Shown here: positions 1 through 32,265 of the stretch, piece after piece
How positions within the stretch are numbered: the stretch's first letter is position 1
How the letters are laid out: every line of letters begins with the position of its first letter
IMG/VR virus record: IMGVR_UViG_2651869694_000010
Reading direction: 5' to 3' (one strand)
Source of the DNA: a virus
Lineage: Duplodnaviria > Heunggongvirae > Uroviricota > Caudoviricetes
DNA: 32,265 bases
The notes under the pieces: generated by a model
Told to the model about the DNA's origin: nothing
Database searches by the model: none
What the model saw: only the letters and a program-made list of their open reading frames with translations
Translations under genes and position numbers: made by a program

Positions 1-684
1 TTCTGGCTCCGCAATGAGCAAACTGAGCGTTTAATAAGCGAGTTGCAGATTTGCAACTCGGTCAATATAGAGCCAGTTAACGTTATTCGTGGCGGAAATA
101 ACCAGGGGACGTATGTCTGCAAAGAACTGGTGTATGCCTATGCAATGTGGATCAGCCCGTCATTCCATCTGAAGGTGATCCGTACTTTCGACATGGTAAC
201 CAGCGCACCGGAAAAATTATCCGGACAGGCTGCTGACAAGATGCAGGCTGGTGTGATTCTGCTGGACTTTATGCGCCGGGAATTAAACCTGTCTAACTCT
301 TCAGTGCTTGGTGCCTGCCAGAAACTCCAGGAGGCTGTTGGCTTACCGAATCTGGCACCGCGCTATGCCATTGATGCTCCTGCTGATGCACACGATGGCT
401 CAAGTCGCCCCACGCTGTCTCTGAGTGCACTGCTGAGGCAGTATGGTATCCGCCTGACGGCTAATCAGGCATATCACCAGATGGTGAAGCTGGGGATCGT
501 TGAACAACGCGAACGATACAGCCGTACCGCGATTAACAACATCAAAAAATTCTGGTCGCTGACGGCGAAAGGCTGCATGTTCGGCAAGAACATCACCAGT
601 CCTGCAAATCCGCGCGAGACGCAGCCGCATTTCTTCGAATCCCGATTCCCTGAGCTGTTAAAGCTGCTCGATACCGTTCATTGA
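1..684 (+). CDS. KilA-N/Bro-N family antirepressor-like protein, 5' end probably outside the window
   Basis: Frame is open from nt 1 with no in-frame stop; the listed ORF begins at a TTG at 43. Motif [28 protein letters not shown] resembles the C-terminal conserved block of KilA-N domains, which normally lies about 70-100 aa into the protein, so the N-terminus is likely missing. Confidence 0.45.
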
Positions 685-685
685 G

Positions 686-1681
686 GTGACCGTGAGAGCA
701 CTACTGACCCCTGAAATTGCCCCGCGTATGGGGATTGTATTGTTCAGGCCAGGTTCAGAGCTGATGCCCCTGTTTATGCAGGGGCGTGTCCTGCTGGAGC
801 CTGAGCCGGAACGTTATTCATCTTTCGCCAGTGGTGCCGTTCCGGCGGCATCACAACCGCTGGCGGATGATCCTACCGTTCGGGCCGTGTTCCGCAATGA
901 GGCAGTGATCCGTCGTGCTGGTGGCGTGGAATGTCTTGAAAGCTGGTTACTTCGTGAAAAGGGCTGTCAGTGGCCTCATTCCGACTGGCACAGCGAGAAC
1001 ATGACCACAATGCGGCACGCTCCGGGAGCAATTCGTCTGTGCTGGCACTGCGATAACCAGCTGCGTGACCAGTTCACGGAACGGCTGGAATCAATGGCAA
1101 CGGATAACTGTGCCCGCTGGGTGTTGTCTGTCGTGCGTCGGGATCTCGGTTTTGATGACAGTCACGTTGTGACAATGCCGGAACTGTGCTGGTGGCTGGT
1201 TCGTAATGATTTGGCGGATGCCTTATCGGAAAGTGCAGCCCGTAAGGCACTGAGATTACCGAAGCCTGTTGTGCCATCTGTCACCCGGGAAAGTGACCTT
1301 GTGCCTTCGGTTCCTGCCACCAGCATCATCCAGGATAAAGCGAAAAAGGTGCTGGCGCTGAAAGTGGATCCGGAGTCGCCGGAGTCTTTTATGTTACGCC
1401 CCAAACGTCGCCGCTGGGTTAATGAAAAGTACACGCGCTGGGTTAAGACGCAGCCGTGCGCATGTTGTGGAAAGCCAGCTGATGATCCCCACCACCTGAT
1501 AGGCCACGGTCAGGGTGGAATGGGTACAAAAGCGCATGATCTCTTTGTGTTGCCTTTGTGCAGAAAGCATCACGACGAGCTGCATGCGGATACCGTGACA
1601 TTTGAAGAGAAGTATGGCTCCCAACTGGAGCTGATATTTCGTTTTATCGATCGTGCGCTGGCAATTGGCGTACTGGCGTAA
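686..1681 (+). CDS. ydfU: DUF968/YdfU-like prophage protein with C-terminal Cys/His (HNH-like) motif
   Basis: 331-aa ORF directly upstream of Q, as ydfU is in Qin-type prophages. C-terminus carries CACCGK...HHLIGHGQGG...CRKHHDELH, a zinc-finger/HNH-type signature. Confidence 0.55.
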   Translation: MTVRALLTPEIAPRMGIVLFRPGSELMPLFMQGRVLLEPEPERYSSFASGAVPAASQPLADDPTVRAVFRNEAVIRRAGGVECLESWLLREKGCQWPHSDWHSENMTTMRHAPGAIRLCWHCDNQLRDQFTERLESMATDNCARWVLSVVRRDLGFDDSHVVTMPELCWWLVRNDLADALSESAARKALRLPKPVVPSVTRESDLVPSVPATSIIQDKAKKVLALKVDPESPESFMLRPKRRRWVNEKYTRWVKTQPCACCGKPADDPHHLIGHGQGGMGTKAHDLFVLPLCRKHHDELHADTVTFEEKYGSQLELIFRFIDRALAIGVLA

Positions 1682-1694
1682 GTGGAGAACGAGC

Positions 1695-2447
1695 ATGAAC
1701 CTTGAAGCCTTACCAAAATATTACTCCCCAAAATCTCCAAAATTGAGTGATGCCGCACCGGCGACAGGCTCAGGTGGTTTAACGATTACGGATGTGATGG
1801 CTGCGCAGGGGATGGTGCAGTCGAAAGCACCGCTTGGGTTTGCCTTATTCCTGGCAAAAGCTGGCGTTCAGGATCCTCAGTTTGCGATTGAAGGTCTGCT
1901 CAATTACGCGATGGCACTGGATAACCCGACATTGAACAAATTGAGTGAAGAAATCCGGTTACAGATCATCCCTTACCTTGTGAGTTTTGCCTTTGCTGAT
2001 TATTCCAGGTCTGCGGCAAGTAAGGCTCGCTGTGAGCCTTGTGCTGGTACTGGATTTCATAATGTATTGCGCGAAGTGGTGAAATACTCCAGAAGCGGGG
2101 AGTCTGTTATCAAGGAAGAGTGGGGGAAGGAACTATGTCAGCATTGTCATGGTAAGGGAGAAGTCAGCACAGCGTGCAGAGGGTGTAAGGGTAAAGGTAT
2201 TGTCCTGGATGAAAAAAGGACCCGGCTTCATGGCGCGCCTGTTTATAAGATTTGTGGGCGTTGCAATGGAAACCGGTTTAGTCGTTTACCAACGACACTG
2301 GCGCGGTGTCATGTCCAGAAGCTGGTACCAGACCTGACTGATTATCAGTGGTACAAAGGATATGCAGATGTCATTGATAAACTGGTTACAAAGTGCTGGC
2401 AGGAAGAAGCATATGCTGAGGTGCAATTAAGAAAAGTGACGAGATAA
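1695..2447 (+). CDS. quuQ: late-gene antitermination protein Q
   Basis: ATG at 1695 preceded by GGAGAA; N-terminus MNLEALPKYYSPKSPKLSD and Cys-rich zinc-binding region (CEPCAGTG, CQHCHGKG, CRGCKGKG, CGRCNG) match my recollection of Qin QuuQ/phage-82-type Q proteins. Sits immediately upstream of the lysis region. Confidence 0.75.
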   Translation: MNLEALPKYYSPKSPKLSDAAPATGSGGLTITDVMAAQGMVQSKAPLGFALFLAKAGVQDPQFAIEGLLNYAMALDNPTLNKLSEEIRLQIIPYLVSFAFADYSRSAASKARCEPCAGTGFHNVLREVVKYSRSGESVIKEEWGKELCQHCHGKGEVSTACRGCKGKGIVLDEKRTRLHGAPVYKICGRCNGNRFSRLPTTLARCHVQKLVPDLTDYQWYKGYADVIDKLVTKCWQEEAYAEVQLRKVTR

Positions 2448-2478
2448 ATGATTTTCGCCGAAGATGGCGACGTAATGC

Positions 2479-2507
2479 TTGCATTTTTCAAAAAATATGG
2501 ATAAAAT
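2479..2507 (+). promoter_or_regulatory. candidate late promoter pR' (sigma70-like)
   Basis: TTGCAT (2479-2484), 17-nt spacer, TAAAAT (2502-2507), located 30-60 nt downstream of the Q stop, where lambdoid pR'/qut elements lie. Confidence 0.4.
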
Positions 2508-2552
2508 TTTTTCAACGATGGGCTTTATATACCCGACGTTAAGAAAAAGTAG

Positions 2553-2580
2553 AAAACCCGCTGATGAGCGGGTTTTTGTG
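2553..2580 (+). terminator. intrinsic terminator (tR'-like) downstream of candidate pR'
   Basis: Stem ACCCGC (2556-2561), loop TGATGA, stem GCGGGT (2568-2573), followed by a T-run; an A-run upstream could make it bidirectional. Confidence 0.6.
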
Positions 2581-2862
2581 CTTTAAATAGGGTAATAGAG
2601 ATGTTGAATCTCATTCCGGGATTCATGTTTGTTTACTTATTATTTATCGGGTGACTTTGCCTGATGTTTAAAATGTTTTCTTCCAGTACTATGTCCCTAG
2701 ATACAATGAGTCTGCATATTACATTATTAGCAGAGCTATTACGGTCAAAGTACAGCATAAGCTTTTAAAGCCAATCAACCAGTCATCAAGACAGACGGGG
2801 TTATTCATGAAAACTCTCCATGTTTGATTCGATGGGGCCTGAAATTAAAGCTTTAATATAGC

Positions 2863-3075
2863 TCATGAAAGGTAAACATTGGCAGCTGAAGGGCCACGCA
2901 GACCATTTATCCGGCAAAATTCCACGCGTAATCCGGTGGTAATTTCTTCTGCATCGCGGAGATTGAGCGCTGAAACATGAAGCTGGACATCGATACGACC
3001 ATCGGATGGGGTGATAAGACCCTTGCCGCTTTTGCCGTCAAAGGTTTTGACAATTCCTGTCATTTTACGGGACAA
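2863..3075 (-). CDS. cspF: cold-shock protein family member (CspF/CspH-like)
   Basis: 70-aa CspA-family sequence [26 protein letters not shown]...[10 protein letters not shown]; same position and orientation relative to Q as cspF in Qin. Confidence 0.8.
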
Positions 3076-3239
3076 AAAAATTCCTTAATACTGATAACTG
3101 GGCGCACTATACACACGTTCCTGAAGAAAGCTATAGTTTTTTGATGGGGTTGAAGATGGCTGGATGTCTAAAATAAACATTGCTTCATATGTTCAACTAT
3201 GCGTTAATGATTGCGTCGGTTTGAAGAACAGACGATATA

Positions 3240-3375
3240 CGAAGTAGTTTACTAAAGCAGTTCTCATTTCAGGTGTTATTCACTTATTCCTTCTTTGAGT
3301 CTCTCCAATTAAGTACGAAGTCGTTTCTGTTATACAAGCCATTTATGCCGAAAGGCTCAAGTTAAGGAATGTAGA
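3240..3375 (+). promoter_or_regulatory. cspB-type 5' leader with cold-shock-gene upstream motif
   Basis: GCCGAAAGGC (3347-3356) about 20 nt upstream of the start codon resembles the conserved element in cspA-family 5' UTRs; boundaries are approximate. Confidence 0.3.
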
Positions 3376-3591
3376 ATGTCAAATAAAATGACTGGTTTAG
3401 TAAAATGGTTTAACGCTGATAAAGGTTTTGGCTTTATTTCTCCTGTTGATGGTAGTAAAGATGTGTTTGTGCATTTTTCTGCGATTCAGAATGATAATTT
3501 TCGAACCTTATTTGAAGGTCAAAAGGTTACCTTCTCTGTAGAGAGTGGTGCTAAAGGTCCTGCAGCAGCAAATGTCATAATTACTGATTAA
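3376..3591 (+). CDS. cspB: cold-shock protein CspB-like
   Basis: [23 protein letters not shown]...VHFSAIQ...[11 protein letters not shown] carries the RNP1/RNP2-like motifs of CspA-family proteins. Confidence 0.85.
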
Positions 3592-3872
3592 AATTCATAG
3601 TTTGTCTGTATACGATAACGAAGAAGGCTGATGCCTGAGTGGAGATACAGACAGAGTGGTGAATATTGGATCTCTTTAATAAATAGTAAGGAGGTCCAAT
3701 ACATGAAACAATGGCCAGCATATTTGGCAATAACTTAATCAGGAAAAGTATGCTAACCATTGTGGTGAAGTGCAGGTTTGCTGCATGAATAGTTTTACAG
3801 CAGAAGCTAACTGCTGGCATAGCAAAACAAAGTGCGTAAGTGGATGACTCCCACAAAAAGTACCACAATATT

Positions 3873-3897
3873 AAACCCGCTCAGGCGGGTTTTTTAT
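3873..3897. terminator. bidirectional intrinsic terminator between cspB (+) and a zinc-ribbon gene (-)
   Basis: AACCCGC (3874-3880), loop TCAG, GCGGGTT (3885-3891), flanked by an A-rich tract upstream and a T-run downstream. Confidence 0.5.
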
Positions 3898-3954
3898 TAT
3901 CTGCTTTAAATATGTTATTAAAATATAAAAAATACTTGTTACGAATAAAATCAA

Positions 3955-4125
3955 TCAAGCTACAGCTTTAAGATTTGTCTGGAATACTTTGTTGCAATGA
4001 GGGCAGATCAAAAGGGCACCTTTTTGTACTCTTGAAAAACTGTGTTCTGACTCTTGGGTGCAGTTTGGGCAGGAACATTTAACGAGATAATTACGGCGTG
4101 ATTTTGAGTCTTTACGTTCTGACAT
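3955..4125 (-). CDS. small C4 zinc-ribbon protein (about 56 aa)
   Basis: MSERKDSKSRRNYLVKCSCPNCTQESEHSFSRVQKGALLICPHCNKVFQTNLKAVA has two CxxC pairs; ATG at 4125 on the minus strand is preceded by AGGAAAA. The longer 4176 start is also possible. Confidence 0.45.
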   Translation of the reverse strand: MSERKDSKSRRNYLVKCSCPNCTQESEHSFSRVQKGALLICPHCNKVFQTNLKAVA

Positions 4126-4343
4126 AGGCTTTTCCTGTATAAATGGCCGTATACAGTACACTAAATATGAAAACATATCTCGTATTATTATTTAATATAT
4201 GATTTTCTTTTAAAATAATTACCCACATTTTTAATGTGTCTGTTTTTTAGCGCCGTTGAGAACAACGTTTGCTATAAAAACTAACCCATAGACTCCGATC
4301 TTTTCAAACATATTGCACCATCTGTGTACATCGGGGTGAGGAT

Positions 4344-4559
4344 ATGAAATCAATGGATAAGTTAACAACAGGTATCGCCTATGGCACATCGGCTGGTAAT
4401 GCTGGTTTCTGGGCATTGCAGTTACTCGATAAAGTAACTCCGTCACAGTGGGCTGCAATCGGTGTGCTGGGTAGTCTGGTTTTTGGCCTGCTGACGTATC
4501 TGACAAACCTTTATTTCAAGATTAAAGAAGACAGGCGTAAGGTTGCGAGAAGAGAGTAA
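4344..4559 (+). CDS. S: class II holin (phage 21 S-type pinholin) with dual-start motif
   Basis: [71 protein letters not shown] matches my recollection of phage 21 S and EssD/EssQ; Met1-Lys-Ser-Met4 gives the antiholin/holin alternative starts. Confidence 0.9.
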
Positions 4560-4563
4560 TCCA

Positions 4564-5115
4564 ATGACACAAGACTATGAACTGGTTGTGAAAGGAGTCC
4601 GCAATTTTGAGAATAAAGTGGCGGTAACTGTAGCCTTACGGGACAAAAAACGCTTTGACGGTGAAATTTTTGACCTGGACATCTCGCTGGACCGTGTTGA
4701 AGGTGCCGCGCTTGAGTTTTATGAGGCAGCAGCGAGAAGGAGCATCAGACAGGTCTTCCTGGATGTTGCTGCCGGGTTATGTGTAGGGGATGAGCAGTCG
4801 CCGGAAAAGCGCCCCATAATTTTAGAGGCGCAGAATGTGTGGATAACCTACAAAGGAAAGCTACCGGGAAGAATTACTGGTTCTCTGAAGACGCCACCGA
4901 CGGCATTGCGGTCAGAAAAAGATGATATTGAATCGCCCATTGAAAAACTGGAGGGCAGCGTCGCTGATCTGAATAAAAAATTGTCGGTGCTGATCCCTTC
5001 TGAAGATGAAAAAAAACGCCGCGATGAGCAGTTTGCGGCGTTTTACGATTATTGCATTGAAGTTACTCGCAGGAATTTTGTGAAGATTTTTGAAGAGGGT
5101 AAATCTCTTCAGTAA
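4564..5115 (+). CDS. ydfR: YdfR/DUF1327-like protein of unknown function inside the lysis cassette
   Basis: ATG at 4564 just after the holin stop; N-terminus MTQDYELVVKGVRNFENKVAVTVAL matches my recollection of K-12 YdfR. No transmembrane segment is evident. Confidence 0.5.
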   Translation: MTQDYELVVKGVRNFENKVAVTVALRDKKRFDGEIFDLDISLDRVEGAALEFYEAAARRSIRQVFLDVAAGLCVGDEQSPEKRPIILEAQNVWITYKGKLPGRITGSLKTPPTALRSEKDDIESPIEKLEGSVADLNKKLSVLIPSEDEKKRRDEQFAAFYDYCIEVTRRNFVKIFEEGKSLQ

Positions 5116-5323
5116 GCTTAATGGCGGACGCTGCAATTAATTCAGGAAGGTCCGCAAGGTCATCTGTCAGTGGATATGATGAAAAATCGGCGGCAGTTCT
5201 GTTAAGAAGCGCTTTAACTAATTCCTTTTCCTTCTCCGGCAACAAGTTGATTAGAGCTACGACTGCTTGCCTGAGTGCGATTAAATCAGCAAAAGTTTGT
5301 TTTGGTAGATTTGTGTAATCCAT
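5063..5323 (-). CDS. hypothetical acidic small protein, convergent with and overlapping the ydfR-like gene
   Basis: 86-aa ORF from ATG at 5321-5323 (minus), preceded by GAGGTG with 5-nt spacing. Predicted helical and acidic; I recognise no family. Confidence 0.35.
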   Translation of the reverse strand: MDYTNLPKQTFADLIALRQAVVALINLLPEKEKELVKALLNRTAADFSSYPLTDDLADLPELIAASAIKLTEEIYPLQKSSQNSCE

Positions 5324-5436
5324 AGTCACCTCTGTGTTTATCAGATTGACATCCTCCTCCCGCCAGTGCCCATCACTGGTGAGGTAAGATTTAACATATC
5401 CGGGGATTTGAAGCCGATAAATCCTGATAAATATCC

Positions 5437-6464
<1,028 letters not shown>

Positions 6465-6824
6465 ATTAATATTAAATCGGATTATTTTTAGCGCTGAATG
6501 TGAAATTTAAATAAAAAGGACTCTTCCATGAGTCAAAATCCTTGAAATCTTAAGGGTAAGATAAAAGGTCATTAGACAGAATGACACGTTTTATTAATAA
6601 ATAAAGCTATTGTTTCATTCGTGTGTTTTTCTTTACAAAAGTAATCCTTGCTATGGTTGGTTAATCATGCGTTAATGGTGTTCTGGTTTGTTACAAAATT
6701 ATCTGAAGCAGTCATTGTTATAATTTTATTATTTGTACCTCTTGAGATTTCCTTGTTGGTTTTTCTCTCTGATATTTTTTTTCGGACCATTCTGCCCAAG
6801 GGCTAACTTCTTCAAAAGGTAATA

Positions 6825-7040
6825 ATGATGTCTAACAAAATGACTGGTTTAGTGAAATGGTTTAACCCTGAAAAAGGTTTTGGTTTCATCACGCCGAAAG
6901 ATGGTAGCAAAGATGTGTTTGTCCATTTCTCAGTTATTCAGAGCAACGATTTCAAAACGTTAACTGAGAATCAGGAAGTCGAATTTGGTATTGAGAACGG
7001 ACCTAAAGGCCCCGCGGCTGTTCATGTAGTGGCACTTTGA
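6825..7040 (+). CDS. cspI: cold-shock protein CspI-like
   Basis: [36 protein letters not shown]... is a CspA-family sequence, located after Rz as cspI is in Qin. Confidence 0.8.
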
Positions 7041-7243
7041 GGTAGAAAATATTACAAACCATATTCACTTTAGATGCCCGTGTTGCCATGGTTCTCAGTA
7101 TAGAACATCATCTTTTGATGTTTCTGACAGGAATCCTTTCGGGGCAAAATGTATCTTTTGTAAATCAATGATGATTACATTTGATAATATTTCACAATAC
7201 TTAAATGTTAGCCGTCTGTCGTTAGATTTAAGAAAGTGAAAAT

Positions 7244-7267
7244 GAAGGCTCCTTCGGGAGCTTTTTT
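7244..7267 (+). terminator. candidate intrinsic terminator
   Basis: GCTCC-TTCG-GGAGC hairpin followed by TTTTTT. Confidence 0.45.
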
Positions 7268-7311
7268 GCTTAGTGTCTGGTCGATGGATACTCACATATT
7301 ACGGTAACATT

Positions 7312-7542
7312 ATGAAAAAAATAATAGTTTTTTTTAACTCTGAACCAGCAATGGTAGTGCCAGTGATGACCGGAGTTAACACCATCATGCGTGAATATCC
7401 AAATGGCGAAACAACACACCTCACTGTAATGGCTGCAGGGTTTCCATCTCTGACCGGAGATCATAAAGTCATTTATGTTGCAGCGGATCGACATGTAACT
7501 TCAGAAGAAATTCTGGAAGCAGCAATGAGACTCTTGAATTGA
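7312..7542 (+). CDS. hypothetical small protein (about 76 aa)
   Basis: ORF from ATG at 7312 (the listed ORF starts at an upstream GTG, 7273): MKKIIVFFNSEPAMVVPVMTGVNTIMREYPNGETTHLTVMAAG... No confident family assignment; occupies the Qin accessory position between cspI and gnsB. Confidence 0.35.
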   Translation: MKKIIVFFNSEPAMVVPVMTGVNTIMREYPNGETTHLTVMAAGFPSLTGDHKVIYVAADRHVTSEEILEAAMRLLN

Positions 7543-7711
7543 TTTGATTCTAATGCATTGATAATAAATGATAATCATCTTTATCTGTTTGTGTGAAATT
7601 TAGACCGTCGTATGTTGATTATTGCGATGTTTCATCTTATCTTTTATACGTTTGCTCCATATAATTGACACTACTGTGTACCAGGAAAGTCATAACAGAC
7701 TAAAAGAGGAA

Positions 7712-7889
7712 ATGATGAACATTGAAGAGTTAAAAACAAAAACAGAAGCAGATATTTCTGAATATATAACAAAAAAAAATCATTGAGCTTAAGAAAAAGA
7801 CCGGGAAAGAAGTTACCAGTATCCAGTTTACTGCACGGGAAAAAATGACTGGTCTTGAAAGCTATGATATCAAGATTGATTTAATCTAG
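7712..7889 (+). pseudogene. gnsB: gnsB/gnsA-family gene interrupted by a frameshift in an A9 run
   Basis: MMNIEELKTKTEADISEYITKK runs into a TGA at 7784-7786; removing one A from the A9 tract (7771-7779) restores ...IIELKKKTGKEVTSIQFTAREKMTGLESYDIKIDLI, matching GnsA/GnsB-family proteins as I recall them. Confidence 0.55.
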
Positions 7890-8184
7890 TATGTTTATAG
7901 TATTAGCATCAATTTCTCATCAGATGCTATTCAACAATACAAATTACCCATAAACCTCGTTTTTACGGGGTTTTGTTATATTTAAACATTACCGAATAGA
8001 TATAAATCTCGATTGTCGATGGTATTGGTTGTGTGACAATACCTAGTCTTTCCGGTATGCCTGAAGAGAATACAAACGACAGATTATGTAAGGGAAACGC
8101 GCTGAAACTTTCACTCTTTCATGCTGAGTGATTTGACGTTATATTTTTAGCCGCAAGTGAAGAGCAAACGCATGGAGCGACAAA

Positions 8185-8391
8185 ATGCATAAAGATCAAT
8201 ATACTGATGCCCCCTCCCAGGAGCAGGTTCGTGTAAAAACTATGCTTAATAGCACCATTTCGATGGGTTACCCGGATGTTGTAATTGCATGTATAGAACA
8301 TCAAGTATCTCTGGAAGCATTCAGGGCAATTGAGGCCGCGTTAGTAAAGCACGATAAGAATACGAAGGATTATTCCCTGGTGGTTGACTGA
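8185..8391 (+). CDS. hypothetical small protein (68 aa)
   Basis: ORF only; lies where Qin carries ydfO/ynfO-type accessory genes, but I cannot confirm identity. Confidence 0.3.
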
Positions 8392-8754
8392 TCACCATAA
8401 CTGCTAACCATTCTGACCATTTCACAAGTGACAGAGTCAATATCGTATTCTGTCACTGTCAGGCTAATACAGTACTGCAATTCAACTACAGCAATGCCTC
8501 GTATTTAGGTGAATTTACAATATCGTCCAGTTCGGATGCCGGCTGCATTTCTGAAGATAAGGCATTTCGGTTCGCGTATTTTCCCCTCATGCTCGTCAGT
8601 CCTGCGCGTAGTAAGAAACAGGACACTCACACTAATTTGTGTGGGCATGCTGTGATGTCCTTCTGAATTATCCCCACGCCATTATGTAAAGCTCTGTTTC
8701 AGATGCTCGTCACGGTTGTCAGGCTGTCGGGTCCTCCCTGTGGGGGGCCCTGCC

Positions 8755-8774
8755 ACGGGGCGGGAGCGTCGCGG
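8755..8774. other. cos site (cosN-like cohesive-end region)
   Basis: ACGGGGCGGGAGCGTCGCGG resembles the lambda cosN context ACG-GGGCGGCGACCT-CGCGG as I recall it (four of twelve core positions differ). It lies about 170 bp upstream of the terminase small subunit in a 550-bp non-coding region. Confidence 0.45.
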
Positions 8775-8943
8775 AAAAAGGCTAGTTTTTGAAATTTTAT
8801 TCGTCATCACCACTACTGTAATTGATTGATATTGCAGTGGTTTTATTTTTATGGTGTCGATTCTGATTGTTTTTTGTTCATCACTAACACCGTTTGCCTA
8901 AAGTTGTTCGCAAGATGCATGTTTAAAACATTCTGGAGCGGGT

Positions 8944-9438
8944 ATGGATCGAGAGTTAAAAAATCTGACGCTTAATATCAGTCAACTGGCGGCACTGTCA
9001 GGTGTACATCGCCAGACTGCTGCGGCAAGGCTGCAAAATCTACCCGTTGCAGGGGGGCATGAAAGCAACCTCAAGCTTTATCGGGTGGTTGATATTGTGT
9101 CGGCATTTCTGGCATTACCACCGCCGGTTGCAGAAGGCGAAATGGACGCGCATGAGCGCAAAGCCTGGTATCAGTCTGAACGTGAGCGTCTTAAGTTCGA
9201 ACAGGAAACGGCACAACTCATTCCGGCCAGTGATGTCAGACGGGAGTTTGCCATCTGGGCAAAAGCGGTCGTGCAGGTGCTGGAGACATTACCGGATATT
9301 CTTGAACGTGACTGCGGTCTGCAGCCTGCCGCTGTGAGCCGTGTTCAGTCCATTATTGATGATCTGCGCGATCAGATAGCCCTGCGGGTGACTGAAGCAG
9401 GTGCGGATGATGAGGAGGAATTACAGCAGGAGGAGTAA
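8944..9438 (+). CDS. terminase small subunit (Nu1/NohA-NohD-like)
   Basis: 164 aa with N-terminal helix-turn-helix-like segment LNISQLAALSGVHRQTAAARL and acidic C-terminus, immediately upstream of the large terminase. Confidence 0.8.
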   Translation: MDRELKNLTLNISQLAALSGVHRQTAAARLQNLPVAGGHESNLKLYRVVDIVSAFLALPPPVAEGEMDAHERKAWYQSERERLKFEQETAQLIPASDVRREFAIWAKAVVQVLETLPDILERDCGLQPAAVSRVQSIIDDLRDQIALRVTEAGADDEEELQQEE

Positions 9439-11540
9439 TGCTGAATCAGGAAACCGCAAAGGCAGCACGAACCGATTCAGGTTATATCCTTCGCGCACCG
9501 AGACGAATGCGGGTTGCTGATGCCGTTGCTCAGTATATGCGGGTGCCCATGGGGGCCGGGAACTCAGTCCCGTGGGATCCGCTGGTGGCACCGTATGTTA
9601 TTGAGCCGATGAACTGCCTGGCCTCGCGTGAATACGACGCAGTGATATTTGTTGGCCCGGCACGAACCGGCAAGACTATCGGCCTGATTGACGGCTGGGT
9701 GATTTACAACGTGATTTGCGATCCTGCTGATATGCTGATCATTCAGATGACGGAGGAAAAAGCCCGCGAACACTCCAAAAAACGACTCGCCAGAACGTTT
9801 CGCGTCAGCCCGGAAGTGGTCAGTCGCCTGAGTCCGAACAAAAATGACAACAACGTTTATGACAGAACATTCCTTGCTGGCAACTACCTGAAAATCGGCT
9901 GGCCGTCAGTCAATATCATGTCTTCATCAGATTATAAATGCGTGGCGCTGACGGATTATGACCGTTTTCCGGAAGATATTGATGGTGAGGGGGATGCCTT
10001 CTCTCTTGCCTCAAAACGTACCACCACATTTATGTCCAGTGGTATGACGCTGGTGGAGAGTTCCCCCGGCAGGGATGTGAAGGATGTGAAATGGCGACGG
10101 ACTTCACCGCATGAGGCTCCACCAACCACGGGGATCCTGTCGCTCTATAACCGTGGCGATCGCCGTCGCTGGTACTGGCCCTGTCCACACTGTGGTGAGT
10201 ATTTTCAGCCCTGCGGCGATGTGGTTGCTGGTTTCCGTGATATTGCCGATCCTGTGCTGGCAAGTGAGGCGGCTTATATTCAGTGTCCTTCCTGTTCAGG
10301 ACGGATTTTGCCTGAACAAAAACGCGAGCTGAACGGACGTGGGGTCTGGTTACGGGATGGTGAATCCATCAATGCAGATGGCAGTCGTTATGGTGATCCC
10401 CGGCGTTCACGTATTGCGTCATTCTGGATGGAGGGTCCGGCAGCTGCTTATCAGACACTCTCGCAACTCGTTTACAAACTGCTTACTGCAGAACAGGAAT
10501 ACGAGACAACCGGAAGTGAAGAGACACTCAAGACGGTTATCAATACCGACTGGGGATTACCTTATCTTCCCCGCGCCAGCATGGAGCAACGAAAAAGTGA
10601 ATTGCTTGAGCAGCGGGCAGAGCCAGTTCCTTCCCGCAGTGTGCCGGATGGCGTTAATTTCCTTGTGGCGACAGTGGATGTGCAGGCGGGACGTCATCGC
10701 CGTTTTGTGGTTCAGGTAACGGGCTATGGCAGCCGTGGCGAACGCTGGATTATTGATCGTTACAACATCACGCAGTCATTGCGCGGTGACAGCGACGGGG
10801 AGAGCCAGCGAATTGATCCGGCCAGCTATCCGGAAGACTGGGATGTCCTGCTGACGGATGTTTTTCATAAAAGCTGGCCGCTGGCCTCCGATCCTTCTCA
10901 ACAAATGCGACTGATGGCAATGGCGGTGGACTCCGGCGGTGAAGACGGGGTCACTGATAATGCCTATAAATTCTGGCGTCGTTGCCGTCGTGATGGCCTT
11001 GGTAAACGTATTTACCTGTTTAAGGGTGACAGCATCCGGCGCGCAAAACTGATCAGCCGTACATTCCCTGATAACACCGGACGAACGGGCCGCCGGGCGC
11101 AGGCCGCAGGTGATGTGCCGCTCTGGCTTCTTCAGACGGATGCCCTGAAAGACCGGGTGAATAACGCGTTATGGCGTGACTCGCCAGGTCCCGGCTATGT
11201 GCATTTCCCTGACTGGCTGGGGAGCTGGTTTTACGACGAACTGACGTATGAAGAGCGGAGCAGTGACGGGAAATGGAGTAAGCCGGGTCGCGGTGCCAAC
11301 GAAGCTTTTGACCTGATGGTGTATGCCGAGGCTCTGGTCATTCTGCATGGATACGAAAAGATCCGCTGGCCGGATGCACCGGAGTGGGCGAGCCGGGAAA
11401 CCTGGCTGGAGTGTGTCCCGGACAGTACCGAACCGTCACCCACACCGGAACCGGTATCCACGCCTGTTAAAAAACAAAAACGGAAGAAAACAGTAACTGA
11501 CGATGTTAACCCCTGGCTGACTTCCGGAGGATGGTTATGA
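9438..11540 (+). CDS. A: terminase large subunit (lambda gpA-like)
   Basis: 700 aa with Walker A-like VGPARTGKT near the N-terminus; size and position match lambda gpA. Confidence 0.9.
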   Translation: MLNQETAKAARTDSGYILRAPRRMRVADAVAQYMRVPMGAGNSVPWDPLVAPYVIEPMNCLASREYDAVIFVGPARTGKTIGLIDGWVIYNVICDPADMLIIQMTEEKAREHSKKRLARTFRVSPEVVSRLSPNKNDNNVYDRTFLAGNYLKIGWPSVNIMSSSDYKCVALTDYDRFPEDIDGEGDAFSLASKRTTTFMSSGMTLVESSPGRDVKDVKWRRTSPHEAPPTTGILSLYNRGDRRRWYWPCPHCGEYFQPCGDVVAGFRDIADPVLASEAAYIQCPSCSGRILPEQKRELNGRGVWLRDGESINADGSRYGDPRRSRIASFWMEGPAAAYQTLSQLVYKLLTAEQEYETTGSEETLKTVINTDWGLPYLPRASMEQRKSELLEQRAEPVPSRSVPDGVNFLVATVDVQAGRHRRFVVQVTGYGSRGERWIIDRYNITQSLRGDSDGESQRIDPASYPEDWDVLLTDVFHKSWPLASDPSQQMRLMAMAVDSGGEDGVTDNAYKFWRRCRRDGLGKRIYLFKGDSIRRAKLISRTFPDNTGRTGRRAQAAGDVPLWLLQTDALKDRVNNALWRDSPGPGYVHFPDWLGSWFYDELTYEERSSDGKWSKPGRGANEAFDLMVYAEALVILHGYEKIRWPDAPEWASRETWLECVPDSTEPSPTPEPVSTPVKKQKRKKTVTDDVNPWLTSGGWL

Positions 11541-11749
11541 ACCAGAATGATATCGAAGCCATGATTCAGCGTTATACGGAAGCTGAAATGGCGGTGCTGG
11601 ACGGAAAATCCGTCACCTTTAATGGTCAGCAGATGACCATGGAAAACTTATCTGAGATCCGGCAGGGACGGCAGGAGTGGGAGCGCCGCCTTGCGGCTCT
11701 GATTACACGACGACGGGGGCATCCCGGGTACCGGCTGGCGAGGTTCTGA
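11537..11749 (+). CDS. W: head-tail joining protein W-like
   Basis: About 70 aa ending ...RRRGHPGYRL, similar to the lambda gpW C-terminus; ATG at 11537 with GGAGG 6 nt upstream; stop overlaps the portal start (ATGA). Confidence 0.75.
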   Translation: MNQNDIEAMIQRYTEAEMAVLDGKSVTFNGQQMTMENLSEIRQGRQEWERRLAALITRRRGHPGYRLARF

Positions 11750-13257
11750 TGGCAATTCTTGATGATGTGATTGGCGTTTTTTCACCAGGATGGAAAGCGG
11801 CAAGGCTGCGTTCCCGTGCGGTGATCCAGGCTTATGAGGCCGTAAAAACGACGCGGACACACAAAGCCCGGCGGGAAAACCGAACTGCCGACCAGTTAAG
11901 CCAGTACGGGGCCGTGTCGTTACGTGAGCAGGCCCGTTACCTTGATAACAACCACGATCTGGTTATTGGTGTATTTGACAAGCTGGAAGAACGGGTGGTG
12001 GGGAAAAACGGGATTATTGTCGAGCCACATCCGGTATTACGCAATGGGGCCATTGCCCGTGACCTGGCTGCGGAGATTCGCACCCGATGGAGTGAATGGT
12101 CTGTCAGCCCGGAAGTCACCGGGCAGTTTACCCGTCCGATGCTGGAACGTCTGATGCTGCGTACCTGGCTGCGCGATGGTGAGGTGTTTGCCCAGATGGT
12201 TTCCGGGCGCATAAACAGCCTGACGCCTTCTGCCGGTGTTCATTTCTGGTTGGAGGCGCTAGAGCCAGACTTTATTCCCATGACCAGTGATGAGAGCAAC
12301 AGGCTGAATCAGGGCGTGTTTGTTGATGACTGGGGGCGTCCCGAAAAATATCTGGTGTATAAAAGCCGTCCCGTATCCGGACGGCAGATGGAAACCAAAG
12401 AAGTGGATGCAGAGCGAATGCTGCATCTTAAATTTGTTCGCCGTCTGCACCAGATGCGCGGGACGTCTTTGTTGTCCGGTGTGCTGATCCGCCTCAGTGC
12501 CCTGAAAGAGTATGAAGATTCTGAGCTGACTGCAGCAAGGATCGCCGCTGCTCTGGGGATGTACATCCGCAAAGGCGACGGGCAGAGCTATGAACCGGAT
12601 GGTAATGGCAGCAAGGATAAGGAACGCGAGCTTACCATTCAGCCAGGCATTATTTACGACGATCTGAAACCCGGCGAAGAAATCGGAATGGTGAAGTCGG
12701 ATCGCCCCAATCCTAATCTTGAAACTTTTCGTAATGGTCAGTTGCGTGCAGTGGCGGCTGGCAGTCGTCTGAGTTTTTCCAGTACAGCGCGCAACTATAA
12801 CGGCACTTACAGCGCCCAGCGTCAGGAGCTGGTTGAATCCACTGATGGCTACCTGATCCTGCAGGACTGGTTTATTGGTGCCGTCACCCGCCCGATGTAC
12901 CGTGCCTGGCTGAAACAGGCTGTGGCATCCGGTGTTATCAGGCTACCCCGCGATCTTGACCGTTCTTCACTGTATACCGCGGTGTATTCCGGACCGGTGA
13001 TGCCGTGGATTGACCCTGTTAAGGAGGCTGAGGCCTGGAAAATCCAGATTCGTGGTGGAGCGGCGACAGAATCAGACTGGGTACGTGCTGGTGGTCGTAA
13101 TCCGGATGATGTCAAACGTCGGCGCAAGGCCGAAATTGATGAAAACCGCAAGCTGGATCTGGTATTTGATACCGATCCGGCCAGTGATAAAGGAGGTAGC
13201 AGTGCCGCAACGAAACGACAGGAGCCGCAGCACACCAACAACCAGTCCGAAGAATAA
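11749..13257 (+). CDS. B: portal protein (lambda gpB-like)
   Basis: 502 aa from ATG at 11749, in the canonical position after W. Confidence 0.9.
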   Translation: MAILDDVIGVFSPGWKAARLRSRAVIQAYEAVKTTRTHKARRENRTADQLSQYGAVSLREQARYLDNNHDLVIGVFDKLEERVVGKNGIIVEPHPVLRNGAIARDLAAEIRTRWSEWSVSPEVTGQFTRPMLERLMLRTWLRDGEVFAQMVSGRINSLTPSAGVHFWLEALEPDFIPMTSDESNRLNQGVFVDDWGRPEKYLVYKSRPVSGRQMETKEVDAERMLHLKFVRRLHQMRGTSLLSGVLIRLSALKEYEDSELTAARIAAALGMYIRKGDGQSYEPDGNGSKDKERELTIQPGIIYDDLKPGEEIGMVKSDRPNPNLETFRNGQLRAVAAGSRLSFSSTARNYNGTYSAQRQELVESTDGYLILQDWFIGAVTRPMYRAWLKQAVASGVIRLPRDLDRSSLYTAVYSGPVMPWIDPVKEAEAWKIQIRGGAATESDWVRAGGRNPDDVKRRRKAEIDENRKLDLVFDTDPASDKGGSSAATKRQEPQHTNNQSEE

Positions 13258-13270
13258 TTCCTGGTTCAGG

Positions 13271-15229
13271 ATGCAGGCTGGTCACCAGAGTGACGCGGAT
13301 ATTTATATTTATGACGAGATTGGTTTCTGGGGTGTTACGGCGAAGCAGTTTATCAGTGATCTGAATGCACTGGGCGATATCACCCACATTAATCTCCATA
13401 TCAATTCACCGGGTGGCGATGTCTTTGAAGGCATCGCCATTTTTAATGCACTGAAAACACATGGTGCGTCCATTACCGTTTATGTCGACGGAGTGGCGGC
13501 ATCAATGGCGTCGGTCATTGCGATGGTGGGAAACCCGGTCATTATGCCGGAAAACACTTTCATGATGATTCATAAACCATTTGGCTTTACGGGCGGTGAT
13601 GCGGAGGACATGCGCACCTATGCCGACCTGCTCGATAAAGTTGAGGCGGTTCTCTTACCCGCTTATGCACAGAAAACCGGGAAAACCACCGATGAAATTG
13701 CTGCCATGCTGGCGGATGAGACCTGGATGTCCGGAGCCGAATGTCTGGCTCATGGATTTGCTGACCAGGTGACGCCAGCGGTTAAGGCAATGGCATGTAT
13801 TCAGTCAAAACGTACAGAGGAATTTAAAAAGATGCCGGAATCTATTCGAAACATGATTACTCCGCCACGTAACAGTGCTCCACGCGTACCGGATGATGAA
13901 CCAGCAGCACCCCGGACGCCAGTGCAGGCAGCAGCACCCGTGGTGGATGAAAACAGCATCCGTGCGCAGGTACTGGCAGAGCAAAAAGCGCGTGTAAACG
14001 GTATTAATGATCTGTTTGCCATGTTTGGCGGGCGTTATCAGGCGCTGCAGGCTCAGTGCCTTGCCGATCCTGAGTGTTCGCTGGAGCAGGCCCGCGAGAA
14101 GCTGTTGAACGAGATGGGGCGAGAGTCCACGCCATCCAATAAAAATACCCCGGCTCATATTTATGCCGGTAACGGTAATTTTGTGGGGGACGGGATCCGC
14201 CAGGCGCTGATGGCGCGTGCCGGATTTGAAAAAACCGAACGTGATAATGTCTACAACGGGATGACCCTGCGTGAATATGCCCGTATGTCACTGACTGAAC
14301 GGGGTATTGGGGTTTCCAGTTATAACCCGATGCAGATGGTCGGTGCGGCGTTCACACACAGTACGTCTGACTTCGGTAATATTCTGCTGGATGTTGCGAA
14401 CAAAGCCATTCTGCAGGGCTGGGAAGATGCCCCTGAAACCTATGAACAGTGGACGCGGAAAGGTCAGTTGTCTGATTTTAAAATTGCCCATCGTGTGGGT
14501 ATGGGGGGCTTCAGTGCTCTGCGTCAGGTGCGTGAAGGGGCGGAATATAAATACGTCACCACCGGAGATAAACAGGCCACTATTGCACTGGCGACCTATG
14601 GCGAGCTGTTCAGTATCACCCGTCAGGCCATTATCAATGATGATCTGAATATGCTGACCGATGTCCCGATGAAACTGGGCCGTGCGGCGAAATCCACTAT
14701 TGCCGATCTGGTTTATGCCATTCTGACGTCTAACCCGAAAATCTCCACAGATAATGTAAGTCTGTTCGATAAAGCGAAACATGCAAACGTACTGGAGAGC
14801 GCTGCAATGGACGTGGCATCGCTGGATAAAGCCCGCCAGTTGATGCGCGTTCAGAAAGAGGGGGAGCGTCATCTGAATATTCGTCCTGCGTTCGTACTGG
14901 TACCGACGGCGATGGAGTCTGTTGCTAACCAGGTCATTCGCTCCTCAAGTGTCAAGGGGGCTGACATTAACGCCGGTATTATTAACCCGGTGAAAGATTT
15001 TGCGACCGTTATTGCAGAGCCTCGTCTTGATGATAACAGCCAGACCACCTTCTACCTGGCTGCGTCAAAAGGCTCCGATACGATTGAAGTGGCTTATCTC
15101 AACGGTGTGGATACGCCATATATTGATCAGATGGAGGGCTTCAGTGTGGATGGCGTGACAACGAAAGTGCGTATTGACGCCGGTGTCGCGCCAGTTGATC
15201 ACCGCGGTCTGGTGAAATGTACGGCGTAA
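13271..15229 (+). CDS. prohead protease-scaffold-major capsid fusion protein
   Basis: N-terminal ClpP-like (S14) protease region (INSPGGDVFEGIAIFNALK...ASMASVIAMVG...MIHKP), a Pro/Ala-rich linker, then an approximately 350-aa C-terminal capsid-like region. A single 652-aa ORF replaces lambda C, Nu3 and E. Confidence 0.75.
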   Translation: MQAGHQSDADIYIYDEIGFWGVTAKQFISDLNALGDITHINLHINSPGGDVFEGIAIFNALKTHGASITVYVDGVAASMASVIAMVGNPVIMPENTFMMIHKPFGFTGGDAEDMRTYADLLDKVEAVLLPAYAQKTGKTTDEIAAMLADETWMSGAECLAHGFADQVTPAVKAMACIQSKRTEEFKKMPESIRNMITPPRNSAPRVPDDEPAAPRTPVQAAAPVVDENSIRAQVLAEQKARVNGINDLFAMFGGRYQALQAQCLADPECSLEQAREKLLNEMGRESTPSNKNTPAHIYAGNGNFVGDGIRQALMARAGFEKTERDNVYNGMTLREYARMSLTERGIGVSSYNPMQMVGAAFTHSTSDFGNILLDVANKAILQGWEDAPETYEQWTRKGQLSDFKIAHRVGMGGFSALRQVREGAEYKYVTTGDKQATIALATYGELFSITRQAIINDDLNMLTDVPMKLGRAAKSTIADLVYAILTSNPKISTDNVSLFDKAKHANVLESAAMDVASLDKARQLMRVQKEGERHLNIRPAFVLVPTAMESVANQVIRSSSVKGADINAGIINPVKDFATVIAEPRLDDNSQTTFYLAASKGSDTIEVAYLNGVDTPYIDQMEGFSVDGVTTKVRIDAGVAPVDHRGLVKCTA

Positions 15230-15251
15230 ACGTCGCAGACAACAATTCTGA

Positions 15252-15271
15252 TGGCCCGTAAGGGCTTTTTT
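15252..15271 (+). terminator. candidate intrinsic terminator after the capsid gene
   Basis: GGCCC-GTAA-GGGCT hairpin followed by seven T; a second 7-bp hairpin (15283-15301) without a U-run follows. Confidence 0.45.
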
Positions 15272-15315
15272 TGTACCTGAAATCAGCCCCTGAACGGGGC
15301 TGTGCGGAGACAGTT

Positions 15316-15639
15316 ATGGCAAAGAATTTTGTAGAAGAAGGAAAAACGGTGGCGATTGTTGCCAGTGCAGCCATCAGCAGCGGAGACCTGGTGCAGGTGG
15401 GTGATGTTTTTGCGGTGGCGCTGACCGATATTCCACAGGGTGAAACAGGCGACGTCCTGACCGAAGGTGTGTTTATGCTGCCTAAGCTGAAAACGGATGA
15501 CATGAAAACGGGTAAGAAGGTTTATCTGAAGTCCGGAAAAGTTCAGCTGACTAACAGCGGCTCTGATCCGCTGGTCGGGGTTGTCTGGGCAGATGCCGGA
15601 ACCAGTGCAGAAGAAGTGCCGGTAAAACTCAATGTCTGA
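15316..15639 (+). CDS. DUF2190-like small head protein (possible decoration/cement protein)
   Basis: About 107 aa from ATG at 15316 (MAKNFVEEGKTVAIVASAAISSGDLVQVGDVFAVAL...); Gly/Val-rich beta-type protein directly after the capsid gene. Confidence 0.45.
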   Translation: MAKNFVEEGKTVAIVASAAISSGDLVQVGDVFAVALTDIPQGETGDVLTEGVFMLPKLKTDDMKTGKKVYLKSGKVQLTNSGSDPLVGVVWADAGTSAEEVPVKLNV

Positions 15640-15907
15640 TCCCTTTTCCCGGCTGGCAGCGCGTATGGATGCGATCACGGTCAGAAAGATGGGAAAGACA
15701 GCCTCGATTAATGATGTCGATATGACTGTGATCCCGGGAGAAACACTGGCAGAGCTGAATGCTCTGTCCGGACCTGCGGTCTCTCTGGTGGTGTTTTCTT
15801 CGGGATACCGCCCACGGCGCGGGGATCGCGTTGTTTATGACGGACAACATTGGACGGTCACACGGCATGAACGCTTTAACGGTAAGCCAATGATCTTTAT
15901 TGAGTAA
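15632..15907 (+). CDS. putative head completion / head-tail connector protein
   Basis: 91-aa ORF between the head genes and the Z-like gene; assignment by position only. Confidence 0.35.
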   Translation: MSDPFSRLAARMDAITVRKMGKTASINDVDMTVIPGETLAELNALSGPAVSLVVFSSGYRPRRGDRVVYDGQHWTVTRHERFNGKPMIFIE

Positions 15908-15918
15908 AGAGGTGTGGG

Positions 15919-16539
15919 ATGAAGGGGCTTGAGAATGCCATCCGCAATCTGAACAGCCTTGATACCCGTATGGTGCCACAGGCCAGCGCATGGGCGATAA
16001 ACCGTGTGGCACAGAAAGCGGTCTCGGTTGCCACCCGGCAGGTTGCCGGGAATACCGTTGCGGGAGATAACCAGGTGAAAGGGATACCCCTGAAACTGGT
16101 ACGTCAGCGTGTCCGGGTGTTTAAAGCCAGTCCGTCAGGAAAAATGACGGCCAGGATCCGCGTTAACCGGGGCAATCTGCCTGCCATTAAGCTGGGGACC
16201 GCCCGGGTCAGACTGACCCGGCGTGGTGGAAAACTGCAGTACCGTGGCAGCGTGCTGAAGGTGGGTAAATATCTTTTCCGGGATGCGTTTATTCAGCAAC
16301 TGGCGAATGGCCGCTGGCATGTTCTGAGGCGTCTTCCTGAAGCGCGTTTTGCAACAGGGCATGACCATCAGGGCAGGCCAAGAAAAAATCGTCTTCCTGT
16401 GGAGGTAGTGAAAATCCCGCTGTCCGGACCGCTGACACAGGCATTTGAAGATGCCCGCGACCGCATCATTGCTGCGGAAATGCCGAAACAGCTGGGGTAT
16501 GCACTGAAACAACAACTGAGGTTATGGCTGACCCGATGA
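15919..16539 (+). CDS. Z: minor tail / tail completion protein Z-like
   Basis: 206 aa immediately upstream of U; position-based with weak sequence recollection. Confidence 0.5.
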   Translation: MKGLENAIRNLNSLDTRMVPQASAWAINRVAQKAVSVATRQVAGNTVAGDNQVKGIPLKLVRQRVRVFKASPSGKMTARIRVNRGNLPAIKLGTARVRLTRRGGKLQYRGSVLKVGKYLFRDAFIQQLANGRWHVLRRLPEARFATGHDHQGRPRKNRLPVEVVKIPLSGPLTQAFEDARDRIIAAEMPKQLGYALKQQLRLWLTR

Positions 16540-16937
16540 ACCGACATACACAAATCCGCCAGGTCGTACTGGCACGCCTTCGGGAACAGTGTGGAGACAG
16601 CGCCACGTTTTTTGACGGGCTTCCGGCATTTGTTGATGCGCAGGAACTGCCTGCCGTGGCGGTGTGGCTGAGTGATGCTCTGTACACCGGAAAAATGACG
16701 GATGAAGATGACTGGCAGGCTGTTCTGCATATTGCTGTCTTCATCCGGGCACAGGCACCGGATTCAGAGCTGGATATGTGGATGGAGAGCACCATTTTCC
16801 CGGCCCTGAATGATGTACCGGCACTTTCCGGACTCATCGACACCCTGATCCCACTCGGTTTTAACTATCAACGTGATAATGAGATGGCCACCTGGGCGAT
16901 GGCGGAAATCACGTACCAGATCACGTACACGAATTAA
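16524..16937 (+). CDS. U: tail terminator protein U
   Basis: ATFFDGLPAFVDAQELPAVAVWLSDALYTG...DSELDMWMES...ITYQITY closely resembles lambda gpU as I recall it. Confidence 0.85.
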   Translation: MADPMNRHTQIRQVVLARLREQCGDSATFFDGLPAFVDAQELPAVAVWLSDALYTGKMTDEDDWQAVLHIAVFIRAQAPDSELDMWMESTIFPALNDVPALSGLIDTLIPLGFNYQRDNEMATWAMAEITYQITYTN

Positions 16938-16947
16938 GGAGGTGGCA

Positions 16948-17691
16948 ATGACCACACCAAATCCACTGGCAAAAACGAAAGGTGCGGGAACGACGTTCTG
17001 GATGTACACCGGCAAGGGCGATGCGTTTGCGAACCCTTTATCGGACACTGACTGGCTGCGTCTTGCGATGGTGAAGGATCTGCAGCCTGGCGAAATGACC
17101 GCTGATGCAGAAGATGACACTTATCTCGATGATGAAGATGCAGACTGGAAAACGACAACCCAGGGGCAGAAATCCGTCGGTGATACTTCGGCGACGCTGG
17201 CCTGGCGTCCGGGTGACAGCGGGCAGAAAAAACTGGTTCAGTTGTTCGACTCCGGTGAAGTCTGCGCGTTTCGTATCAAATATCCCAACGGTACTGTTGA
17301 TGTTTTCCGTGGCTGGCTGAGTTCACTGGGTAAAACCATTGCCTCAAAAGACGTGATGACCCGCACAGTGAAAATCAGCGGTGTGGGGCGTCCGTATCTG
17401 GCAGAAGAAGGCACTGAAACCGTGGGCGTTACCGGGCTGACGGTGGCACCGGCATCTGCCAGTGTAAAAGTGGGAGCAACCACCACGCTGACCTTTACAG
17501 TAAAACCTGACGGAGCCAGTGACAAAGCGATCAGTGTGCATTCGACAGATCCACAGACTGCCACTGTGACCCTGAACGGGCTTGTGGCCACGGTGAAAGG
17601 CGTGAAGCAGGGCAGTGTCAGCATTGTGGGCATGACCGCTGACGGGAATTTTGTGGCTGTGGCTGCGGTGACTGTCAGCGCCGCAGGTTAA
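16948..17691 (+). CDS. V: major tail protein V with C-terminal Ig-like domain
   Basis: ATG at 16948 with AAGGAGGTG upstream; MTTPNPLAKTKGAGTTFWMY...DDEDADWKTTTQGQKSVGDTSATLAWRPG closely resembles lambda gpV, including the C-terminal Ig-like region. Confidence 0.9.
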   Translation: MTTPNPLAKTKGAGTTFWMYTGKGDAFANPLSDTDWLRLAMVKDLQPGEMTADAEDDTYLDDEDADWKTTTQGQKSVGDTSATLAWRPGDSGQKKLVQLFDSGEVCAFRIKYPNGTVDVFRGWLSSLGKTIASKDVMTRTVKISGVGRPYLAEEGTETVGVTGLTVAPASASVKVGATTTLTFTVKPDGASDKAISVHSTDPQTATVTLNGLVATVKGVKQGSVSIVGMTADGNFVAVAAVTVSAAG

Positions 17692-17711
17692 CAGGACGAT
17701 ACTCATCATTT

Positions 17712-17735
17712 GCCCCGGTTATTCGGGGCTTTTTT
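17712..17735 (+). terminator. intrinsic terminator-like hairpin between V and G
   Basis: GCCCCG (17712-17717), loop GTTATT, CGGGGC (17724-17729), then six T (17730-17735). Confidence 0.5.
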
Positions 17736-17748
17736 GCAGGTGGAGAAC

Positions 17749-18138
17749 ATGATGTTTCTGAAACAGGACACGTTTAATTATGAAAAACAGTCCGTAGTGC
17801 TCAGTGAGCTGTCCGGGCTGCAGAGAATTGAATATCTGACGTTTGTTCAGCAGCGAACGGCAAAGTTTGATGCCGGGGAGGGAGAACTGCCGGAGGCTGA
17901 ACGACAGATTGCTTTTCTGCGGATGGGGATGGATATCAATGCCTGGCTGGTTTCCCGCTCACTGTGGAATGCGGAACAGTCTCAGGATGTTGAGACGCTT
18001 TACGCATCCGTTATTACAACATGGTCGTATGATGCCCTGGGTGCGGGGGCGGAGATGGTTCTGTCGCTGAGCGGTATGGGGGCCATTGATAATGCCGGGG
18101 ATTTGGAGCATGAGGTGCTGACGCCGGAAAAGTCCTGA
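17749..18138 (+). CDS. G: tail assembly chaperone G
   Basis: MMFLKQDTFNYEKQSVVLSELSGLQRIEYL resembles lambda gpG (MFLKTESFEHNGVTVTLSELSALQRIEHL as I recall it); start at 17749 or 17752. Confidence 0.85.
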   Translation: MMFLKQDTFNYEKQSVVLSELSGLQRIEYLTFVQQRTAKFDAGEGELPEAERQIAFLRMGMDINAWLVSRSLWNAEQSQDVETLYASVITTWSYDALGAGAEMVLSLSGMGAIDNAGDLEHEVLTPEKS

Positions 18139-18476
18139 CGCGGGAAATGCAGTTTGTCATGCGGCTTGCCCGGGAGTTCCGGCGGGCAGACTGGCGGCGG
18201 ATGCTGTCGGAAATGTCGGCCACTGAGCTTGGTGAGTGGGGCGATTATTTCCGGATGCAGAGCTTCAGTGATGTGTGGATGGATGCGCAGTTTGCCTCGC
18301 TGAAGGCATTGATCGTGAGAATGGTGTCCGGCAGCAGTGATGCTGCGGTGGCTGATTTCAGCCTTTTACCGGAAGAGAACGGGATACCGGAGCGAACGGA
18401 CGAAGAACTGATGCATCTTGGGGAAGGTATTTCCGGAGGTGTGCGTTATGGACCAGATAGCCAACCTGGTCATTGA
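18114..18476 (+). CDS. T: T-frame extension of G (G-T fusion by programmed -1 frameshift)
   Basis: The -1 frame is open only from 18114 (stops at 18087, 18090 and 18111) and continues to 18476, while G stops at 18136-18138; this reproduces the lambda G/G-T arrangement. The only candidate slip site is GAA AAG (18127-18132). Confidence 0.6.
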   Translation, partial: GADAGKVLTREMQFVMRLAREFRRADWRRMLSEMSATELGEWGDYFRMQSFSDVWMDAQFASLKALIVRMVSGSSDAAVADFSLLPEENGIPERTDEELMHLGEGISGGVRYGPDSQPGH

Positions 18477-21400
18477 TTTGGGGATTGATGCGGCAGAGTT
18501 TAAAAATGAAATCCCCCGTATCAAAAACCTTCTGAATGGTGCAGCCAGCGATGCAGAACGGTCTTCTGCCCGTATGCAGCGTTTTATGGAGCGTCAGACT
18601 CAGGCCGCCCGGCAGACAACGCAGGCGGCTTCTTCGGCTGCAACAGCCGCATCCGTCCATGCGCAGACGGTGGAGAAGAGCGCACAGGCTCATGAACGCA
18701 TGGCCCGCGAGGTGGAGCAAACCCGCCAGCGTATGGAGGCACTGAGCCAGAAAATGCGCGAGGAACAGGCGCAGGCCATGGCTCTGGCGGAGGCTCAGGA
18801 TAAAGCGGCTGCCGCGTTTTATCGTCAGATTGACAGTGTGAAACAGGCCAGTGCGGGGCTGCAGGAATTACAGCGTATTCAGCAGCAGATCCGACAGGCC
18901 AGAAACAGTGGCGGGATTGGTCAGCAGGATTATCTGGCGCTGATTTCTGAGGTTACGGCGAAAACCCGTGTTCTTACGCAGGCTGAGGAAGAGGCTACCC
19001 GACAGAAAGTGGCGTTTATCCGTCAGCTTAAAGAGCAGGCAACCCGCCAGAATCTTTCTTCTTCTGAGTTGCTTCGTGCTAAGGCTGCCCAGCTGGGGGT
19101 AAGCAGTGCTGCAGAAGTGTATATCCGCAAAATGGAGCAGGCAGGAAAAGCCACGCATTCGCTGGGTCTGAAAAGTGCAGCGGCCCGCCAGGAGATAGGC
19201 GTTCTGATAGGTGAACTGGCCCGCGGCAATTTAGGGGCGCTGAGGGGATCCGGGATAACGCTGGCTAACCGTGCCGGATGGATAGACACTCTGATGTCAC
19301 CGAAAGGCATGATGCTTGGCGGGGTTATTGGCGGTATTGCCGCGTCCGTCTATGGTCTGGGTAAAGCCTGGTATGACGGTCAGAAGGAGGGGGAAGAATT
19401 TAACCGCCAGCTGTCGCTGACGGGGCATTATGCCGGAGTCACTGCCGGGCAGCTGTGGACGCTCAGTCGTGCTATTTCCGGGAATGGTATCACGCAACAT
19501 GCTGCAGCCGGTGCGCTGGCTCAGGTGGTGGGGAGTGGTGCATTTCGTGGAAACGATATCGGTATGGTGGCGAGAGCTGCCGCACAGATGGAGCGATCGG
19601 TTGGCCAGTCGGTCAGCGATACCATAAATCAGTTTAAGCGGCTGAAGGATGATCCTGTAAATGCCGCGAAGGCTCTGGACAATGAGCTGCATTTTCTTAC
19701 TGCCACTCAGCTTGAGCAGATACGTGTCCTTGGGGATCAGGGACGGTCCAGTGATGCTGCACGGATAGCCATGTCTGCACTGGCAGAGGAAACCGGTCGG
19801 CGTACTGCGGATATTGATAATAACCTCAATGCGCTTGGCAGTACGCTGAAGTATCTGTCTGATTTGTGGAGTCGTTTCTGGGATGCGGCCATGAATATTG
19901 GTCGTGAAGACTCGCTGGATGAACAGATTGCCGCTTTACAGGAGAAAGTGTCGCGGGCGAAAAGACTCCCCTGGACGGCATCATCTTCTCAGGTTGAATA
20001 CGATCAGCAGCGTCTTAACGATCTTCAGGAGAAAAAACGCCAGAAGGATTTGCAGGATGCAAAAGAGCAGGCAGAGCGGAATTATCAGGAGCAACAGAAA
20101 CGACGTAATGCTGAAAATGCTGCACTGAACCGGATGAATGAAACGGAAGCAGCACGACATCAGCGTGAAATTGCGCGTATTAATTCCATGCAGTACGCCG
20201 ATCAGGCTGTCAGGGATGCAGCGATACAACGTGAAAATGAACGTTACGAGAAAGCCCTGGCATCCGGTAAGAAAAAAACACGCGAAACCCGTAATGATGA
20301 GGCCACCCGGTTATTGCTGCAGTACAGTCAGCAACAGGCACAGGTGGAAGGACAGATTGCTGCTGCAAGACAGTCAGCAGGCATTGCCACTGAAAAGATG
20401 ACAGAAGCGCATAAACAGCTTCTGGCTCTGCAGCAGCGCATCAGCGATCTGGACGGGAAAAAACTGACGGCAGATGAAAAGAGTGTGCTGGCCCGTAAAG
20501 ATGAACTGATTCAGGCACTGACGCTGCTGGATGTAAAACAGCAGGAGCTTCAGAAACAGACGGCACTCAACGATCTGAAGAAAAAAACAATTCAGCTGAC
20601 CAGTCAACTGGCTGAAGAAGAGCGCGCTCAGCGTCAGCAACATGACCTGGATATCGCCACGGTGGGTATGGGTGATCAGCAGCGGCAGCGATATCAGGTA
20701 CAACTGAGTCTTCGCCAGAAATACCAGCAACAGCTGGAGCAGTTGAGGCGGGATAGTGAGCAGAAAGGGACATATAACACGGATGACTACAGAAAGGCCG
20801 AGCAGGCGCTGACGGAGAGCCTGAACCGACAACTGAATGAGAATCGCCGTTACTGGCAACAGCTTGAAGTTGTGCAGGGTAACTGGAAAAACGGAGTCCT
20901 GCGTGCATTTCAGGATTTTACCGTGGATGCAGATAATACGGCAGGAACAGCAGAACAGGTGTTCTCGTCAGCCTTCAGCAACATGGGAAATGGCCTGGCA
21001 ACTTTTGTCACTACCGGCAAACTCAATTTCAAATCCTTCACCTCTTCTGTGCTGTCAGATATGGCGAAAATCCTGGCGCAGGCAACCATGATGAAATCGA
21101 TAAAAGGGATTGGCAGTGTACTGGGATTTGATCTCAGCAACCTTTCCCTGAATGCCAATGGGGGGATTTATCAGTCTGCTGATTTGAGTCGTTACAGTGG
21201 CACGGTGGTTAACCGTCCGACGTTTTTTGCTTTTGCAAAAGGCGCGGGTGTGATGGGTGAAGCGGGACCTGAAGCCATTCTGCCACTGCGTCGTGGTGCT
21301 GACGGTAAGCTGGGGGTTGTGGCGGATATTGGTGGTTCAGGTATGGCGATGTTTGCCCCGCAGTACAACATCGAGATCAATAACGATGGCACGAACGGGC

Positions 21401-21513
21401 AGATAGGTCCGGCTGCCCTGAAGGTGGTTTATGACCTTGGGAAAAAAGCGGCAGCGGACTTTATGCAACAGCAGGCCCGTGATGGTGGTCGGTTAAGTGG
21501 AGCATATCGGTAA
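18448..21513 (+). CDS. H: tail tape measure protein H
   Basis: 1021 aa from ATG at 18448 (GGAGG upstream); coiled-coil-rich; C-terminal INNDGTNGQIGPAALKVVYDLGKKAAADFMQQQARDGG matches the lambda gpH C-terminus as I recall it. Confidence 0.9.
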   Translation: MDQIANLVIDLGIDAAEFKNEIPRIKNLLNGAASDAERSSARMQRFMERQTQAARQTTQAASSAATAASVHAQTVEKSAQAHERMAREVEQTRQRMEALSQKMREEQAQAMALAEAQDKAAAAFYRQIDSVKQASAGLQELQRIQQQIRQARNSGGIGQQDYLALISEVTAKTRVLTQAEEEATRQKVAFIRQLKEQATRQNLSSSELLRAKAAQLGVSSAAEVYIRKMEQAGKATHSLGLKSAAARQEIGVLIGELARGNLGALRGSGITLANRAGWIDTLMSPKGMMLGGVIGGIAASVYGLGKAWYDGQKEGEEFNRQLSLTGHYAGVTAGQLWTLSRAISGNGITQHAAAGALAQVVGSGAFRGNDIGMVARAAAQMERSVGQSVSDTINQFKRLKDDPVNAAKALDNELHFLTATQLEQIRVLGDQGRSSDAARIAMSALAEETGRRTADIDNNLNALGSTLKYLSDLWSRFWDAAMNIGREDSLDEQIAALQEKVSRAKRLPWTASSSQVEYDQQRLNDLQEKKRQKDLQDAKEQAERNYQEQQKRRNAENAALNRMNETEAARHQREIARINSMQYADQAVRDAAIQRENERYEKALASGKKKTRETRNDEATRLLLQYSQQQAQVEGQIAAARQSAGIATEKMTEAHKQLLALQQRISDLDGKKLTADEKSVLARKDELIQALTLLDVKQQELQKQTALNDLKKKTIQLTSQLAEEERAQRQQHDLDIATVGMGDQQRQRYQVQLSLRQKYQQQLEQLRRDSEQKGTYNTDDYRKAEQALTESLNRQLNENRRYWQQLEVVQGNWKNGVLRAFQDFTVDADNTAGTAEQVFSSAFSNMGNGLATFVTTGKLNFKSFTSSVLSDMAKILAQATMMKSIKGIGSVLGFDLSNLSLNANGGIYQSADLSRYSGTVVNRPTFFAFAKGAGVMGEAGPEAILPLRRGADGKLGVVADIGGSGMAMFAPQYNIEINNDGTNGQIGPAALKVVYDLGKKAAADFMQQQARDGGRLSGAYR

Positions 21514-21842
21514 TGGAGACGTTTCACTGGAAAGTGCGGCCGGATATGAATGTGGTATCAGAGCCGAAAGTGGTGACAGTGAAGCTGGGCGATGGTTATG
21601 AACAGCGTCGTGCGGCGGGACTGAATAACCAGTTGTCGACTTACAGCGTGACGATACGTGTTCGTAAATGTGAACACCCATCTTTAAAAGCCTTTCTGGA
21701 ACGGCACGGTGGCGTCCGCGCATTTCAGTGGACGCCACCTTATGACTGGAAACCGATCAGGGTGGTTTGTCGTAAATGGTCGGCAAGCGTGGGGGCGCTG
21801 TGGGTAACCATAACGGCAGATTTTGAACAGGTCGTGGCATAG
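21513..21842 (+). CDS. M: minor tail protein M
   Basis: METFHWKVRPDMNVVSEPKVV...TPPYDWKPIRVVCRKWS...FEQVVA resembles lambda gpM; start overlaps the H stop (TAATG). Confidence 0.9.
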   Translation: METFHWKVRPDMNVVSEPKVVTVKLGDGYEQRRAAGLNNQLSTYSVTIRVRKCEHPSLKAFLERHGGVRAFQWTPPYDWKPIRVVCRKWSASVGALWVTITADFEQVVA

Positions 21843-21851
21843 GAGGCTCTG

Positions 21852-22550
21852 ATGCAGGATATTCCACAGGAAACACATCATGAGACGACACGCCTCACTC
21901 AGTCAGCCCAGGTGGTGCTCTGGGAAATCGATCTGACAGAGGTCGGTGGTGAACGTTATTTTTTCTGTAATGAGCAGAACGAAAAAGGTGAGCCGGTTAC
22001 CTGGCAGGGGCGGCAGTATCAGGCATACTCCATTCAGGGGACAGGATTTGAACTGAACGGCAAGGGCAGTGCTGCCCGTCCGACACTGACGGTTTCTAAC
22101 CTGCACGGCATGGTCACGGGGATGGCGGAAGACCTGCAGAGTCTGGTCGGCGGAACGGTGGTCAGGCGTAAGGTTTACGCCCGTTTTCTGGATGCGGTGA
22201 ACTTCGTCAACGGAAACAGCGACGCCGATCCGGAGCAGGAGGTGATCAGCCGCTGGCGCATCGAGCAGTGCAGCGAACTGAGTGCGGTCAGTGCCTCCTT
22301 TGTGTTGTCCACACCGACGGAAACGGATGGTGCTGTTTTTCCGGGGCGTATCATGCTGGCCAACACCTGCACCTGGACCTATCGCGGTGATGAGTGTGGT
22401 TATCACGGTCCGGCTGTCGCGGATGAATATGACCAGCCGACGTCCGATATCACGAAGGATAAATGCAGCAAATGCCTGAGCGGCTGTAAGTTTCGCAATA
22501 ACGTCGGCAACTTTGGCGGCTTCCTTTCCATTAACAAACTTTCGCAGTAA
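21852..22550 (+). CDS. L: minor tail protein L
   Basis: 232 aa following M, with the Cys-rich C-terminal region typical of gpL. Confidence 0.9.
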   Translation: MQDIPQETHHETTRLTQSAQVVLWEIDLTEVGGERYFFCNEQNEKGEPVTWQGRQYQAYSIQGTGFELNGKGSAARPTLTVSNLHGMVTGMAEDLQSLVGGTVVRRKVYARFLDAVNFVNGNSDADPEQEVISRWRIEQCSELSAVSASFVLSTPTETDGAVFPGRIMLANTCTWTYRGDECGYHGPAVADEYDQPTSDITKDKCSKCLSGCKFRNNVGNFGGFLSINKLSQ

Positions 22551-22554
22551 TCCC

Positions 22555-23298
22555 ATGACACAGACAGAATCAGCGATTCTGGCGCACGCCCGGCGATGTG
22601 CGCCAGCGGAGTCGTGCGGCTTCGTGGTGAGAACGCCGGAAGGGGAAAGATATTTTCCCTGCGTGAATATCTCCGGTGAGCCGGAGGCGTATTTCCGGAT
22701 ATCGCCGGAGGACTGGCTGCGGGCAGAGATGCAGGGTGAGATTGTGGCGCTGGTCCACAGCCACCCCGGTGGTCTGCCCTGGCTGAGTGAGGCCGACCGG
22801 CGGCTGCAGGTGCAGAGTGATTTGCCGTGGTGGCTGGTCTGCCGGGGTGAGATTCATAAATTCCGCTGTGTGCCGCATCTCACCGGGCGGCGCTTTGAGC
22901 ACGGGGTGACGGACTGTTACACGCTGTTCCGGGATGCTTACCATCTGGCGGGGATTGAGATGCCGGATTTTCATCGTGAGGATGACTGGTGGCGTCACGG
23001 TCAGAATCTCTATCTGGATAATCTGGAGGCAACGGGGCTGTATCAGGTGCCGTTGTCAGCGGCGCAGCCGGGCGATGTGCTGCTGTGCTGTTTTGGTTCA
23101 TCGGTGCCGAATCATGCCGCTATTTACTGCGGCGACGGCGAGCTGCTGCACCATATTCCTGAACAACTGAGTAAACGAGAGAGGTATACCGACAAATGGC
23201 AGCGACGCACACACTCCCTCTGGCGTCACCGGGCATGGCACGCATCTGCTTTTACGGGGATTTACAACGATTTGGCCGCCGCATCGACCTTCGTGTGA
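22555..23298 (+). CDS. K: tail assembly protein K (JAB/MPN plus NlpC/P60-like)
   Basis: ATG at 22555; HSHP motif (LVHSHPGG) followed by a Cys/His peptidase-like region, as in lambda gpK. Confidence 0.9.
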   Translation: MTQTESAILAHARRCAPAESCGFVVRTPEGERYFPCVNISGEPEAYFRISPEDWLRAEMQGEIVALVHSHPGGLPWLSEADRRLQVQSDLPWWLVCRGEIHKFRCVPHLTGRRFEHGVTDCYTLFRDAYHLAGIEMPDFHREDDWWRHGQNLYLDNLEATGLYQVPLSAAQPGDVLLCCFGSSVPNHAAIYCGDGELLHHIPEQLSKRERYTDKWQRRTHSLWRHRAWHASAFTGIYNDLAAASTFV

Positions 23299-23843
23299 AA
23301 ACGGGGGCTGAAGCCATCCGGGCGCTGTCCACACAGGTCCCGGCGTTTCGTCAGAAACTGAATGACGGCTGGTATCAGGTGCGCATTGCCGGGCGTGATG
23401 CAGGTGAAACCGAATTATCTGCCCGTCTTAATGAGCCGCTGGCAAATGGTGCCGTGATCCATATCGTGCCGCGTCTGGCGGGAGCTAAAAGTGGCGGTGT
23501 GTTTCAGGTGGTGCTGGGGGCGGCGCTGATTGCGGTGGCATGGTGGAACCCTGTGGGCTGGCTGGGTGCCGCGGCTGTATCGGGCATGTATGCGGCAGGG
23601 GCCAGTATGATCCTGGGCGGTGTGGCGCAGATGCTGGCACCGAAAGCCAGGACGCCCACGGCAGCCAGTACAGATAACGGCAAACAGAACACCTATTTCT
23701 CCTCACTGGATAACATGGTTGCTCAGGGCAATGTTCTGCCTGTTCTGTACGGTGAAATGCGTGTGGGGTCTCGTGTGGTTTCTCAGGAGATCAGCACGGC
23801 AGACGAAGGGGACGGTGGTCAGGTTGTGGTGATTGGTCGCTGA
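23196..23843 (+). CDS. I: tail assembly protein I
   Basis: Overlaps the K 3' end by about 100 nt, as in lambda; C-terminus ...NTYFSSLDNMVAQGNVLPVLYGEMRVGSRVVSQEIS matches gpI-family proteins as I recall them. Confidence 0.85.
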   Translation: MAATHTLPLASPGMARICFYGDLQRFGRRIDLRVKTGAEAIRALSTQVPAFRQKLNDGWYQVRIAGRDAGETELSARLNEPLANGAVIHIVPRLAGAKSGGVFQVVLGAALIAVAWWNPVGWLGAAAVSGMYAAGASMILGGVAQMLAPKARTPTAASTDNGKQNTYFSSLDNMVAQGNVLPVLYGEMRVGSRVVSQEISTADEGDGGQVVVIGR

Positions 23844-23903
23844 TACAAAATGTTTTATGTGAAACCGCCTGCGGGCGGTTTTGTCGTTTATGGAGCGTGA
23901 CGA

Positions 23904-26900
23904 ATGGGTAAAGGCAGCAGTAAGGGGCATACCCCGCGCGAAGCGAAAGATAACCTGAAATCCACGCAGCTGCTGAGTGTGATTGATGCCATCAGCGAAG
24001 GGCCGGTTGAAGGTCCGGTGGATGGATTAAAAAGCGTGCTGCTGAACAGTACGCCGGTGCTGGACAGTGAGGGGAATACCAACATCTCCGGCGTCACGGT
24101 GGTGTTCCGGGCAGGTGAGCAGGAGCAGACACCGCCGGAAGGTTTTGAATCCTCCGGCTCCGAGACTGTGCTGGGTACGGAAGTGAAATATGACACGCCG
24201 ATCACCCGCACCATCACGTCGGCAAACATCGACCGTCTGCGCTTTACCTTCGGTGTGCAGGCACTGGTGGAAACCACTTCAAAGGGGGACCGGAATCCGT
24301 CGGAAGTCCGCCTGCTGGTTCAGATACAGCGTAACGGTGGCTGGGTGACGGAAAAAGACATCACCATTAAGGGCAAAACCACCTCGCAGTATCTGGCCTC
24401 GGTGGTGGTGGATAACCTGCCGCCGCGCCCGTTTAATATCCGGATGCGCAGGATGACGCCGGACAGCACCACAGACCAGCTGCAGAACAAAACGCTCTGG
24501 TCGTCATACACCGAAATCATCGATGTGAAACAGGGCTACCCGAACACGGCACTGGTCGGCGTGCAGGTGGACTCGGAACAGTTCGGCAGTCAGCAGGTGA
24601 GCCGTAATTATCATCTGCGCGGGCGTATTCTGCAGGTGCCGTCGAACTATAACCCGCAGACGCGGCAATACAGCGGTATCTGGGACGGAACGTTTAAGCC
24701 AGCATACAGCAACAACATGGCCTGGTGTCTGTGGGATATGCTGACCCATCCGCGCTACGGCATGGGGAAACGTCTTGGTGCGGCGGATGTGGATAAATGG
24801 GCGCTGTATGTCATCGGCCAGAATTGCGACCAGTCGGTGCCGGATGGCTTTGGTGGCACGGAGCCGCGCATCACCTGTAATGCGTACATGACCACGCAGC
24901 GCAAGGCGTGGGATGTGCTCAGTGATTTCTGCTCGGCGATGCGCTGTATGCCGGTATGGAACGGGCAGACGCTGACGTTCGTGCAGGACCGGCCATCGGA
25001 TAAGGTGTGGACCTATAACCGCAGTAATGTGGTGATGCCGGAAGATGGCGCGCCGTTCCGCTACAGCTTCAGCGCCCTGAAGGACCGTCATAATGCCGTT
25101 GAGGTGAACTGGATTGACCCGGATAACGGCTGGGAGACGGCGACAGAGCTTGTGGAGGACACGCGGGCCATTGCCCGTTACGGTCGTAATGTCACGAAGA
25201 TGGACGCCTTTGGCTGTACCAGCCGGGGGCAGGCACACCGCGCCGGGCTGTGGCTGATTAAAACGGAGCTGCTGGAAACGCAGACCGTGGACTTCAGCGT
25301 GGGTGCTGAAGGGCTTCGCCATGTACCGGGCGATGTCATTGAAATCTGCGATGATGACTATGCCGGTATCAGCACCGGCGGGCGCGTGCTGGCGGTGAAC
25401 AGCCAGACCCGGACGCTGACGCTCGACCGTGAAATCACGCTGCCATCCTCCGGCACCACGCTGATAAGCCTGGTTGACGGGCAGGGTAATCCGGTGAGCG
25501 TGGAGGTCCAGTCCGTCACCGACGGCGTGAAGGTAAAAGTGAGCCGTGTTCCTGACGGCGTTGCCGGATACAGCGTGTGGGGGCTGAAGCTGCCGACGCT
25601 GCGCCAGCGCCTGTTCCGCTGCGTGAGTATCCGTGAGAACGACGACGGCACGTATGCCATCACCGCCGTGCAGCATGTACCGGAAAAAGAGGCCATCGTG
25701 GATAACGGGGCGCACTTTGACGGCGACCAGAGCGGAACGGTAAACGGTGTCACGCCGCCAGCAGTACAGCACCTGACCGCAGAAGTCACCGCAGACAGCG
25801 GGGAATACCAGGTGCTGGCGCGCTGGGACACGCCGAAGGTGGTGAAGGGCGTGAGCTTTATGCTTCGCCTGACCGTGGCAGCTGATGACGGCAGTGAGCG
25901 GCTGGTCAGCACGGCCCGGACGACGGAAACCACATACCGCTTCACACAACTGGCGCTGGGGAACTACAGGCTGACAGTCCGGGCAGTAAATGCGTGGGGG
26001 CAGCAGGGCGATCCGGCATCGGTATCGTTCCGGATTGCCGCACCGGCAGCGCCGTCGCAGATTGAGCTGACACCGGGGTATTTTCAGATAACCGCCACGC
26101 CGCATCTTGCGGTTTATGATCCGACGGTACAGTTTGAGTTCTGGTTCTCGGAAAAGCGGATTGCGGATATCAGGCAGGTTGATACCAGCGCGCGCTATCT
26201 TGGCACGGGGATGTACTGGATAGCCGCCAGTATCAATATCAAACCGGGCCATGATTATTACTTTTATATCCGCAGTGTGAACACCGTTGGCAAATCGGCA
26301 TTCGTGGAGGCTGTCGGTCAGGCGAGCGATGATGCGGAAGGTTACCTGGATTTTTTCAAAGGCCAGATAACCGAATCCCATCTCGGCAAGGAGCTGCTGG
26401 AAAAAGTCGAGCTGACGGAGGATAACGCCAGCAAACTGGAGGAGTTTTCGAAAGAGTGGCAGGACGCTAACGATAAGTGGAATGCCATGTGGGGCGTCAA
26501 AATTGAGCAGACCAAAGACGGCAAACATTATGTCGCGGGTATTGGCCTCAGCATGGAGGACACGGAAGAAGGCAAGCTGAGCCAGTTTCTGGTTGCCGCT
26601 AACCGTATCGCGTTTATTGACCCGGCAAACGGGAATGAAACGCCGATGTTTGTGGCGCAGGGCAATCAGATATTTATGAACGACGTGTTCCTGAAGCGCC
26701 TGACGGCACCCACCATTACCAGCGGTGGCAGTCCTCCGGTATTTTCCCTGACATCAGACGGAAAGCTGACGGCGAAAAATGCGGATATCAGTGGCAGTGT
26801 GAATGCGAACTCCGGGACGCTCAACAATGTCACGATAAATGAAAACTGTACGATTAAGGGCATGCTGGAGGCGACCCAGGTCAGAGGGGATTTCGTTAAA

Positions 26901-27317
26901 GCTGTATCAAAAGCCTTCCCGAAAAAAGTCGGTACGTGGGGTAACACGGAAACACCAAACGGTACGGTTACAGTCACCATCAGCGATGATCATAACTTTG
27001 ACCGTCAAATCATTATTCCGCCCATTATCTTTAACGGAATAGCGTATAGCGATCCGGGAAGTGGTAATAACCCGGGAGGTACAAGATACACGGGTTATGG
27101 TTTTGAAGTTCGCAAAAACGGTGTATTAATCGCATCCAGAGAAACTAAAGGGGCCATTCCCGGTAGCTACAGTGCGGTTATTGATATGCCGAGTGGCAGG
27201 GGAAGCGTCACTCTGGAGTTTAAGGTTTTCCATAAAGGCAATCAGCGGGCAGGTAATATCACCGACTGTACGGTGATTGTGACCAAAAAAGCCGCTTCCG
27301 GCATCAGTATTCGTTGA
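23904..27317 (+). CDS. J: host specificity / central tail fibre protein J
   Basis: 1137 aa, gpJ-sized, in the gpJ position; conserved N-terminal body with a distinct C-terminal region. Confidence 0.9.
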
Positions 27318-27337
27318 AATTGTTATAACCCATATAA

Positions 27338-27363
27338 GGGCACCAGAAATGGTGCCTTTTTTA
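27338..27363 (+). terminator. intrinsic terminator after J
   Basis: GGGCACC-AGAAAT-GGTGCC followed by TTTTTT. Confidence 0.6.
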
Positions 27364-27386
27364 TTGCAGAAAAGCGAGAGGTAATT

Positions 27387-27986
27387 ATGCGTAAACTTTA
27401 TGCCGCCATTTTTTCCGCAGCCATTTGTCTGGCCGTATCCGGTGCGCCTGCATGGGCATCTGAACATCAGTCCACGCTGAGCGCGGGGTATCTTCATGCC
27501 TCGACGAACGTTCCCGGCAGTGATGATCTGAACGGGATTAACGTGAAATACCGTTATGAGTTTACGGACACACTGGGGATGGTGACGTCGTTCAGCTATG
27601 CAGGAGACAAGAATCGCCAGCTGACCCATTACAGCGATACCCGCTGGTATGAAGATTCCGTGCGTAACCGCTGGTTCAGCGTGATGGCGGGGCCGTCTGT
27701 GCGCGTGAATGAATGGTTCAGCGCGTATGCGATGGCGGGTGTGGCTTACAGCCGTGTGTCGACTTTCTCCGGGGATTATCTCCGCGTAACTGACAACAAG
27801 GGGAAAAAGCACGATGTGCTGACCGGAAGTGATGACGGTCGCCACAGCAACACGTCTCTGGCGTGGGGAGCTGGCGTGCAGTTTAACCCGACCGAATCCG
27901 TGGCCATTGATGTCGCTTATGAAGGCTCCGGCAGTGGTGACTGGCGCACTGACGGGTTCATCGTGGGTGTTGGTTATAAATTCTGA
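27387..27986 (+). CDS. lom: Lom-like outer membrane beta-barrel protein (Ail/OmpX/Lom family)
   Basis: Signal peptide MRKLYAAIFSAAICLAVSGAPAWA, alternating beta-strand pattern, C-terminal ...GFIVGVGYKF typical of OMP barrels; sits between J and stf as in lambda. Confidence 0.85.
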   Translation: MRKLYAAIFSAAICLAVSGAPAWASEHQSTLSAGYLHASTNVPGSDDLNGINVKYRYEFTDTLGMVTSFSYAGDKNRQLTHYSDTRWYEDSVRNRWFSVMAGPSVRVNEWFSAYAMAGVAYSRVSTFSGDYLRVTDNKGKKHDVLTGSDDGRHSNTSLAWGAGVQFNPTESVAIDVAYEGSGSGDWRTDGFIVGVGYKF

Positions 27987-28012
27987 TTAGCCAGGTAACA
28001 CAGTGTTATGAC

Positions 28013-28040
28013 AGCCCGCCGGTTCAGGCGGGCTTTTTTG
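28013..28040 (+). terminator. intrinsic terminator after lom
   Basis: AGCCCGCC-GGTTCA-GGCGGGCT followed by TTTTTT. Confidence 0.65.
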
Positions 28041-28050
28041 TGGGGTGAAT

Positions 28051-31000
28051 ATGGCAGTAAAAATTTCAGGTGTACTGAAAGACGGCACAGGAAAACCGGT
28101 ACAGAACTGCACAATCCAGCTGAAAGCAAAACGTAACAGCACCACGGTGGTGGTGAACACGCTGGCCTCAGAAAATCCGGATGAAGCCGGGCGTTACAGC
28201 ATGGACGTTGAGTACGGGCAGTACAGCGTTATTCTGTTGGTGGAGGGATTCCCGCCGTCACATGCCGGGACCATCACCGTGTATGAAGATTCCCGACCCG
28301 GTACGCTGAATGATTTTCTCGGTGCCATGACGGAGGATGATGCCCGTCCTGAGGCACTGCGCCGTTTTGAACTGATGGTGGAAGAGGTGGCGCGTAACGC
28401 GTCCGCGGTGGCACAGAACACGGCAGCCGCGAAGAAGTCAGCCAGCGATGCCAGCACATCAGCCCGTGAGGCGGCAACCCATGCGACTGATGCTGCAGGC
28501 TCAGCACGCGCAGCCAGCACGTCAGCCGGACAGGCCGCGTCGTCGGCTCAGTCAGCATCTTCCAGCGCAGGAACGGCATCAACAAAGGCCAGTGAAGCAT
28601 CGAAAAGTGCTGCTGCTGCAGAGTCCTCAAAAAGCGCGGCAGCTACCAGTGCTGGTGCGGCGAAAACGTCAGAAACGAATGCGGCAGCGTCACAACAATC
28701 AGCAGCCACTTCTGCATCCGCCGCGACCACGAAGGCGTCAGAAGCAGCCACCTCAGCCCGGGATGCGGCGGCCTCAAAAGAGGCAGCGAAATCATCAGAA
28801 ACGAACGCATCATCAAGCGCCAGTAGTGCCGCTTCCTCGGCAACGGCGGCAGGCAATTCCGCGAAGGCGGCAAAGACGTCTGAGACAAACGCCAGGTCTT
28901 CTGAAACGGCAGCGGGACAGAGCGCCTCGGCTGCGGCAGGCTCAAAAACAGCGGCTGCGTCGTCTGCCAGTGCCGCGTCAACAAGTGCCGGGCAGGCCTC
29001 AGCCAGTGCCACCGCTGCCGGAAAATCGGCAGAAAGCGCCGCATCATCCGCTTCAACAGCCACAACGAAGGCTGGCGAAGCCACTGAGCAAGCCACTGCA
29101 GCAGCGAGGTCAGCTTCCGCAGCGAAGACATCCGAAACGAACGCGAAAGCGTCGGAAACCAGCGCAGAATCCTCAAAAACGGCTGCCGCATCGTCAGCCA
29201 GTTCGGCGTCGTCATCGGCCTCATCGGCGTCTGCTTCAAAAGATGAGGCGACCAGACAAGCGTCAGTAGCGAAGGGCAGCGCCACGACGGCATCCACGAA
29301 GGCAACAGAGGCTGCTGGCAGTGCGACGGCAGCAGCTCAGAGCAAAAGTACGGCGGAATCTGCAGCAACGCGCGCTGAGACAGCAGCTAAACGGGCAGAG
29401 GATATTGCATCCGCCGTGGCGCTTGAGGATGCAAGTACGACGAAAAAGGGGATAGTACAGCTCAGCAGTGCGACCAACAGTACGTCTGAAACGCTGGCGG
29501 CAACGCCAAAGGCAGTAAAAGCAGCCTATGACAATGCAGAGAAATGTCTGCAGAAAGACCAGAACGGTGCTGATATTCCCGACAAGGGCCGCTTCCTGAG
29601 TAACATTAATGTTTACAACAAAGGTGAAGTGGATCAGAAAAAGGGGATGCGATACGTTGTGGTAAATGCCCCGGCGGGTGTCCAGGAAGGTAAATATTAT
29701 CCGTTAGTGATAAAAAGGAATGACAGCCATCGGGCATCCCGCGTTGTCATTTCAACGCCAAGTCGCACAGCTAATCACAGAATGAATAACTGTGAGTTTA
29801 ATGGTTTTGTTTGCGCAGGCGGCTTGACGGACCGGGGTAGCTATGCCTGTGGTATGTTCTGGGCTTATTCATCATCGGAACGCGCTATTCATTCCATTCT
29901 GATGAGTAATAAAGGCGATACCGTAGACAGCGTATTCTATATAGAAGGTGGGGCATTCCCCGTAGAGGTTTTTTTAGAAGAAGGACTCTTCGTTACTGCA
30001 CCTGCTTCTGATTATGTTGTTGCTGAAACAACTTATAAATTTGGCGCAACTGATCCTTATTCTGAATCAGTTGCGGTAAATTTAATTTTAGATTTTAAAC
30101 AAGGTAATGGATTTTATAGTTCGTATCCTGTTTTGAGTAAGTCAGATATTAGCGGGAATAAGATTTACGCTAATGATGAAGTTATTGTCCGTAGTCAGAA
30201 CGCGTTAAGGATGATTGCAGGCGATTACGGTGTCATATGGCGAAATGATGGAGCAAACACTTACTTGCTCATGACTGATAAAGGCGACCAGTACGGTGGC
30301 TGGAACGGTCTTCGACCATTTGCAGTAAATAACGCAACAGGTGAAGTGACGATCAATACACCACTTAATTCTCCTAAGGGGATTAAGGGAAATTCTGATA
30401 CAGCTACGAAACTTCAGACAGCAATAAAAATATCTGGTGTTTCGTTTGATGGTTCTACTGATATCACTTTAACCGCTGCGCATGTTGCTGCTTTTGCCAG
30501 AAGAGCAACGGATACGTATGCCGATGCGGATGGGGGCGTTCCCTGGAATGCCGAATCAGGCGCTTACAATGTCACTCGCTCTGGCGACAGCTATATTCTG
30601 GTTAACTTCTATACCGGAGTCGGAAGTTGCCGGACCCTGCAGATGAAGGCGCATTACAGAAATGGTGGTCTGTTCTACCGTTCTTCAAGAGACGGTTATG
30701 GTTTTGAGGAAGACTGGGCAGAAGTTTATACCTCGAAAAATCTTCCACCAGAAAGCTACCCAGTCGGCGCACCAATCCCGTGGCCATCAGATACCGTTCC
30801 GTCTGGCTATGCCCTGATGCAGGGGCAGGCTTTTAACAAATCTGCATACCCGAAACTTGCAGTTGCTTATCCGTCAGGCGTGATCCCTGATATGCGTGGC
30901 TGGACGATTAAGGGCAAGCCCGCCAGTGGTCGTGCCGTATTGTCTCAGGAACAGGATGGCATTAAATCGCATACCCACAGCGCCAGCGCATCCAGTACGG

Positions 31001-31449
31001 ATTTGGGGACGAAAACCACATCATCTTTTGATTACGGCACTAAATCCACGAATAACACTGGTGCACATACCCATAGTATTAGCGGGACAGCAAATAGTGC
31101 CGGTGCGCACCAACACAAGAGTTCCGGTGCATTTGGTGGCACGAACACGAGCATTTTTCCTAATGGTTATACTGCGATTTCAAATCTAAGCGCGGGGATT
31201 ATGAGCACAACAAGCGGTACTGGCCAGACTCGTAATGCAGGGAAGACATCATCAGATGGTGCTCATACCCACTCACTGTCCGGCACTGCTGCAAGCGCAG
31301 GTGCACACGCACATACTGTCGGTATTGGTGCTCATACGCACTCCGTTGCGATTGGCTCACATGGACACACCATCACCGTTAACGCTGCTGGTAACGCGGA
31401 AAACACCGTCAAAAACATCGCATTTAACTATATTGTGAGGCTTGCATAA
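28051..31449 (+). CDS. stf: side tail fibre protein Stf (mosaic)
   Basis: ATG at 28051 after GGGGTGA; N-terminus [30 protein letters not shown] and C-terminus ...[22 protein letters not shown] match lambda Stf as I recall it; the central section is different. Confidence 0.9.
28400..29450 (+). repeat. Ala/Ser/Thr-rich degenerate repeat tract within stf
   Basis: Recurring KTSETNA / SASAA / TKASEA units; GC-rich codon bias leaves all three frames on both strands open here, which explains the overlapping Pro/Arg-rich and Ala/Asp-rich ORFs in the six-frame track. Confidence 0.6.
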
Positions 31450-32021
31450 TGGCATTCAGAATGAGTGAACAACCACGGACCATAAAAATTTATAATCTGC
31501 TGGCCGGAACTAATGAATTTATTGGTGAAGGTGATGCATATATTCCGCCTCATACAGGTCTGCCAGCAAACAGTACCGATATTGCACCGCCAGATATTCC
31601 GGCTGGCTTCGTGGCTGTTTTCAACAGTGATGAGTCATCGTGGCATCTCGTTGAAGATCATCGGGGTAAAACGGTTTATGACGTGGCTTCCGGCGATGCG
31701 TTATTTATTTCTGAACTCGGTCCGTTACCGGAAAATGTTACCTGGTTATCGCCGGAAGGGGAGTTTCAGAAGTGGAACGGCACAGCCTGGGTGAAGGATA
31801 CGGAAGCAGAAAAACTCTTCCGGATTCGGGAGGCGGAAGAGAAAAAGACAAGATTAATCCAGGAAGCGACTGATAACATAACAATTCTGCAGGATGCTGT
31901 TAATTTTGAAATGGCAACTGATGAGGAGGTCTCGATGCTATCTTCCTGGAAAAAATACCGGGTATTAGTGAGTCGGATTGATATAAATACAGCCCCGGAT
32001 ATCGTATGGCCTGAGCTGTGA
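31449..32021 (+). CDS. tfa: tail fibre assembly protein Tfa
   Basis: [58 protein letters not shown] matches lambda Tfa as I recall it; start overlaps the stf stop. Confidence 0.9.
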
Positions 32022-32031
32022 TTAAACGGAA

Positions 32032-32265
32032 TTATGTGTGAGATGAATTATAAATAATTTCAGAGTGAAATTTGGTAATGAATGTGGAGTCATCAGGAAT
32101 GTCATGCAGTACCAATGCATGAGCTCCTATTTTTACATTATTCCCTATATGCACTTTGCCACCAAGGATGGTGGCGTTACAGCCAATGGTTACATTATTT
32201 CCTATGACAATATCCATATCATTAAATTCACCGCGAAGTCCAATAGTTACCCCAGGCTTAATTGA
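32032..32265 (-). CDS. hexapeptide-repeat (left-handed beta-helix) acyl/acetyltransferase-like protein, C-terminal fragment
   Basis: Minus-strand frame is open to the window edge. ...VTIGLRGEFNDMDIVIGNNVTIGCNATILGGKVHIGNNVKIGAHALVLHDIP shows the [LIV]-G-x4 hexapeptide periodicity. The region is AT-rich compared with the adjacent tail genes. Confidence 0.45.
   Translation of the reverse strand, partial: SIKPGVTIGLRGEFNDMDIVIGNNVTIGCNATILGGKVHIGNNVKIGAHALVLHDIPDDSTFITKFHSEIIYNSSHT

Follow-up and report, generated by a model that had tools for sequence, protein, structure and literature searches.

We found that positions 2479-2577 of the window, by which we mean the whole 32,265-nt stretch of viral DNA analyzed here, very probably form a λ-type late-gene switch, in which a promoter, a pause site, and a terminator lie directly 3′ of gene Q. 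The sequence elements stand in the register of λ pR′ behind a gene of the Q-λ family, they are conserved, the terminator shows compensatory change, and the late genes follow in the same orientation. The cassette is the regulatory module of a lambdoid phage, Escherichia phage 2H10, with which the window is 100% identical across the cassette region, and the same module is present in the Qin prophage of E. coli K-12. As judged from its sequence, it appears to be an unannotated example of a textbook system, and its compact leader appears to be a common variant of the λ type. The promoter and the pause element were annotated in none of the records compared, 2H10, K-12 Qin, SfV, and Ayreon included; the homologous hairpin is annotated as a rho-independent terminator in the SfV record and as a terminator in the Ayreon record. 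The transcription start, the pause, the binding of Q in the promoter spacer, and the Q-dependent read-through would be expected from the close homology to λ. A literature search on quuQ/ydfT-type cassettes gave no published transcription start site (TSS), 3′ end, Q assay, or antitermination study, and a search for Qin TSS and 3′-end coordinates in the supplements of published 3′-end and TSS maps gave no match. When the Qin cassette was computed on NC_000913.3, its TSS was placed at 1,642,422 (− strand) and its 3′ end at about 1,642,360.

The promoter consists of the −35 hexamer TTGCAT (2479-2484), a 17-nt spacer (2485-2501), and the −10 hexamer TAAAAT (2502-2507), all on the + strand, and a 6-nt gap (TTTTTC, 2508-2513) separates it from the nine-base sequence AACGATGGG. 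When it was compared with λ pR′ (λ 43800-45600 served as the comparison sequence), the two aligned without gaps and in the same register (−35, 17 nt, −10, 6 nt, and an identical AACGATGGG). The λ promoter reads TTGACT, spacer TATTGAATAAAATTGGG, TAAATT, TGACTC, and AACGATGGG, and the window promoter reads TTGCAT, spacer TTTTCAAAAAATATGGA, TAAAAT, TTTTTC, and AACGATGGG. The first-pass annotation had reported TTGCAT, 17 nt, and TAAAAT, followed by a hairpin after Q, and all of these are present where it placed them. The distance of about 45 nt that it gave between the −10 hexamer and the hairpin is exactly 45 nt by count (2508-2552), and the start that it expected near 2515 is predicted at 2514 from the λ alignment. 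Its reading of the region as a pR′-type late promoter with an early terminator directly after Q is borne out by the λ register, the Q family, and the conservation, and the logic of Q antitermination in lambdoid late control is consistent with the Q family, the pR′ homology, and the conserved terminator. The promoter is weaker than the "near-consensus" described there, because the −35 hexamer matches TTGACA at only three of six positions (TTG).

A generic promoter scanner did not include the TTGCAT/TAAAAT promoter among its calls, and its promoter-like matches in this AT-rich region were at chance level (9 found, 10.0 expected from shuffles). The composite pattern TTGCAT-N17-TAAAAT-N6-AACGATGGG occurs as a single copy in the window and in none of 100 shuffles even when three mismatches were allowed. 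The promoter is thus regarded as non-random because the composite pattern is unique, because the fold of the RNA is far from random, and above all because of homology and conservation. To define the conserved footprint, 80 viral contigs with a Q at least 95% identical to that of the window were collapsed to 46 distinct versions of the region. The −35 hexamer (each position kept in 42-46 of the 46), the whole spacer, T1, A2, and T6 of the −10 hexamer, A1, A2, A5, and T6 of the pause element, and the following GGG were invariant or nearly so. Among these, the −10 bases, the pause-element bases, and GGG showed no change, and the spacer was nearly invariant. The 6-nt discriminator, the middle of the −10 hexamer, and the linker from +28 to +39 vary freely, positions 3-5 of the −10 hexamer giving TAAGAT, TAGGAT, or TAAAGT in relatives.

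The terminator tR′ was identified by scan, fold, and conservation as an intrinsic terminator with a 10-bp hairpin on the + strand at 2553-2576 (+40 to +63). It has a GC core (2557-2562 paired with 2567-2572), A-T pairs that lengthen the stem, the loop GATG (2563-2566), and a T-run (2573-2577), which places the predicted 3′ end of the RNA near +64. The U-tract is short, with five U in the window and four in K-12. For the predicted RNA of 69 nt, the folding energy is −25.3 kcal/mol (z = −5.0), a stability reached by none of 200 shuffles. In 30 of 33 distinct variants, the hairpin starts between +38 and +43, and the RNA or T-run ends between +63 and +65. Among the hairpins recovered, 20 different strings occur, and these vary in core, loop, and stem extent. 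When 14 distinct hairpins were aligned on their loops, four core stem levels were canonical in all 14, and the core stems include re-sequenced stems as well as a series from C-G through U·G to U-A. Loop-centered and complement-search counts were used for the terminator and the 5′ helix, since column covariation in a MAFFT alignment misregisters one hairpin class and cannot align partners at variable distance. These data show that the sequence of the terminator hairpin changes while pairing stays at +40 to +64, that is, pairing is maintained by compensatory change. A hairpin-like block at 2455-2470, just after the Q stop codon, is shared with λ; its pairing is lost in relatives, and we do not claim it as a structure.

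From these parts, and by analogy with λ 6S RNA, we predict that transcription without Q gives a short leader RNA, terminated after about 64 nt (2514-2577, + strand). Short late RNAs are known from phages 21, φ80, 82, and P22 and as StxS, besides λ 6S RNA (PMC7547250). It is conceivable that the ~64-nt RNA itself is the main selected product, a constitutive prophage sRNA like StxS, a reading that we consider unlikely. Short pR′-tR′ RNAs do accumulate in several lambdoid lysogens, and StxS functions as an sRNA bound by Hfq (PMC7547250). The predicted leader combines a stem-loop at its 5′ end with a single-stranded, A-rich linker (UAAGAAAAAGUAGAAAA) and the terminator hairpin, and of 5,426 complete E. 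coli genomes, 1,855 retain the element, which is also present in the cryptic Qin prophage. However, conservation across relatives is lowest in the single-stranded linker, which thus offers no conserved seed, the U-tail has only four or five U, and no Rfam family matches. In a search of 2300-2900 against Rfam 15, nothing reached the gathering score; the best match scored 25.6 bits where 55 are required, and isrK scored 12.7 where 50 are required. Weak matches to Rfam "leader" families at the cassette reflect only a hairpin plus a U-run, and the gathering-level matches in the window are cspA thermoregulators only, which lie outside the cassette. An sRNA role does not exclude the function of the cassette as a switch. 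A leader peptide was also considered. The ORF in question has 22 codons, from an ATG at +5 to 2586, is not conserved, and stops after two codons in λ; the SfV-type version of this ORF runs on in a different frame context, and a coding role was rejected.

The scanner had placed the hairpin on the − strand, and in this lineage the hairpin is bidirectional, with an A-run on its 5′ side and a T-run on its 3′ side. The hairpin might therefore serve mainly as a bidirectional terminator of convergent units, early-right/Q on the + strand and cspF (ynfS as the K-12 counterpart) on the − strand, in which case the promoter hexamers would be fortuitous. The call on the − strand, the A-run together with the T-rich tail, and the convergence of cspF (ynfS in K-12) on the hairpin agree with such a role; the antisense cspF-like gene lies downstream of tR′ at 2863-3075 (− strand). 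Nevertheless, the distance between the hairpin and AACGATGGG is unchanged in phages that lack cspF (SfV and Stx2c phages), the upstream A-run is unconserved outside the Qin-type lineage, and both the promoter and the pause element show conservation as well as homology to λ pR′. It is quite improbable that termination of convergent units is the main role of the hairpin. A secondary terminator role on the − strand in this lineage is possible and is compatible with the late-gene switch.

The homology between phages stops a few bases past the T-run, indicating that Q, pR′, and tR′ travel as a module with exchangeable cargo. Roughly one in three complete E. coli genomes has the element (the count given above), K-12 included, and the late promoter, pause element, and tR′ can now be placed for these genomes as well as for 2H10 and the Qin prophage. 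In a second sample of 80 contigs, with a Q ~100% identical to λ Q, the leader behind the same promoter is of the long 6S type or belongs to one of two compact types, which end at about +55 to +60. A wider scan, with one genome per species, recovered Q-λ relatives of 37-95% identity in Enterobacter, Kosakonia, Mangrovibacter, Phytobacter, Atlantibacter, Buttiauxella, Scandinavium, Pectobacterium, Edwardsiella, and others. Nearly all of them have a −10 hexamer, about 6 nt, (T/C)AACGATGGG, and then a hairpin with a T-run, and several distant relatives have leaders of only ~52 nt. Since compact and long leaders share the Q and promoter type, leader length is a free variable in λ-type cassettes (~52 to 194 nt). 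The sequence AACGATGGG emerges as a signature of the whole family of Q-λ cassettes. It also emerges as a joint at which Q/promoter modules recombine with leader/cargo modules; in one contig (L032), a window-type Q and promoter are joined to the λ 6S leader exactly at AACGATGGG.

The signature comprises the pause element AACGAT (+1 to +6) and GGG (+7 to +9) at 2514-2522 (+ strand), and all nine bases are those of λ pR′. By homology to λ, the transcription start (+1) is predicted at 2514, and the λ geometry predicts a promoter-proximal pause at +16/+17 (2529-2530, + strand). The T at +17 is kept in 45 of the 46 variants, and the G at +18 and the G at +8 are kept in most. The bases at +8, +17, and +18 fit what we take to be the G−10 Y−1 G+1 pattern of the elemental pause. 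In λ pR′, GGG at +7-9 lies directly 3′ of the −10-like σ70-dependent pause element, and the elemental pause sequence is an essential part of the pause (PMC5001585). Phage 82 pR′ has its pause element 9 bp downstream of the λ position, GCC at +15-17, and its pause at +25 (PMC5001585). The corresponding stretch of the window, +9 to +17 (GCTTTATAT), contained neither a conserved −10-like hexamer nor a GC-rich triplet of the 82 kind. TATATA at +13-18 was considered as an 82-style pause element and rejected; it has no T at the key position 6, and the hexamer is unconserved, with GTATGT in most relatives. The geometry of the window is thus that of λ, because AACGAT and GGG lie at +1 to +9 and not at about +9 to +17.

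Gene Q (1695-2447, + strand) encodes an antiterminator of 250 amino acids, which Pfam and PDB matches assign to the Q-λ family. The three Q families are assigned in Pfam as Q-λ PF03589, Q82 PF06323, and Q21 PF06530 (PMC9388147). Q of the window matched PF03589 with E = 1.2e-52 (176 bits; cut-off, 26.7), and the Pfam search gave no match to PF06323 or PF06530; a match to DnaJ_CXXCXGXG was below threshold. It also matched the λ Q structures 7UBM (7ubm_Q, E = 1.4e-36), 4MO1, and 7UBJ. The identity is 93% to K-12 QuuQ/YdfT, 96% to SfV Q, and 42% to λ Q. A phage-82-type cassette, with a Q82-family protein, a pause element ~9 bp deeper in the transcript, and pausing at +25, is most improbable and is refuted at the level of both protein family and element geometry: the short distance between promoter and terminator, on which the first-pass annotation had called the arrangement "phage-82-like rather than lambda-like", is the sole point in its favor, whereas Q belongs to PF03589 and not PF06323, the pause element and GGG are placed as in λ, TATATA has neither T6 nor conservation, and compact leaders also stand behind a Q practically identical to λ Q and are thus no trait of 82, so that the family assignment is corrected to λ type.

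A putative Q-binding element, TTCAAAAAATATGG (2487-2500, + strand), lies inside the spacer, where λ has TTGAATAAAATTGG; for its location we rely in part on what we take to be the position of the λ site. The spacer is identical to the λ spacer at 11 of 17 positions and to that of the commonest λ-type variant at 12 of 17. Its ends, TTCA and TGG, are conserved and read TT(C/G)A...TGG when λ is included, position 2489 being C in the window and G in λ, and TTC(A/G)(A/G)AAA...TGG is retained behind Q relatives of 63-72% identity. The Q-binding element of λ is a 13-bp site with contacts at positions 1-4 and 11-13 (PMC9388147). By analogy, the conserved spacer ends would fit a 13-bp Q site that is contacted at both ends.

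Two features of the Q-loading region differ from λ. In λ pR′, a −35-like TTGACT lies between the −10 hexamer and the pause element, whereas the window has TTTTTT at the equivalent positions. Relatives have TTTCCC, TCTCCT, and similar sequences there, the hexamer is absent in all QuuQ-type relatives, and TTGACT beside the pause element is confined to the λ-proper promoter class. This TTGACT is presumably the λ segment that is bound by the repositioned σ region 4. During Q loading in λ, σ region 4 moves to the DNA between the −10 hexamer and the pause element (PMC9388147). The TTGACT docking site is a feature of λ pR′ and is not necessarily family-defining. The second feature is that the zinc-ribbon arm of the window Q begins with an insertion of 47 amino acids, which contains two further CxxC motifs. 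The arm of λ Q contacts positions 11-13 of the Q-binding element and σ region 4, and the N-terminal segment of λ Q refolds into the RNA-exit nozzle (PMC9388147). The N-terminal ~60 residues of the window Q are well conserved with λ Q. Since the contacting arm carries the 47-residue insertion, details of Q loading may differ from those in λ.

The transcript is predicted to begin with a stem-loop (2514-2540, + strand), which was obtained from the minimum free energy (MFE) fold, an RNAalifold consensus, and covariation across leader classes. Its stem is formed by AACG (2514-2517) with CGTT (2537-2540) and by TGGG (2519-2522) with CCCG (2532-2535). The MFE fold of every leader class opens with a helix in which AACG(A) from +1 is paired with a downstream (U)CGUU. 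An exact complement of +1 to +4 was found within +12 to +40 in 20 of 22 genuine non-redundant leader classes, and two further classes pair through a U·G wobble. The partner may start at any position between +16 and +30, and the sequence between the two arms shows no relationship from one class to the next. In three classes, a variant pause element has a matching partner: AACAA/TTGTT in Pectobacterium, AATGA/TCATT in Yokenella, and AAGAATG/CATTCTT in two contigs with λ Q. By chance, an exact 5-mer complement is expected in a 29-nt window in ~2.4% of cases. A shuffle test in which G·U pairs were allowed gave a weak signal (combined p ~0.007, from sequences that are not independent). Among near-identical prophages, rare variants change the 5′ helix without compensation, and the leader classes are not fully independent. 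The helix was not mentioned in the literature searched; older papers could still describe it. It cannot join in the pause, since no more than 16-17 nt of RNA have been made when polymerase pauses. One may speculate that it stabilizes the late mRNA and the short leader or acts outside the Q nozzle.

As a tentative proposal, which we hold to be possible and somewhat less probable than its contrary, the 5′ stem-loop that covaries across the family may be a selected RNA structure superimposed on the pause element, and the QuuQ-type cassettes may in addition represent a variant of Q loading, with a doubled zinc-ribbon arm and no hexamer for σ region 4. Both would extend the textbook system, and neither would change the overall picture.

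Downstream of tR′ and the cspF-like gene, a cspB-like gene has a 5′ UTR of the cspA thermoregulator type (Rfam match at 3215-3654) and lies between tR′ and a second strong intrinsic terminator. This second terminator follows the cspB moron at 3873-3900 (+ strand) and has eight pairs, five of them GC, and the tail TTTATTATCT; an antisense ynfU-like gene (− strand) comes after it. The late genes, identified by Pfam and the 2H10 annotation, then begin on the + strand with the holin (4344-4559) and continue with a DUF1327 ORF (4543-5115), a lysozyme (5437-5970), and an Rz-like spanin (5967-6464). As judged from ORF orientation and from terminase and portal matches, terminase, portal, head, and tail genes follow the spanin on the same strand. 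Because the late genes are ~1.8 kb away and lie past the second terminator, processive antitermination from 2514 would be needed to reach them.

In the λ-type switch that we propose, σ70 RNA polymerase would initiate at about 2514 from TTGCAT-17-TAAAAT. The σ region 2 would then re-bind the −10-like AACGAT at +1 to +6, aided by GGG at +7-9, and polymerase would pause at about +16/+17. Without Q, polymerase would escape, run into the terminator hairpin with its U-tract (+40 to +64), and free the ~64-nt RNA. With Q present, Q would bind its site in the promoter spacer and load onto the paused complex, and the modified polymerase is expected to resist both tR′ and the terminator at 3873-3900. Read-through would then cross the cold-shock-gene morons into the genes for holin, lysozyme, spanin, terminase, and the structural proteins.

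Several known systems resemble this arrangement to different degrees. StxS is likewise a short RNA that arises in lysogens by termination just past a constitutive late promoter. There, a 258-nt pR′-tR′ unit is cut by RNase E to 74 nt, and the associated Q has 144 amino acids (PMC7547250); no sequence relationship was found between StxS and the leader of the window. Phages 82 and 21 share the logic of a constitutive promoter, a σ-dependent proximal pause, a nearby terminator, and the loading of Q at the pause, whereas their Q proteins (PF06323 and PF06530, respectively) are unrelated to the Q of the window. Q21 binds a direct-repeat site as a dimer (PMC9388147, PMC5001585). Copies of the SfV type are much closer and differ in the sequence of the hairpin and in the cargo past the T-run. 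The Qin prophage of K-12 is 94% identical to the window from promoter to terminator and shares the arrangement ydfU, quuQ/ydfT, ynfS, cspF, cspB, ynfU, essQ, and rrrQ; Qin is defective, and its T-run has four T instead of five. Phage λ has a Q of the same family (PF03589), an intrinsic terminator before the late genes, and a 5′ leader helix that uses AACG(A). In contrast to the window, with its leader of ~64 nt and its −35 TTGCAT, λ has a leader of 194 nt, its terminator ending at about +193/194 in the sequence compared, and the −35 TTGACT. In the window, ~1.8 kb of cold-shock-gene morons and the second terminator separate tR′ from the holin gene, which sets it apart from λ.

The transcript of the window is predicted to begin with a 5'-terminal stem-loop (2514-2540), in which the AACGA of the pause element, starting at +1, pairs with (U)CGUU further 3'. 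The same type of 5' stem-loop is predicted in lambda (L002, 788-810) and in the compared sequences L182 (2094-2117), L193 (1903-1922), L155, and L161; in the last two, a T-rich stretch, TTCAGTTTTT, lies directly 3' of the 5' helix, about 30-45 nt past AAGAATG. An exact complement of the start of the pause element was present in 20 of the 22 non-redundant classes of Q-lambda-type leaders, and the site at which this partner begins varied from +16 to +30 among these classes. Three classes have variant pause elements with matching variant partners: AACAA with TTGTT, AATGA with TCATT, and AAGAATG with CATTCTT. The last pair forms the 5' helix of L155 and L161, two contigs with a Q 100% identical to that of lambda. 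In these contigs the 5' stem-loop itself may serve to terminate an extremely short leader.

Between the -10 element and the pause element, lambda pR' carries the -35-like hexamer TTGACT, whereas the window has TTTTTT (2507-2512). TTGACT was found at this place only in the lambda-proper promoter class, and T/C-rich hexamers replace it in all QuuQ-type relatives. Just 3' of the Q stop codon, the block TCGCC GAAGAT GGCGA (2455-2470) was aligned to TTGCC ACGGAT GGCAA of lambda (L002, 720-735), and the alignment has the look of a 5-bp hairpin in which a change in one arm is compensated in the other. Since this pairing is not kept in closer relatives, the block may represent only residual homology around the conserved GATGGC.

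The viral contig L032 (IMGVR_UViG_2565956633_000004) contains, at about 3280-3420, a natural hybrid of a QuuQ-type Q and promoter fused to a lambda 6S-type leader. Because the junction coincides exactly with the shared AACGATGGG, it is suggested that this invariant 9-mer is a recombination joint between modules. Four contigs (L012, L019, L022, and L023) carry two copies of the element, at 3250-3400 and 4890-5090, separated by 1.6 kb of inserted DNA. The first copy, 3' of a full-length Q, is decayed (-10 AAAGAG, pause element AATGATGAG, and a weakened hairpin); the second follows a remnant Q 3' end, and its promoter, pause element, and terminator are all intact. Lambda Q was also encoded in genome contigs (L194-L212 and L224) from assemblies with labels such as Oceanobacillus, Shewanella, Bradyrhizobium, Pseudomonas, Kitasatospora, and Segatella. 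These contigs are often ~48.5 kb, or tiny with low coverage, and most likely represent contamination by lambda control DNA.

In the Qin-type lineage, an A-run precedes the tR' hairpin (window 2553-2576), which therefore also reads as a minus-strand terminator with the tail CTACTTTTTC, facing the convergent cspF unit (with its ynfS counterpart in K-12). A strong plus-strand intrinsic terminator at 3873-3900, made up of AAACCCGCTCAGGCGGGTTT and a T-rich tail, lies 3' of a cspB-like gene and is a second barrier for Q-modified polymerase ahead of the holin gene. Inside the late operon, two cold-shock-protein genes are preceded by 5' UTRs that match the cspA thermoregulator of Rfam (RF01766), at 3215-3654 (156 bits) and 6670-7086 (115 bits). 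A third csp gene, at 2863-3075, lies antisense to the late transcript. The csp genes and thermoregulators are morons between tR' and the late genes. Distant Q-lambda relatives from E. coli ECMA0423 and Entomohabitans have tRNA genes (Met-CAT, Arg-TCT) directly 3' of a compact tR' (L186, 2167-2420; L215, 2150-2226), a placement like that in Stx phages.

The Q of the window contains a 47-aa insertion relative to lambda Q (residues ~116-162, window 2040-2180). It is located in the arm that in lambda Q touches sigma region 4 as well as the QBE (PMC9388147), and adds two CxxC(x)G motifs. The resulting four motifs resemble a two-zinc DnaJ-type domain, and the same insertion is present in K-12 QuuQ and SfV Q, whereas lambda Q lacks it.

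Follow-up and report, generated by a model that had tools for sequence, protein, structure and literature searches.

Why should a short gene that faces against the late operon lie between the holin and endolysin genes of a phage lysis cassette, and does it work together with the convergent neighbor that it overlaps? This question arises in the window analyzed here, a 32,265-nucleotide stretch of viral DNA from an E. coli prophage (IMG/VR record IMGVR_UViG_2651869694_000010; Caudoviricetes). A first-pass annotation had described a two-gene convergent insert at this place and had offered a lysis-timing regulator, an exclusion function, or a toxin-antitoxin-like pair as its possible roles. We propose, with moderate confidence, that the minus-strand gene, which we call B, is a self-contained moron-type accessory gene, and that the junction of ydfR and R, where it lies in reverse orientation, is a recurrent cargo slot.

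Organization of the lysis cassette

The genes that flank the region meet the description of an S21 pinholin/SAR endolysin cassette, namely a PF04971 holin with a dual start and a PF00959 lysozyme with a SAR-like N-terminus. The class II pinholin gene S (4344-4559, plus strand; 71 aa) matches PF04971 with E=7e-34, is named essQ by PGAP in identical genomes, and has an MKSMDK dual-start motif (MKSM) that was read from the sequence. Likewise, the lysozyme gene R (5437-5970, plus strand), which PGAP names rrrQ, matches PF00959 with E=3e-24, and its product has a hydrophobic, SAR-like N-terminus by inspection and is predicted to be released from the membrane. The Rz gene of the cassette encodes a DUF2514 protein and has an Rz1-like ORF embedded in it.

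The gap between S and R spans positions 4560-5436, or 877 nt, in agreement with the roughly 880 bp reported earlier. That the whole gap is a two-gene insert is not borne out, since ydfR is a normal resident and the variable module takes up only 4900-5385. The earlier comparison with cassettes in which S and R are adjacent holds for phage 21 itself, but ydfR already lies between these genes in K-12 Qin, mEp460, and many Stx phages, and is evidently a common resident of the S-R gap. K-12 Qin, mEp460, and Stx2a_WGPS2 lack 4900-5385 while their S, ydfR N-terminal, and R sequences remain collinear with those of the window, and by this comparison the variable part of the gap comprises the YdfR C-terminal extension (A), B, and the B leader. 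Two further small reverse-oriented genes, ynfU and cspF, lie within the same late leader, and gnsB and other addiction-type genes are found in the same prophage arm.

YdfR and its C-terminal module

The plus-strand gene of the gap is the long form of ydfR, which begins with an ATG at 4564, 4 nt past the S stop codon, and ends with a stop codon at 5113-5115. The first-pass annotation had called its product YdfR/DUF1327-like and 184 aa long; the family assignment is confirmed and the length is 183 aa. The N-terminal DUF1327 domain (residues 1-112; 4564-4899, plus strand) matches PF07041 with E=1e-42 and 144.7 bits against a gathering cut-off of 25. Structure prediction, which had been suggested for both proteins of the pair, gave three strands and a helix for YdfR residues 1-72 (AF2, pLDDT 70-86). 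In K-12, YdfR residues 1-72 bind the N-terminal domain of RNase E, and RNA co-purifies (PMC13232886).

The rest of the gene (4900-5115, plus strand), encoding residues 113-183 and the stop codon, constitutes the helical extension A, which is missing from short YdfR forms that stop at the equivalent of 4899 and for which AF2 predicts two helices with low confidence. A is a phrog_2091-type module of about 70 aa. Its homologues are a free-standing 73-aa gene of Salmonella prophages, with an SD-like G-run of its own and a start codon that overlaps the Rz stop codon, and the N-terminal part of a 185-aa protein from O157:H7 SS17. The module is thus found alone or fused to other domains, and repeatedly to DUF1327. 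Judging from these sequence comparisons, the plus-strand partner of B is YdfR with a coiled-coil-like C-terminal module, and there is no separate inserted gene on this strand. The A protein is barely conserved between lineages (pN/pS 0.8-0.9), with the exception of the stretch that encodes a hairpin described below and the stretch that overlaps the tail of B. RefSeq and PGAP label the intact 183-aa YdfR as a truncated pseudogene.

The reverse-facing gene B

On the minus strand, B runs from an ATG at 5323 to a stop codon at 5063-5065 and encodes 86 aa with a pI of 4.6. The earlier description of an acidic, helical protein with its own GAGG ribosome-binding site is upheld, and AF2 predicts a regular, amphipathic three-helix bundle, with a pLDDT of 71 obtained from only 11 sequences. 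The 3' ends of ydfR-A and B overlap by 53 nt (5063-5115), both stop codons included, which confirms the convergent arrangement and refines an overlap previously put at about 50 nt. Of the 97 loci with a recognizable B ORF, 73 have an overlap of 53 nt, 1 of 52 nt, and 16 of 59 nt, 90 in all, across three lineages (40-50% identity) and two genomic slots.

No family had been recognized for B at first. It indeed belongs to no characterized family, but its residues 1-86 align with positions 1-86 of the phrog_2572 profile (PHROGs v4; E=3.3e-52), and thus span the whole profile, and RefSeq lists it among WP_001306174-type hypothetical proteins. The phrog_2572 family carries no annotation, and to it we add the genomic context of B, its conserved flanks, and its distant Salmonella relatives. 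Those relatives came from an exhaustive HMMER search, which recovered, from prophages of E. coli and Salmonella, B homologues of 89-93 aa that are 40-54% identical.

Taken on its sequence characteristics, B is a genuine coding gene. PGAP annotates it as a CDS, and it is conserved in related prophages, being at least 99% identical in several genomes and retaining its SD and start in homologues at 40-50% identity. SD spacing and start codon (ATG or GTG; GAGG or TAAGGA) are kept in three B lineages. In each of the three cross-lineage comparisons, dN/dS is lowest for the B frame (0.29-0.36, against 0.33-0.58 for the antisense frame), a contrast confounded by the third codon positions that the two frames share and by an alignment guided by the B protein. 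The ORF is intact in more than 90% of loci, in-frame indels are seen among its alleles, and the few frameshifted or truncated alleles come from loci L017-L020 and L084. Within E. coli, 11 synonymous and 15 non-synonymous changes segregate, which indicates only mild selection.

Antisense to B lies a 65-aa plus-strand ORF (5121-5318), which we rejected as a gene and judge to be a non-coding shadow ORF. It has neither an SD nor a conserved start, its counterparts in the three lineages measure 65, 63, and 115 aa, it has no PHROG match, and its composition is shadow-like (pI 10.2, basic, S/A/R-rich). Since it shares its third codon positions with B, its openness and conservation are expected by-products.

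Searches for more distant relatives of B gave no fold match at E<1 in PDB or BFVD (Foldseek), and a best hit of E>1 in a profile search of PDB sequences. We found no mention of B in the literature under its protein strings, accessions, PHROG ids, DUF1327, DUF1823, or the PhiR/2H10 phages. Three apparent resemblances were discarded. A phmmer match to a 975-aa TPR-CHAT protein (E=6e-10 over 7 stretches) is a repeat-summed artefact, with an hhalign probability of 0.1; the DUF1823 label in PhiR phage records is spurious (PF08853, 15.3 bits against 25, E=0.023, 30 residues only); and a Pfam match to ABATE (E=0.07) falls below the cut-off.

Transcription signals of B

The leader of B (5324-5385, minus strand) contains the SD sequence GAGG at 5328-5331, five nt before the ATG, and a hairpin, CCAGTG-N5-CACTGG, at 5363-5379; the leader fold has z=-3.1. 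Upstream of it is a conserved non-coding block, ATATTTATCAGGATTTATCGG...GGATATGTT (5386-5436, minus strand), which is also the sequence just upstream of R. This block is invariant in three diverged lineages, including one without an adjacent R, and is a candidate for the B promoter. The candidate elements are a -35-like TTATCG at 5420-5415, which matches the consensus at 3 of 6 positions, a 16-nt spacer, and a -10-like TATGTT at 5398-5393. A sigma-70 consensus scan called no promoter upstream of B and returned only an internal minus-strand site (5205-5176), fewer sites than chance alone would give. Inspection of the upstream block by eye gave no convincing LexA, Fur, sigma-32, or sigma-54 motif.

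Past the B stop codon, by 19-54 nt, is a conserved GC hairpin followed by a U8 run (5009-5044, minus strand; arms 5017-5022 and 5035-5040, A:U-extended), a putative terminator or 3' stabilizer of the B transcript. On the minus strand its folding energy is -14.6 kcal/mol (z=-3.8). The hairpin sits within the A codons for KKRRDEQFAAF. Three lineages retain eight of its pairs, one of them through a compensatory change from G:C to A:U that costs the A protein an R->H and an A->V substitution. It is intact beside an alternative cargo gene and degraded in two cargo-less forms. In the L105 lineage, the hairpin is kept and the U-run is absent or weak, and there the hairpin may serve to stabilize the RNA instead of ending transcription. 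An Rfam search returned nothing above threshold, the match to GcvB scoring 18 bits against 42.

Distribution and the cargo slot

The A-B arrangement is present at 99% identity or more in strains CFT073, APEC O1, S88, and REL606 and in phages 2H10 and PhiR63_1. It occurs in about 294-315 of 5426 complete E. coli genomes, of which ~6% carry B. Among 50,697 phage records, 8 contain B, and its carriers include the plaque-forming phages 2H10, PhiR63_1, PhiR5_1, and PhiR12. A pattern scan of genome contigs, using patterns fitted to close relatives, detected one locus only. A-like sequence is found in about 1086 E. coli genomes, compared with 315 for B, and while every B locus has a convergent A-type ORF, A often occurs without B.

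Among collinear phages, the site takes four states: a tight ydfR/R overlap in K-12, a 17-nt remnant in mEp460, the conserved block only in Stx2a_WGPS2, and the block together with cargo. The cargo need not be B. Stx1/Stx2 phages and strain CP55 have in its place an unrelated reverse gene of 210 aa, unannotated in RefSeq and preceded by AGGAG as its SD, and this gene is flanked by the same block, leader hairpin (CCAGTG-N5-CACTGG, in Stx1 phages), and terminator hairpin, which argues that the ydfR-R junction is a general cargo slot. The A-B module has 0.04-0.12 segregating sites per nt, compared with 0.40 for S, 0.27 for the ydfR N-domain, and 0.30 for R. This low diversity relative to the flanks suggests that the cassette has spread across mosaic backgrounds.

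Whether B belongs to the lysis machinery can be judged from the same comparisons. The Salmonella version of B follows Rz and adjoins terminase genes, B is carried by plaque-forming phages, and ynfU and cspF occupy the same late leader; B is therefore not tied to lysis. We likewise found no link that would make it a lysis-timing regulator, as had been suggested.

B as an accessory gene

Several traits of B are those of a moron. It is present in some and absent from other collinear relatives, and it has its own downstream terminator-like hairpin and U8 run (the U-run being weak in L105). As to a promoter of its own, the conserved block travels with reverse cargo, and TTATCG-N16-TATGTT is a candidate only, with no consensus sigma-70 call. 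The proposed B transcription unit would run from the conserved block at 5386-5436 through the structured leader, the SD GAGG, and the 86-codon ORF to the hairpin and U8 run. The convergent 53-nt overlap would then follow from the position of the B terminator hairpin inside the long ydfR ORF, toward its 3' end. B would be transcribed alone, against the Q-dependent late transcript, and hence most likely in the lysogen, whereas late transcription over B would give a full-length antisense RNA that silences it during lytic growth. Its product, presumably a small acidic cytoplasmic three-helix protein, would act by binding another protein and might benefit the lysogen or phage through exclusion, anti-defence, or host modulation; it would not be a core lysis component.

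Alternative explanations

The constant pairing of A with B counts against the moron reading, since a functional pair would account for it as well as a shared terminator does. A and B might form a two-component module that works by protein contact or by mutual regulation through their overlapping 3' ends, a possibility that we consider rather unlikely. An RNA duplex could make the expression of B in the lysogen and of A and R in lytic growth mutually exclusive, and the pair, by tuning endolysin expression or the activity of YdfR, could affect lysis or RNA turnover. Such a module would agree with the presence of a convergent A-type ORF at all B loci across three lineages and two genomic slots, although this co-occurrence is accounted for if the terminator embedded in A is all that B requires. 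Also in its favor are the SD-like G-run and Rz-overlapping start of free-standing A, the repeated fusion of A to DUF1327, which suggests a shared pathway, the passage of the late transcript across all of antisense B before it reaches R, and the reported RNase E binding and RNA co-purification of YdfR. However, A does not need B, being found in many more E. coli genomes, it also flanks the unrelated reverse cargo, and its protein sequence drifts between lineages outside the hairpin and B-tail stretches. The antisense coupling of A and B that the first-pass annotation envisaged may exist, and a bidirectional terminator hairpin that both units share, within the 3' end of ydfR, accounts for it in part.

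A more specific form of this idea, which we regard as doubtful, is a convergent-overlap switch in which lysogen-made B neutralizes the A module of YdfR or its transcript forms a duplex with late mRNA upstream of R, and in which Q-driven late transcription stops B and frees the RNase E-binding YdfR-A effector. If true, it would couple the prophage state to RNA turnover and endolysin expression, and overlapping 3' ends would provide a new type of regulator for lysis or host takeover.

A toxin-antitoxin-like or abortive-infection/exclusion system, the last of the roles first suggested for the pair, appears very unlikely. The prophage site, the small size of the genes, the strict pairing of B with A, the presence of gnsB and other addiction-type genes in the same arm, and a convergent 3' overlap reminiscent of type I antisense control would all suit it. 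However, neither product matches a toxin or antitoxin model in Pfam, NCBIfam, or PADLOC, and PADLOC-DB v2 gave no match for B, long YdfR, or the 210-aa cargo. The architecture is neither that of type II, since the genes are convergent and not a co-directional autoregulated operon, nor that of type I, since both strands are protein-coding and the two products are soluble, acidic to neutral proteins (GRAVY -0.05 and -0.75) with no transmembrane segment, neither being a small hydrophobic peptide. Moreover, A is widespread without B and fused to other domains, unlike an obligate toxin or antitoxin.

Least probable of all is that B is no functional protein gene but an ORF held open by chance or by opposite-strand constraint (the 65-aa plus ORF or RNA features of the late transcript), or a decaying remnant: the plus ORF is open in all three lineages, dN/dS discriminates poorly between frames that share third positions, within-species selection is mild, some alleles are broken, and the sigma-70 scan called no promoter, but only B has a conserved SD and start, its length and ends are conserved while those of the plus ORF vary, its predicted fold is regular, nearly all loci keep it intact, and both PGAP and PHROGs treat it as a protein.

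Implications

If the moron-type reading of B is right, the ydfR-R junction of a very common S21-type cassette is a defined slot that exchanges reverse genes between conserved promoter-side and terminator-side arms. Such slots tend to hold lysogenic-conversion, exclusion, or anti-defence genes, and both B and the 210-aa cargo are complete orphans. The analysis also corrects a RefSeq annotation error that is systematic, with a pseudogene label on intact YdfR and the omission of the 210-aa gene, and highlights YdfR, a late protein of modular build for which an interaction with RNase E was recently reported. Given that B is present in the well-studied strains CFT073, REL606, and APEC O1, existing data sets would allow a check of its expression.

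Comparison with known systems

The flanking genes are of the same type as those of the phage 21 S21-R21-Rz/Rz1 cassette, with its dual-start holin, SAR-like lysozyme, and Rz with an Rz1-like ORF, but the canonical cassette does without ydfR-A and B, both of which are accessory here. K-12 Qin YdfR has the same DUF1327 domain in the same place, between essQ and rrrQ. It is 103 aa long, with a stop codon overlapping the rrrQ start, whereas the protein described here adds the helical module and is then followed by a reverse gene.

The B. subtilis pairs txpA/RatA and bsrG/SR4 are prophage-borne type I toxin-antitoxin systems with convergent, 3'-overlapping transcripts. Like A and B, they are convergent prophage units that share a terminator, around which their 3' ends overlap over some tens of nucleotides, with the potential for RNA-RNA control. 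In each of those pairs, however, a small hydrophobic membrane peptide is the toxin and its partner is a non-coding RNA, whereas here there are two soluble proteins and no indication of toxicity.

The moron concept was reportedly set out by Juhala and colleagues in 2000 for lambdoid phages. An example is lambda bor, a reverse-oriented gene next to Rz with a mapped promoter, whose product is a secreted lipoprotein that has been shown to affect the phenotype of the lysogen. B differs from Bor in that its product would be cytoplasmic and acidic, its promoter is a candidate only, and its terminator is embedded in the coding sequence of its neighbor. Nevertheless, B resembles the lambdoid morons in being an optional reverse gene, placed next to the lysis genes within the late operon, that has a ribosome site and a putative terminator of its own and a conserved upstream block, and in being carried by prophages and viable phages.

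The resident lysis genes and the extent of the insert

The window, the right arm of a Qin-like lambdoid prophage, matches E. coli isolate F1267 exactly and CFT073, APEC O1, S88 and phage 2H10 at more than 99% identity. Its lysis cassette contains an S21-type class II holin gene, S (4344-4559; PF04971, E=7e-34; dual start MKSMDK), and an rrrQ-type lysozyme gene, R (5437-5970), whose product has a hydrophobic SAR-like N-terminus. The next gene after R is rzpQ (DUF2514). In another frame inside it, a 98-aa ORF (6118-6414, plus strand) with a lipobox-like LTSC motif encodes the embedded o-spanin of Rz1 type, called rzoQ in K-12. Two matches to the Rfam cspA thermoregulator, at 3300-3654 (135 bits) and 6670-7086 (115 bits; both plus strand, gathering score 78), lie in the leaders of cspB and cspI, cold-shock genes of the prophage on either side of the cassette.

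The 877-nt gap between S and R holds both ORFs that the first-pass annotation had described; its observation is confirmed, with corrections of one residue or a few bases. The first is a long YdfR ORF of 183 aa (4564-5115, plus strand) and the second, B, is an 86-aa ORF on the minus strand (ATG at 5323, stop at 5063-5065); their coding sequences overlap by 53 nt. The two had been taken together as an insert, which is only partly so, because ydfR is resident. K-12 Qin carries a 103-aa ydfR between essQ and rrrQ, with its stop overlapping the rrrQ start, and mEp460 and Stx2a_WGPS2 carry versions of 104 and 114 aa with R about 50 nt further on. Relative to these three, the additional DNA is 4900-5385, comprising a C-terminal extension of YdfR (A, residues 113-183), B and a 62-nt B leader.

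YdfR is modular

Residues 1-112 of the long YdfR match DUF1327/YdfR (E=1e-42). Proteins of 103-116 aa consist of DUF1327 alone, those of 176, 183 and 211 aa of DUF1327 and A, and those of 268 and 296 aa of DUF1327, A and a further domain. This further domain (about 115 aa, …WECNRPSFVV…LTYLKVRI), which had no match in a Pfam search, is fused C-terminally to A with or without DUF1327, as in ATCC 25922 (L108:1458-2351, plus strand). Since A and the further domain form a free-standing 185-aa protein between S and R in O157:H7 SS17 (L109:1747-2307, plus strand), A is a real mobile module of the late strand. Two helices are predicted for A with low confidence, and a three-strand-plus-helix domain is predicted confidently for residues 1-72 of the DUF1327 part. 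According to a 2026 paper (PMC13232886), the catalytic half of RNase E is bound by residues 1-72 of K-12 YdfR, and RNA co-purifies with the protein.

Among 56 alleles, the DUF1327 region (4564-4899) is unusually polymorphic in its protein sequence, with 48 synonymous and 55 non-synonymous segregating changes; the corresponding counts are 83 and 32 for S and 135 and 59 for R. A possible cause is relaxed or diversifying selection on the domain reported to bind RNase E. RefSeq/PGAP labels the intact YdfR ORF (183 or 296 aa) a pseudogene, 'incomplete; missing C-terminus', and marks its first 336 nt only. The label occurs at 4564-5115 in the window and in compared loci L001, L007, L008, L009, L107 and L108, and appears to be an artefact of annotation that affects the long forms systematically.

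B has the properties of a gene

PGAP calls B as a CDS in all genomes examined. A GAGG lies five nt 5' of its ATG, and the product has a pI of 4.6. The first-pass annotation had recognised no family for it; B does match phrog_2572 end to end (E=3e-52), although searches of Pfam, NCBIfam, PADLOC, PDB and BFVD found no functionally characterised relative by sequence or by fold. While a word-indexed search returned relatives in E. coli only (at least 77% identity), an exhaustive HMMER scan and profile search found homologues of 89-93 aa, 40-54% identical to B, in prophages of E. coli and Salmonella. Their genes retain a start codon (ATG or GTG) and a correctly spaced Shine-Dalgarno sequence (GAGG or TAAGGA), and the proteins keep the N-terminal motif and the three amphipathic helices. 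In three deep pairwise comparisons, dN/dS for the B frame was 0.29-0.36, the lowest among six frames. AlphaFold predicts a three-helix bundle (8-26, 30-48 and 56-74) with a disordered tail (pLDDT 71 from 11 sequences). On this evidence B is a real gene, although within E. coli, with 11 synonymous and 15 non-synonymous segregating changes, it is under mild selection only.

A 65-aa ORF antisense to B (5121-5318) was rejected as coding; it has no Shine-Dalgarno sequence or conserved start, its length varies, and its composition is basic and shadow-like. It is open and seemingly "conserved" because it shares third codon positions with B. A few disrupted B alleles occur in IMG/VR prophage contigs (L017-L020 and L084). 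In one, a frameshift of 1 nt close to the 3' end lengthens B and shortens A, and another has a premature stop at codon 19, so B is dispensable in some prophages.

Conserved flanks and a proposed cargo slot

On the B strand at 5009-5044, 19 nt after the B stop, a GC hairpin leads into a run of eight U (dG -14.6 kcal/mol, z=-3.8); it lies within the A codons for KKRRDEQFAAF. Eight of its pairs are kept in all three B lineages amid diverged surrounding sequence, a conservation that is statistically weak with three lineages, as the observed values were reached in 39 of 500 shuffles. In the L105 lineage, a double change from G:C to A:U costs two residue changes in A (R to H and A to V), which indicates that selection acts on the hairpin structure rather than on the A protein. 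Upstream of B, the block ATATTTATCAGGATTTATCGG...GGATATGTT (5386-5436) is invariant in the same lineages, even in Salmonella, whose version is not followed by an R gene. Within it, a weak pair of -35- and -10-like elements keeps its 16-nt spacing; the block is a candidate B promoter, which a consensus promoter scan did not call. A terminator-like minus-strand hairpin with a T-run lies just upstream of this block, within the first codons of R (5456-5471); the regional count of such sites is within chance expectation.

In Stx1a and Stx2a phages and strain CP55, the slot between ydfR and R holds an unrelated 210-aa reverse gene (minus strand; L006:1317-1949 in Stx1a phage Stx1_14040 and L110:2036-2668 in CP55). 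This gene has a strong AGGAG Shine-Dalgarno sequence, B's upstream block and leader hairpin (CCAGTGGTGGGCACTGG) upstream, and B's hairpin and T-run downstream. It had no match in Pfam, PHROG, PADLOC, NCBIfam or PDB. PGAP leaves it unannotated in CP55, and deposited Stx phage records instead annotate a 263-aa plus-strand read-through ORF over it. The hairpin is damaged in two forms without reverse cargo, SS17 (a synonymous mismatch) and ATCC 25922 (a deletion), despite which both retain the QFAAF motif. Polymorphism in the A-B module is lower by a factor of three to ten than in the adjoining S, ydfR-N and R (56 alleles), as would be expected of a cassette that recently spread over mosaic backgrounds.

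Interpretation of the A-B arrangement

The interpretation that assumes least makes B an accessory gene of the moron type. Equipped with its own ribosome site, terminator and conserved upstream control region, it would have been inserted backwards in a late-operon slot that is permissive for cargo, with the cargo terminator embedded in the 3' part of A. Such embedding would account both for the convergent overlap and for the constant presence of A with B. B would be expressed in the lysogen and silenced by full antisense RNA from Q-antiterminated late transcription, and its small acidic helical product may act by binding another protein. We judge this complete account to be slightly more probable than not. 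B is carried by plaque-forming phages (2H10, PhiR63_1, PhiR5_1 and PhiR12), so it does not impair lysis. Both ynfU, a zinc-ribbon gene just 5' of the holin (3955-4176, minus strand; PF23499, E=5e-31), and cspF are also backwards in this arm, so the late leader hosts several backward-facing accessory genes.

The main rival has A and B acting as a genuine functional pair that controls R or YdfR through protein contact or an RNA duplex, and it draws on their strict synteny in two slots. Each of the 104 loci that match B also matches A, and the convergent overlap is intact at 90 of 97 loci with a recognisable B ORF; in the other seven a frameshift, a truncation or a contig end interrupts it. L105-type phages have S, a 243-aa DUF1327-A protein, reversed B and R in the same slot, and Salmonella prophages (L098, L010) carry the pair after Rz/Rz1 and before DUF1441/GpA terminase genes, where A is a separate gene of 73 aa and its start overlaps the stop of Rz; in both cases A and B overlap by 59 nt. 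A is nevertheless independent of B, A-like DNA occurring in about 1086 E. coli genomes versus 315 for B, and is hardly conserved between lineages (pN/pS 0.8-0.9) except where it encodes the hairpin or overlaps the B tail. We consider a functional pair rather unlikely, with a modest probability that a regulatory pair underlies the conserved overlap; if true it would be the more interesting outcome, notably through the RNase E link. A toxin-antitoxin pair, one of the initial proposals, or an abortive-infection pair finds no support in family matches or architecture and is improbable. Slightly less probable still, set against the coding evidence, is that B is a non-functional ORF.

Relation to known systems

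Existing catalogues already list both proteins as unknowns, one under the YdfR family with phrog_2091 and the other under phrog_2572, and we found no mention of the B protein in the searchable literature. New here are the recognition of B's distant homologues, the conserved arms on the promoter and terminator sides, the alternative cargo and the modularity of YdfR. B is an orphan gene of well-studied strains (CFT073, REL606), for which public data could show expression. Read as a reverse-oriented moron in a cargo slot, B is not a novel type of system. The bor gene of lambda is likewise reversed in the late operon, where its place is beside Rz.

Follow-up and report, generated by a model that had tools for sequence, protein, structure and literature searches.

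A Qin-type cold-shock cassette and a lambda-type gene upstream of cos

The window, i.e. the whole 32,265-nucleotide stretch of DNA analysed here, probably carries at positions 6670-8030 a cold-shock cassette of the type found in Qin prophages. It would be a self-expressed moron located between the lysis genes and cos, and the lambda p79-like gene found farther downstream would be a separate accessory gene of the late operon. This cassette is already known, each gene of the interval being annotated in RefSeq and in EcoCyc-type records. Since the ORFs correspond to an annotated Qin-type cassette and to a copy of lambda p79/YbcW, the finding is an ordinary one. Its value as a discovery is small, as the genes are annotated and roughly one complete E. 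coli genome in five has the cassette. However, the map is corrected for two overlooked small genes, an ATT start, a frameshifted gnsB and the exact position of cos, and the cold-shock cassette can now be told apart from the lambda-derived p79 module. Furthermore, csp, the ATT-started ymcF-like gene, the terminator and ynfN appear as a conserved unit that provides a testable handle on the poorly characterised YnfN and YmcF/YnfQ. The features of the region are as follows:

6670..6827, + strand: cspI 5' untranslated leader, cspA-type RNA thermoregulator (Rfam RF01766)
6828..7040, + strand: cspI, CspA-family cold-shock protein, 70 aa (Pfam CSD, RefSeq WP_001372058.1)
7051..7239, + strand: ynfQ, YmcF-like zinc-ribbon small protein, 62 aa, ATT start (Pfam PF23641, RefSeq ynfQ/ymcF)
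7242..7307, + strand: ynfR, 21-aa ORF overlapping the terminator hairpin (RefSeq 'small protein YnfR')
7244..7267, + strand: predicted intrinsic-terminator hairpin, GGCUCC-UUCG-GGAGCU then U6 (folding, -12.5 kcal/mol)
7312..7542, + strand: ynfN, 76 aa, with a T8 tract at 7328-7335 (RefSeq YnfN WP_000720960.1, phrog_3425)
7715..7889, + strand: gnsB, frameshifted, with A9 at 7771-7779 (Pfam GnsAB_toxin on the A8 form)
7952..7983, + strand: predicted terminator past gnsB, hairpin 7952-7973 followed by a T-run (folding scan)
8069..8536, + strand: lambda-like module holding the 68-aa ORF (83.5% identity to lambda 47629-48090)
8185..8391, + strand: 68-aa ORF of the lambda p79 (lambdap79)/DLP12 YbcW family (phrog_657, WP_000548593.1)
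8412..8463, + strand: inverted repeat GTGACAGAG...TCTGTCAC 3' of the 68-aa ORF (-19.5 kcal/mol, z -3.5)
8758..8769, unstranded: cos cohesive-end sequence GGGCGGGAGCGT (Tritos genome start)
8812..8841: hairpin (folding scan)

The initial annotation had placed a cluster of small ORFs between Rz and cos, at the accessory position of Qin. This location is borne out by the end of the cspI CDS at 7040 and by cos at 8757/8758, and positions 6467-8026 share 91% DNA identity with the rzpQ-to-gnsB region of K-12 Qin. In this cryptic prophage, rzpQ-cspI-ynfQ-ynfR-ynfN-gnsB (b1553-b1550) display the same order, spacing and orientation as in the window, and the ATT start of ynfQ and the terminator hairpin are shared. 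By contrast, ynfN has a T7 tract in K-12 Qin and is annotated there as a 51-aa, N-terminally truncated protein, whereas the T8 tract of the window gives the full 76 aa; gnsB is intact in Qin and frameshifted in the window. On the 3' side, Qin carries ydfO and ynfO, both on the opposite strand, then nohA, whereas the window carries the lambda-type p79 module and a terminase of the DUF1441 type.

The functional temperate phages Tritos (E. coli LF82) and mEp460_ev081 harbor the same cassette in the same place, with 91-99% identity. Tritos differs by an extra opposite-strand ybcV (DUF1398) between gnsB and ybcW and by the short form of ynfN that is annotated. The chromosomal cspG-ymcF-ymcE-gnsA cluster of E. 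coli is paralogous and aligns at the DNA level over csp, the ymcF-like gene, the terminator hairpin and gns. However, it lacks most of the ynfN segment, the overlapping ymcE annotated there (76 aa) is unlike YnfN, and it lies outside any prophage late region. Annotated E. coli genomes (e.g. NZ_CP126598) match the DNA of the region at 100%. At least 80% of positions 6800-8950 is present in 1026 of the 5426 complete E. coli genomes, and more than 120 IMG/VR loci show the same gene order.

The region is a low-GC island between Rz and cos (30-42% GC over 6400-8100 vs 50-57% in the flanking phage genes). It is also a mosaic, Qin-like up to ~8026 and lambda-like at 8069-8536, where the p79 module lies. 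The hairpin scan gave five terminator-like sites vs 1.4 expected. Hence, the AT-rich spacers and hairpins that had been described are partly real: the GC content is low and hairpins occur at 7244-7265, 7952-7973, 8412-8463 and 8812-8841, but the presumed spacer 7041-7311 holds ynfQ and ynfR.

Genes of the cassette

The match to RF01766 is full-length (model 1-428) and spans positions 6670-7086, into and past the cspI CDS (114.9 bits vs a gathering score of 78, E 6e-30). An extended -10-like motif, TGcTATGGT, can be read just 5' of the leader. CspI matches Pfam CSD PF00313 over residues 6-70 (9.4e-31) and its translation shows the RNP1/RNP2 motifs KGFGFI and VFVHF. Its RefSeq accession comes from a genome identical in this region, and its dN/dS is 0.03-0.04. 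The K-12 ortholog is described as induced by temperature downshift (Wang et al. 1999, as cited in PMC7406224).

The ATT start codon of ynfQ, at 7051, lies 10 nt past the cspI stop. ATT is kept at the equivalent position in six lineages, namely K-12, Citrobacter and four others. YnfQ carries two CxxC pairs (CPCC...C..C), matches the YmcF-like family PF23641 with 113.2 bits (cut-off 27, 6e-33) and has a dN/dS of 0.14 (vs Citrobacter). The gene was absent both from the gene list of the initial annotation and from the program-made list of ORFs. The predicted terminator lies directly 3' of its stop codon. In the same place, Citrobacter L170, L214 and L217 and the cspG-ymcF cluster of K-12 show a GC hairpin followed by a T-run, with different stem sequences; in total, four of the six diverged lineages have it, in addition to the cspG cluster. 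No canonical terminator was found at this site in lineages L172 and L216.

The short ynfR had also been overlooked. In K-12, cold shock strongly raises the level of its SPA-tagged product (PMC6001520). YnfR has no match in Pfam or NCBIfam. We rejected ynfR as a conserved peptide because Citrobacter keeps the hairpin but not the ORF, whose ATG is missing.

The two small ORFs that had been left without any assignable function do start with ATG and extend over 7312-7542 (76 aa) and 8185-8391 (68 aa), but both were already recognised, as YnfN and lambda p79/YbcW respectively. For the former, the stretch is identical in NZ_CP126598, where it is annotated as YnfN (WP_000720960.1), and the protein matches phrog_3425 over residues 1-76 (1.1e-55). 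Homologs with 51-74% identity retain the N-terminus and the length of the ORF. The dN/dS of 0.12, at a dS of 1.3 (vs Citrobacter), indicates that purifying selection acts on YnfN. In K-12 and nine other loci, a T7 tract cuts the protein to 51 aa; the K-12 'YnfN' is thus a truncated allele of the 76-aa protein. The AF2 model (pLDDT 87.9) shows five strands and one helix. YnfN has no Pfam or NCBIfam family, the PDB profile search was empty, and no informative fold match was obtained for either YnfN or p79. YmcE, also 76 aa long, was considered as a homolog of YnfN and ruled out, as the two proteins have no similarity.

In all six diverged lineages examined (YnfN 51-74% identical), csp and a ymcF-like gene precede ynfN: it lies 255-276 nt 3' of the CSD gene, and the interval holds a YmcF-like ORF that starts with ATT. 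Three lineages (L172, L214, L216) have YnfN but not GnsB, whereas an upstream csp gene always accompanies YnfN.

A gnsB-like gene had been correctly located at 7715-7889, but it is frameshifted by an extra A. Because of this single additional A at 7771-7779, the ORF ends at 7786, with a premature stop (7784-7786) after 23 codons in place of the intact 57-codon frame. The A8 form matches Pfam GnsAB_toxin PF08178 with 114.5 bits, and the GnsA structures 4XO1/4XO2 match the gnsB product at 8e-20. A8 is present in ~2137 of 2140 E. coli records, and the 81-nt form in only 3 of 2140, labelled 'frameshifted' by PGAP. Over 32 kb, the A-tract of gnsB is the sole indel between the window and strain Ec1120. 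The A9 of the window may be a sequencing error in the A-tract. That the window is a mis-assembled copy of Ec1120 was ruled out: 128 substitutions and one indel separate the two over 32 kb, and the window therefore comes from a different strain. The dN/dS of gnsB is 0.07. Overexpression of gnsB is described as increasing unsaturated fatty acids (Sugai 2001, as cited in bioRxiv 10.1101/2024.03.27.586906). Qin homology stops soon 3' of the post-gnsB terminator, at ~8026.

The p79 module and the cos site

The 68-aa ORF had been counted in the Qin accessory cluster. It is separate from the cold-shock cassette and lies in the lambda-derived block 8069-8536, just 5' of cos; nor does it figure among the genes that the Tritos lysogen expresses. 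The protein matches phrog_657 over residues 1-68 of 68 (4.6e-48) and is annotated YbcW in phage Tritos. Lambda p79 (47738-47944) and DLP12 YbcW are also 68 aa long and located just before cos, with conserved flanking DNA. The amino acid identity to lambda p79 is 79%, the N-terminal 15 residues being different, and the dN/dS is 0.41 (vs lambda). Homologs retain the ORF at 42-56% identity. The AF2 model is a three-helix bundle (pLDDT 77.8). There is no Pfam or NCBIfam family for p79 and the PDB profile search was empty. Both arms of the 8412-8463 repeat align with lambda without any difference, unlike the loop.

As in lambda and Tritos, this ORF is the last one on the sense strand before cos (end at 8391, cos at 8758). 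The linear genome of Tritos opens with GGGCGGGAGCGT, and its first 25 nt match the window from 8758; the corresponding cos sequence of lambda is GGGCGGCGACCT. The small terminase also differs (Nu1 in lambda, DUF1441-type in the window), and the window has neither bor nor p78. In the deep homolog search for p79, most of the 'diverse' matches were error-ridden or contaminating lambda control DNA (~3.5-kb ENA contigs, lambda contigs in assemblies from unrelated phyla). The p79 family is effectively confined to lambdoid elements of Escherichia.

Expression of the cassette

The segment displays the features of a moron, i.e. its own promoter and terminator signals (the thermoregulator leader and the terminators), a deviant GC content and a site between Rz and cos. 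Expression in lysogens, which had been proposed as a check, is already published for part of the cluster. In the LF82(Tritos) lysogen, CspI and YnfN are expressed 93 and 27 times above the prophage background and are classed as morons; gnsB and ybcW are not listed among the genes expressed there (PMC9928086). AZT induces cspI, ynfQ and ynfN 6.5-, 5.9- and 5.8-fold, and the same genes depend on SspA by 38-, 42- and 51-fold, respectively (PMC11228462). In long-term stationary phase, the profiles of cspI and ynfN run parallel (PMC7406224). A cspI deletion is outcompeted under this condition.

With its own putative promoter and a cspA-type thermoregulator leader, cspI would be made from the repressed prophage once the folding of its mRNA changes. 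Cold is its known trigger, and late stationary phase and replication stress induce it as well. The zinc-ribbon product of ynfQ, encoded 10 nt farther, would be initiated at the conserved ATT. As ynfN is located 3' of the conserved predicted terminator that directly follows ynfQ and that the short ynfR overlaps, its transcription would require read-through. This could be helped by ribosomes coupled to ynfQ/ynfR or by antitermination, an activity known for proteins of the CspA family. Alternatively, a promoter for ynfN may lie within ynfQ. Located after a 172-nt gap that would leave room for a promoter of its own, gnsB has its own predicted terminator; no gnsB promoter was identified in this gap. 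In other strains, its product would raise unsaturated fatty acids; in the window, a +1 A slip within the A8 tract inactivates the gene. The p79 gene, which reads in the same direction as the late operon, would be expressed late.

These elements might even form a cold-sensing relay, a reading that we consider speculative and rather unlikely. An RNA thermometer would allow CspI to accumulate, then CspI or the ribosomes coupled from ynfQ/ynfR would suppress the terminator, YnfN being produced only then, and the ATT of ynfQ would add an IF3-sensitive control of initiation. If this were true, the beta-rich, 76-aa YnfN, for which no fold relative was detected, would act as a novel effector in the cold or in stationary phase.

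Alternative explanations

Could the cluster, or ynfN-gnsB in it, be an addiction or phage-exclusion module, with GnsB as toxin and the upstream small protein as antidote? The family name in Pfam/RefSeq ('GnsA/GnsB toxin / addiction module toxin') points to it, as do the overlap of the K-12 paralog gnsA with the upstream ymcE and the ynfN-gnsB adjacency retained in Citrobacter prophages and L217. We nevertheless regard it as very unlikely: ynfN and gnsB are 172 nt apart, vs the overlap seen in typical pairs, YnfN is associated with csp rather than with GnsB among the lineages, YnfN does not resemble YmcE, and gnsB is frameshifted in the window and in other strains in which ynfN is intact. Moreover, the plasmid phenotypes of gnsA/gnsB quoted from the literature are growth rescue and not killing. 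Neither a tightly coupled co-transcribed pair nor an intact toxin is found here. PADLOC, which covers systems known in 2023, matched cspI alone, through a generic CSD model, and none of ynfQ, ynfN, gnsB and p79; the idea of exclusion was therefore dropped. Of the exclusion or host-modulating role that had been suggested, only host modulation is kept, and for part of the genes (the CspI and YnfN morons of Tritos, the effect of gnsB on fatty acids). It is even less credible that the 76-aa and 68-aa ORFs arose by chance in AT-rich non-coding DNA. Both are short and outside Pfam and NCBIfam, and the K-12 annotation has only the 51-aa YnfN, but ynfN shows a dN/dS of 0.12 at a dS of 1.3 and keeps its length and N-terminus down to 51% identity, the p79 ORF is maintained at 42-56% identity, and the AF2 models of both are confident. 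Furthermore, ynfN is transcribed in lysogens and its mRNA level is regulated (PMC11228462, PMC7406224, PMC9928086).

Instead of a dispensable passenger, p79/YbcW might be a protein with a role in DNA packaging at cos, or one that interacts with the capsid or the terminase. Its ORF invariably comes last before cos/terS, in lambda (Nu1-type), in the window (DUF1441-type, 366 nt before cos) and in Tritos. In a compact satellite-like element whose other genes code for primase, PerC, major capsid and decoration proteins, a homolog with 42% identity is found directly upstream of Nu1, with a decoration-protein gene on its other side. The non-coding flanks of p79, including the inverted repeat, are conserved with lambda. 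However, p79 occurs with two unrelated terS families, which speaks against one particular terS being its partner, it is missing from Citrobacter prophages that have this cassette along with a Nu1-type terS, and its fold is a generic three-helix bundle. The lambda literature classes the gene as non-essential, although CRISPRi knock-down of lambdap79 lowers plating to 1e-4 to 3e-4 (PMC10695390), a defect that would fit polarity on the late transcript, as the authors of that work proposed for the nin genes. On balance, a role in packaging is improbable.

The p79/YbcW protein is most likely a dispensable, late-expressed accessory protein, small, acidic and made of three helices. Since ybcW of the K-12 prophage DLP12 is induced 17-fold by Hha (PMC2408971), p79 may be partly expressed outside the late operon. 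Besides, a 2026 preprint on NIR/DUF4062 NADase immunity (bioRxiv 10.64898/2026.09.04.749371) names lambdap79 six times, including in the phrase 'expression of lambdap79'.

Setting of the small-ORF cluster

The window corresponds to the late half of an E. coli lambdoid prophage of Qin-like type, and the region considered here is ordinary and already annotated. Identities of up to 100% are found between the segment 6800-8950 and annotated complete E. coli genomes, and at least 80% of it is present in 1026 of 5426 complete E. coli genomes. Upstream are found a KilA-N-domain gene, a DUF968 gene, the Q antiterminator gene, cspF/cspB and the holin gene, and then the genes listed below. A ydfR-family gene (4564-4899), located between the holin and lysozyme genes, is an incomplete pseudogene in the annotation of the near-identical strain Ec1120.

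Gene map of the region. From cspI to the hypothetical protein, coordinates are those annotated in matching complete E. coli genomes, carried onto the window.
5437-5970: lysozyme gene rrrQ
5967-6464: Rz-like gene rzpQ
6828-7040: cspI
7051-7239: ynfQ/ymcF
7242-7307: ynfR, 21 codons
7312-7542: ynfN
7715-7889: gnsB
8185-8391: hypothetical protein WP_000548593.1
8944-9438: DUF1441-type small terminase gene, then the large terminase, head and tail genes

The initial annotation had rightly recognized an accessory cluster at the Qin accessory position, AT-rich and with hairpins: GC content is 30-42% over 6400-8100 versus 50-57% in the flanks, five terminator-like hairpins are observed versus 1.4 expected, and folding is better than that of shuffled sequence. 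Cos does lie downstream, since the deposited linear genome of Tritos, a functional temperate phage of E. coli LF82, starts with GGGCGGGAGCGT, i.e. at window position 8758. ORF listing also recovered the 76-aa and 68-aa ORFs at the positions reported. Their description as lacking an assignable function needs correction insofar as names exist for both: the 76-aa ORF is YnfN, as annotated at 7312-7542 in the matching genomes, and the 68-aa ORF is p79/YbcW. The segment 7041-7311 had been taken for a spacer but encodes ynfQ and ynfR; ynfQ was missed because of its ATT start. Furthermore, nothing in a defence-model screen supports the presence of exclusion genes at this site.

A conserved csp-ynfQ-ynfN arrangement

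At cspI, the Rfam model of the cspA thermoregulator is matched over its full length (114.9 bits; gathering score, 78), and ynfQ matches the Pfam YmcF-like family (113 bits). YnfN was compared in six lineages in all. Among these, identity is 74% in Citrobacter prophages and 51-73% in four other enterobacterial settings, some of them without an obvious prophage context. In all diverged lineages examined, a gene with a cold-shock domain precedes ynfN on the same strand, and ynfN is located 255-276 nt 3' of it. The gap always contains a YmcF-like ORF that lacks an ATG and carries ATT where the start is annotated. Immediately after the stop codon of this ORF, four of the six lineages have a GC-rich hairpin and T-run, with varying stems (GGCTCC/GGAGCT, GGCCCC/GGGGCC, GGCTCCG/CGGGAGCC and GGGCTCC/GGGGCC). 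The unit made of csp, the ATT-initiated ymcF-like gene, the putative terminator and ynfN is conserved, a mildly new comparative result.

The same hairpin, with the stem GGCTCC/GGAGCC, is found in the paralogous K-12 chromosomal cluster cspG-ymcF-ymcE-gnsA. This cluster (K-12 1051461-1052240) aligns with window 6828-7895, terminator hairpin included, but most of ynfN is missing; the ORF annotated there as ymcE is no relative of YnfN and overlaps ymcF, gnsA and the hairpin. The ynfR ORF also overlaps the hairpin and is not conserved in Citrobacter. From these alignments, it is the hairpin that seems to be conserved, and the ynfR peptide may be incidental. In K-12, SPA-tagged YnfR is produced after cold shock (PMC6001520).

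A second, stronger cspA-thermoregulator match (156.5 bits) corresponds to cspB (3215-3654), between the Q antiterminator and holin genes; cspF runs on the other strand. Cold-shock genes are therefore found on both sides of the lysis cassette. In the lineage located near icd (loci L172-L175), a second, more distant YnfN-like ORF (4037-4279, 80 aa, 35% identity) lies 5' of the csp gene, so that YnfN paralogs flank csp on both sides.

Frameshifted alleles of ynfN and gnsB

Compared with Citrobacter, dN/dS is 0.03 for cspI, 0.14 for ynfQ, 0.12 for ynfN (dS 1.3) and 0.07 for gnsB. Homologs as distant as 51% identity still conserve the first 25 residues of the 76-aa YnfN. The 5' tract of ynfN (7328-7335) is T8 in the window versus T7 in K-12, which removes the first 25 codons; hence, the YnfN annotated in K-12 is only the C-terminal 51 aa, read from a GTG. 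Since the N-terminus is conserved and T7 is found in 10 of 159 loci (K-12 and nine other fetched loci), the 76-aa form is the ancestral protein. The 51-aa K-12 YnfN is thus the product of a truncated allele, the conserved protein having 76 aa; this point is mildly new.

gnsB, which had been taken as intact, is frameshifted: positions 7771-7779 are A9 versus A8 in Ec1120, and the protein is cut after 23 codons. This A-tract is the only indel between the window and Ec1120, the closest genome, over 32 kb, along with 128 substitutions. The resulting 81-nt form occurs in only 3 of the 2140 E. coli records with the segment, and the two inspected are labelled 'frameshifted' by PGAP. At least three further E. 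coli assemblies thus share the slip with the window. Among the fetched loci, 143 have A8, one has A7 (IMG/VR locus L091) and two, chosen for carrying it, have A9. The A9 of the window may be genuine or may be an error in sequencing the homopolymer. Overall, in a minority of strains, homopolymer slips knock out either ynfN or gnsB, also a mildly new observation.

The label 'addiction module toxin' given to gnsB is not matched by the evidence here, and ynfN-gnsB does not fit an addiction or toxin module. The two genes are 172 nt apart without overlap, GnsB is absent beside YnfN in three lineages, YnfN has no relation to YmcE, and the gene frameshifted here is gnsB, the supposed toxin. Crystal structures of GnsA (4XO1/4XO2) are available for the family. 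A preprint (bioRxiv 10.1101/2024.03.27.586906, citing Sugai 2001) describes plasmid-borne gnsA or gnsB as increasing unsaturated fatty acids and rescuing low-temperature growth in some mutants; such phenotypes agree with a cold-adaptation cassette.

Expression of the cassette

AZT treatment increases expression of cspI 6.5-fold, ynfQ 5.9-fold and ynfN 5.8-fold, and their SspA dependence is also nearly equal (38-, 42- and 51-fold, respectively) (PMC11228462). In long-term stationary phase, fold-changes of cspI and ynfN are parallel and a cspI deletion is outcompeted (PMC7406224). In the Tritos lysogen of E. coli LF82, transcription exceeds the prophage background 93-fold for CspI, 27-fold for YnfN and 59-fold for CspB; the list of morons given there includes these three genes but neither gnsB nor ybcW (PMC9928086). 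The published results are compatible with ynfN being transcribed together with cspI by passage through the terminator, and with expression independent of the phage late promoter. CspA-family proteins were reportedly found by Bae et al. in 2000 to be transcription antiterminators at intrinsic terminators. By analogy, this suggests that CspI might promote read-through into ynfN.

Mosaic structure and the p79-family gene

Homology to the K-12 Qin prophage (91%) starts at the end of rzpQ, includes gnsB and ends at about 8026. After gnsB, K-12 Qin has ydfO and ynfO on the opposite strand and then nohA, whereas the window is lambda-like: 8069-8536 is 83.5% identical to lambda 47629-48090. This block includes the p79 ORF with about 115 nt 5' and about 145 nt 3' of it, and past 8536 the sequence is of another cos/terminase type. 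Judging from these homologies, the region is a mosaic. In Tritos, an additional gene, ybcV, lies on the opposite strand and separates gnsB from ybcW, so the junction of the Qin-like and lambda-like blocks is a variable slot. An inverted repeat (8412-8463; GTGACAGAG...TCTGTCAC; -19.5 kcal/mol, z -3.5) lies 3' of the p79-like ORF; its arms are exactly those of lambda, its loop differs and it has no T-run. Conservation of the non-coding flank, up to 8536, equals that of the ORF.

The 68-aa ORF belongs to the lambda p79/DLP12 YbcW family, as shown by a phrog_657 match (4.6e-48), by its identity to lambda p79 (79%) and by the YbcW annotation in Tritos. The modelled protein is an acidic three-helix bundle (pI 5.45, pLDDT 77.8) with generic matches only. 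This is a narrow family. Of the 122 representative proteins obtained in an exhaustive HMMER scan, most are noisy translations of lambda control DNA. Across species-representative genomes, genuine copies were found in Escherichia only, besides lambda contamination in about 30 unrelated assemblies. There are two true divergent homologs (56% and 42% identity). The 42% homolog (loci L006/L007, 5001-5207) lies between a decoration-protein gene and Nu1, immediately 5' of this Nu1-type small terminase gene, in a compact satellite-like element that also encodes DUF4222, a DUF927 primase, PerC and a lambda-E-like capsid protein. A second homolog (L008) adjoins AlpA and Rep-like genes.

Lambda p79 is classed as non-essential, yet its CRISPRi knock-down cuts plating 10^3- to 10^4-fold (efficiencies 3e-4 and 1e-4); the authors ascribe a similar discrepancy in the nin region to polarity (PMC10695390). 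Applied to p79, such polarity would place the gene on a late transcript running across cos into Nu1. We conclude that the 68-aa ORF is a late-operon accessory gene outside the cold-shock cassette, with a possible tie to packaging.

The contaminating lambda DNA (L178-L211) is found in species-representative assemblies of Pseudomonas, Streptomyces, Cohnella, Flavobacterium and other members of unrelated phyla, on contigs roughly 48.4 kb or 3.5 kb long, and most likely derives from spike-in or control-strand contamination. Many p79-family 'proteins' in ENA are noisy translations of such DNA.

Follow-up and report, generated by a model that had tools for sequence, protein, structure and literature searches.

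A gnsB gene carried by a lambdoid, Qin-like prophage of an E. coli draft genome is frameshifted in the deposited sequence by a single extra A: nine A stand where the great majority of related loci have eight. The window, i.e., the whole stretch of DNA analysed (32,265 nucleotides), has no other indel relative to its nearest complete relative. The frameshift is in our judgement not a programmed one, and we believe, with modest confidence, that the extra base reflects a genuine and recent pseudogenisation by replication slippage.

The gnsB locus and its surroundings

As annotated in the complete genome closest to the window, the prophage genes are ordered as follows: antiterminator, cspF, cspB, holin, lysozyme, rzpQ; then cspI, ynfQ, ynfR, ynfN, gnsB and an ORF of 68 aa; and finally a DUF1441/Nu1-like gene, terminase, portal, capsid and tail genes. 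The presence of cspI with its thermoregulator leader marks the gnsB block as a cold-shock gene cluster, and gnsB is a part of this known cold-shock accessory block between the lysis and packaging genes. A known RNA overlapping gnsB was ruled out, as the Rfam scan of 6000-9500 gave the cspA thermoregulator upstream only. The features used below are as follows.

6670..7086, + strand: cspI with a cspA-type thermoregulator 5' leader (CDS 6825-7040; Rfam RF01766, 114.9 bits, E=6e-30; Pfam CSD; RefSeq)
7309..7542, + strand: ynfN, the upstream neighbour of gnsB in the block cspI-ynfQ-ynfR-ynfN-gnsB (ORF list and RefSeq)
7704..7709, + strand: Shine-Dalgarno-like AAGAGG, 5 nt before ATG 7715 and 2 nt before ATG 7712 (read from the sequence)
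7715..7786, + strand: truncated gnsB frame, 23 codons MNIEELKTKTEADISEYITKKNH and TGA 7784-7786 (24 codons if counted from ATG 7712)
7771..7779, + strand: A9 homopolymer; the in-frame state of relatives is A8, ACA AAA AAA ATC = T-K-K-I
7780..7889, + strand: C-terminal two thirds of gnsB (IIELKKKTGKEVTSIQFTAREKMTGLESYDIKIDLI, TAG 7887-7889), out of frame, at +1 with respect to the start
7952..7983, + strand: terminator-like hairpin (7952-7973, 9 pairs) with a T-rich tail, 63 nt past the gnsB stop

Positions 7770-7780, read both directly and by script, are C-AAAAAAAAA-T, so that the A run spans 7771-7779. No other homopolymer of the window is as long; just four more reach eight letters, two A8 (5009 and 6046) and two T8 (6775 and 7328). 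The frame opened by ATG 7712 reads MMNIEELKTKTEADISEYITKKNH, 24 codons, and then meets TGA 7784-7786. With one A removed it becomes MMNIEELKTKTEADISEYITKKIIELKKKTGKEVTSIQFTAREKMTGLESYDIKIDLI*, 58 aa from ATG 7712 or 57 from ATG 7715, with the stop TAG 7887-7889; EKMTGLESYDIK is the C-terminal peptide of full-length GnsB. The RefSeq orthologue has 57 aa (15715-15888 of L001) and begins at the second ATG, window 7715, which is likely to be the true start; the stop is then reached 23 codons in. Another ORF across this region, of 54 aa and started by TTG (7622-7783), has no record by exact look-up and is absent from the protein collection; gene callers do not call it, and its absence is therefore uninformative on the frequency of A9.

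The repaired product matches the Pfam family GnsAB_toxin (PF08178) over 54 of 54 profile positions (E=2.2e-33) and aligns to GnsA, known from the crystal structures PDB 4XO1/4XO2, over 56 residues (E=8e-20). Even the 24-aa stub alone matches profile positions 1-21 with 34.4 bits at a cut-off of 27. A query of 401 bp (window 7600-8000, gnsB included) matches hundreds of annotated gnsB genes bar one base, so the resemblance to gnsB does not arise by chance. As sequenced, the uninterrupted ORF of about 57 aa expected of a PF08178 member is broken by TGA 7784-7786; on these alignments the locus is a GnsA/GnsB family member by descent, disrupted as sequenced. NCBIfam offered no match to any of GnsB, YnfN and the downstream 68-aa ORF, and Pfam gave none for YnfN or the 68-aa ORF.

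The initial annotation had described a gnsB-like gene frameshifted in A9 7771-7779, ending at a TGA 24 codons in and giving a GnsA/GnsB-like product of about 58 aa with one A fewer. All of this was borne out by the family match and by annotated relatives that differ by this base, provided that 24 codons are counted from ATG 7712 and 23 from the likelier ATG 7715. The biology ascribed to the family, an effect on membrane lipids and a toxin-like role, is likewise backed by published sources, which concern gnsA and gnsB of K-12. According to PMC10607373, which draws on Sugai 2001/2004, overexpression of gnsA/gnsB raises unsaturated fatty acids and alters phospholipids, and PMC8484670, which cites Wei 2015, counts ymcE-gnsA among the toxin-antitoxin pairs. 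The Pfam label of the PF08178 family is “GnsA/GnsB toxin”.

The window is the start of the draft contig JHSR01000015.1 (GCA_001266075.1); from contig position 3 onwards the two are identical, A9 included, in all 11,681 bases compared. The record has no gene call at 7042-8187 of this contig (L290, offset +2 relative to the window), i.e., gnsB was skipped. The contig begins within the prophage KilA-N gene (window 1-700; L290 1-686), so the draft assembly has the prophage's early region on a different contig. A second assembly of the same lineage was sought by a lineage-specific DUF968 variant (T62, S179), which returned the source contig only.

Of the complete genomes, E. coli F1267 (NZ_OY754416.1) is the nearest. 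Aligned over all of its 32,265 bp, the window differs from this genome by 31 substitutions and a single indel, the extra A of gnsB. The four other 8-nt homopolymers are identical in the two sequences, and together with the single indel this indicates that homopolymers are not a general source of noise in the assembly. The 1.1-kb haplotype around the tract is that of the A8-bearing F1267, and gnsB, including its out-of-frame part 7780-7889, has zero substitutions relative to the intact F1267 orthologue. Since the gene carries no other change, the event that added the A is either recent or artefactual.

A separate observation from the same alignment concerns the tail gene J (host specificity). 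Of the 31 substitutions, 24 cluster in 256 bp of this gene (window 26708-26963) and produce 8 amino-acid changes at residues 943-1009. The clustering suggests a small patch of recombination at the receptor-binding end of J.

Tract length among related loci

The initial annotation had proposed comparing tract length across relatives, and the comparison showed that A8 is the norm and that A7 and A9 are rare. Loci of the window's allele class were collected with the pattern GAATATATAAC-N{6,12}-TCATTGAGCTTAAG. A second class, about 92% identical and found in about 1,500 complete genomes (e.g., phage Tritos), has A8 as well. The counts were as follows.

IMG/VR viral contigs, window's allele class: A8 98, A7 1, A9 0
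Metagenome contigs, window's allele class: A8 62, A7 4, A9 0
GTDB species representative (E. ruysiae), window's allele class: A8 1, A7 0, A9 0
IMG/VR viral contigs, second allele class: A8 109, A7 8, A9 2
Both classes pooled (n=285): A8 270, A7 13, A9 2; out-of-frame 5.3%

At least two A7 contigs (L131, with 3x coverage, and L140) carry further homopolymer indels, so some of the census variation is artefact. Among 5,426 complete E. coli genomes none equals the window across the tract. The ranked queries covered about 640 complete genomes with the window's allele class, and the matches listed include at least one A9 (NZ_CM142764.1, strain GPEC60-33-648, on another haplotype) and at least one A7 (NZ_CP104123.1), both counts being lower bounds. 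The exact 24-aa stub is also on record as WP_368731996.1, with the same A9, from a contig of 381 bp in an assembly labelled “Listeria monocytogenes”; we presume that this contig is E. coli or prophage contamination. The length polymorphism among isolates that a contingency locus would display is thus present (13 A7 and 2 A9 in 285 loci, and the complete genomes).

Sixteen out-of-frame loci had enough flank (450 bp on either side) for comparison, 13 with A7 and 3 with A9, and each of them is separated by 0-3 SNPs from a sequence with A8. The out-of-frame copies are thus shallow, terminal and independent events; they are spread over at least 10 haplotypes in both allele classes, and no frameshifted clade was seen among them.

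Four other runs of the same prophage region served as controls, and their variation is on the whole comparable to that of the gnsB tract.

6775-6782: intergenic T8, 15/128 variant (11.7%)
7315-7321: A7 in the ynfN leader, 8/132 variant
7328-7335: T8 in the ynfN leader, 16/135 variant
6046-6053: A8 in the coding region of rzpQ, 1/111 variant (0.9%)

The gnsB value (15/285, 5.3%), which includes some artefacts, lies above that of the rzpQ A8 (Fisher p=0.049) and below that of the intergenic T8 (p=0.024). Between the two gnsB allele classes, dN/dS=0.18 with dS=0.21. The intact gnsB frame is kept by purifying selection, judging from the A8 state of 270 of 285 loci across both classes together with this dN/dS. 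The initial annotation had named length variation without selection for either state as evidence against its reading; the variation is indeed found (15/285), whereas the absence of selection is not, A8 being clearly favoured.

The control runs gave some observations of their own. The T8 at 6775-6782 lies in the cspI leader (inside the RF01766 match 6670-7086), and related prophage loci have T7, T8 and T9 in 8, 113 and 7 cases. Near the annotated 5' end of ynfN, the A7 at 7315-7321 is A8 or A6 in 8 of 132 related loci, and the T8 at 7328-7335 is T7 in 16 of 135; in two loci (L119 and L123) A8 and T7 occur together near the ynfN start as a compensating pair, and the annotation of phage Tritos has a shorter YnfN of 51 aa. 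For these reasons the 77-aa start of ynfN may be wrong, and the two runs may lie in a leader.

Origin of the extra A and output of the A9 allele

The explanation that we prefer is as follows. Replication slippage would have added one A to the mutation-prone A8 run of gnsB. Translation from ATG 7715 would then stop after 23 residues with the loss of the conserved C-terminal two thirds (FTAREKMTGLESYD...), and the A9 allele would thereby be a recent loss-of-function pseudogene. Full-length GnsB would remain at an error level only, through a polymerase slip (-1 A or +2 A) or a +1 slip of tRNA-Lys on AAA-A, and should amount to a small fraction of the normal output.

The last point can be considered from the sequence and from published work on E. 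coli. Restoring the frame takes RNA with A8 or A11 (-1 or +2 nt) or the tRNA-Lys slip, which by reading of the sequence would yield exactly the wild-type protein. The commonest polymerase error, +1 A in RNA, leads to the third frame, which ends after 49 aa. The run reaches nine A/T, the threshold of transcriptional slippage in many bacteria (Baranov et al. 2005, PMC1088944), at 7771-7779; conserved run length and a split ORF, which would go with programmed slippage, are not found, as a single ORF with A8 is the layout of 270 of 285 loci and A9 is isolated. The poly(A) runs tested with E. coli RNA polymerase gave no deletion-type rescue that could be detected (PMC6260861). Of the deletions in E. 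coli transcripts, less than 1% begin in homopolymers, and 1-nt homopolymer deletions are rare (PMC5574713). Because the polymerase disfavours the required RNA slips, rescue of the A9 allele by slippage, although possible in principle, would probably be small at most. The same A8-to-A9 type of frameshift has been called a “pseudo pseudogene” and argued to be partly active (Baranov et al. 2005), so the word “dead” may be too strong for the A9 gnsB.

Two candidate elements of programmed ribosomal frameshifting were rejected. The -1 frameshift on A-AAA-AAA leads to the third frame, ...KKK SLSLRKRPGKKLPVSSLLHGKK*, which ends after 49 residues; and the 91 nt past the tract, taken as a possible stimulatory hairpin, have z=-1.6, with 17 of 200 shuffles folding equally well. 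The locus thus has neither a heptamer leading into the downstream frame nor the accompanying structure of a programmed -1 site. It can be added that in the normal A8 gene (window 7769-7786) a hypothetical -1 slip on A-AAA-AAA would lead to AAT CAT TGA and to the same 23-aa peptide as that of the A9 allele.

Considering the origin of the ninth A, a sequencing or assembly error deserves serious attention; we hold it to be the lesser chance but a substantial one. The strain would then truly have A8 and an intact gnsB, with the ninth A a miscall of the consensus. The window comes from a draft WGS contig and the miscall would fall in its longest homopolymer; out-of-frame loci make up 15 of 285 in the draft and metagenome collections, compared with at least one A9 and at least one A7 among about 640 complete genomes; two A7 contigs of the census bear other homopolymer indels; and the other carrier of the 24-aa stub is a 381-bp contig, of low quality or a contaminant. 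Real indels in runs of eight nucleotides are nevertheless expected at appreciable rates. The extra A is alone in 32 kb when compared with F1267, with four 8-nt runs correct, and another, independent finished chromosome (NZ_CM142764.1) shows the same A9 with no second frameshift in 49 kb; both speak against an error. The initial annotation had listed error, pseudogene and slippage-prone expression or switching side by side; the first two retain their weight, whereas slippage-prone expression or switching is without support: A8 is conserved, and the other lengths are rare, shallow and bidirectional.

It is tempting to propose a phase-variable switch, in which replication slippage toggles a dosage-toxic GnsB between ON (A8) and OFF (A7 or A9) under selection. 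Such a mechanism would fit the retention of A8 in both allele classes where AAG or another Thr codon could have interrupted the run, the recurrence of A7 and A9 in many backgrounds (5.3%), a variation somewhat above that of the rzpQ coding A8 (1/111, p=0.049) and the toxin-like description of the family. We consider it very improbable nonetheless: the OFF states are rare, shallow and without clades, the tract is short for a switch, common descent would lead one to expect its conservation at dS 0.21, part of its variation is artefact, and this variation stays below that of the neutral intergenic T8 (15/128, p=0.024), as fits mutation filtered by weak purifying selection. Programmed recoding, by which the A9 allele would give useful full-length GnsB through transcriptional slippage or +1 ribosomal frameshifting, is in our opinion scarcely credible. 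Nine A is the length at which slippage shows in many bacteria and the change from A8 is of the “pseudo pseudogene” class (PMC1088944), the tRNA-Lys slip would restore the protein exactly, and the downstream frame is still intact. The two-ORF layout is not conserved, however, relatives having a single ORF with A8; -1 or +2 nt are needed in RNA while the common +1 gives the third frame of 49 aa; deletion rescue on poly(A) is undetectable (PMC6260861) and homopolymer deletions are rare (PMC5574713); there is no downstream stimulatory structure; and the -1 slip on A-AAA-AAA enters the wrong frame. Even jointly, a selected switch and programmed recoding have a slim chance. The proposal that either A8 is a selected ON/OFF toggle or A9 a leaky “pseudo pseudogene” giving a low, non-toxic dose of GnsB seems to us improbable.

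Significance and comparison with known systems

Replication slippage in gnsB, the reading that we retain, describes an ordinary event: gene, family and type of lesion were all known before, another genome is recorded with the identical A9, and the significance beyond annotation is small. The label of the locus should be gnsB, frameshifted (a pseudogene or a possible sequencing error), rather than two small ORFs or nothing. The A8 of gnsB is a recurrent indel site hit independently in many E. coli prophages, so presence/absence calls in pangenome and toxin-antitoxin surveys are noisy at this base. Trace rescue, if true, would add one more “pseudo pseudogene” to the class described in 2005; a toggle or a leaky A9, if true, would be a rare case of homopolymer phase variation or recoding in an accessory gene of an E. 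coli prophage.

The closest known gene is gnsB (ydfY) of the Qin-type prophage of E. coli. The repaired product is identical to GnsB of the WP_001019207.1 type, found on at least 1000 contigs, and the neighbourhood cspI-ynfQ-ynfR-ynfN-gnsB between the lysis and terminase genes is the same. The copy in the window differs in the extra A, which cuts the product to 23 residues.

The same A9 in the same position is found in gnsB of GPEC60-33-648 (NZ_CM142764.1, ACYX3Y_RS00895), which PGAP labels as frameshifted; it is the sole CDS with this label in 49 kb. That copy belongs to another prophage and haplotype, with 5 SNPs in 1.1 kb, a downstream IS3 and integration beside rspB, and its A9 is therefore an independent event. 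The prophage beside rspB is decaying in other ways too. Its IS3-family element (L169 25026-26254) lies between the downstream 68-aa ORF and the DUF1441/terminase genes.

With respect to the lesion, the “pseudo pseudogenes” of Baranov, Hammer, Zhou, Gesteland and Atkins (2005, PMC1088944) are the nearest precedent, i.e., the same change from A8 to A9 in an E. coli gene with one-ORF orthologues; gnsB, ydfY and the peptide EELKTK are absent from the supplementary files of that paper. For gnsB, later E. coli data suggest that a slip in the required direction would be inefficient (PMC6260861, PMC5574713). The known programmed sites (Thermus thermophilus dnaX A9, Shigella mxiE, the A9 of IS elements) share with the window a coding run of nine A on the sense strand. 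Their homologues conserve the run length and the two-frame layout, whereas the relatives of gnsB conserve A8 and one frame.

What the first reader, a model, noticed from the sequence alone, without database searches (positions are those of the whole stretch)
8740..8780. cos-like site with a variant cosN core
ACGGGGCGGGAGCGTCGCGG matches the flanks of lambda cosN as I remember them but differs at four positions in the 12-nt cohesive-end core. If real, the cohesive ends would differ from lambda/phage 21, which bears on terminase specificity.
Basis: partly seen in the sequence, partly recalled or inferred. Interest (0 to 1): 0.4.

Follow-up and report, generated by a model that had tools for sequence, protein, structure and literature searches.

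The report
Lambda-type cos site, known variant
This is the DNA-packaging cut site (cos) of a common lambda-like E. coli prophage; its sticky-end sequence differs from lambda's at four bases, but two deposited phage genome records begin and end at exactly this sequence and this kind of variation is documented, so it is real but ordinary.

Summary
The motif is present exactly as described. ACG|GGGCGGGAGCGT|CGCGG lies at 8755-8774, and the 12-nt core (8758-8769) differs from lambda's GGGCGGCGACCT at positions 7, 8, 9 and 11. It sits in a full lambda-style cos. cosQ (GGGTCCT) lies 29 nt upstream of the predicted nick. An AT-rich cosB with R-like repeats and an IHF-like site lies downstream, followed by a small terminase (DUF1441, a remote Nu1 relative) and a gpA-family large terminase. 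The GenBank records of phages cdtI and Tritos begin with GGGCGGGAGCGTCGCGG and end with CCTGCCACG, which is the junction predicted here. A cos region like this one occurs in about 40% of complete E. coli genomes, and this core was the second most common in a viral-contig survey. The Feiss laboratory has reported that natural variation in cosN bp 7-12 is common and that right-half changes have little effect on nicking. Packaging specificity lies in cosB and the small subunit. So the cos identification stands, but the suggested link to terminase specificity does not. The feature is already known and of low interest. Direct end-mapping data for this phage type could not be read, so the nick positions remain inferred.

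The parts
8729..8735 (+). cosQ-like element GGGTCCT, the packaging-termination signal in lambda
   Evidence: Identical to the lambda heptamer that starts 30 nt before the nick; here it starts 29 nt before. It varies in at most 1 of the 70 distinct sequences from loci carrying an identical TerS, while the spacer 8736-8752 varies freely. Function inferred by analogy (PMC4669245, PMC9026076).
8756..8771 (+). cosN: the 12-bp cohesive-end core plus the flanking CG dinucleotides. Predicted nicks are between 8757/8758 (top strand) and 8769/8770 (bottom strand).
   Evidence: CG|GGGCGGGAGCGT|CG. 8 of 16 bp are rotationally symmetric, against 10 of 16 in lambda. The flanks and left half are identical to lambda. 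Nick positions are inferred from lambda and from the record ends of cdtI and Tritos.
8758..8769 (+). Predicted 12-nt 5' cohesive end GGGCGGGAGCGT
   Evidence: Differs from lambda at positions 7, 8, 9 and 11. Identical to the first 12 nt of AB285204 (cdtI) and OV696610 (Tritos). Second most common core in the IMG/VR survey, 12 of 126 matches.
8775..8797 (+). Conserved block AAAAAGGCTAGTTTTTGAAATTT between cosN and the first R-like element; function unknown
   Evidence: 8776-8797 are invariant and 8775 varies in 3 of the 70 distinct sequences with identical TerS. GGCTAGTTTT is conserved across distant DUF1441-TerS cos sites and is shared with cdtI and Tritos. It occupies the position of lambda's CGCTATTTATGAAAATTTT.
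8802..8813 (+). R3-like candidate TerS-binding element CGTCATCACCAC (bp 45-56 from the nick)
   Evidence: TCATCAYCAY is conserved in 13 cos regions with DUF1441 TerS. Its position matches lambda R3 (bp 50-65) and N15 R3 (bp 48-60) (PMC9026076). In cdtI and Tritos this position holds GGCGGCGGCA instead, alongside a divergent TerS. Binding is inferred, not shown.
8819..8831 (-). IHF-like site; the minus strand reads TATCAATCAATTA, matching WATCAANNNNTTR
   Evidence: Consensus match read from the sequence. The TTGAT core is mostly conserved in the footprint. It lies between the R3-like and R2-like elements, as I1 does in lambda. This is only a consensus match in AT-rich DNA, so it is weak evidence.
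8851..8860 (-). R2-like candidate element, inverted (reverse complement TCGACACCAT)
   Evidence: ATGTCGA is largely conserved across DUF1441-type cos regions, and GTGTC 8854-8858 is invariant among loci with identical TerS. 7 of 10 bases match the R3-like element when inverted (my own comparison of the sequences printed). Inferred.
8876..8887 (+). R1-like candidate element GTTCATCACTAA
   Evidence: GTTCAYCAY is conserved in the footprint. It shares TCATCAC with the R3-like element. Inferred.
8944..9438 (+). Small terminase subunit (TerS), DUF1441 family
   Evidence: Pfam DUF1441, E 2.7e-41. 100% identical to the annotated TerS of phages Ayreon and vB_EcoS-569R4 and 99.4% to that of mEp460. Profile-profile match to the lambda Nu1 family: 77% probability, E 2e-5, collinear, with the N-terminal HTH segments aligned. 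No similarity to Nu1 by BLASTP.
9438..11540 (+). Large terminase subunit (TerL), gpA family, with ATPase and endonuclease domains
   Evidence: Pfam GpA_ATPase 1.6e-71 and GpA_nuclease 1.1e-85. 25% identical to lambda gpA. 88% identical to cdtI TerL, nearly identical from about residue 380 to the end, with the first ~20 residues unalignable.

Best explanation
This is the cohesive-end site (cos) of a mEp460/Ayreon-like lambdoid prophage of E. coli, and it is built like lambda's. Shown: the sequence elements, their order and their conservation. Inferred by analogy with lambda: dimers of the DUF1441 small terminase bind repeated R-like elements in the AT-rich cosB (8775-8943), probably helped by an IHF-induced bend. 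This positions the gpA-family large terminase on cosN. The large terminase then nicks the top strand between 8757 and 8758 and the bottom strand between 8769 and 8770, which gives 12-nt 5' overhangs reading GGGCGGGAGCGT. Packaging proceeds rightwards into the prohead and stops at the next cos, where cosQ (8729-8735) is needed for the terminating cut. The four differences from lambda lie in or next to the right half of cosN. The Feiss laboratory found that this half tolerates change because the TerL that nicks it is anchored by cosB-bound TerS. The variant is therefore best read as neutral or weakly constrained drift within a conserved cosN frame, not as a specificity determinant. Specificity resides in cosB together with the TerS DNA-binding domain.
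For: (1) There is one exact match to the lambda cosN flanks and left half in the window, and none in 100 shuffles. (2) cosQ GGGTCCT is at the right distance. (3) The site lies in a 552-bp intergenic gap between the lysis module (holin, lysozyme, Rz) and TerS-TerL-portal-head genes, downstream of a Q antiterminator. (4) The phage cdtI and Tritos records start with GGGCGGGAGCGTCGCGGAAAAAGGCTAGTTTTT and end with CCTGCCACG, so they were opened at exactly the predicted nick. (5) The mEp460_4F5 virion assembly is opened 5 nt from the predicted top-strand nick and lacks 3 nt near the predicted bottom-strand nick. (6) In 80 loci collected through the TerS protein, not the DNA motif, the left half GGGCGG is invariant and CCACG and cosQ are nearly so, while the cosQ-cosN spacer and core positions 7, 11 and 12 vary. 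(7) Modularity: window and cdtI TerL are about 99% identical across the nuclease half and share this cosN. Their first ~20 residues, their TerS proteins (42% identity) and their cosB sequences beyond bp 33 all differ. (8) The footprint of 13 DUF1441-type cos regions shows an R3-like, IHF-like, inverted R2-like and R1-like layout, with the R3-like element at bp 45-56. Lambda R3 is at bp 50-65 and N15 R3 at bp 48-60. (9) DUF1441 TerS is a remote, collinear homologue of Nu1. (10) Published work reports that right-half cosN variation is common and phenotypically mild, and that specificity lies in cosB-TerS (PMC4669245; PMC9026076).
Against: I could read no experimental end-mapping for this phage type. 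Asakura et al. 2007 (cdtI) and Vahanian et al. 2017 are not in the held library. The Ayreon paper states that its cos was not located. The Tritos paper has one occurrence of 'cos', which was not among the passages shown, and no mention of cohesive ends, termini or PhageTerm. The cdtI and Tritos records could therefore have been opened by analogy with lambda rather than by measurement. TerL is only 25% identical to gpA and the cosQ-cosN distance is 1 nt shorter, so the nick positions might not be identical to lambda's. The R-like and IHF-like elements are short motifs in AT-rich DNA and no binding has been shown. The whole prophage is not in the window, so its inducibility is unknown.
Confidence: 0.85

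Rival explanations
1. It is a real cos site, but the nicks are not where lambda's are. The overhang could have a different length or be offset by a base or two, so the true cohesive end would not be exactly GGGCGGGAGCGT.
For: TerL is only 25% identical to lambda gpA. The cosQ-to-nick distance is 29 nt, not 30. One relative with identical TerS has an 11-nt core, and mEp460_4F5 lacks 3 nt at this spot. No readable experimental mapping was found.
Against: Two independently deposited records start and end exactly at the lambda-equivalent nick. The CG dinucleotides flanking both predicted nicks and the left half are conserved exactly, as in lambda. Feiss et al. define lambda-like phages by 12-base 5' extensions and include Gifsy-1, reported to differ from lambda at bp 8, 9 and 11.
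Confidence: 0.07
2. It is a relic cos in a defective prophage: the sequence is intact but is no longer used for packaging in this host.
For: Lambdoid prophage remnants are abundant in E. coli. This cos region is found in 2113 of 5426 complete genomes, and many of those prophages must be defective. Only 32 kb of the element is visible, and the immunity, replication and integration regions are outside the window.
Against: All late genes examined are full-length: Q, holin, lysozyme, Rz, TerS, TerL, portal, fused protease-capsid, tape measure, gpJ and side tail fibre. TerS is 100% identical to that of the plaque-forming phage Ayreon and 99.4% to mEp460, and the 1-kb cos-TerS region (8500-9500) matches phi458 at 98.3% and mEp460 at 99.5% over the parts they cover. 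Even if this copy is inactive, what the site is does not change.
Confidence: 0.1
3. It is a chance G+C-rich resemblance to lambda cosN with no packaging role, or another kind of element such as a structured RNA or a terminator.
For: The local sequence is G+C-rich (69% over 8700-8780). Allowing 2 mismatches, the pattern is expected 0.23 times per window by chance.
Against: The exact match occurred in 0 of 100 shuffles. cosQ co-occurs at the right spacing and the site lies just upstream of the terminase genes. The identical sequence lies at the record termini of phages cdtI and Tritos. No Rfam family matches 8000-9500, and no ORF of 60 aa or more overlaps it.
Confidence: 0.01
4. The right-half differences are a specificity determinant: this TerL requires GAGCGT and would not cut lambda's cosN, and lambda's would not cut this one.
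For: The window-type and cdtI-type TerL proteins share a nearly identical nuclease half, and both usually accompany this core. No cross-packaging experiment exists for this pair.
Against: With TerS held identical, the core varies at positions 7, 11 and 12 (63 GCGT, 13 GCGG, 4 others). TerL proteins about 76-81% identical to the window's accompany at least seven different right halves. Lambda TerL tolerates right-half changes, including C11G, and N15 terminase packages lambda DNA despite cosN differences.
Confidence: 0.05

Closest known systems
cos of phages cdtI (AB285204) and Tritos (OV696610)
   Same: cosQ, the CCTGCCACG left flank, the 12-nt core GGGCGGGAGCGT and the next 21 bp are identical. 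TerL is 88% identical overall and about 99% across the nuclease half.
   Different: From bp 34 onward cosB is unrelated. For example, GGCGGCGGCA occupies the place of TCATCACCAC. TerS is only about 42% identical and the first ~20 residues of TerL do not align. This is the same kind of module swap as between lambda and phage 21.
cos of phage lambda (cosQ-cosN-cosB, Nu1/gpA terminase)
   Same: The order and spacing of cosQ, cosN and cosB. The ACG/CGCGG flanks and the left half GGGCGG are identical. The R3-like element lies about 45-56 bp from the nick with an IHF-like site after it. TerL belongs to the gpA family, and TerL overlaps or abuts TerS.
   Different: The core differs at bp 7, 8, 9 and 11. 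Rotational symmetry is 8/16 against 10/16. cosQ is 1 nt closer. The cosB sequence is unrelated. TerS is DUF1441, related to Nu1 only at profile level, and TerL is 25% identical.
cos of Salmonella phages Fels-1 and Gifsy-1 and of E. coli phages mEp213/LLS (natural cosN right-half variants)
   Same: Fels-1 has ACG|GGGCGGCAGCGG|CGCGG with a DUF1441 TerS. Gifsy-1 is reported to differ from lambda at bp 8, 9 and 11, three of the four positions that differ here. mEp213 and LLS are inferred to use GGGCGGCGCGCT. All keep the left half and flanks.
   Different: Each has its own right half. The window additionally differs at position 7 (G for C). Gifsy-2 has a more divergent sequence at this place, ACGGGTGGCTTCGGGCTCGCGG.
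cos sites of phage-inducible chromosomal islands (PICIs) that hijack lambda-like terminases
   Same: PICIs carry cosQ and cosN nearly identical to those of their helper phages (PMC9026076).
   Different: PICI cos sites lack R2, R1 and I1, and are followed by an rpp gene rather than by TerS-TerL and head genes. The window's cos is followed by a complete terminase and morphogenesis module, so it is a phage cos.

Membership tests
[quoted passage not shown] | cosN with a 12-bp core of significant identity to lambda, flanked by conserved CG dinucleotides at both nick sites | tested here: met
   8 of 12 core positions and all flanking bases are identical to lambda. The left half is 6/6.
[quoted passage not shown] | Partial two-fold rotational symmetry of the 16-bp cosN | tested here: met
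   8 of 16 bp are symmetric, against 10 of 16 in lambda. The flanking CG pairs remain symmetric.
[quoted passage not shown] | cosQ heptamer about 30 bp upstream of the top-strand nick | tested here: met
   GGGTCCT at 8729-8735, starting 29 nt before the nick. It is nearly invariant in relatives while the spacer varies.
[quoted passage not shown] | cosB with TerS-binding R sequence(s), R3 about 48-65 bp from the nick; complex type with an IHF site and inverted R2 | tested here: inconclusive
   Conserved candidates lie at bp 45-56 (R3-like), 62-74 (IHF-like), 94-103 (inverted) and 119-130. They are short motifs and binding is untested.
[quoted passage not shown] | Location immediately upstream of the TerS and gpA-family TerL genes | tested here: met
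   TerS starts 187 bp after the nick, against 191 bp in lambda. TerL has Pfam GpA_ATPase and GpA_nuclease domains.
[quoted passage not shown] | Virion DNA physically ends in 12-nt 5' overhangs at these positions | not testable with these tools
   The evidence is indirect: the cdtI and Tritos records are opened exactly here and the mEp460_4F5 assembly is opened within 5 nt. The primary papers were not readable.
Nu1-type small terminase (winged-HTH DNA-binding domain, oligomerisation segment, TerL-binding C-terminus) | Sequence homology to lambda Nu1 | tested here: inconclusive
   No Phage_Nu1 Pfam hit was returned at E <= 0.001; only DUF1441 matched. BLASTP finds nothing. hhalign gives 77% probability, E 2e-5, collinear over 140 columns. 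This indicates a remote relative, not a family member by standard criteria.
PICI cos | cos followed by an rpp gene, without R2, R1 or I1, inside a chromosomal island that lacks morphogenesis genes | tested here: not met
   The site is followed by TerS, TerL, portal, capsid and tail genes.

The most novel reading that the evidence does not exclude
The hypervariability of cosN bp 7-12 among otherwise near-identical lambdoid phages may be adaptive rather than neutral. Different cohesive ends could keep genomes of co-resident or co-induced prophages, or of satellites (PICIs), from annealing or being ligated to each other. They could also penalise recombinants that inherit mismatched left and right ends. 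This window's core would then be one allele of a balanced polymorphism. Points compatible with this: T/G polymorphism at position 12 among phages with identical TerS (63 vs 13 of 80), many right-half alleles on similar TerL backgrounds, and mosaic junctions exactly at cosN.
Probability: 0.08. Interest if true: 0.45.

Novelty: already known. Interest (0 to 1): 0.1.

Why it matters
It matters little beyond annotation. Fixing the cos position lets this very common E. coli prophage family (mEp460, Ayreon, phi458 and hundreds of prophages) be oriented and opened correctly. The Ayreon authors said explicitly that they could not place cos. It also predicts the cohesive-end sequence, which is needed for end-ligation, cosmid-style cloning, or judging whether hybrids with other lambdoid phages would carry mismatched ends. 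The family offers a natural data set that agrees with the Feiss laboratory's asymmetric model of cosN: the left half and flanks are constrained and the right half is free. That model is already published.

Tried and rejected
1. Full-text search for the core GGGCGGGAGCGT found only two unrelated eukaryotic papers.

2. Three key papers are not held: Asakura 2007 by DOI and by PMC id and Vahanian 2017 by PubMed id. I therefore could not confirm that the cdtI ends were measured, or whether this exact variant is tabulated there.

3. The Tritos paper and the Ayreon paper give no end mapping in the text I read. Ayreon's cos was explicitly left unlocated.

4. The Rfam scan of 8000-9500 found nothing. 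The promoter and terminator scan found numbers at chance level. Its single terminator-like hairpin led to the cosB inverted-repeat side observation.

5. The repeat finder on 8720-8960 reported no direct repeats. The R-like elements are too short and degenerate for it and emerged only from the comparative footprint.

6. BLASTP of TerS against Nu1 found nothing. Profile-profile comparison was needed. The PDB sequence search with the TerS profile gave no meaningful hit. I did not run a structure prediction, because the fold of TerS is peripheral to the finding.

7. I considered a PICI cos and rejected it, because a full morphogenesis module follows the site.

8. My first viral-contig survey fixed the left half in the pattern, so it cannot show left-half conservation. 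I corrected this with a TerS-anchored sample, but that sample contains only close relatives with 100% identical TerS. Gifsy-2 shows that the left half is not universal across the DUF1441 family.

Full report
**Observation.** The sequence ACGGGGCGGGAGCGTCGCGG is at window 8755-8774 on the + strand. I read lambda's termini from NC_001416 rather than from memory. The record ends with ...CGGGTCCTTTCCGGTGATCCGACAGGTTACG and begins with GGGCGGCGACCTCGCGGGTTTTCGC. The window reads ...CGGGTCCTCCCTGTGGGGGGCCCTGCCACG | GGGCGGGAGCGT | CGCGGAAAAAGGC. The flanks ACG and CGCGG and core positions 1-6 are identical to lambda. The core differs at positions 7, 8, 9 and 11. The pattern with positions 7-12 left free occurs once in the window and in none of 100 dinucleotide-preserving shuffles. 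With two mismatches allowed the expectation rises to 0.23, so it is the exact match plus its context that carries weight.

**Context.** The site lies in a 552-bp gap with no ORF of 60 aa or more, inside the late region of a lambdoid prophage.
- Upstream lie a Q antiterminator (1653-2447), a P21-type holin, a lysozyme, Rz, and two cold-shock-protein genes.
- Downstream lie a DUF1441 protein annotated as small terminase in phages, a gpA-family large terminase (ATPase plus nuclease domains), a lambda-family portal and a fused ClpP-protease/capsid gene of the Gifsy-2 kind.
- These are followed by tape measure, gpJ and side tail fibre genes.
- No Rfam family and no tRNA is present near the site.
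- The lambda cosQ heptamer GGGTCCT is at 8729-8735 and starts 29 nt before the predicted nick, against 30 nt in lambda.

**Related sequences.** The closest phages are mEp460, Ayreon, phi458 and vB_EcoS-569R4. The decisive comparison is with phages cdtI (AB285204) and Tritos (OV696610). Both records begin with GGGCGGGAGCGTCGCGGAAAAAGGCTAGTTTTT and end with ...CCTGCCACG. The mEp460_4F5 assembly from virion DNA is opened 5 nt to the left of that point and lacks 3 nt near the predicted bottom-strand nick. An assembler breaking at a physical end could produce that pattern, but this is weak evidence. The cos region is very common: 2113 of 5426 complete E. coli genomes have a match and 1198 have one covering at least 80% of a 301-bp query.

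**Natural variation.** A scan of IMG/VR with ACGGGGCGG-N6-CGCGG, capped at 120 loci, gave 126 matches.
- 88 matches have GGGTCC within 60 nt upstream, and others have the Fels-1-type GGTACTCC at that place.
- The commonest cores are lambda's GGGCGGCGACCT (51), the window's GGGCGGGAGCGT (12), GGGCGGCGCGCT (8, the core inferred for mEp213 and LLS in PMC12315714), and GGGCGGCAGCGG (6, as in Fels-1).
- Many rarer cores also occur.
- The window's core accompanies window-type TerS/TerL and, in one locus, cdtI-type TerS/TerL. TerL proteins about 76-81% identical to the window's accompany at least seven different right halves.

That scan fixed the left half, so I also collected 80 loci through the TerS protein. 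All 80 carry a TerS identical to the window's.
- 63 have GCGT at core positions 9-12, 13 have GCGG, and 4 have other right-half variants, including a 1-nt deletion.
- The left half GGGCGG is invariant, and CCACG and cosQ are nearly so. Only one rearranged locus lacks cosQ.
- The cosQ-cosN spacer varies freely.

This asymmetry matches Feiss et al. 2015 (PMC4669245).
- They report that differences at bp 7-12 are common among lambda-like phages. N15 differs at 9 and 12 and Gifsy-1 at 8, 9 and 11.
- Right-half mutations have minimal phenotype. C11G has none, whereas the symmetric G2C costs about 10-fold in yield.
- Lambda TerL nicks right-half variants efficiently.
- The CG dinucleotides at the nicks and cosQ are conserved.

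The window's core has G at position 11, the same base as the silent lambda C11G mutation. It differs from lambda at the three positions reported for Gifsy-1, plus position 7.

**Mechanism.** The organisation matches lambda's in every feature I could test.
- *Footprint.* An alignment of 13 cos regions with DUF1441 TerS proteins 56-100% identical to the window's shows conserved blocks. They are AAAAGGCTAGTTTT just right of cosN, TCATCAYCAY at bp 47-56 from the nick, a TTGAT core, an inverted ATGTCGA, and GTTCAYCAY.
- *Window coordinates.* These blocks are 8775-8797, 8802-8813, 8819-8831 (minus strand TATCAATCAATTA, matching the IHF consensus WATCAANNNNTTR), 8851-8860 and 8876-8887. Lambda R3 is at bp 50-65 and N15 R3 at bp 48-60, and the cosN-to-R3 distance is critical (PMC9026076).
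- *TerS.* DUF1441 TerS has no BLASTP similarity to Nu1. A profile-profile comparison aligns the two families collinearly over 140 columns (77% probability, E 2e-5). The window's NISQLAALSGVHRQTAAARL aligns with Nu1's helix-turn-helix segment NKKQLADIFGASIRTIQNW.
- *Modularity.* Window and cdtI TerL are 88% identical, and nearly identical from residue 380 to the end (the nuclease half). Their first ~20 residues cannot be aligned. Their TerS proteins are about 42% identical. Their cos sequences are identical through bp 33 and unrelated beyond, with GGCGGCGGCA replacing TCATCACCAC at the R3 position. This parallels the lambda/21 case, where cosQ and cosN are identical and specificity resides in cosB and TerS.

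I conclude that the DUF1441 TerS binds cosB, probably with IHF. It positions the gpA-type TerL to nick at 8757/8758 and 8769/8770, which gives 12-nt 5' ends reading GGGCGGGAGCGT, and cosQ serves termination. The sequence elements and their conservation are shown. Binding, bending and the exact nick positions are inferred.

**What remains open.** I found no readable experimental end mapping for this phage type. The cdtI paper (Asakura 2007) and the Feiss-laboratory survey of natural cosN variants (Vahanian 2017) are not in the held library. Ayreon's authors state that they only expected cos to lie upstream of TerS. The passages shown from the Tritos paper do not describe its termini. TerL is only 25% identical to gpA. 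I give a small probability (0.07) that the nicks are offset from lambda's, and about 0.1 that this particular prophage copy is no longer active. Neither would change what the site is.

**Verdict.** The suggestion that the four differences bear on terminase specificity is not supported by the published genetics or by the natural variation seen here. The variant lies at the record termini of two deposited phage genomes, it is the second most common core in my sample, and variation of this kind has been described. The finding is already known and of low interest (0.1). Its practical value is a precise cos annotation for a very common E. coli prophage family. The only more novel reading that I cannot exclude is that right-half diversity is maintained by selection, for example against annealing between co-resident phage or satellite genomes. 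I rate that at about 0.08.

Noticed in passing
window 8812-8841 (core 8816-8837): An inverted repeat, CTGTAAT-N8-ATTACAG in most relatives (ATTGCAG in the window), is centred on the IHF-like TTGAT core of cosB and followed by TTTTATTTTT. The simple scan scored it as terminator-like. In 55 distinct related sequences 85% of stem cells are Watson-Crick pairs, against 19-43% when one arm is slid. One pair (8814-8839) shows four standard pair types (TG 29, TA 12, CG 7, AT 1). The repeat is absent from more distant DUF1441-type cos sites. It could be a TerS dimer operator, or a terminator read through by Q-modified polymerase.
   Followed up: partly
L011, L031, L120, L123 (IMG/VR loci): Mosaic junctions lie exactly at cosN. 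Each locus has a cdtI-type left flank (GCGGGTCCTTCCGGTGGGGTGGCCTGCCACG). In L011, L031 and L123 it is joined to a lambda/21-type right flank and Nu1-type TerS. In L120 it is joined to a window-type right flank. The core alleles differ between these loci. This suggests that recombination or packaging-derived hybrids shuffle the right-end and left-end modules at cos.
   Followed up: no
L037 (cos at 93, 8228, 10764), L095 (two cos in direct orientation), L021, L032, L061 (two cos in inverted orientation 500-870 bp apart): Some viral contigs carry two or three lambda-type cos sites close together. Several are preceded by a CCGGCTTTTTTT terminator-like tail and followed by no TerL. They may be PICI-type satellites next to prophages, or tandem elements. 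The inverted pairs are odd.
   Followed up: no
window 3376-3591 and 6825-7040: Two cold-shock-domain protein genes (CSD, E 8e-32 and 9e-31) are embedded in the late and lysis region. They resemble the CspI/CspB-like morons reported as highly expressed from prophage Tritos in E. coli LF82 (PMC9928086).
   Followed up: no
window 13010-15229: A single 739-aa ORF fuses a ClpP-type prohead protease domain to a major capsid domain. This is the Gifsy-2-type head arrangement mentioned for mEp213 and LLS in PMC12315714.
   Followed up: no
L210 1-30 and L209 (LR595868 mEp460_4F5 termini): The record is opened 5 nt left of the predicted top-strand nick and reads GGGCGGGAGCGCGG. It lacks 3 nt near the predicted bottom-strand nick relative to all other relatives. 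This is probably an assembly artefact at the cohesive ends of virion DNA.
   Followed up: partly
L007 1020-1060 (Gifsy-2): At the equivalent place Gifsy-2 has CGCCACGGGTGGCTTCGGGCTCGCGG. This is much more divergent (left half GGTGGC) even though its TerS is also DUF1441. The left half is therefore not universally conserved in this terminase family.
   Followed up: no

Follow-up and report, generated by a model that had tools for sequence, protein, structure and literature searches.

A probable Escherichia coli prophage ortholog of the Gifsy-2 capsid gene carries ClpP-like protease, candidate scaffold and coat domains in one reading frame

The window, meaning the whole 32,265-nt stretch of viral DNA that was analysed, opens with a lambdoid late region carrying a Q-type antiterminator, followed by a low-GC block (35–47% GC) of lysis and cold-shock genes. 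The head genes then come in the order DUF1441 small-terminase-like gene, large terminase, a small gene, lambda-family portal, the protease-capsid fusion gene considered here, a DUF2190 gene and a PF13856 gene, and they are succeeded by a lambda-like tail part (Z, U, V, G, T, H, M, L, K, I and J, then Lom and the side tail fibre). Over 32,180 bases the window was 99.6% identical to a prophage of E. coli Ec1120. The genes and signals around the fusion gene were as follows.

11749–13257, + strand: portal protein gene, lambda family (PF05136 Phage_portal_2, E 5.8e-82; RefSeq annotation of the near-identical prophage)
13190–13195, + strand: Shine-Dalgarno sequence AGGAGG, read from the sequence, 6 nt before GTG 13202
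13202–15229, + strand: probable complete gene for the protease-scaffold-coat polyprotein, 675 aa, 73.5 kDa (PGAP start, Shine-Dalgarno analysis, N-terminal extension in 14/17 sequences)
13271–15229, + strand: open reading frame within the limits of the initial annotation, 652 aa from ATG (translation, NF045540, phrog_133)
15316–15639, + strand: head decoration/cement protein gene, 107 aa (PF09956, that is DUF2190 or Phage_cement_2, E 3e-21; phrog_122)
15632–15907, + strand: small protein of the Pfam 'Gifsy-2' family (PF13856, E 2.5e-17; weak match to PF05354 Phage_attach; phrog_153)

Translation of 13271–15229 (+) yielded 652 residues ending at TAA, with zero internal stops, and residue numbers throughout refer to this 652-aa numbering from ATG 13271. 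The initial annotation had described a single 652-aa ORF; its uninterrupted frame stood, whereas the true start is probably GTG 13202 (675 aa), 69 nt 5' of the ATG. We took GTG 13202 as the start because of its Shine-Dalgarno strength, its PGAP annotation and the occurrence of the resulting 23-residue N-terminal extension in 14 of the 17 aligned sequences. The frame stays open 5' as far as 13010, and among the in-frame start candidates GTG 13202 had the best predicted duplex with the anti-Shine-Dalgarno sequence (−12.9 kcal/mol), while ATG 13271, with a predicted duplex of −2.2 kcal/mol, is nearly devoid of a Shine-Dalgarno sequence. RefSeq/PGAP starts the E. coli Ec1120 copy, which is 100% identical, at the same GTG, giving 675 aa. 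From this start, the fusion gene overlaps the 3' end of the portal gene (stop codon at 13255–13257) by 56 nt. Public records place the start codon of the fusion gene inconsistently.

The protein belongs to a recognised and widespread family. It matched the NCBIfam model NF045540 (scaf_prot_MCP1), 'ClpP-like prohead protease/major capsid protein fusion protein', from end to end (986.7 bits, E 6.3e-297, against a curated cut-off of 475), with protein residues 9–651 aligned to model positions 2–651 of 652, and it matched phrog_133 (PHROG 133) over its full length. Of 5426 complete E. coli genomes, 2111 (about 39%) had a match to the gene, and in 2017 complete E. coli genomes it took the form of a single ORF covering at least 80% of the query. 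Sixteen phage records carry the fusion gene at 95–99% DNA identity; in mEp460, cdtI, Ayreon, Tritos, HannyBb and phi458 the identity was 97.9–98.7% over the whole 1959 bases, with point differences only, so that the window gene is effectively the same gene as in these phages. DNA identity of 98–99% to genes of isolated phages suggests that the fusion gene is functional. In a library of 1.84 billion representatives, 38,707 relatives were found at E ≤1e-3, and most of the best 150 clusters aligned essentially over the full length, at about 36–60% identity.

These distributions bear on whether the fusion is real. A protease-scaffold gene and a coat gene might have been joined by a sequencing or assembly frameshift, a hazard that the initial annotation had itself raised, or the ORF might be a decayed prophage gene. 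We gave this explanation next to no credence: the ORF is uninterrupted in the 2017 complete E. coli genomes, in the 16 phage records, in Gifsy-2 and in a Pseudomonas phage at 57% identity, most of the best library clusters are full length, and the fusion has a curated NCBIfam model of its own. A sequencing frameshift in particular is excluded because the same single ORF recurs in E. coli genomes, phages and representative clusters.

The domain structure of the protein was examined with an AF2 model built from 98 diverse relatives, which reached a mean pLDDT of 88.3 and contained three folded parts, divided by disordered segments at residues 200–223 and 293–301. A model built from 17 sequences at 77–99% identity had a pLDDT of 36.7 and was discarded. 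The parts of the protein map to the window as follows.

13271–13867, + strand: ClpP-fold serine protease domain, residues 1–199
13502–13504, + strand: codon of the predicted catalytic Ser78 (GVAASMAS), aligned with the ClpP active-site AASM
13571–13573, + strand: codon of the predicted catalytic His101 (MMIHKP), aligned with ClpP MIHQP
13868–13939, + strand: hypervariable disordered linker rich in Pro, Ala, Thr and Gln, residues 200–223 (pLDDT below 50)
13940–14146, + strand: three-helix middle domain, residues 224–292 (AF2 pLDDT 92–97)
14147–14173, + strand: second low-confidence segment, PAHIYAGNG, residues 293–301 (pLDDT below 50)
14174–15226, + strand: coat (major capsid) domain, HK97 fold, Mu gpT-like, residues 302–652 (PF25209, PF10124, JBD30 profile, BFVD)

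The N-terminal part matched Pfam CLP_protease over residues 23–168 (E 4.5e-36) and, well above cut-off, the NCBIfam domain model NF045542 ('head maturation protease, ClpP-related'). The corresponding domain of the AF2 model superposes on ClpP, and in PDB fold searches with the full-length model the matches listed were all of the ClpP/crotonase fold, which took up the whole output. The protease catalytic residues, which the initial annotation had wanted verified on an alignment, are in place as Ser and His: Ser78 was conserved in 130 and His101 in 129 of 131 diverse fusion-protein relatives, both were invariant throughout the 98-sequence alignment, and the ClpP motifs INSPGG, GxAASM and MIHxP were almost invariant in relatives down to about 35% identity. 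Where E. coli ClpP has the Asp of its triad (Asp171), the window protein aligns with Glu150, which is Glu in 109 of the 131 relatives; Asp149 adjoins it, but is variable among relatives. Since Glu150 occupies the triad Asp position, catalysis may, as far as the alignment indicates, proceed by a Ser-His dyad or with Glu as the third residue. The Glu would also fit a catalytically dead domain, retained only as a bulky scaffold, with any maturation carried out by a host protease. However, the near-invariance of Ser78, His101 and the ClpP motifs is the pattern expected under selection for catalysis, and the strong NF045542 match points the same way; we therefore consider a dead protease very improbable.

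Between the protease and the coat, sequence conservation is uneven. Across 15 relatives that are 80–100% identical in the protease domain, the linker at residues 200–223 contained indels and was only 21–66% identical. The middle domain that follows consists in the AF2 model of helices at residues 227–250, 257–265 and 271–284; its position, and the parallel with the delta domain of HK97 and with Nu3 of lambda, make it a candidate internal scaffold. Beside the second disordered segment lies an indel-rich stretch, residues 289–295, with gaps in 30–60% of diverse relatives. Judging from the structure model, the segments at 200–223 and 293–301 are both candidate cut sites of the polyprotein, and the latter is a candidate maturation cleavage region. 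A literature search for a published cleavage site in the fusion family found nothing usable. A preprint on a CBASS prohead protease was set aside, its subject being the protease-scaffold fusions of T1-like phages.

The C-terminal part matched Pfam Phage_capsid_4 (PF25209) over residues 354–649 (E 1.2e-54, 186.8 bits against a cut-off of 27) and Mu-like_gpT (PF10124; 33.5 bits against a cut-off of 20.1). Assignment of its fold rests on the predicted structures of BFVD together with a sequence profile. In BFVD, the coat domain matched major capsid proteins with TM scores (by target) of 0.81, 0.69 and 0.71, as well as an entry named 'major capsid protein, HK97', and a profile of the coat part matched the JBD30 coat protein (8rkc/8rkx) and 9jod at E about 5e-13. 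A phmmer search of the PDB with the single sequence returned ClpP only; the coat match needed the coat-part profile. The AF2 model of this domain has N-arm helices, a long helix at residues 460–487 and C-terminal beta structure. A ClpP-like protease and a C-terminal capsid domain on one ORF, as first proposed from the DNA, are thus confirmed by CLP_protease, Phage_capsid_4, NF045540 and the AF2 model, and the model likewise upholds the proposed linker/scaffold-like segment between them.

A further question is whether the gene yields one product or two. An in-frame internal start, for example at Met188 just past the protease domain, would give a protease-less scaffold-coat protein, such that only a minority of subunits carried the protease. 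A GAGGA-like sequence lies 9 nt 5' of Met188 (duplex −6.0 kcal/mol), Met188 and Pro189 are invariant in close relatives, and the nested C/Nu3 genes of lambda provide a precedent (Shaw and Murialdo 1980, cited in PMC8508860). Nevertheless, Met occurs at this position in just 13 of 98 diverse fusion proteins, the Shine-Dalgarno-like match is weak against the −12.9 kcal/mol of GTG 13202, and several other internal Met or Val codons score alike by chance. An internal start at Met188 was rejected as a conserved feature in view of the 13 of 98 relatives and the weak Shine-Dalgarno-like sequence, and a nested gene appears quite improbable overall. A single polyprotein, translated from one start, remains the preferred description.

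The gene directly after the coat domain is labelled 'DUF2190 family protein' in RefSeq. Its 107-aa product matched PF09956 at 76.2 bits (cut-off 24), PF22758 at 27.8 bits (cut-off 27) and phrog_122 (PHROG 122, 'head decoration') at E 1.1e-46; a sequence search of the decoration protein against the PDB gave no significant match, and a literature search on DUF2190 decoration proteins found nothing usable. The PF13856 gene beyond it occupies the position of a head-tail joining protein.

We compared the locus with Gifsy-2, which resides in Salmonella rather than E. coli. The Gifsy-2 gene (NC_010393, 22471–24561) is the same three-part single ORF, with 70% identity over 668 aligned residues; its coat half is near 90% identical to the window protein, whereas the protease domain and linker are more diverged, the linker having another length and sequence. 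The Gifsy-2 product is 696 aa long, compared with 675 aa here, where the N-terminal extension is shorter. Gene order also matches (terminase subunits, small gene, portal, fusion, 107-aa protein, small protein, Z, U, V, G, T and H), the fusion gene likewise overlaps the portal gene, and the 107-aa protein encoded after it is 60% identical to the window decoration protein. The Gifsy-2 record labels its 696-aa gene after the portal 'Clp protease involved in capsid processing'. Both the Gifsy-2-like architecture and the DUF2190-like neighbour that had been proposed from the DNA therefore found support, the former in the protein identity and surrounding gene order, the latter in PF09956, phrog_122 and the Gifsy-2 counterpart.

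For Gifsy-2, Effantin et al. 2010 (Virology 402:355) reportedly described a ClpP-like protease at the N-terminus, a middle domain of about 200 residues that may serve in scaffolding and a coat protein at the C-terminus, and are said to have fitted cryo-EM maps with the HK97 coat and lambda gpD. One paper states that the prohead protease and coat genes of Gifsy-2 are fused (PMC12315714), another places a trimeric protein on each threefold axis of the capsid, as in lambda (PMC8538268), and a third gives the capsid as T=7 (PMC8814770). According to such citing papers, only the C-terminal fragment serves as coat protein in the mature Gifsy-2 virion, whose T=7 shell bears decoration trimers (PMC12315714, PMC8538268, PMC8814770).

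Similar genes occur in more distant phages. Gp5 of Pseudomonas phage MD8 (693 aa) has independently been described as a one-gene combination of protease, scaffold and coat (PMC8508860); as here, MD8 gp5 and its relatives come from lambdoid genomes and from one gene, with a product of about 690 aa, although the host is different and the sequences are more diverged. In Pseudomonas phage vB_Pae_CF165a the gene is present at full length, its product being 57% identical, and a small gene whose product starts MAKNY comes next. Other well-known systems distribute these functions differently from the window gene, in which a ClpP-type (S14) protease, scaffold and coat all lie on one chain. HK97 shares the HK97-fold coat, with an N-terminal internal scaffold that is removed by the prohead protease, but its protease is a separate gene of the herpesvirus-like S80 type and its coat forms crosslinks instead of recruiting a decoration protein. 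Lambda shares the lambda-family portal and tail and adds its decoration protein after expansion, but its S49-type protease is fused with the scaffold only (C/Nu3) and the coat protein E is separate. JBD30 gp38, of the Mu gpT family, is the closest solved coat by sequence profile (E 5e-13, 8rkc/8rkx), although the alignment starts only near residue 378 of the window protein, and in JBD30 the scaffold (gp33), protease (gp37) and coat (gp38) are separate genes. The JBD30 coat has the canonical HK97 fold; its shell is T=7, and minor capsid proteins sit as trimers on the threefold axes (PMC11445458).

Taken together, the gene is very probably orthologous to the tripartite capsid gene of Gifsy-2, here in a lambdoid prophage of E. 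coli, and encodes one protease-scaffold-coat polyprotein. Its maturation could then be envisaged in four steps. The polyprotein would be translated, possibly coupled to the portal gene with which it overlaps. On the lambda-family portal, its coat domains would come together as a procapsid, and the protease and helical domains, facing inward, would act as the HK97 delta domain or lambda Nu3 do. The protease, concentrated within the shell, would next cut the exposed linkers and degrade itself and the scaffold segment, leaving free coat protein of roughly 33–39 kDa. Finally, packaging would expand the shell, to which the 107-aa DUF2190/cement protein would bind as trimers, stabilising it in the manner of lambda gpD, as suggested by Gifsy-2 and related phages. 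The computed mass of the coat depends on its first residue: residue 293 would give 39.2 kDa, a start at about residue 348, close to the edge of the Pfam domain, 33.1 kDa, and residue 378, the first to align with the JBD30 coat, 29.9 kDa. Autoproteolytic release of a coat protein of roughly 33–39 kDa is what we infer from homology.

The fused protease-scaffold-coat architecture is already known and very common, and there is nothing new in the window copy: the architecture was published for Gifsy-2 in 2010 and again for the MD8-like phages of Pseudomonas, and it has its own NCBI family model. The practical value lies in annotation, as a gene called Nu3, protease or coat in fact combines all three. 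Names given to the fusion gene in public records clash (Nu3, protease C, Clp protease, scaffold protein, major head protein). Labels of head genes in coliphages vary similarly between protease/scaffold, head maturation protease and major capsid protein, an inconsistency of naming rather than of biology.

Two hairpins lie in the 86-nt spacer between the fusion gene and the decoration gene.

15253–15273, + strand: terminator-like hairpin GGCCC-GTAA-GGGCT followed by T7, just past the stop codon (scan and fold)
15284–15302, + strand: second hairpin, 7 bp, CAGCCCC-TGAAC-GGGGCTG, just 5' of the ribosome-binding site of the decoration gene (fold)

The spacer hairpins might constitute a partial terminator or an mRNA-stabilising element that sets the ratio of coat to decoration protein, or internal initiation near Met188 might supply protease-free scaffold-coat subunits; we regard regulation of either kind as unlikely, and if true it would add modestly to what is a known system. 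The terminator-like hairpin is conserved in Gifsy-2 and phage Eeyore, and Pseudomonas phage CF165a has a different hairpin in the same place. At the site of the second hairpin, Gifsy-2 has a different 7-bp stem (CCGGCAC-GGC-GTGCCGG), so that the pairing has been kept while the sequence changed.

Domain conservation in the fused protease–scaffold–coat protein (652 aa, window 13271-15229) differed between relatives when the protein was aligned with 16 close homologs (17 sequences in total). In some homologs (P0062), the coat domain was 100% identical to that of the window while the protease domain was only 80% identical, and the reverse was found in others (P0081; protease 99.5%, coat 73%). For the linker between these domains (residues 197-225), which contained indels, identity was 21–66% in all but one of the 16 relatives. 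Judged from these alignments, the fusion gene is mosaic, with breaks at domain boundaries, and its modules seem to have been shuffled by recombination despite being fused.

Directly after the protease domain (residues 180-207, window 13808-13891), diverse relatives share the short consensus F-D-L-S-x-F-x-N-x-P. Pro189 was present in 90 of 98 diverse relatives, and a second proline, Pro207, in 87 of 98, inside a linker that is hypervariable elsewhere. The motif and Pro207 may have a role in docking or cleavage, or may be alignment artefacts of a proline-rich region. Naming of the fusion gene varied across matched public records: Nu3, preconnector protease C, head maturation protease, putative protease, Clp protease ClpP, scaffold protein, major head protein and major capsid protein. 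Several matched database proteins were themselves chimeric fusions with adjoining genes (e.g. entries of 1027-1135 aa with terminase or portal domains).

Scanning and folding of the 86-nt spacer that separates the fusion gene from the downstream decoration gene (window 15230-15315) identified two hairpins:

15253-15273, hairpin 1, resembling a terminator, with a GGCCC/GGGCT stem and T7 on its 3' side
15284-15302, hairpin 2, a 7-bp stem directly 5' of the ribosome-binding site of the decoration gene

The spacer folded more strongly than shuffled sequences (z -2.4), and related phages carry structures at the same place. Both window hairpins are retained in phage Eeyore. The Gifsy-2 spacer retains the hairpin 1 stem, and at the position of hairpin 2 its sequence is wholly different but nonetheless forms a 7-bp stem, while the Pseudomonas relative (vB_Pae_CF165a) has its own GC-rich hairpin with a T-rich tail. 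Possible roles of these hairpins are partial termination or mRNA stabilisation downstream of a highly expressed coat gene.

The gene that follows the decoration gene (15632-15907, 91 aa) matches Pfam PF13856, titled 'Gifsy-2: ATP-binding sugar transporter from pro-phage', and is named 'DNA breaking-rejoining protein' in RefSeq and 'minor tail protein' in PHROGs. Its position and a weak Phage_attach match suggest a head-tail joining protein, and the three database names look like legacy misnomers. Further downstream, the sequence at the 3' end of tail chaperone gene G (window 18121-18150) is CCGGAAAAGTCCTGA, and T, with its ATG at 18147, is in the -1 frame with respect to G. As read from the sequence, this arrangement fits a lambda-type programmed -1 frameshift that would yield G-T, but the heptamer in the window, GGAAAAG, is not identical to the GGGAAAG of lambda.

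Outside the structural genes (GC about 52-59%), a block at about 2000-8500 had a GC content of 35-47%. It lies between the Q antiterminator and terminase genes and, according to the annotation of a 99.6%-identical prophage (E. coli Ec1120), contains a Qin-like lysis cassette with several interspersed cold-shock-protein genes (cspF, cspB, cspI, ynfQ), as well as gnsB. The same annotation places two likely lysogenic-conversion cargo genes elsewhere in the window:

27387-27986 (+), Lom-family outer-membrane protein gene, flanked by J and the side tail fibre gene
32032-32265 (-), serine acetyltransferase gene, directly after the tail-fibre assembly gene, on the opposite strand

What the first reader, a model, noticed from the sequence alone, without database searches (positions are those of the whole stretch)
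18114..18136. G-T translational frameshift window with a non-canonical slip site
The -1 frame is open for only 23 nt before the G stop, so any G-T fusion must shift within GTGCTGACGCCGGAAAAGTCCTGA. Lambda uses G GGA AAG; here the only candidate is CCG GAA AAG. That would need tRNA-Lys to slip from AAG to AAA and tRNA-Glu to re-pair on GGA with a mid-codon wobble. The conserved position with an altered heptamer is informative about slip-site tolerance.
Basis: partly seen in the sequence, partly recalled or inferred. Interest (0 to 1): 0.5.

Follow-up and report, generated by a model that had tools for sequence, protein, structure and literature searches.

The report
Lambda-type G-T tail chaperone frameshift site
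This is the usual programmed -1 ribosomal frameshift that joins the two tail-assembly chaperone genes of lambda-like phages, using the heptamer GGAAAAG, which differs from lambda's own but is already marked as the slippery sequence in the phage N15 record.

Summary
G (17752-18138) ends ACG CCG GAA AAG TCC TGA. The T frame is -1 and is open only from 18114. The overlap contains no canonical X_XXY_YYZ heptamer, only G_GAA_AAG at 18126-18132.

The frameshift reading has strong comparative support but no experimental test.
- The predicted 241-aa GT fusion aligns with lambda gpGT across the junction without a gap (E 8e-42).
- The shifted Lys lies exactly 11 residues before the conserved LARE motif, as in lambda, N15, phi80, Fels-1 and Stx2 phages.
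- The T frame shows coding-type divergence starting at the heptamer.
- The ATG at 18147, where databases start T, is not conserved.

The heptamer is not unusual for the family. Of 22 lineages sampled across Enterobacterales, 15 carry GGAAAAG, 3 carry lambda's GGGAAAG, and 4 carry other heptamers. All three synonymous positions are fixed. The phage N15 RefSeq record already labels this same GGAAAAG "slippery sequence for -1 translational frameshift".

I found no significant downstream RNA structure. An SD-like GAGG lies 10 nt upstream but is only suggestive.

Verdict: an unannotated member of a known kind, present in about a third of complete E. coli genomes. Interest is low. One mild curiosity remains: biophysicists use G GAA AAG as a low-slippage control.

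The parts
16948..17691 (+). Major tail (tube) protein gene, lambda V homologue. It marks the upstream boundary of the module.
   Evidence: PF16461 at 1.5e-66 plus a Big_2 domain. PGAP annotation of a 100% identical prophage.
17712..17735 (+). Terminator-like hairpin plus T-run between V and G
   Evidence: Also annotated in the mEp460, Ayreon, N15 and HK225 records.
17752..18138 (+). G: tail assembly chaperone, the zero-frame product (128 aa, 14.3 kDa). A second in-frame ATG lies at 17749.
   Evidence: PF06894 at 1.4e-40. PGAP names it 'phage tail assembly chaperone G'. Translation.
18111..18113 (+). TGA in the -1 frame. It sets the 5' limit of the window in which a shift can give a read-through product.
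   Evidence: Direct reading. ORF analysis on relatives with the same junction gives a 22-nt overlap.
18112..18117 (+). SD-like GAGGTG. Its GAGG core ends 10 nt 5' of the heptamer. Possible weak upstream stimulator, not established.
   Evidence: duplex with the 16S 3' end is -6.9 kcal/mol, and 9.6% of background blocks in the same gene are as good. 6 of 15 GGAAAAG lineages score at or below 10%. The spacing equals that in the dnaX-mimic mRNA printed in PMC6924986 and lies within the 6-17 nt range used in PMC4066793.
18126..18132 (+). Slip site G_GAA_AAG. Zero frame: (CC)G GAA AAG. -1 frame: GGA AAA.
   Evidence: It is the only in-phase shift-prone motif in the overlap. It is invariant in all window-clade and Salmonella loci and in 15 of 22 lineages. 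All three synonymous sites are fixed. The identical heptamer is annotated as slippery in N15.
18136..18138 (+). G stop codon (TGA)
18132..18476 (+). T-frame part of the predicted GT fusion. G18132 is read twice, and the stop is at 18474-18476. GT = join(17752..18132,18132..18476), 241 aa, 27.1 kDa.
   Evidence: PF06223 at 5e-15. Colinear alignment with lambda gpGT across the junction, E 8e-42. Coding-type divergence in this frame starts right after the heptamer.
18147..18149 (+). ATG used by PGAP and GenBank annotators as the start of a separate T gene. It is not conserved and has no properly spaced SD.
   Evidence: Annotations. The homologous codon is CTG, ATT, CGT and others in Fels-1, Salmonella prophages, N15, phi80 and lambda. 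GGGA ends 1 nt before the ATG.
18448..21513 (+). Tape measure protein gene (lambda H homologue). It overlaps the end of T by 29 nt and marks the downstream boundary of the module.
   Evidence: PF06791, PF09718 and PF24622. PGAP annotation.

Best explanation
A small fraction of the ribosomes translating G slip back one nucleotide on G_GAA_AAG (18126-18132). They then continue in the -1 frame to 18476. The result is a G-T fusion ending ...HEVLTPEK-VLTREMQFVMRLAREF..., made alongside the more abundant 128-aa G protein.

The fusion is the homologue of lambda gpGT. By homology, its G part binds the tape measure protein and its T part recruits the major tail protein.

The shift most likely happens with peptidyl-tRNA-Glu on GAA and tRNA-Lys on AAG. 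tRNA-Lys (anticodon mnm5s2UUU) re-pairs perfectly on AAA. tRNA-Glu re-pairs on GGA with Watson-Crick pairs at positions 1 and 3 and a G.U pair at position 2.

What is shown: the ORF geometry, the homology, and the conservation in position and phase. What is inferred: that the fusion is made, its frequency, and the two-tRNA re-pairing. The confidence of 0.85 is for a -1 ribosomal frameshift at this heptamer producing GT. Within that, I put the two-tRNA version at about 0.55 and the single-tRNA version at about 0.3.
For: Family and context:
- G is PF06894 and T is PF06223, between a lambda-type tail tube gene and a tape measure gene.
- T lies in the -1 frame, which is open only from 18114.

Junction:
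- The predicted GT aligns with lambda gpGT without a gap across the junction (E 8e-42).
- The spacing of Lys plus 11 residues to LARE is identical in lambda, N15, phi80, HK225, mEp213, Fels-1 and an Stx2 phage.

Heptamer conservation:
- It is invariant across G proteins only 30-58% identical, from Escherichia, Salmonella, Proteus, Xenorhabdus, Erwinia, Enterobacter, Citrobacter, Kosakonia, Serratia, Buttiauxella and Symbiopectobacterium.
- Its distance to the G stop varies (-4, -7 or -19 nt), as do the neighbouring codons.
- 15 of 16 x-Glu-Lys lineages use NNG GAA AAG, against 0.066 expected per lineage.
- The G at position 1 is kept in front of Pro, Ala and Leu codons alike, as P-site re-pairing on GGA requires.

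T-frame coding:
- Divergence by codon position just after the heptamer is 0.43/0.27/0.57, like the body of T at 0.32/0.18/0.53.
- This holds even where the G frame has already terminated.
- phi80 and mEp213 have no ATG before the conserved LAREFGRPDWRAML.

Prior annotation and literature:
- The N15 record marks GGAAAAG as 'slippery sequence for -1 translational frameshift'.
- HK225 annotates T as the 'downstream half of translational frameshift product'.
- Literature on the lambda G/GT ratio and function is reviewed in PMC5009743.
- tRNA-Glu re-binding to GGA through a G.U pair is discussed for phage slip sites in PMC10885494.
Against: - There is no experimental evidence for this phage group. 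All close records annotate G and T as separate genes.
- In a reconstituted E. coli system, AUG GAA AAG (that is, G GAA AAG) gave mainly the zero-frame product. [quoted passage not shown]
- A_AAG without a stimulator was barely above background in vivo: 0.147% against 0.112% (PMC4066793).
- I found no significant downstream structure in this lineage (z -1.3, +0.17 and -0.84).
- The upstream SD-like element is not individually significant.
- Morganella carries A_GAA_AAG and Ewingella carries G_GCA_AAA at the same site. So full P-site re-pairing is not obligatory in the family.
Confidence: 0.85

Rival explanations
1. The site and the protein product are the same, but only tRNA-Lys slips. The shift is a single-tRNA A_AAG event of the NNA_AAG hexanucleotide type seen in IS3-family elements and B. 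subtilis cdd. tRNA-Glu does not re-pair meaningfully on GGA.
For: - A_AAG is the most shift-prone tetramer in E. coli, reaching 5.6% with a pseudoknot (PMC4066793).
- G_CGA_AAG (IS1222) and A_CGA_AAG (cdd) are used naturally (PMC5009743).
- Morganella A_GAA_AAG and Ewingella G_GCA_AAA lack good P-site re-pairing yet occupy the homologous position.
Against: - The G at heptamer position 1 is kept in 15 of 16 Glu-Lys lineages, across Pro, Ala and Leu codons. The G frequency at such third positions in the same genes is 0.33. That points to selection for pairing with C36 of tRNA-Glu.
- Tetramers need a strong stimulator, and none was found here.
Confidence: 0.3
2. T is made on its own from the ATG at 18147 (or 18159), for example by termination-reinitiation after the G stop 8 nt upstream. 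No fusion is needed.
For: - An in-frame ATG lies 8 nt after the G stop.
- All annotators of close relatives call T this way.
- Both ATGs precede the Pfam T domain, which starts at residue 35 of the -1-frame translation.
Against: - The ATG at 18147 is not conserved (CTG in Fels-1, ATT in Salmonella prophages, CTG in N15, phi80 and lambda). The second ATG is Leu in many lineages.
- There is no properly spaced SD.
- The T-frame sequence upstream of the ATG (V-L-T-R-E) is conserved with a coding-type substitution pattern, including an almost invariant Glu.
- The heptamer's synonymous sites are fixed.
- In lambda the T part works as a tether only when joined to G (PMC5009743).
- Some free T could still be made in addition to the fusion.
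Confidence: 0.07
3. The frame change occurs in the mRNA. RNA polymerase slips on the A4 run and makes transcripts lacking one A.
For: The site contains a short homopolymer, AAAA, at 18128-18131.
Against: - Known bacterial transcriptional realignment needs runs longer than about 7 A or 8 T (PMC3711429). Four A is far too short.
- Conservation of the G on both sides of the run (GG-AAAA-G), in a fixed phase, fits codon-anticodon re-pairing and not polymerase slippage.
Confidence: 0.02

Closest known systems
Bacteriophage lambda G / G-T programmed -1 frameshift (Levin, Hendrix and Casjens 1993; Xu, Hendrix and Duda 2004, 2013, 2014, as cited in PMC5009743)
   Same: - The protein families (PF06894, PF06223) and the gene order V-G-T-H are the same.
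- T is in the -1 frame in both.
- The shift position relative to the T domain is the same: Lys plus 11 residues to LARE.
- The GT proteins are colinear (E 8e-42).

   Different: - The heptamer is G_GAA_AAG instead of G_GGA_AAG, so the P-site tRNA is tRNA-Glu with a middle-position G.U pair after the shift, not tRNA-Gly.
- The G stop lies 1 codon after the heptamer instead of 5.
- The open overlap is 22 nt instead of 61 nt.
- An ATG happens to follow the G stop.
Phage N15 genes 14/15, together with phi80, HK225, mEp213 and Fels-1
   Same: The heptamer GGAAAAG is identical and sits at the homologous position. The N15 record annotates it explicitly as 'slippery sequence for -1 translational frameshift'.
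   Different: - T is only about 43% identical.
- In N15, phi80, HK225 and mEp213 the G stop is 19 nt downstream. The N15 and mEp213 representatives, and related Enterobacter/Citrobacter-type lineages, carry a stable hairpin about 34 nt 3' of the heptamer and no SD-like element.
- Fels-1 is different: like the window, its G stop is one codon after the heptamer.
- The window lineage has GAGG 10 nt upstream and no significant downstream structure.
A_AAG tetranucleotide / NNA_AAG hexanucleotide -1 sites (IS3, IS1222 G_CGA_AAG, B. subtilis cdd A_CGA_AAG; Licznar et al. 2003 as summarised in PMC5009743)
   Same: tRNA-Lys slips from AAG to AAA while the 5' codon cannot re-pair canonically.
   Different: - Those sites depend on strong 3' stimulators, and none is detectable here.
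- Here position 1 of the heptamer is conserved, which suggests partial P-site re-pairing.
E. coli dnaX A_AAA_AAG signal
   Same: Both have an AAG Lys codon in the A site. Both have an SD-like element 10 nt 5' of the heptamer; the dnaX-mimic mRNA sequence is printed in PMC6924986.
   Different: - dnaX has a perfect heptamer and a stem-loop 5-9 nt downstream, and shifts about 50% of ribosomes.
- Here there is no such stem-loop, and the expected efficiency is a few per cent or less.

Membership tests
Lambda-type G/GT tail assembly chaperone with programmed -1 frameshift | Two overlapping ORFs located between the major tail protein gene and the tape measure gene | tested here: met
   V 16948-17691, G 17752-18138, T frame 18114-18476, H from 18448.
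Lambda-type G/GT tail assembly chaperone with programmed -1 frameshift | The upstream ORF is a gpG homologue and the downstream ORF a gpT homologue, with the downstream ORF in the -1 frame | tested here: met
   PF06894 at 1.4e-40 and PF06223 at 5e-15. Frame arithmetic. Fusion against lambda gpGT gives E 8e-42.
Lambda-type G/GT tail assembly chaperone with programmed -1 frameshift | A canonical X_XXY_YYZ slippery heptamer in the overlap | tested here: not met
   No in-phase XXXYYYZ in 18114-18135. This is a feature of lambda itself and not of the whole family: 19 of the 22 sampled lineages lack G_GGA_AAG, and 18 of them have no canonical heptamer at all (the Stx2 phage has canonical A_AAA_AAG).
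Lambda-type G/GT tail assembly chaperone with programmed -1 frameshift | A shift-prone motif conserved in phase at the homologous position, with its synonymous sites constrained | tested here: met
   GGAAAAG in 15 of 22 lineages. 15 of 16 Glu-Lys lineages use NNG GAA AAG against 0.066 expected per lineage. The spacing to LARE is constant. The same heptamer is annotated as slippery in N15.
Lambda-type G/GT tail assembly chaperone with programmed -1 frameshift | The downstream ORF lacks a conserved start of its own and is conserved as protein from the shift site onward | tested here: met
   ATG 18147 is not conserved. The coding-type pattern starts at the codon after the heptamer.
Lambda-type G/GT tail assembly chaperone with programmed -1 frameshift | A fusion protein made at a low fixed ratio to G (about 1:30 in lambda) and required for tail assembly | not testable with these tools
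   Needs protein detection and genetics. The lambda values come from PMC5009743.
A_AAG / NNA_AAG single-tRNA -1 sites (IS3-type) | An in-phase A_AAG preceded by an NNA codon | tested here: met
   GAA_AAG at 18127-18132.
A_AAG / NNA_AAG single-tRNA -1 sites (IS3-type) | A strong 3' stimulatory structure (pseudoknot or hairpin) a few nucleotides downstream | tested here: not met
   Fold z-scores are -1.3, +0.17 and -0.84. No Rfam match.
dnaX-type -1 signal | An SD-like sequence about 10 nt 5' of the heptamer | tested here: inconclusive
   GAGG at 18112-18115 lies 10 nt upstream. The duplex energy is -6.9 kcal/mol, but 9.6% of background blocks are as good. 6 of 15 lineages are enriched.
dnaX-type -1 signal | A stem-loop 5-9 nt 3' of the heptamer | tested here: not met

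The most novel reading that the evidence does not exclude
G_GAA_AAG, and not lambda's G_GGA_AAG, is the predominant natural slip site of this chaperone family in Enterobacterales. It works in vivo at a useful level even though it needs a second-position G.U pair in the P site and serves as a low-slippage control in vitro.

Different lineages may compensate in different ways. Some have an SD-like element 10 nt upstream, as here. Others have a hairpin about 34 nt downstream, as in the N15/phi80 type.

Both slipping tRNAs (Glu and Lys) carry mnm5s2U34 (my background knowledge). The G:GT ratio could therefore depend on the host's tRNA modification state.
Probability: 0.3. Interest if true: 0.45.

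Novelty: new member of a known kind. Interest (0 to 1): 0.2.

Why it matters
The main consequence is for annotation. This G-T module is found in 1848 of 5426 complete E. coli genomes. It is also in phages such as mEp460, cdtI and Tritos. Everywhere it is annotated as two separate genes, and T is given a start codon that is probably not used.

For the frameshifting field it is a minor point. A heptamer treated as poorly slippery in reconstituted systems is the preferred natural site of a well-studied recoding family. That makes it a convenient natural test case for how much P-site mismatch is tolerated in vivo.

It does not change what is understood about tail assembly.

Tried and rejected
- Canonical heptamer elsewhere in the overlap: none found.
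- A +1 frame continuation: the +1 frame is open for only 29 codons after the G stop and has no T homology.
- Known RNA families: no Rfam match at E up to 1 in 17650-18550.
- Downstream stimulatory structure in the window lineage: the MFE is not better than shuffles. The predicted helix starts immediately after the heptamer and is not conserved.
- Upstream SD-like stimulator: present at dnaX-like spacing, but not significant on its own and absent from the N15/phi80 clade. I keep it only as a possibility.
- Transcriptional slippage: rejected because the run is only four A.
- Literature on direct measurement of GAA_AAG in vivo: Licznar et al. 2003 could not be retrieved. No paper in the held library reports frameshift efficiency for G_GAA_AAG in a phage G-T context.
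- Slippage annotations in close relatives: none in mEp460, Tritos, Ayreon, PhiR55_1 or the PGAP prophage annotations.

Full report
**What the window is.** The 800 bases around the finding are 98-100% identical to lambdoid phages mEp460, cdtI, Tritos, Ayreon and PhiR55_1. They also match prophages in 1848 of 5426 complete E. coli genomes, including O157:H7 EDL933. The local gene order is that of the lambda tail module:
- a lambda-type tail tube gene (16948-17691, PF16461 at 1.5e-66);
- a terminator-like hairpin (17712-17735);
- G (17752-18138, PF06894 at 1.4e-40);
- a -1-frame ORF with the gpT domain (PF06223 at 5e-15);
- the tape measure gene, from 18448.

**Checking the observation.** G ends GAG GTG CTG ACG CCG GAA AAG TCC TGA, with the stop at 18136-18138. 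The -1 frame carries a TGA at 18111-18113 and then stays open to 18474-18476. Any G-T fusion must therefore change frame between 18114 and 18135.
- That stretch holds no in-phase X_XXY_YYZ heptamer. The formal scan was run on loci with an identical junction and agrees with direct reading of the window.
- It holds one in-phase Z_ZZN tetramer, A_AAG, inside G_GAA_AAG at 18126-18132.
- The bare heptamer is common in the window, at 10 copies against 5.4 expected. Chance has to be judged from conservation.

**Homology of the junction.** I joined the zero frame through AAG (18130-18132) to the -1 frame starting at G18132. This gives a 241-aa protein that aligns with lambda gpGT from end to end, with no gap at the junction (33% identity, E 8e-42). 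Lambda reads ...EPVSAGK-VFDGELSFALKLARE, and the window reads ...HEVLTPEK-VLTREMQFVMRLARE. The shifted Lys lies 11 residues before the conserved LARE motif in lambda, N15, phi80, HK225, mEp213, Fels-1, an Stx2 phage and the window alike. The site is therefore positionally homologous to the experimentally established lambda site.

**Comparative test.** I collected about 300 loci from IMG/VR, one-genome-per-species GTDB contigs and GenBank phages.
- Within the window's clade, and in Salmonella Gifsy/Fels-type prophages (G 57-80% identical), CCGGAAAAG(T/C)CCTGA is invariant. The preceding roughly 20 codons are hypervariable.
- In more distant G genes (30-45% identity), the heptamer persists. These come from Proteus, Xenorhabdus, Erwinia, Enterobacter, Citrobacter, Kosakonia, Serratia, Buttiauxella, Superficieibacter and Symbiopectobacterium. 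Its distance to the G stop varies among -4, -7 and -19 nt, and the preceding codon is CCG, GCG or CTG.
- I collapsed the set to 22 lineages below 85% nucleotide identity. Of these, 15 carry GGAAAAG, 1 AGAAAAG, 3 GGGAAAG (including lambda), 2 GGCAAAA and 1 AAAAAAG.
- From codon usage in the same G genes, the probability that an x-Glu-Lys tripeptide is written NNG GAA AAG is 0.066. It is written that way in 15 of 16 lineages. Even if only five of these lineages count as independent, the chance is about 1e-6.

**Is T read from the heptamer or from its own ATG?** The evidence favours the heptamer.
- Divergence between lineages in the five T-frame codons that follow the Lys is 0.43/0.27/0.57 at codon positions 1/2/3. 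The body of T shows the same signature, 0.32/0.18/0.53.
- The signature holds in lineages where the G frame has already stopped.
- The fifth residue after the Lys is Glu in nearly all lineages.
- The Met encoded by ATG 18147 is Leu, Ile, Arg, Val or His elsewhere.
- phi80 and mEp213 have no ATG before the conserved LAREFGRPDWRAML.
- The ATG at 18147 has no properly spaced Shine-Dalgarno sequence.

Independent initiation may add some free T in this clade, but it cannot be the conserved mode of expression.

**Mechanism.** After a -1 shift, tRNA-Lys moves from AAG to AAA, the classical shift-prone move in E. coli (PMC5009743; PMC4066793). tRNA-Glu would then face GGA, with Watson-Crick pairs at positions 1 and 3 and a G.U pair in the middle.
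- The near-invariant G at heptamer position 1 suggests that this P-site re-pairing matters. That position is a synonymous third base of Pro, Ala or Leu codons, where G has a frequency of 0.33 in these genes.
- The existence of A_GAA_AAG (Morganella) and G_GCA_AAA (Ewingella) shows that it is not absolutely required. A single-tRNA slip remains a serious variant, to which I give 0.3.
- Peng et al. used exactly AUG GAA AAG as their poorly slippery mRNA and saw mainly zero-frame product in vitro (PMC6924986).
- A_AAG without a stimulator is close to background in vivo.
- Lambda needs only about one GT per 30 G, so a low efficiency may be enough.

**Stimulators.** None is convincingly present in this lineage.
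- No Rfam family matches.
- The RNA downstream of the heptamer folds no better than shuffled sequence in this lineage (z -1.3, +0.17 and -0.84).
- An SD-like GAGG lies 10 nt upstream, the same spacing as in the dnaX-mimic mRNA. It recurs at 10-11 nt in Salmonella, Erwinia, Symbiopectobacterium and Superficieibacter lineages.
- That SD-like element is not significant by itself. In the window's own gene, 9.6% of background blocks pair with the 16S 3' end as well, and 6 of 15 lineages reach the 10% level. It is absent from the N15/phi80 clade.
- The N15/phi80 clade instead has a stable hairpin about 34 nt downstream. That is too far for a classical stimulator.

**Comparison with what is known.** This is the lambda G/GT recoding system. 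The specific heptamer is already recorded:
- The N15 RefSeq entry carries a misc_feature 'slippery sequence for -1 translational frameshift' on GGAAAAG.
- HK225 describes its T as the downstream half of the frameshift product.
- The PRFect paper lists an XXYYYY ('twofour') motif class and discusses tRNA-Glu re-binding GGA through a G.U pair.
- None of the close relatives of this window is annotated with the frameshift.
- I found no measurement of its efficiency in the accessible literature.

**Verdict.** It is a new, unannotated member of a known kind, of low interest. One modest point may be worth a specialist's attention: the heptamer that biophysicists use as a low-slippage control is the majority natural choice in this family.

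Noticed in passing
window 17712-17735: A terminator-like hairpin (GCCCCGGTTATTCGGGGC followed by T6) lies between the major tail gene V and G. The same feature is annotated in the mEp460, Ayreon, N15 and HK225 records. It could set the V:G expression ratio or stabilise the V message.
   Followed up: partly
L297 (N15), L301 (mEp213), L272, L278, L282, L295, L274, L277: about 34 nt 3' of the heptamer: A stable hairpin (GGCGCGYGAGUUCGG...CCGGACUGGCGYGCC) overlies the codons for LAREFGRPDWRA. Shuffle z-scores for +1..+100 are -2 to -5 in these lineages and -0.84 in the window lineage. It is too far downstream for a classical frameshift stimulator, and the synonymous variants seen (CGU/CGC) both keep the pairing. 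I did not resolve whether it is functional or a by-product of the coding sequence.
   Followed up: partly
L277 (Morganella), L270 and L099-L102 (Ewingella and IMG/VR), L302 (Stx2a phage): Other heptamers occupy the homologous G/T position: A_GAA_AAG followed directly by TAA, G_GCA_AAA followed directly by TAG, and the canonical A_AAA_AAG. In Proteus and Morganella the zero-frame stop codon directly follows the heptamer.
   Followed up: partly
proteins P0033 and P0048: Two database proteins are single-ORF G-T fusions created by internal deletions. One example joins ...TWSYDA to GKVLTREMQF.... They are either natural deletion variants or assembly errors. One comes from a 3.1-kb metagenome contig.
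   Followed up: no
window 13010-15229: A 739-aa ORF appears, by eye, to combine a ClpP/S49-like protease region with a major-capsid-like C-terminal part. It may be a fused prohead protease-capsid gene. I did not analyse it.
   Followed up: no
window 18448-18476: The tape measure gene start (ATG 18448) overlaps the end of the T frame by 29 nt. Ribosomes that have shifted into T therefore terminate inside H. The same arrangement is annotated in relatives.
   Followed up: no

Follow-up and report, generated by a model that had tools for sequence, protein, structure and literature searches.

NeuO, which is encoded by prophage CUS-3 of E. coli K1, is an O-acetyltransferase of the left-handed beta-helix (LbH) superfamily that uses a catalytic histidine to modify the polysialic acid of the K1 capsule (PMC3046976), and it affects both phage resistance and virulence (PMC13001214). 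A second prophage acyltransferase, neaT, is a moron of 30% GC that lies after the tail fiber genes of a P2-like prophage, in the opposite orientation, and alters surface-related behavior and virulence (PMC3573123). Relatives of the gene described here have also appeared in print. In the paper on phage JL22 the gene was treated as an enzyme of the cysteine pathway, the reason for its presence being stated as unknown (PMC9603915); in the phiNP paper it was only listed as "fitness" cargo (PMC6456863). A serotyping study of Proteus recorded "two serine acetyltransferase genes" in all 60 serotypes, which its authors considered probably unrelated to O-antigen synthesis (PMC5560731). Our literature search found no functional study of this protein family.

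Here we describe a member of the family at the right edge of the window, the 32,265-nt stretch of viral DNA that was analyzed. It is close to certain that the gene is intact, under selection, of the LbH family, carried as cargo, and not CysE. On what the protein does, our conclusions are more tentative.

Results

The Window Ends inside an Intact, Selected Gene

On the minus strand, window positions 32032-32265 read through 77 sense codons without interruption to a TAA stop, SIKPGVTIGLRGEFNDMDIVIGNNVTIGCNATILGGKVHIGNNVKIGAHALVLHDIPDDSTFITKFHSEIIYNSSHT, in a frame that is still open at the window edge. By a rough estimate, an open frame of 77 codons would arise by chance at 37% GC with a probability of roughly 0.4% per frame. 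The gene call is nevertheless independent of ORF length, because this 234-nt fragment by itself passes the gathering score of Pfam Hexapep PF00132 (32.1 bits, E 8e-8; gathering score 27 bits), and the [LIV]-G-x-x-x-x periodicity is plain in the 77-residue peptide.

Window positions 31400-32265 are 100% identical to several complete E. coli chromosomes, among them that of Ec1120, and the full gene and its neighbors could be recovered by extending rightward into the Ec1120 locus (L001; window coordinate = L001 coordinate + 19399). The complete gene occupies L001 12633-13178 on the minus strand, window-equivalent 32032-32577, and is an intact 546 nt encoding 181 aa, with residues 105-181 and the TAA inside the window. 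PGAP names the Ec1120 copy "serine acetyltransferase" (WP_001026781.1), and an intact CDS is annotated in every copy among the genomes listed.

The earlier note on this DNA had taken the window edge for a fragment of a hexapeptide-repeat gene, roughly the 77 C-terminal residues, AT-rich, on the strand opposite tfa, and in a cargo position directly after the tail fiber genes. All of this held. The translation and the Hexapep match confirm the fragment, the GC content is 36.8% in the fragment and 36% in the full gene as against 51.1% in the whole window, and the stop codon of the gene, which is foreign in composition, lies 10 nt past that of tfa. The note had also allowed for a disrupted gene, but all 181 aa are intact in all the genomes listed, and for the plus-strand ORF at 32065-32265 being the real gene. 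That ORF, which ends at a position matching the last base of the window, has 66 aa and no Pfam match, and allele substitutions fit the minus frame. Between chromosomal and P1-like-plasmid alleles, dN/dS in the minus frame is 0.12 at a dS of 0.44, and the acetyltransferase gene is thus under purifying selection.

A Moron at the Right End of a Lambdoid Prophage

Ahead of the cargo gene lie, in order, a lom-like gene, the side tail fiber gene stf, and the tail fiber assembly gene tfa. The stf gene (28045-31449, plus strand) encodes 1134 aa by the ORF list, the PGAP start being 6 nt later, and its product combines an Ala/Ser-rich shaft with HxH-repeat motifs near the C terminus; it forms the receptor-binding module, and the cargo gene is appended to it. 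The identity of tfa (31449-32021, plus strand) is given by Pfam Caudo_TAP (E 5.6e-38), by the PGAP annotation in L001, and by our census of neighbors. The tfa and acetyltransferase genes are convergent, and a terminator scan found no terminator in the 10-nt spacer between their stops (32022-32031). The HxH motifs of stf read GAHTHS, GAHQH, GAHAHT, and GSHGHT; its low-complexity Ala/Ser-rich stretch, which is long, also gives rise to several long ORFs that are spurious, both in other frames and on the complementary strand (e.g., 28448-29269 and 28548-29297).

Rightward of the acetyltransferase gene in Ec1120 there follow, in turn, the remnant of a Cin-type invertase gene, a gene like dinI, and prfC of the host. 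The prophage, of the lambdoid type, is integrated next to prfC, and the acetyltransferase gene is thus the penultimate intact cargo gene at its right end. The remnant, on the plus strand outside the window (L001 13263-13391, window-equivalent 32662-32790), is a pseudogene of a Cin/Pin-type DNA invertase that has an internal stop and retains only the C-terminal helix-turn-helix: 31-35 readable residues are 61-68% identical to that part of Cin (Pfam HTH_7, E 6e-7). We searched the prophage region for a hix/gix/cix-like crossover site and found none, nor did we find long inverted repeats flanking the region. A live invertible switch in this prophage was rejected on these grounds; the tail fiber switch is dead, and the remnant beside the gene suggests that the prophage descends from an invertible tail-fiber cassette.

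Elsewhere in the same prophage, in the Q/lysis region (PGAP: ydfT, rrrQ, and rzpQ-like genes), the Rfam cspA thermoregulator model gives two full-length matches (window 3215-3654 and 6670-7086, plus strand; 156 and 115 bits, gathering score 78), and the prophage therefore carries two cold-shock-protein genes with thermosensors in their 5' UTRs.

The cargo gene has candidate signals of its own. About 40 nt upstream of its ATG, on its own strand, is a promoter-like site, TAGAAA, 17 nt, TATAAT, which is a match to the sigma-70 consensus only. On the plus strand, a hairpin with a T-run lies within the acetyltransferase coding region (32102-32122; L001 12703-12723) and could, as a consensus match only, stop late-operon transcripts about 80 nt past tfa; the scan found 1 such site, and the mean for shuffled sequence was also 1.0.

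We next consider how widely the gene occurs. Sensitive blastn detected a related gene in 315 of 5426 complete E. coli genomes (in 240 of them at ≥80% coverage), at 348 matching places, 290 chromosomal and 58 on plasmids. By identity, the alleles comprise groups of ≥95% (64 records), 80-90% (181), and 60-80% (71). Megablast counts are lower, 91 genomes for the gene alone and 59 for the exact window fragment, because this less sensitive search misses the 80-90% alleles; a query of tfa plus the fragment was covered in 227 genomes. DNA resembling tfa, on the other hand, matches 4443 of the 5426 genomes, so that the gene is an optional add-on to a very common module. Its deviant GC content, its opposite orientation, the upstream promoter-like site (again by consensus only), and this patchy distribution lead us to read the window as ending inside an intact moron, that is, a gene added to the phage genome and dispensable for lytic growth.

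Might such a gene have no present function, either as a passenger riding with the tail-fiber cassette or as the shadow of a real plus-strand ORF? A recombination-prone region beside a decayed invertase gene would suit a passenger, but the low dN/dS and the intact CDS in every listed copy count against one, and the 66-aa plus-strand ORF matches no family. We give this explanation very little credence.

The Protein Is CysE-like but Almost Certainly Not a Serine Acetyltransferase

The full 181-aa protein matches Pfam Hexapep with 50.6 bits (cut-off 27). Its best NCBIfam models are EpsC NF041874 (84.6 bits, cut-off 150) and cysE TIGR01172 (76.3 bits, cut-off 210.65); the WcaB models give 60.3 bits (cut-off 196) and 59.4 bits (cut-off 194.65), and PRK11132 gives 52.5 bits against a cut-off of 397. 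Models for Vat, CatB, Maa, and LacA match weakly, at about 29 bits versus 60-85 for CysE, EpsC, and WcaB. Among PDB sequences, serine acetyltransferases match best (E about 1e-13), over residues 40-167 only. An AlphaFold2 model of P0002, an allele 90% identical to the cargo protein and modeled as a monomer, reached a pLDDT of 91.5 and shows four helices at the N terminus and then a beta-helix interrupted by a single inserted loop; the top 50 Foldseek matches of this model in the PDB are all LbH serine acetyltransferases, with a TM score of about 0.7 on the query. Both lines of comparison place the protein in the CysE-like branch of the LbH superfamily. The assignment to the LbH acyltransferases made in the earlier note therefore stands, whereas the WcaF/LacA/Maa-like enzymes that it had put forward for comparison are not the nearest relatives; these belong to the CysE/EpsC/WcaB branch.

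The gene is also a member of a catalogued phage protein family, PHROG 2154, which it matches over its full length (E 4e-77, residues 1-180 of 181). Because PHROG 2154 has no assigned function, membership says nothing about what the protein does.

The database name, if right, would mean a phage-borne serine O-acetyltransferase that raises the supply of O-acetylserine and cysteine or perturbs the CysB regulon. Besides the PGAP name itself, the closest solved structures and NCBIfam models, those of CysE and EpsC, favor this reading, and the likeness extends to architecture, in that a helical segment at the N terminus leads into an LbH domain with a single inserted loop. However, the protein scores below every curated cut-off, at 76 bits where the cysE model asks for 210.65 and 84.6 where the EpsC model asks for 150. 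Pfam also found no SATase_N domain (PF06426) in the full protein, a domain that is present in the true CysE next to the Proteus homolog discussed below; by itself this absence is not decisive, because short EpsC-type enzymes lack the domain too. The two motifs with which serine acetyltransferases bind and activate serine are missing as well. When the protein is aligned with the solved structures, the Asp-His dyad of serine acetyltransferases falls on Ser87-Tyr88 and the Arg-His motif of the inserted loop on Met121-Asp122, whereas P0074, a bona fide short EpsC-type protein, keeps both motifs. CysE and the cargo protein also differ at the C terminus: that of CysE is an Ile that binds CysK, and the cargo protein ends in ...NSSHT. 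We conclude that the cargo protein is almost certainly not a serine acetyltransferase, that a role in cysteine supply is highly improbable, and that the gene, although already catalogued under a PGAP name and in PHROG 2154, is probably misnamed.

A Tyrosine Has Replaced the Catalytic Histidine

The position of the catalytic histidine was followed in alignments of 36 close database relatives and of homologs from 172 loci (phage records, IMG/VR, and GTDB genomes), which form 82 clusters at 80% identity. In three solved serine acetyltransferases, the histidine of the Asp-His pair falls on Tyr88, whose codon lies outside the window, at window-equivalent 32314-32316. The residue is His in all evaluable clusters but two, two of the 82 clusters being fragments that do not cover the position. 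The exceptions, both with Tyr, are the cluster of the window gene, which comprises 44 loci with E. coli alleles from chromosomes and P1-like plasmids, and Hafnia phage yong2, whose protein is 52% identical. Metagenomic relatives (P0006-P0015), down to about 52% identity, have Tyr as well. A nearby histidine of the E. coli alleles, His96, is not conserved in the Tyr-bearing Hafnia relative. Since Tyr is retained from 52% to 100% identity in a gene under purifying selection, its presence does not reflect decay, and the His-to-Tyr change is old.

With Tyr at the catalytic-His position, plain O-acetyltransferase chemistry is not safe to assume. The protein may be a pseudo-enzyme, or an enzyme of changed chemistry that no longer O-acetylates: it would then bind either CoA or a glycan, interfere with the LbH trimers of the host by joining them, or N-acylate an amine, such as an amino sugar, without the help of a base. 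The alignment of Tyr88 with the catalytic His of the solved enzymes and of the other evaluable clusters argues for such a change, as does the retention of Tyr over 52-100% identity under purifying selection. On the other side, the protein still shares the remainder of its fold and the CoA-facing C-terminal coils with the His-bearing relatives, a Tyr is able to serve as a base or a hydrogen-bond donor, and we found no precedent for an LbH pseudo-enzyme in phages. Weighing these points, we consider a pseudo-enzyme or an enzyme of changed chemistry unlikely, although it is the main rival to the function proposed below. QdtC and WlbB, described by Thoden, Holden, and co-workers (in Biochemistry, 2009 and 2010), are reported to be LbH N-acetyltransferases that dispense with a catalytic base; it is therefore plausible that the acceptor has become an amine.

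Relatives Recur beside Tail Fiber Genes and in Isolated Islands

The arrangement seen in the window, tfa followed by a convergent homolog with a gap of -36 to +48 bp, recurs in several phage settings: in lambdoid prophages at other integration sites, in P1-like phage-plasmids, in many IMG/VR contigs, and in Hafnia phage yong2 and Citrobacter phage phiNP. Of the 82 clusters, 18 have a tfa-like neighbor that is convergent and ≤60 bp downstream, as do 12 of the 25 clusters with viral contigs; both counts are lower bounds, since the detection of tfa relied on a jackhmmer profile of our own making.

In the P1-like phage JL22 the homolog, named sacF, is situated between U and tfa, within a 4.3-kb segment next to cin. 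Two inverted repeats of 602 nt that are 99% complementary (2327-2928 and 7189-7790 of locus L005) enclose U, sacF, tfa, and the variable ends of the fiber genes. This is the invertible tail-fiber (C) segment, and sacF is therefore flipped with it.

Several individual loci deserve mention. In the P1-like E. coli plasmid p3 (L006, NZ_CP059910.1; 3502-5303), IS100 (istA/istB) is inserted between the tail fiber gene and tfa; the convergent acetyltransferase gene is intact, and its 3' end overlaps that of tfa by 37 bp. Salmonella enterica strain s1 (CP191473.1) has three different family members at three loci (L094, L121, and L144); their identity to the query is about 40-49%, and two or more of them converge with tfa-like genes. 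Two tandem paralogs on the same strand (3139-3756 and 3917-4534) are found in Orbaceae bacterium ac157xtp (L124). In Pseudocitrobacter vendiensis (L095) a lone family member (3953-4540) sits between putative host copA and cueR genes, which were assigned by reading ORF translations only; the few neighboring ORFs that were read included no phage genes.

Other relatives lie at the ends of prophages, beside int or an HNH gene, or form single-gene chromosomal islands, and most of the chromosomal relatives are such islands, outside polysaccharide loci. Little is consequently gained from genomic context about the substrate. The islands and the prophage-end positions by int or HNH genes follow a pattern typical of defense or accessory cargo, and they raise the possibility that the protein acts on a small molecule, as a Vat/CatB/Maa-like detoxifier, or on incoming phage, as a new single-gene function at a tail-fiber-proximal defense hotspot. 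The weak matches to the Vat, CatB, Maa, and LacA models could be read in the same sense. Against this, those xenobiotic acetyltransferase scores of about 29 bits compare with 60-85 for CysE, EpsC, and WcaB, and a search of the protein against the PADLOC-DB v2 defense models returned no family at E up to 0.1, so that a known anti-phage defense system was rejected as a candidate. We regard a detoxifying or anti-phage role as rather improbable.

Two contexts, and only these, point to glycans. At the edge of the Proteus O-antigen locus, the homolog has cysE immediately ahead of it and a glycosyltransferase gene of the GT2 type (EpsE/TuaG/WcaA-like) immediately behind. A Salmonella homolog lies near tail fiber genes and a GtrC-type (GT_STM0557_N) gene.

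A Proposed Role in Acetylating Envelope Glycan Precursors

The most likely role of the protein, to which we assign a probability of roughly 0.45, is acetylation of an envelope glycan precursor, with lysogenic conversion or receptor masking as the outcome. The Proteus and Salmonella neighbors just described support this role, as do the recurrent link to tfa and the precedents of NeuO and neaT. We envisage the following sequence of events. In the lysogen a sigma-70-type promoter of its own would drive transcription of the gene, opposite in sense to the late tail transcripts. The product is a soluble 181-aa protein in which four N-terminal helices precede a left-handed beta-helix, the architecture of short acyl-CoA-dependent acyltransferases of the CysE/EpsC/WcaB type. 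In the cytoplasm it would form a homotrimer, the form typical of the superfamily, with acyl-CoA at the subunit interfaces, and would pass the acyl group on to a sugar in a precursor of an envelope glycan; the acceptor may be a nucleotide sugar or an undecaprenyl-PP-linked unit of O-antigen, colanic acid, or a similar polymer. The exported polymer would then be altered, as with WcaB, and the changed cell surface would amount to lysogenic conversion or would mask a receptor against superinfection. With Tyr88 where the general-base His would be, a shift in acceptor or in chemistry is probable, for instance, toward an amine that needs no base, or toward Tyr acting as the base.

Several observations weigh against a glycan role. 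The Tyr88 replacement could abolish or change O-acetyl transfer, and most chromosomal relatives stand outside polysaccharide loci. In Proteus, all 60 serotypes have the gene, and the authors of the serotyping study doubted a part in O-antigen synthesis (PMC5560731). In addition, the site downstream of tfa is a hotspot for insertions in general, and synteny with the tail fiber genes may therefore reflect co-transfer rather than shared function.

A bolder version of the glycan proposal is that the LbH enzyme is paired with the receptor-binding module and modifies the same glycan that the adjacent fiber reads, the Tyr88 clade being derived, with a new chemistry or acceptor. If so, the enzyme would be inherited with tfa, the two would be flipped together in P1-like phages, and the surface of the lysogen and the host range of the phage would switch in step. 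This extended scheme is speculative, and we think it quite unlikely to be correct in full.

Discussion

About 4-6% of complete E. coli genomes, that of ETEC H10407 among them, carry genes related to the one at the window edge, as do many P1-like phage-plasmids. The uniform label of these genes, "serine acetyltransferase", invites wrong metabolic inferences, and at least one paper has treated the gene under cysteine biosynthesis (PMC9603915). If acetylation of envelope glycans is indeed their role, these genes would represent a common and unrecognized serotype- or receptor-modifying factor that travels with tail-fiber cassettes among lambdoid, P1-like, and other tailed phages, with a bearing on phage host range, phage therapy, and O-antigen typing. 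Of more specialist interest are the recurrent coupling to tail-fiber cassettes and the selected replacement of His by Tyr. A His-to-Tyr change maintained under purifying selection raises the question of whether this is an LbH transferase with Tyr as its base or one whose acceptor has changed.

How does the cargo gene compare with the systems described at the outset? It shares with NeuO the status of a prophage-encoded soluble LbH acyltransferase carried as cargo. The two nevertheless belong to different LbH branches: OatWY, a relative of NeuO with a solved structure (2wlc), matches the cargo protein only marginally (E 1e-3). They differ also in the active site and in control, because NeuO has a catalytic His, paired with a Trp, and its gene a 5' heptanucleotide repeat for phase variation, whereas the cargo protein has Tyr88, and we found no tandem repeats in or around its gene; NeuO-like phase variation was ruled out on this basis.

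With neaT the resemblance is one of niche. Each is a single AT-rich gene, convergent with tail fiber genes, patchy in distribution, and presumed to act on the envelope. NeaT, however, is a membrane protein of the Acyl_transf_3 family (PF01757) with an unrelated fold, so that what the two genes share is position and logic, not homology.

By analogy, the best functional model for the family is WcaB, the colanic-acid acetyltransferase of E. coli. Like the cargo protein, it is a short (about 160 aa) CysE-like LbH enzyme, and its substrate is the lipid-linked repeat unit of a polysaccharide. The cargo protein differs in scoring 60 bits where the WcaB cut-off is 196, and in being encoded in a prophage, outside wca or any other polysaccharide locus; moreover, WcaB presumably has His at the catalytic position, as we align it, where the cargo protein has Tyr. 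The gene most likely belongs with the prophage-borne, surface-modifying acyltransferase morons.
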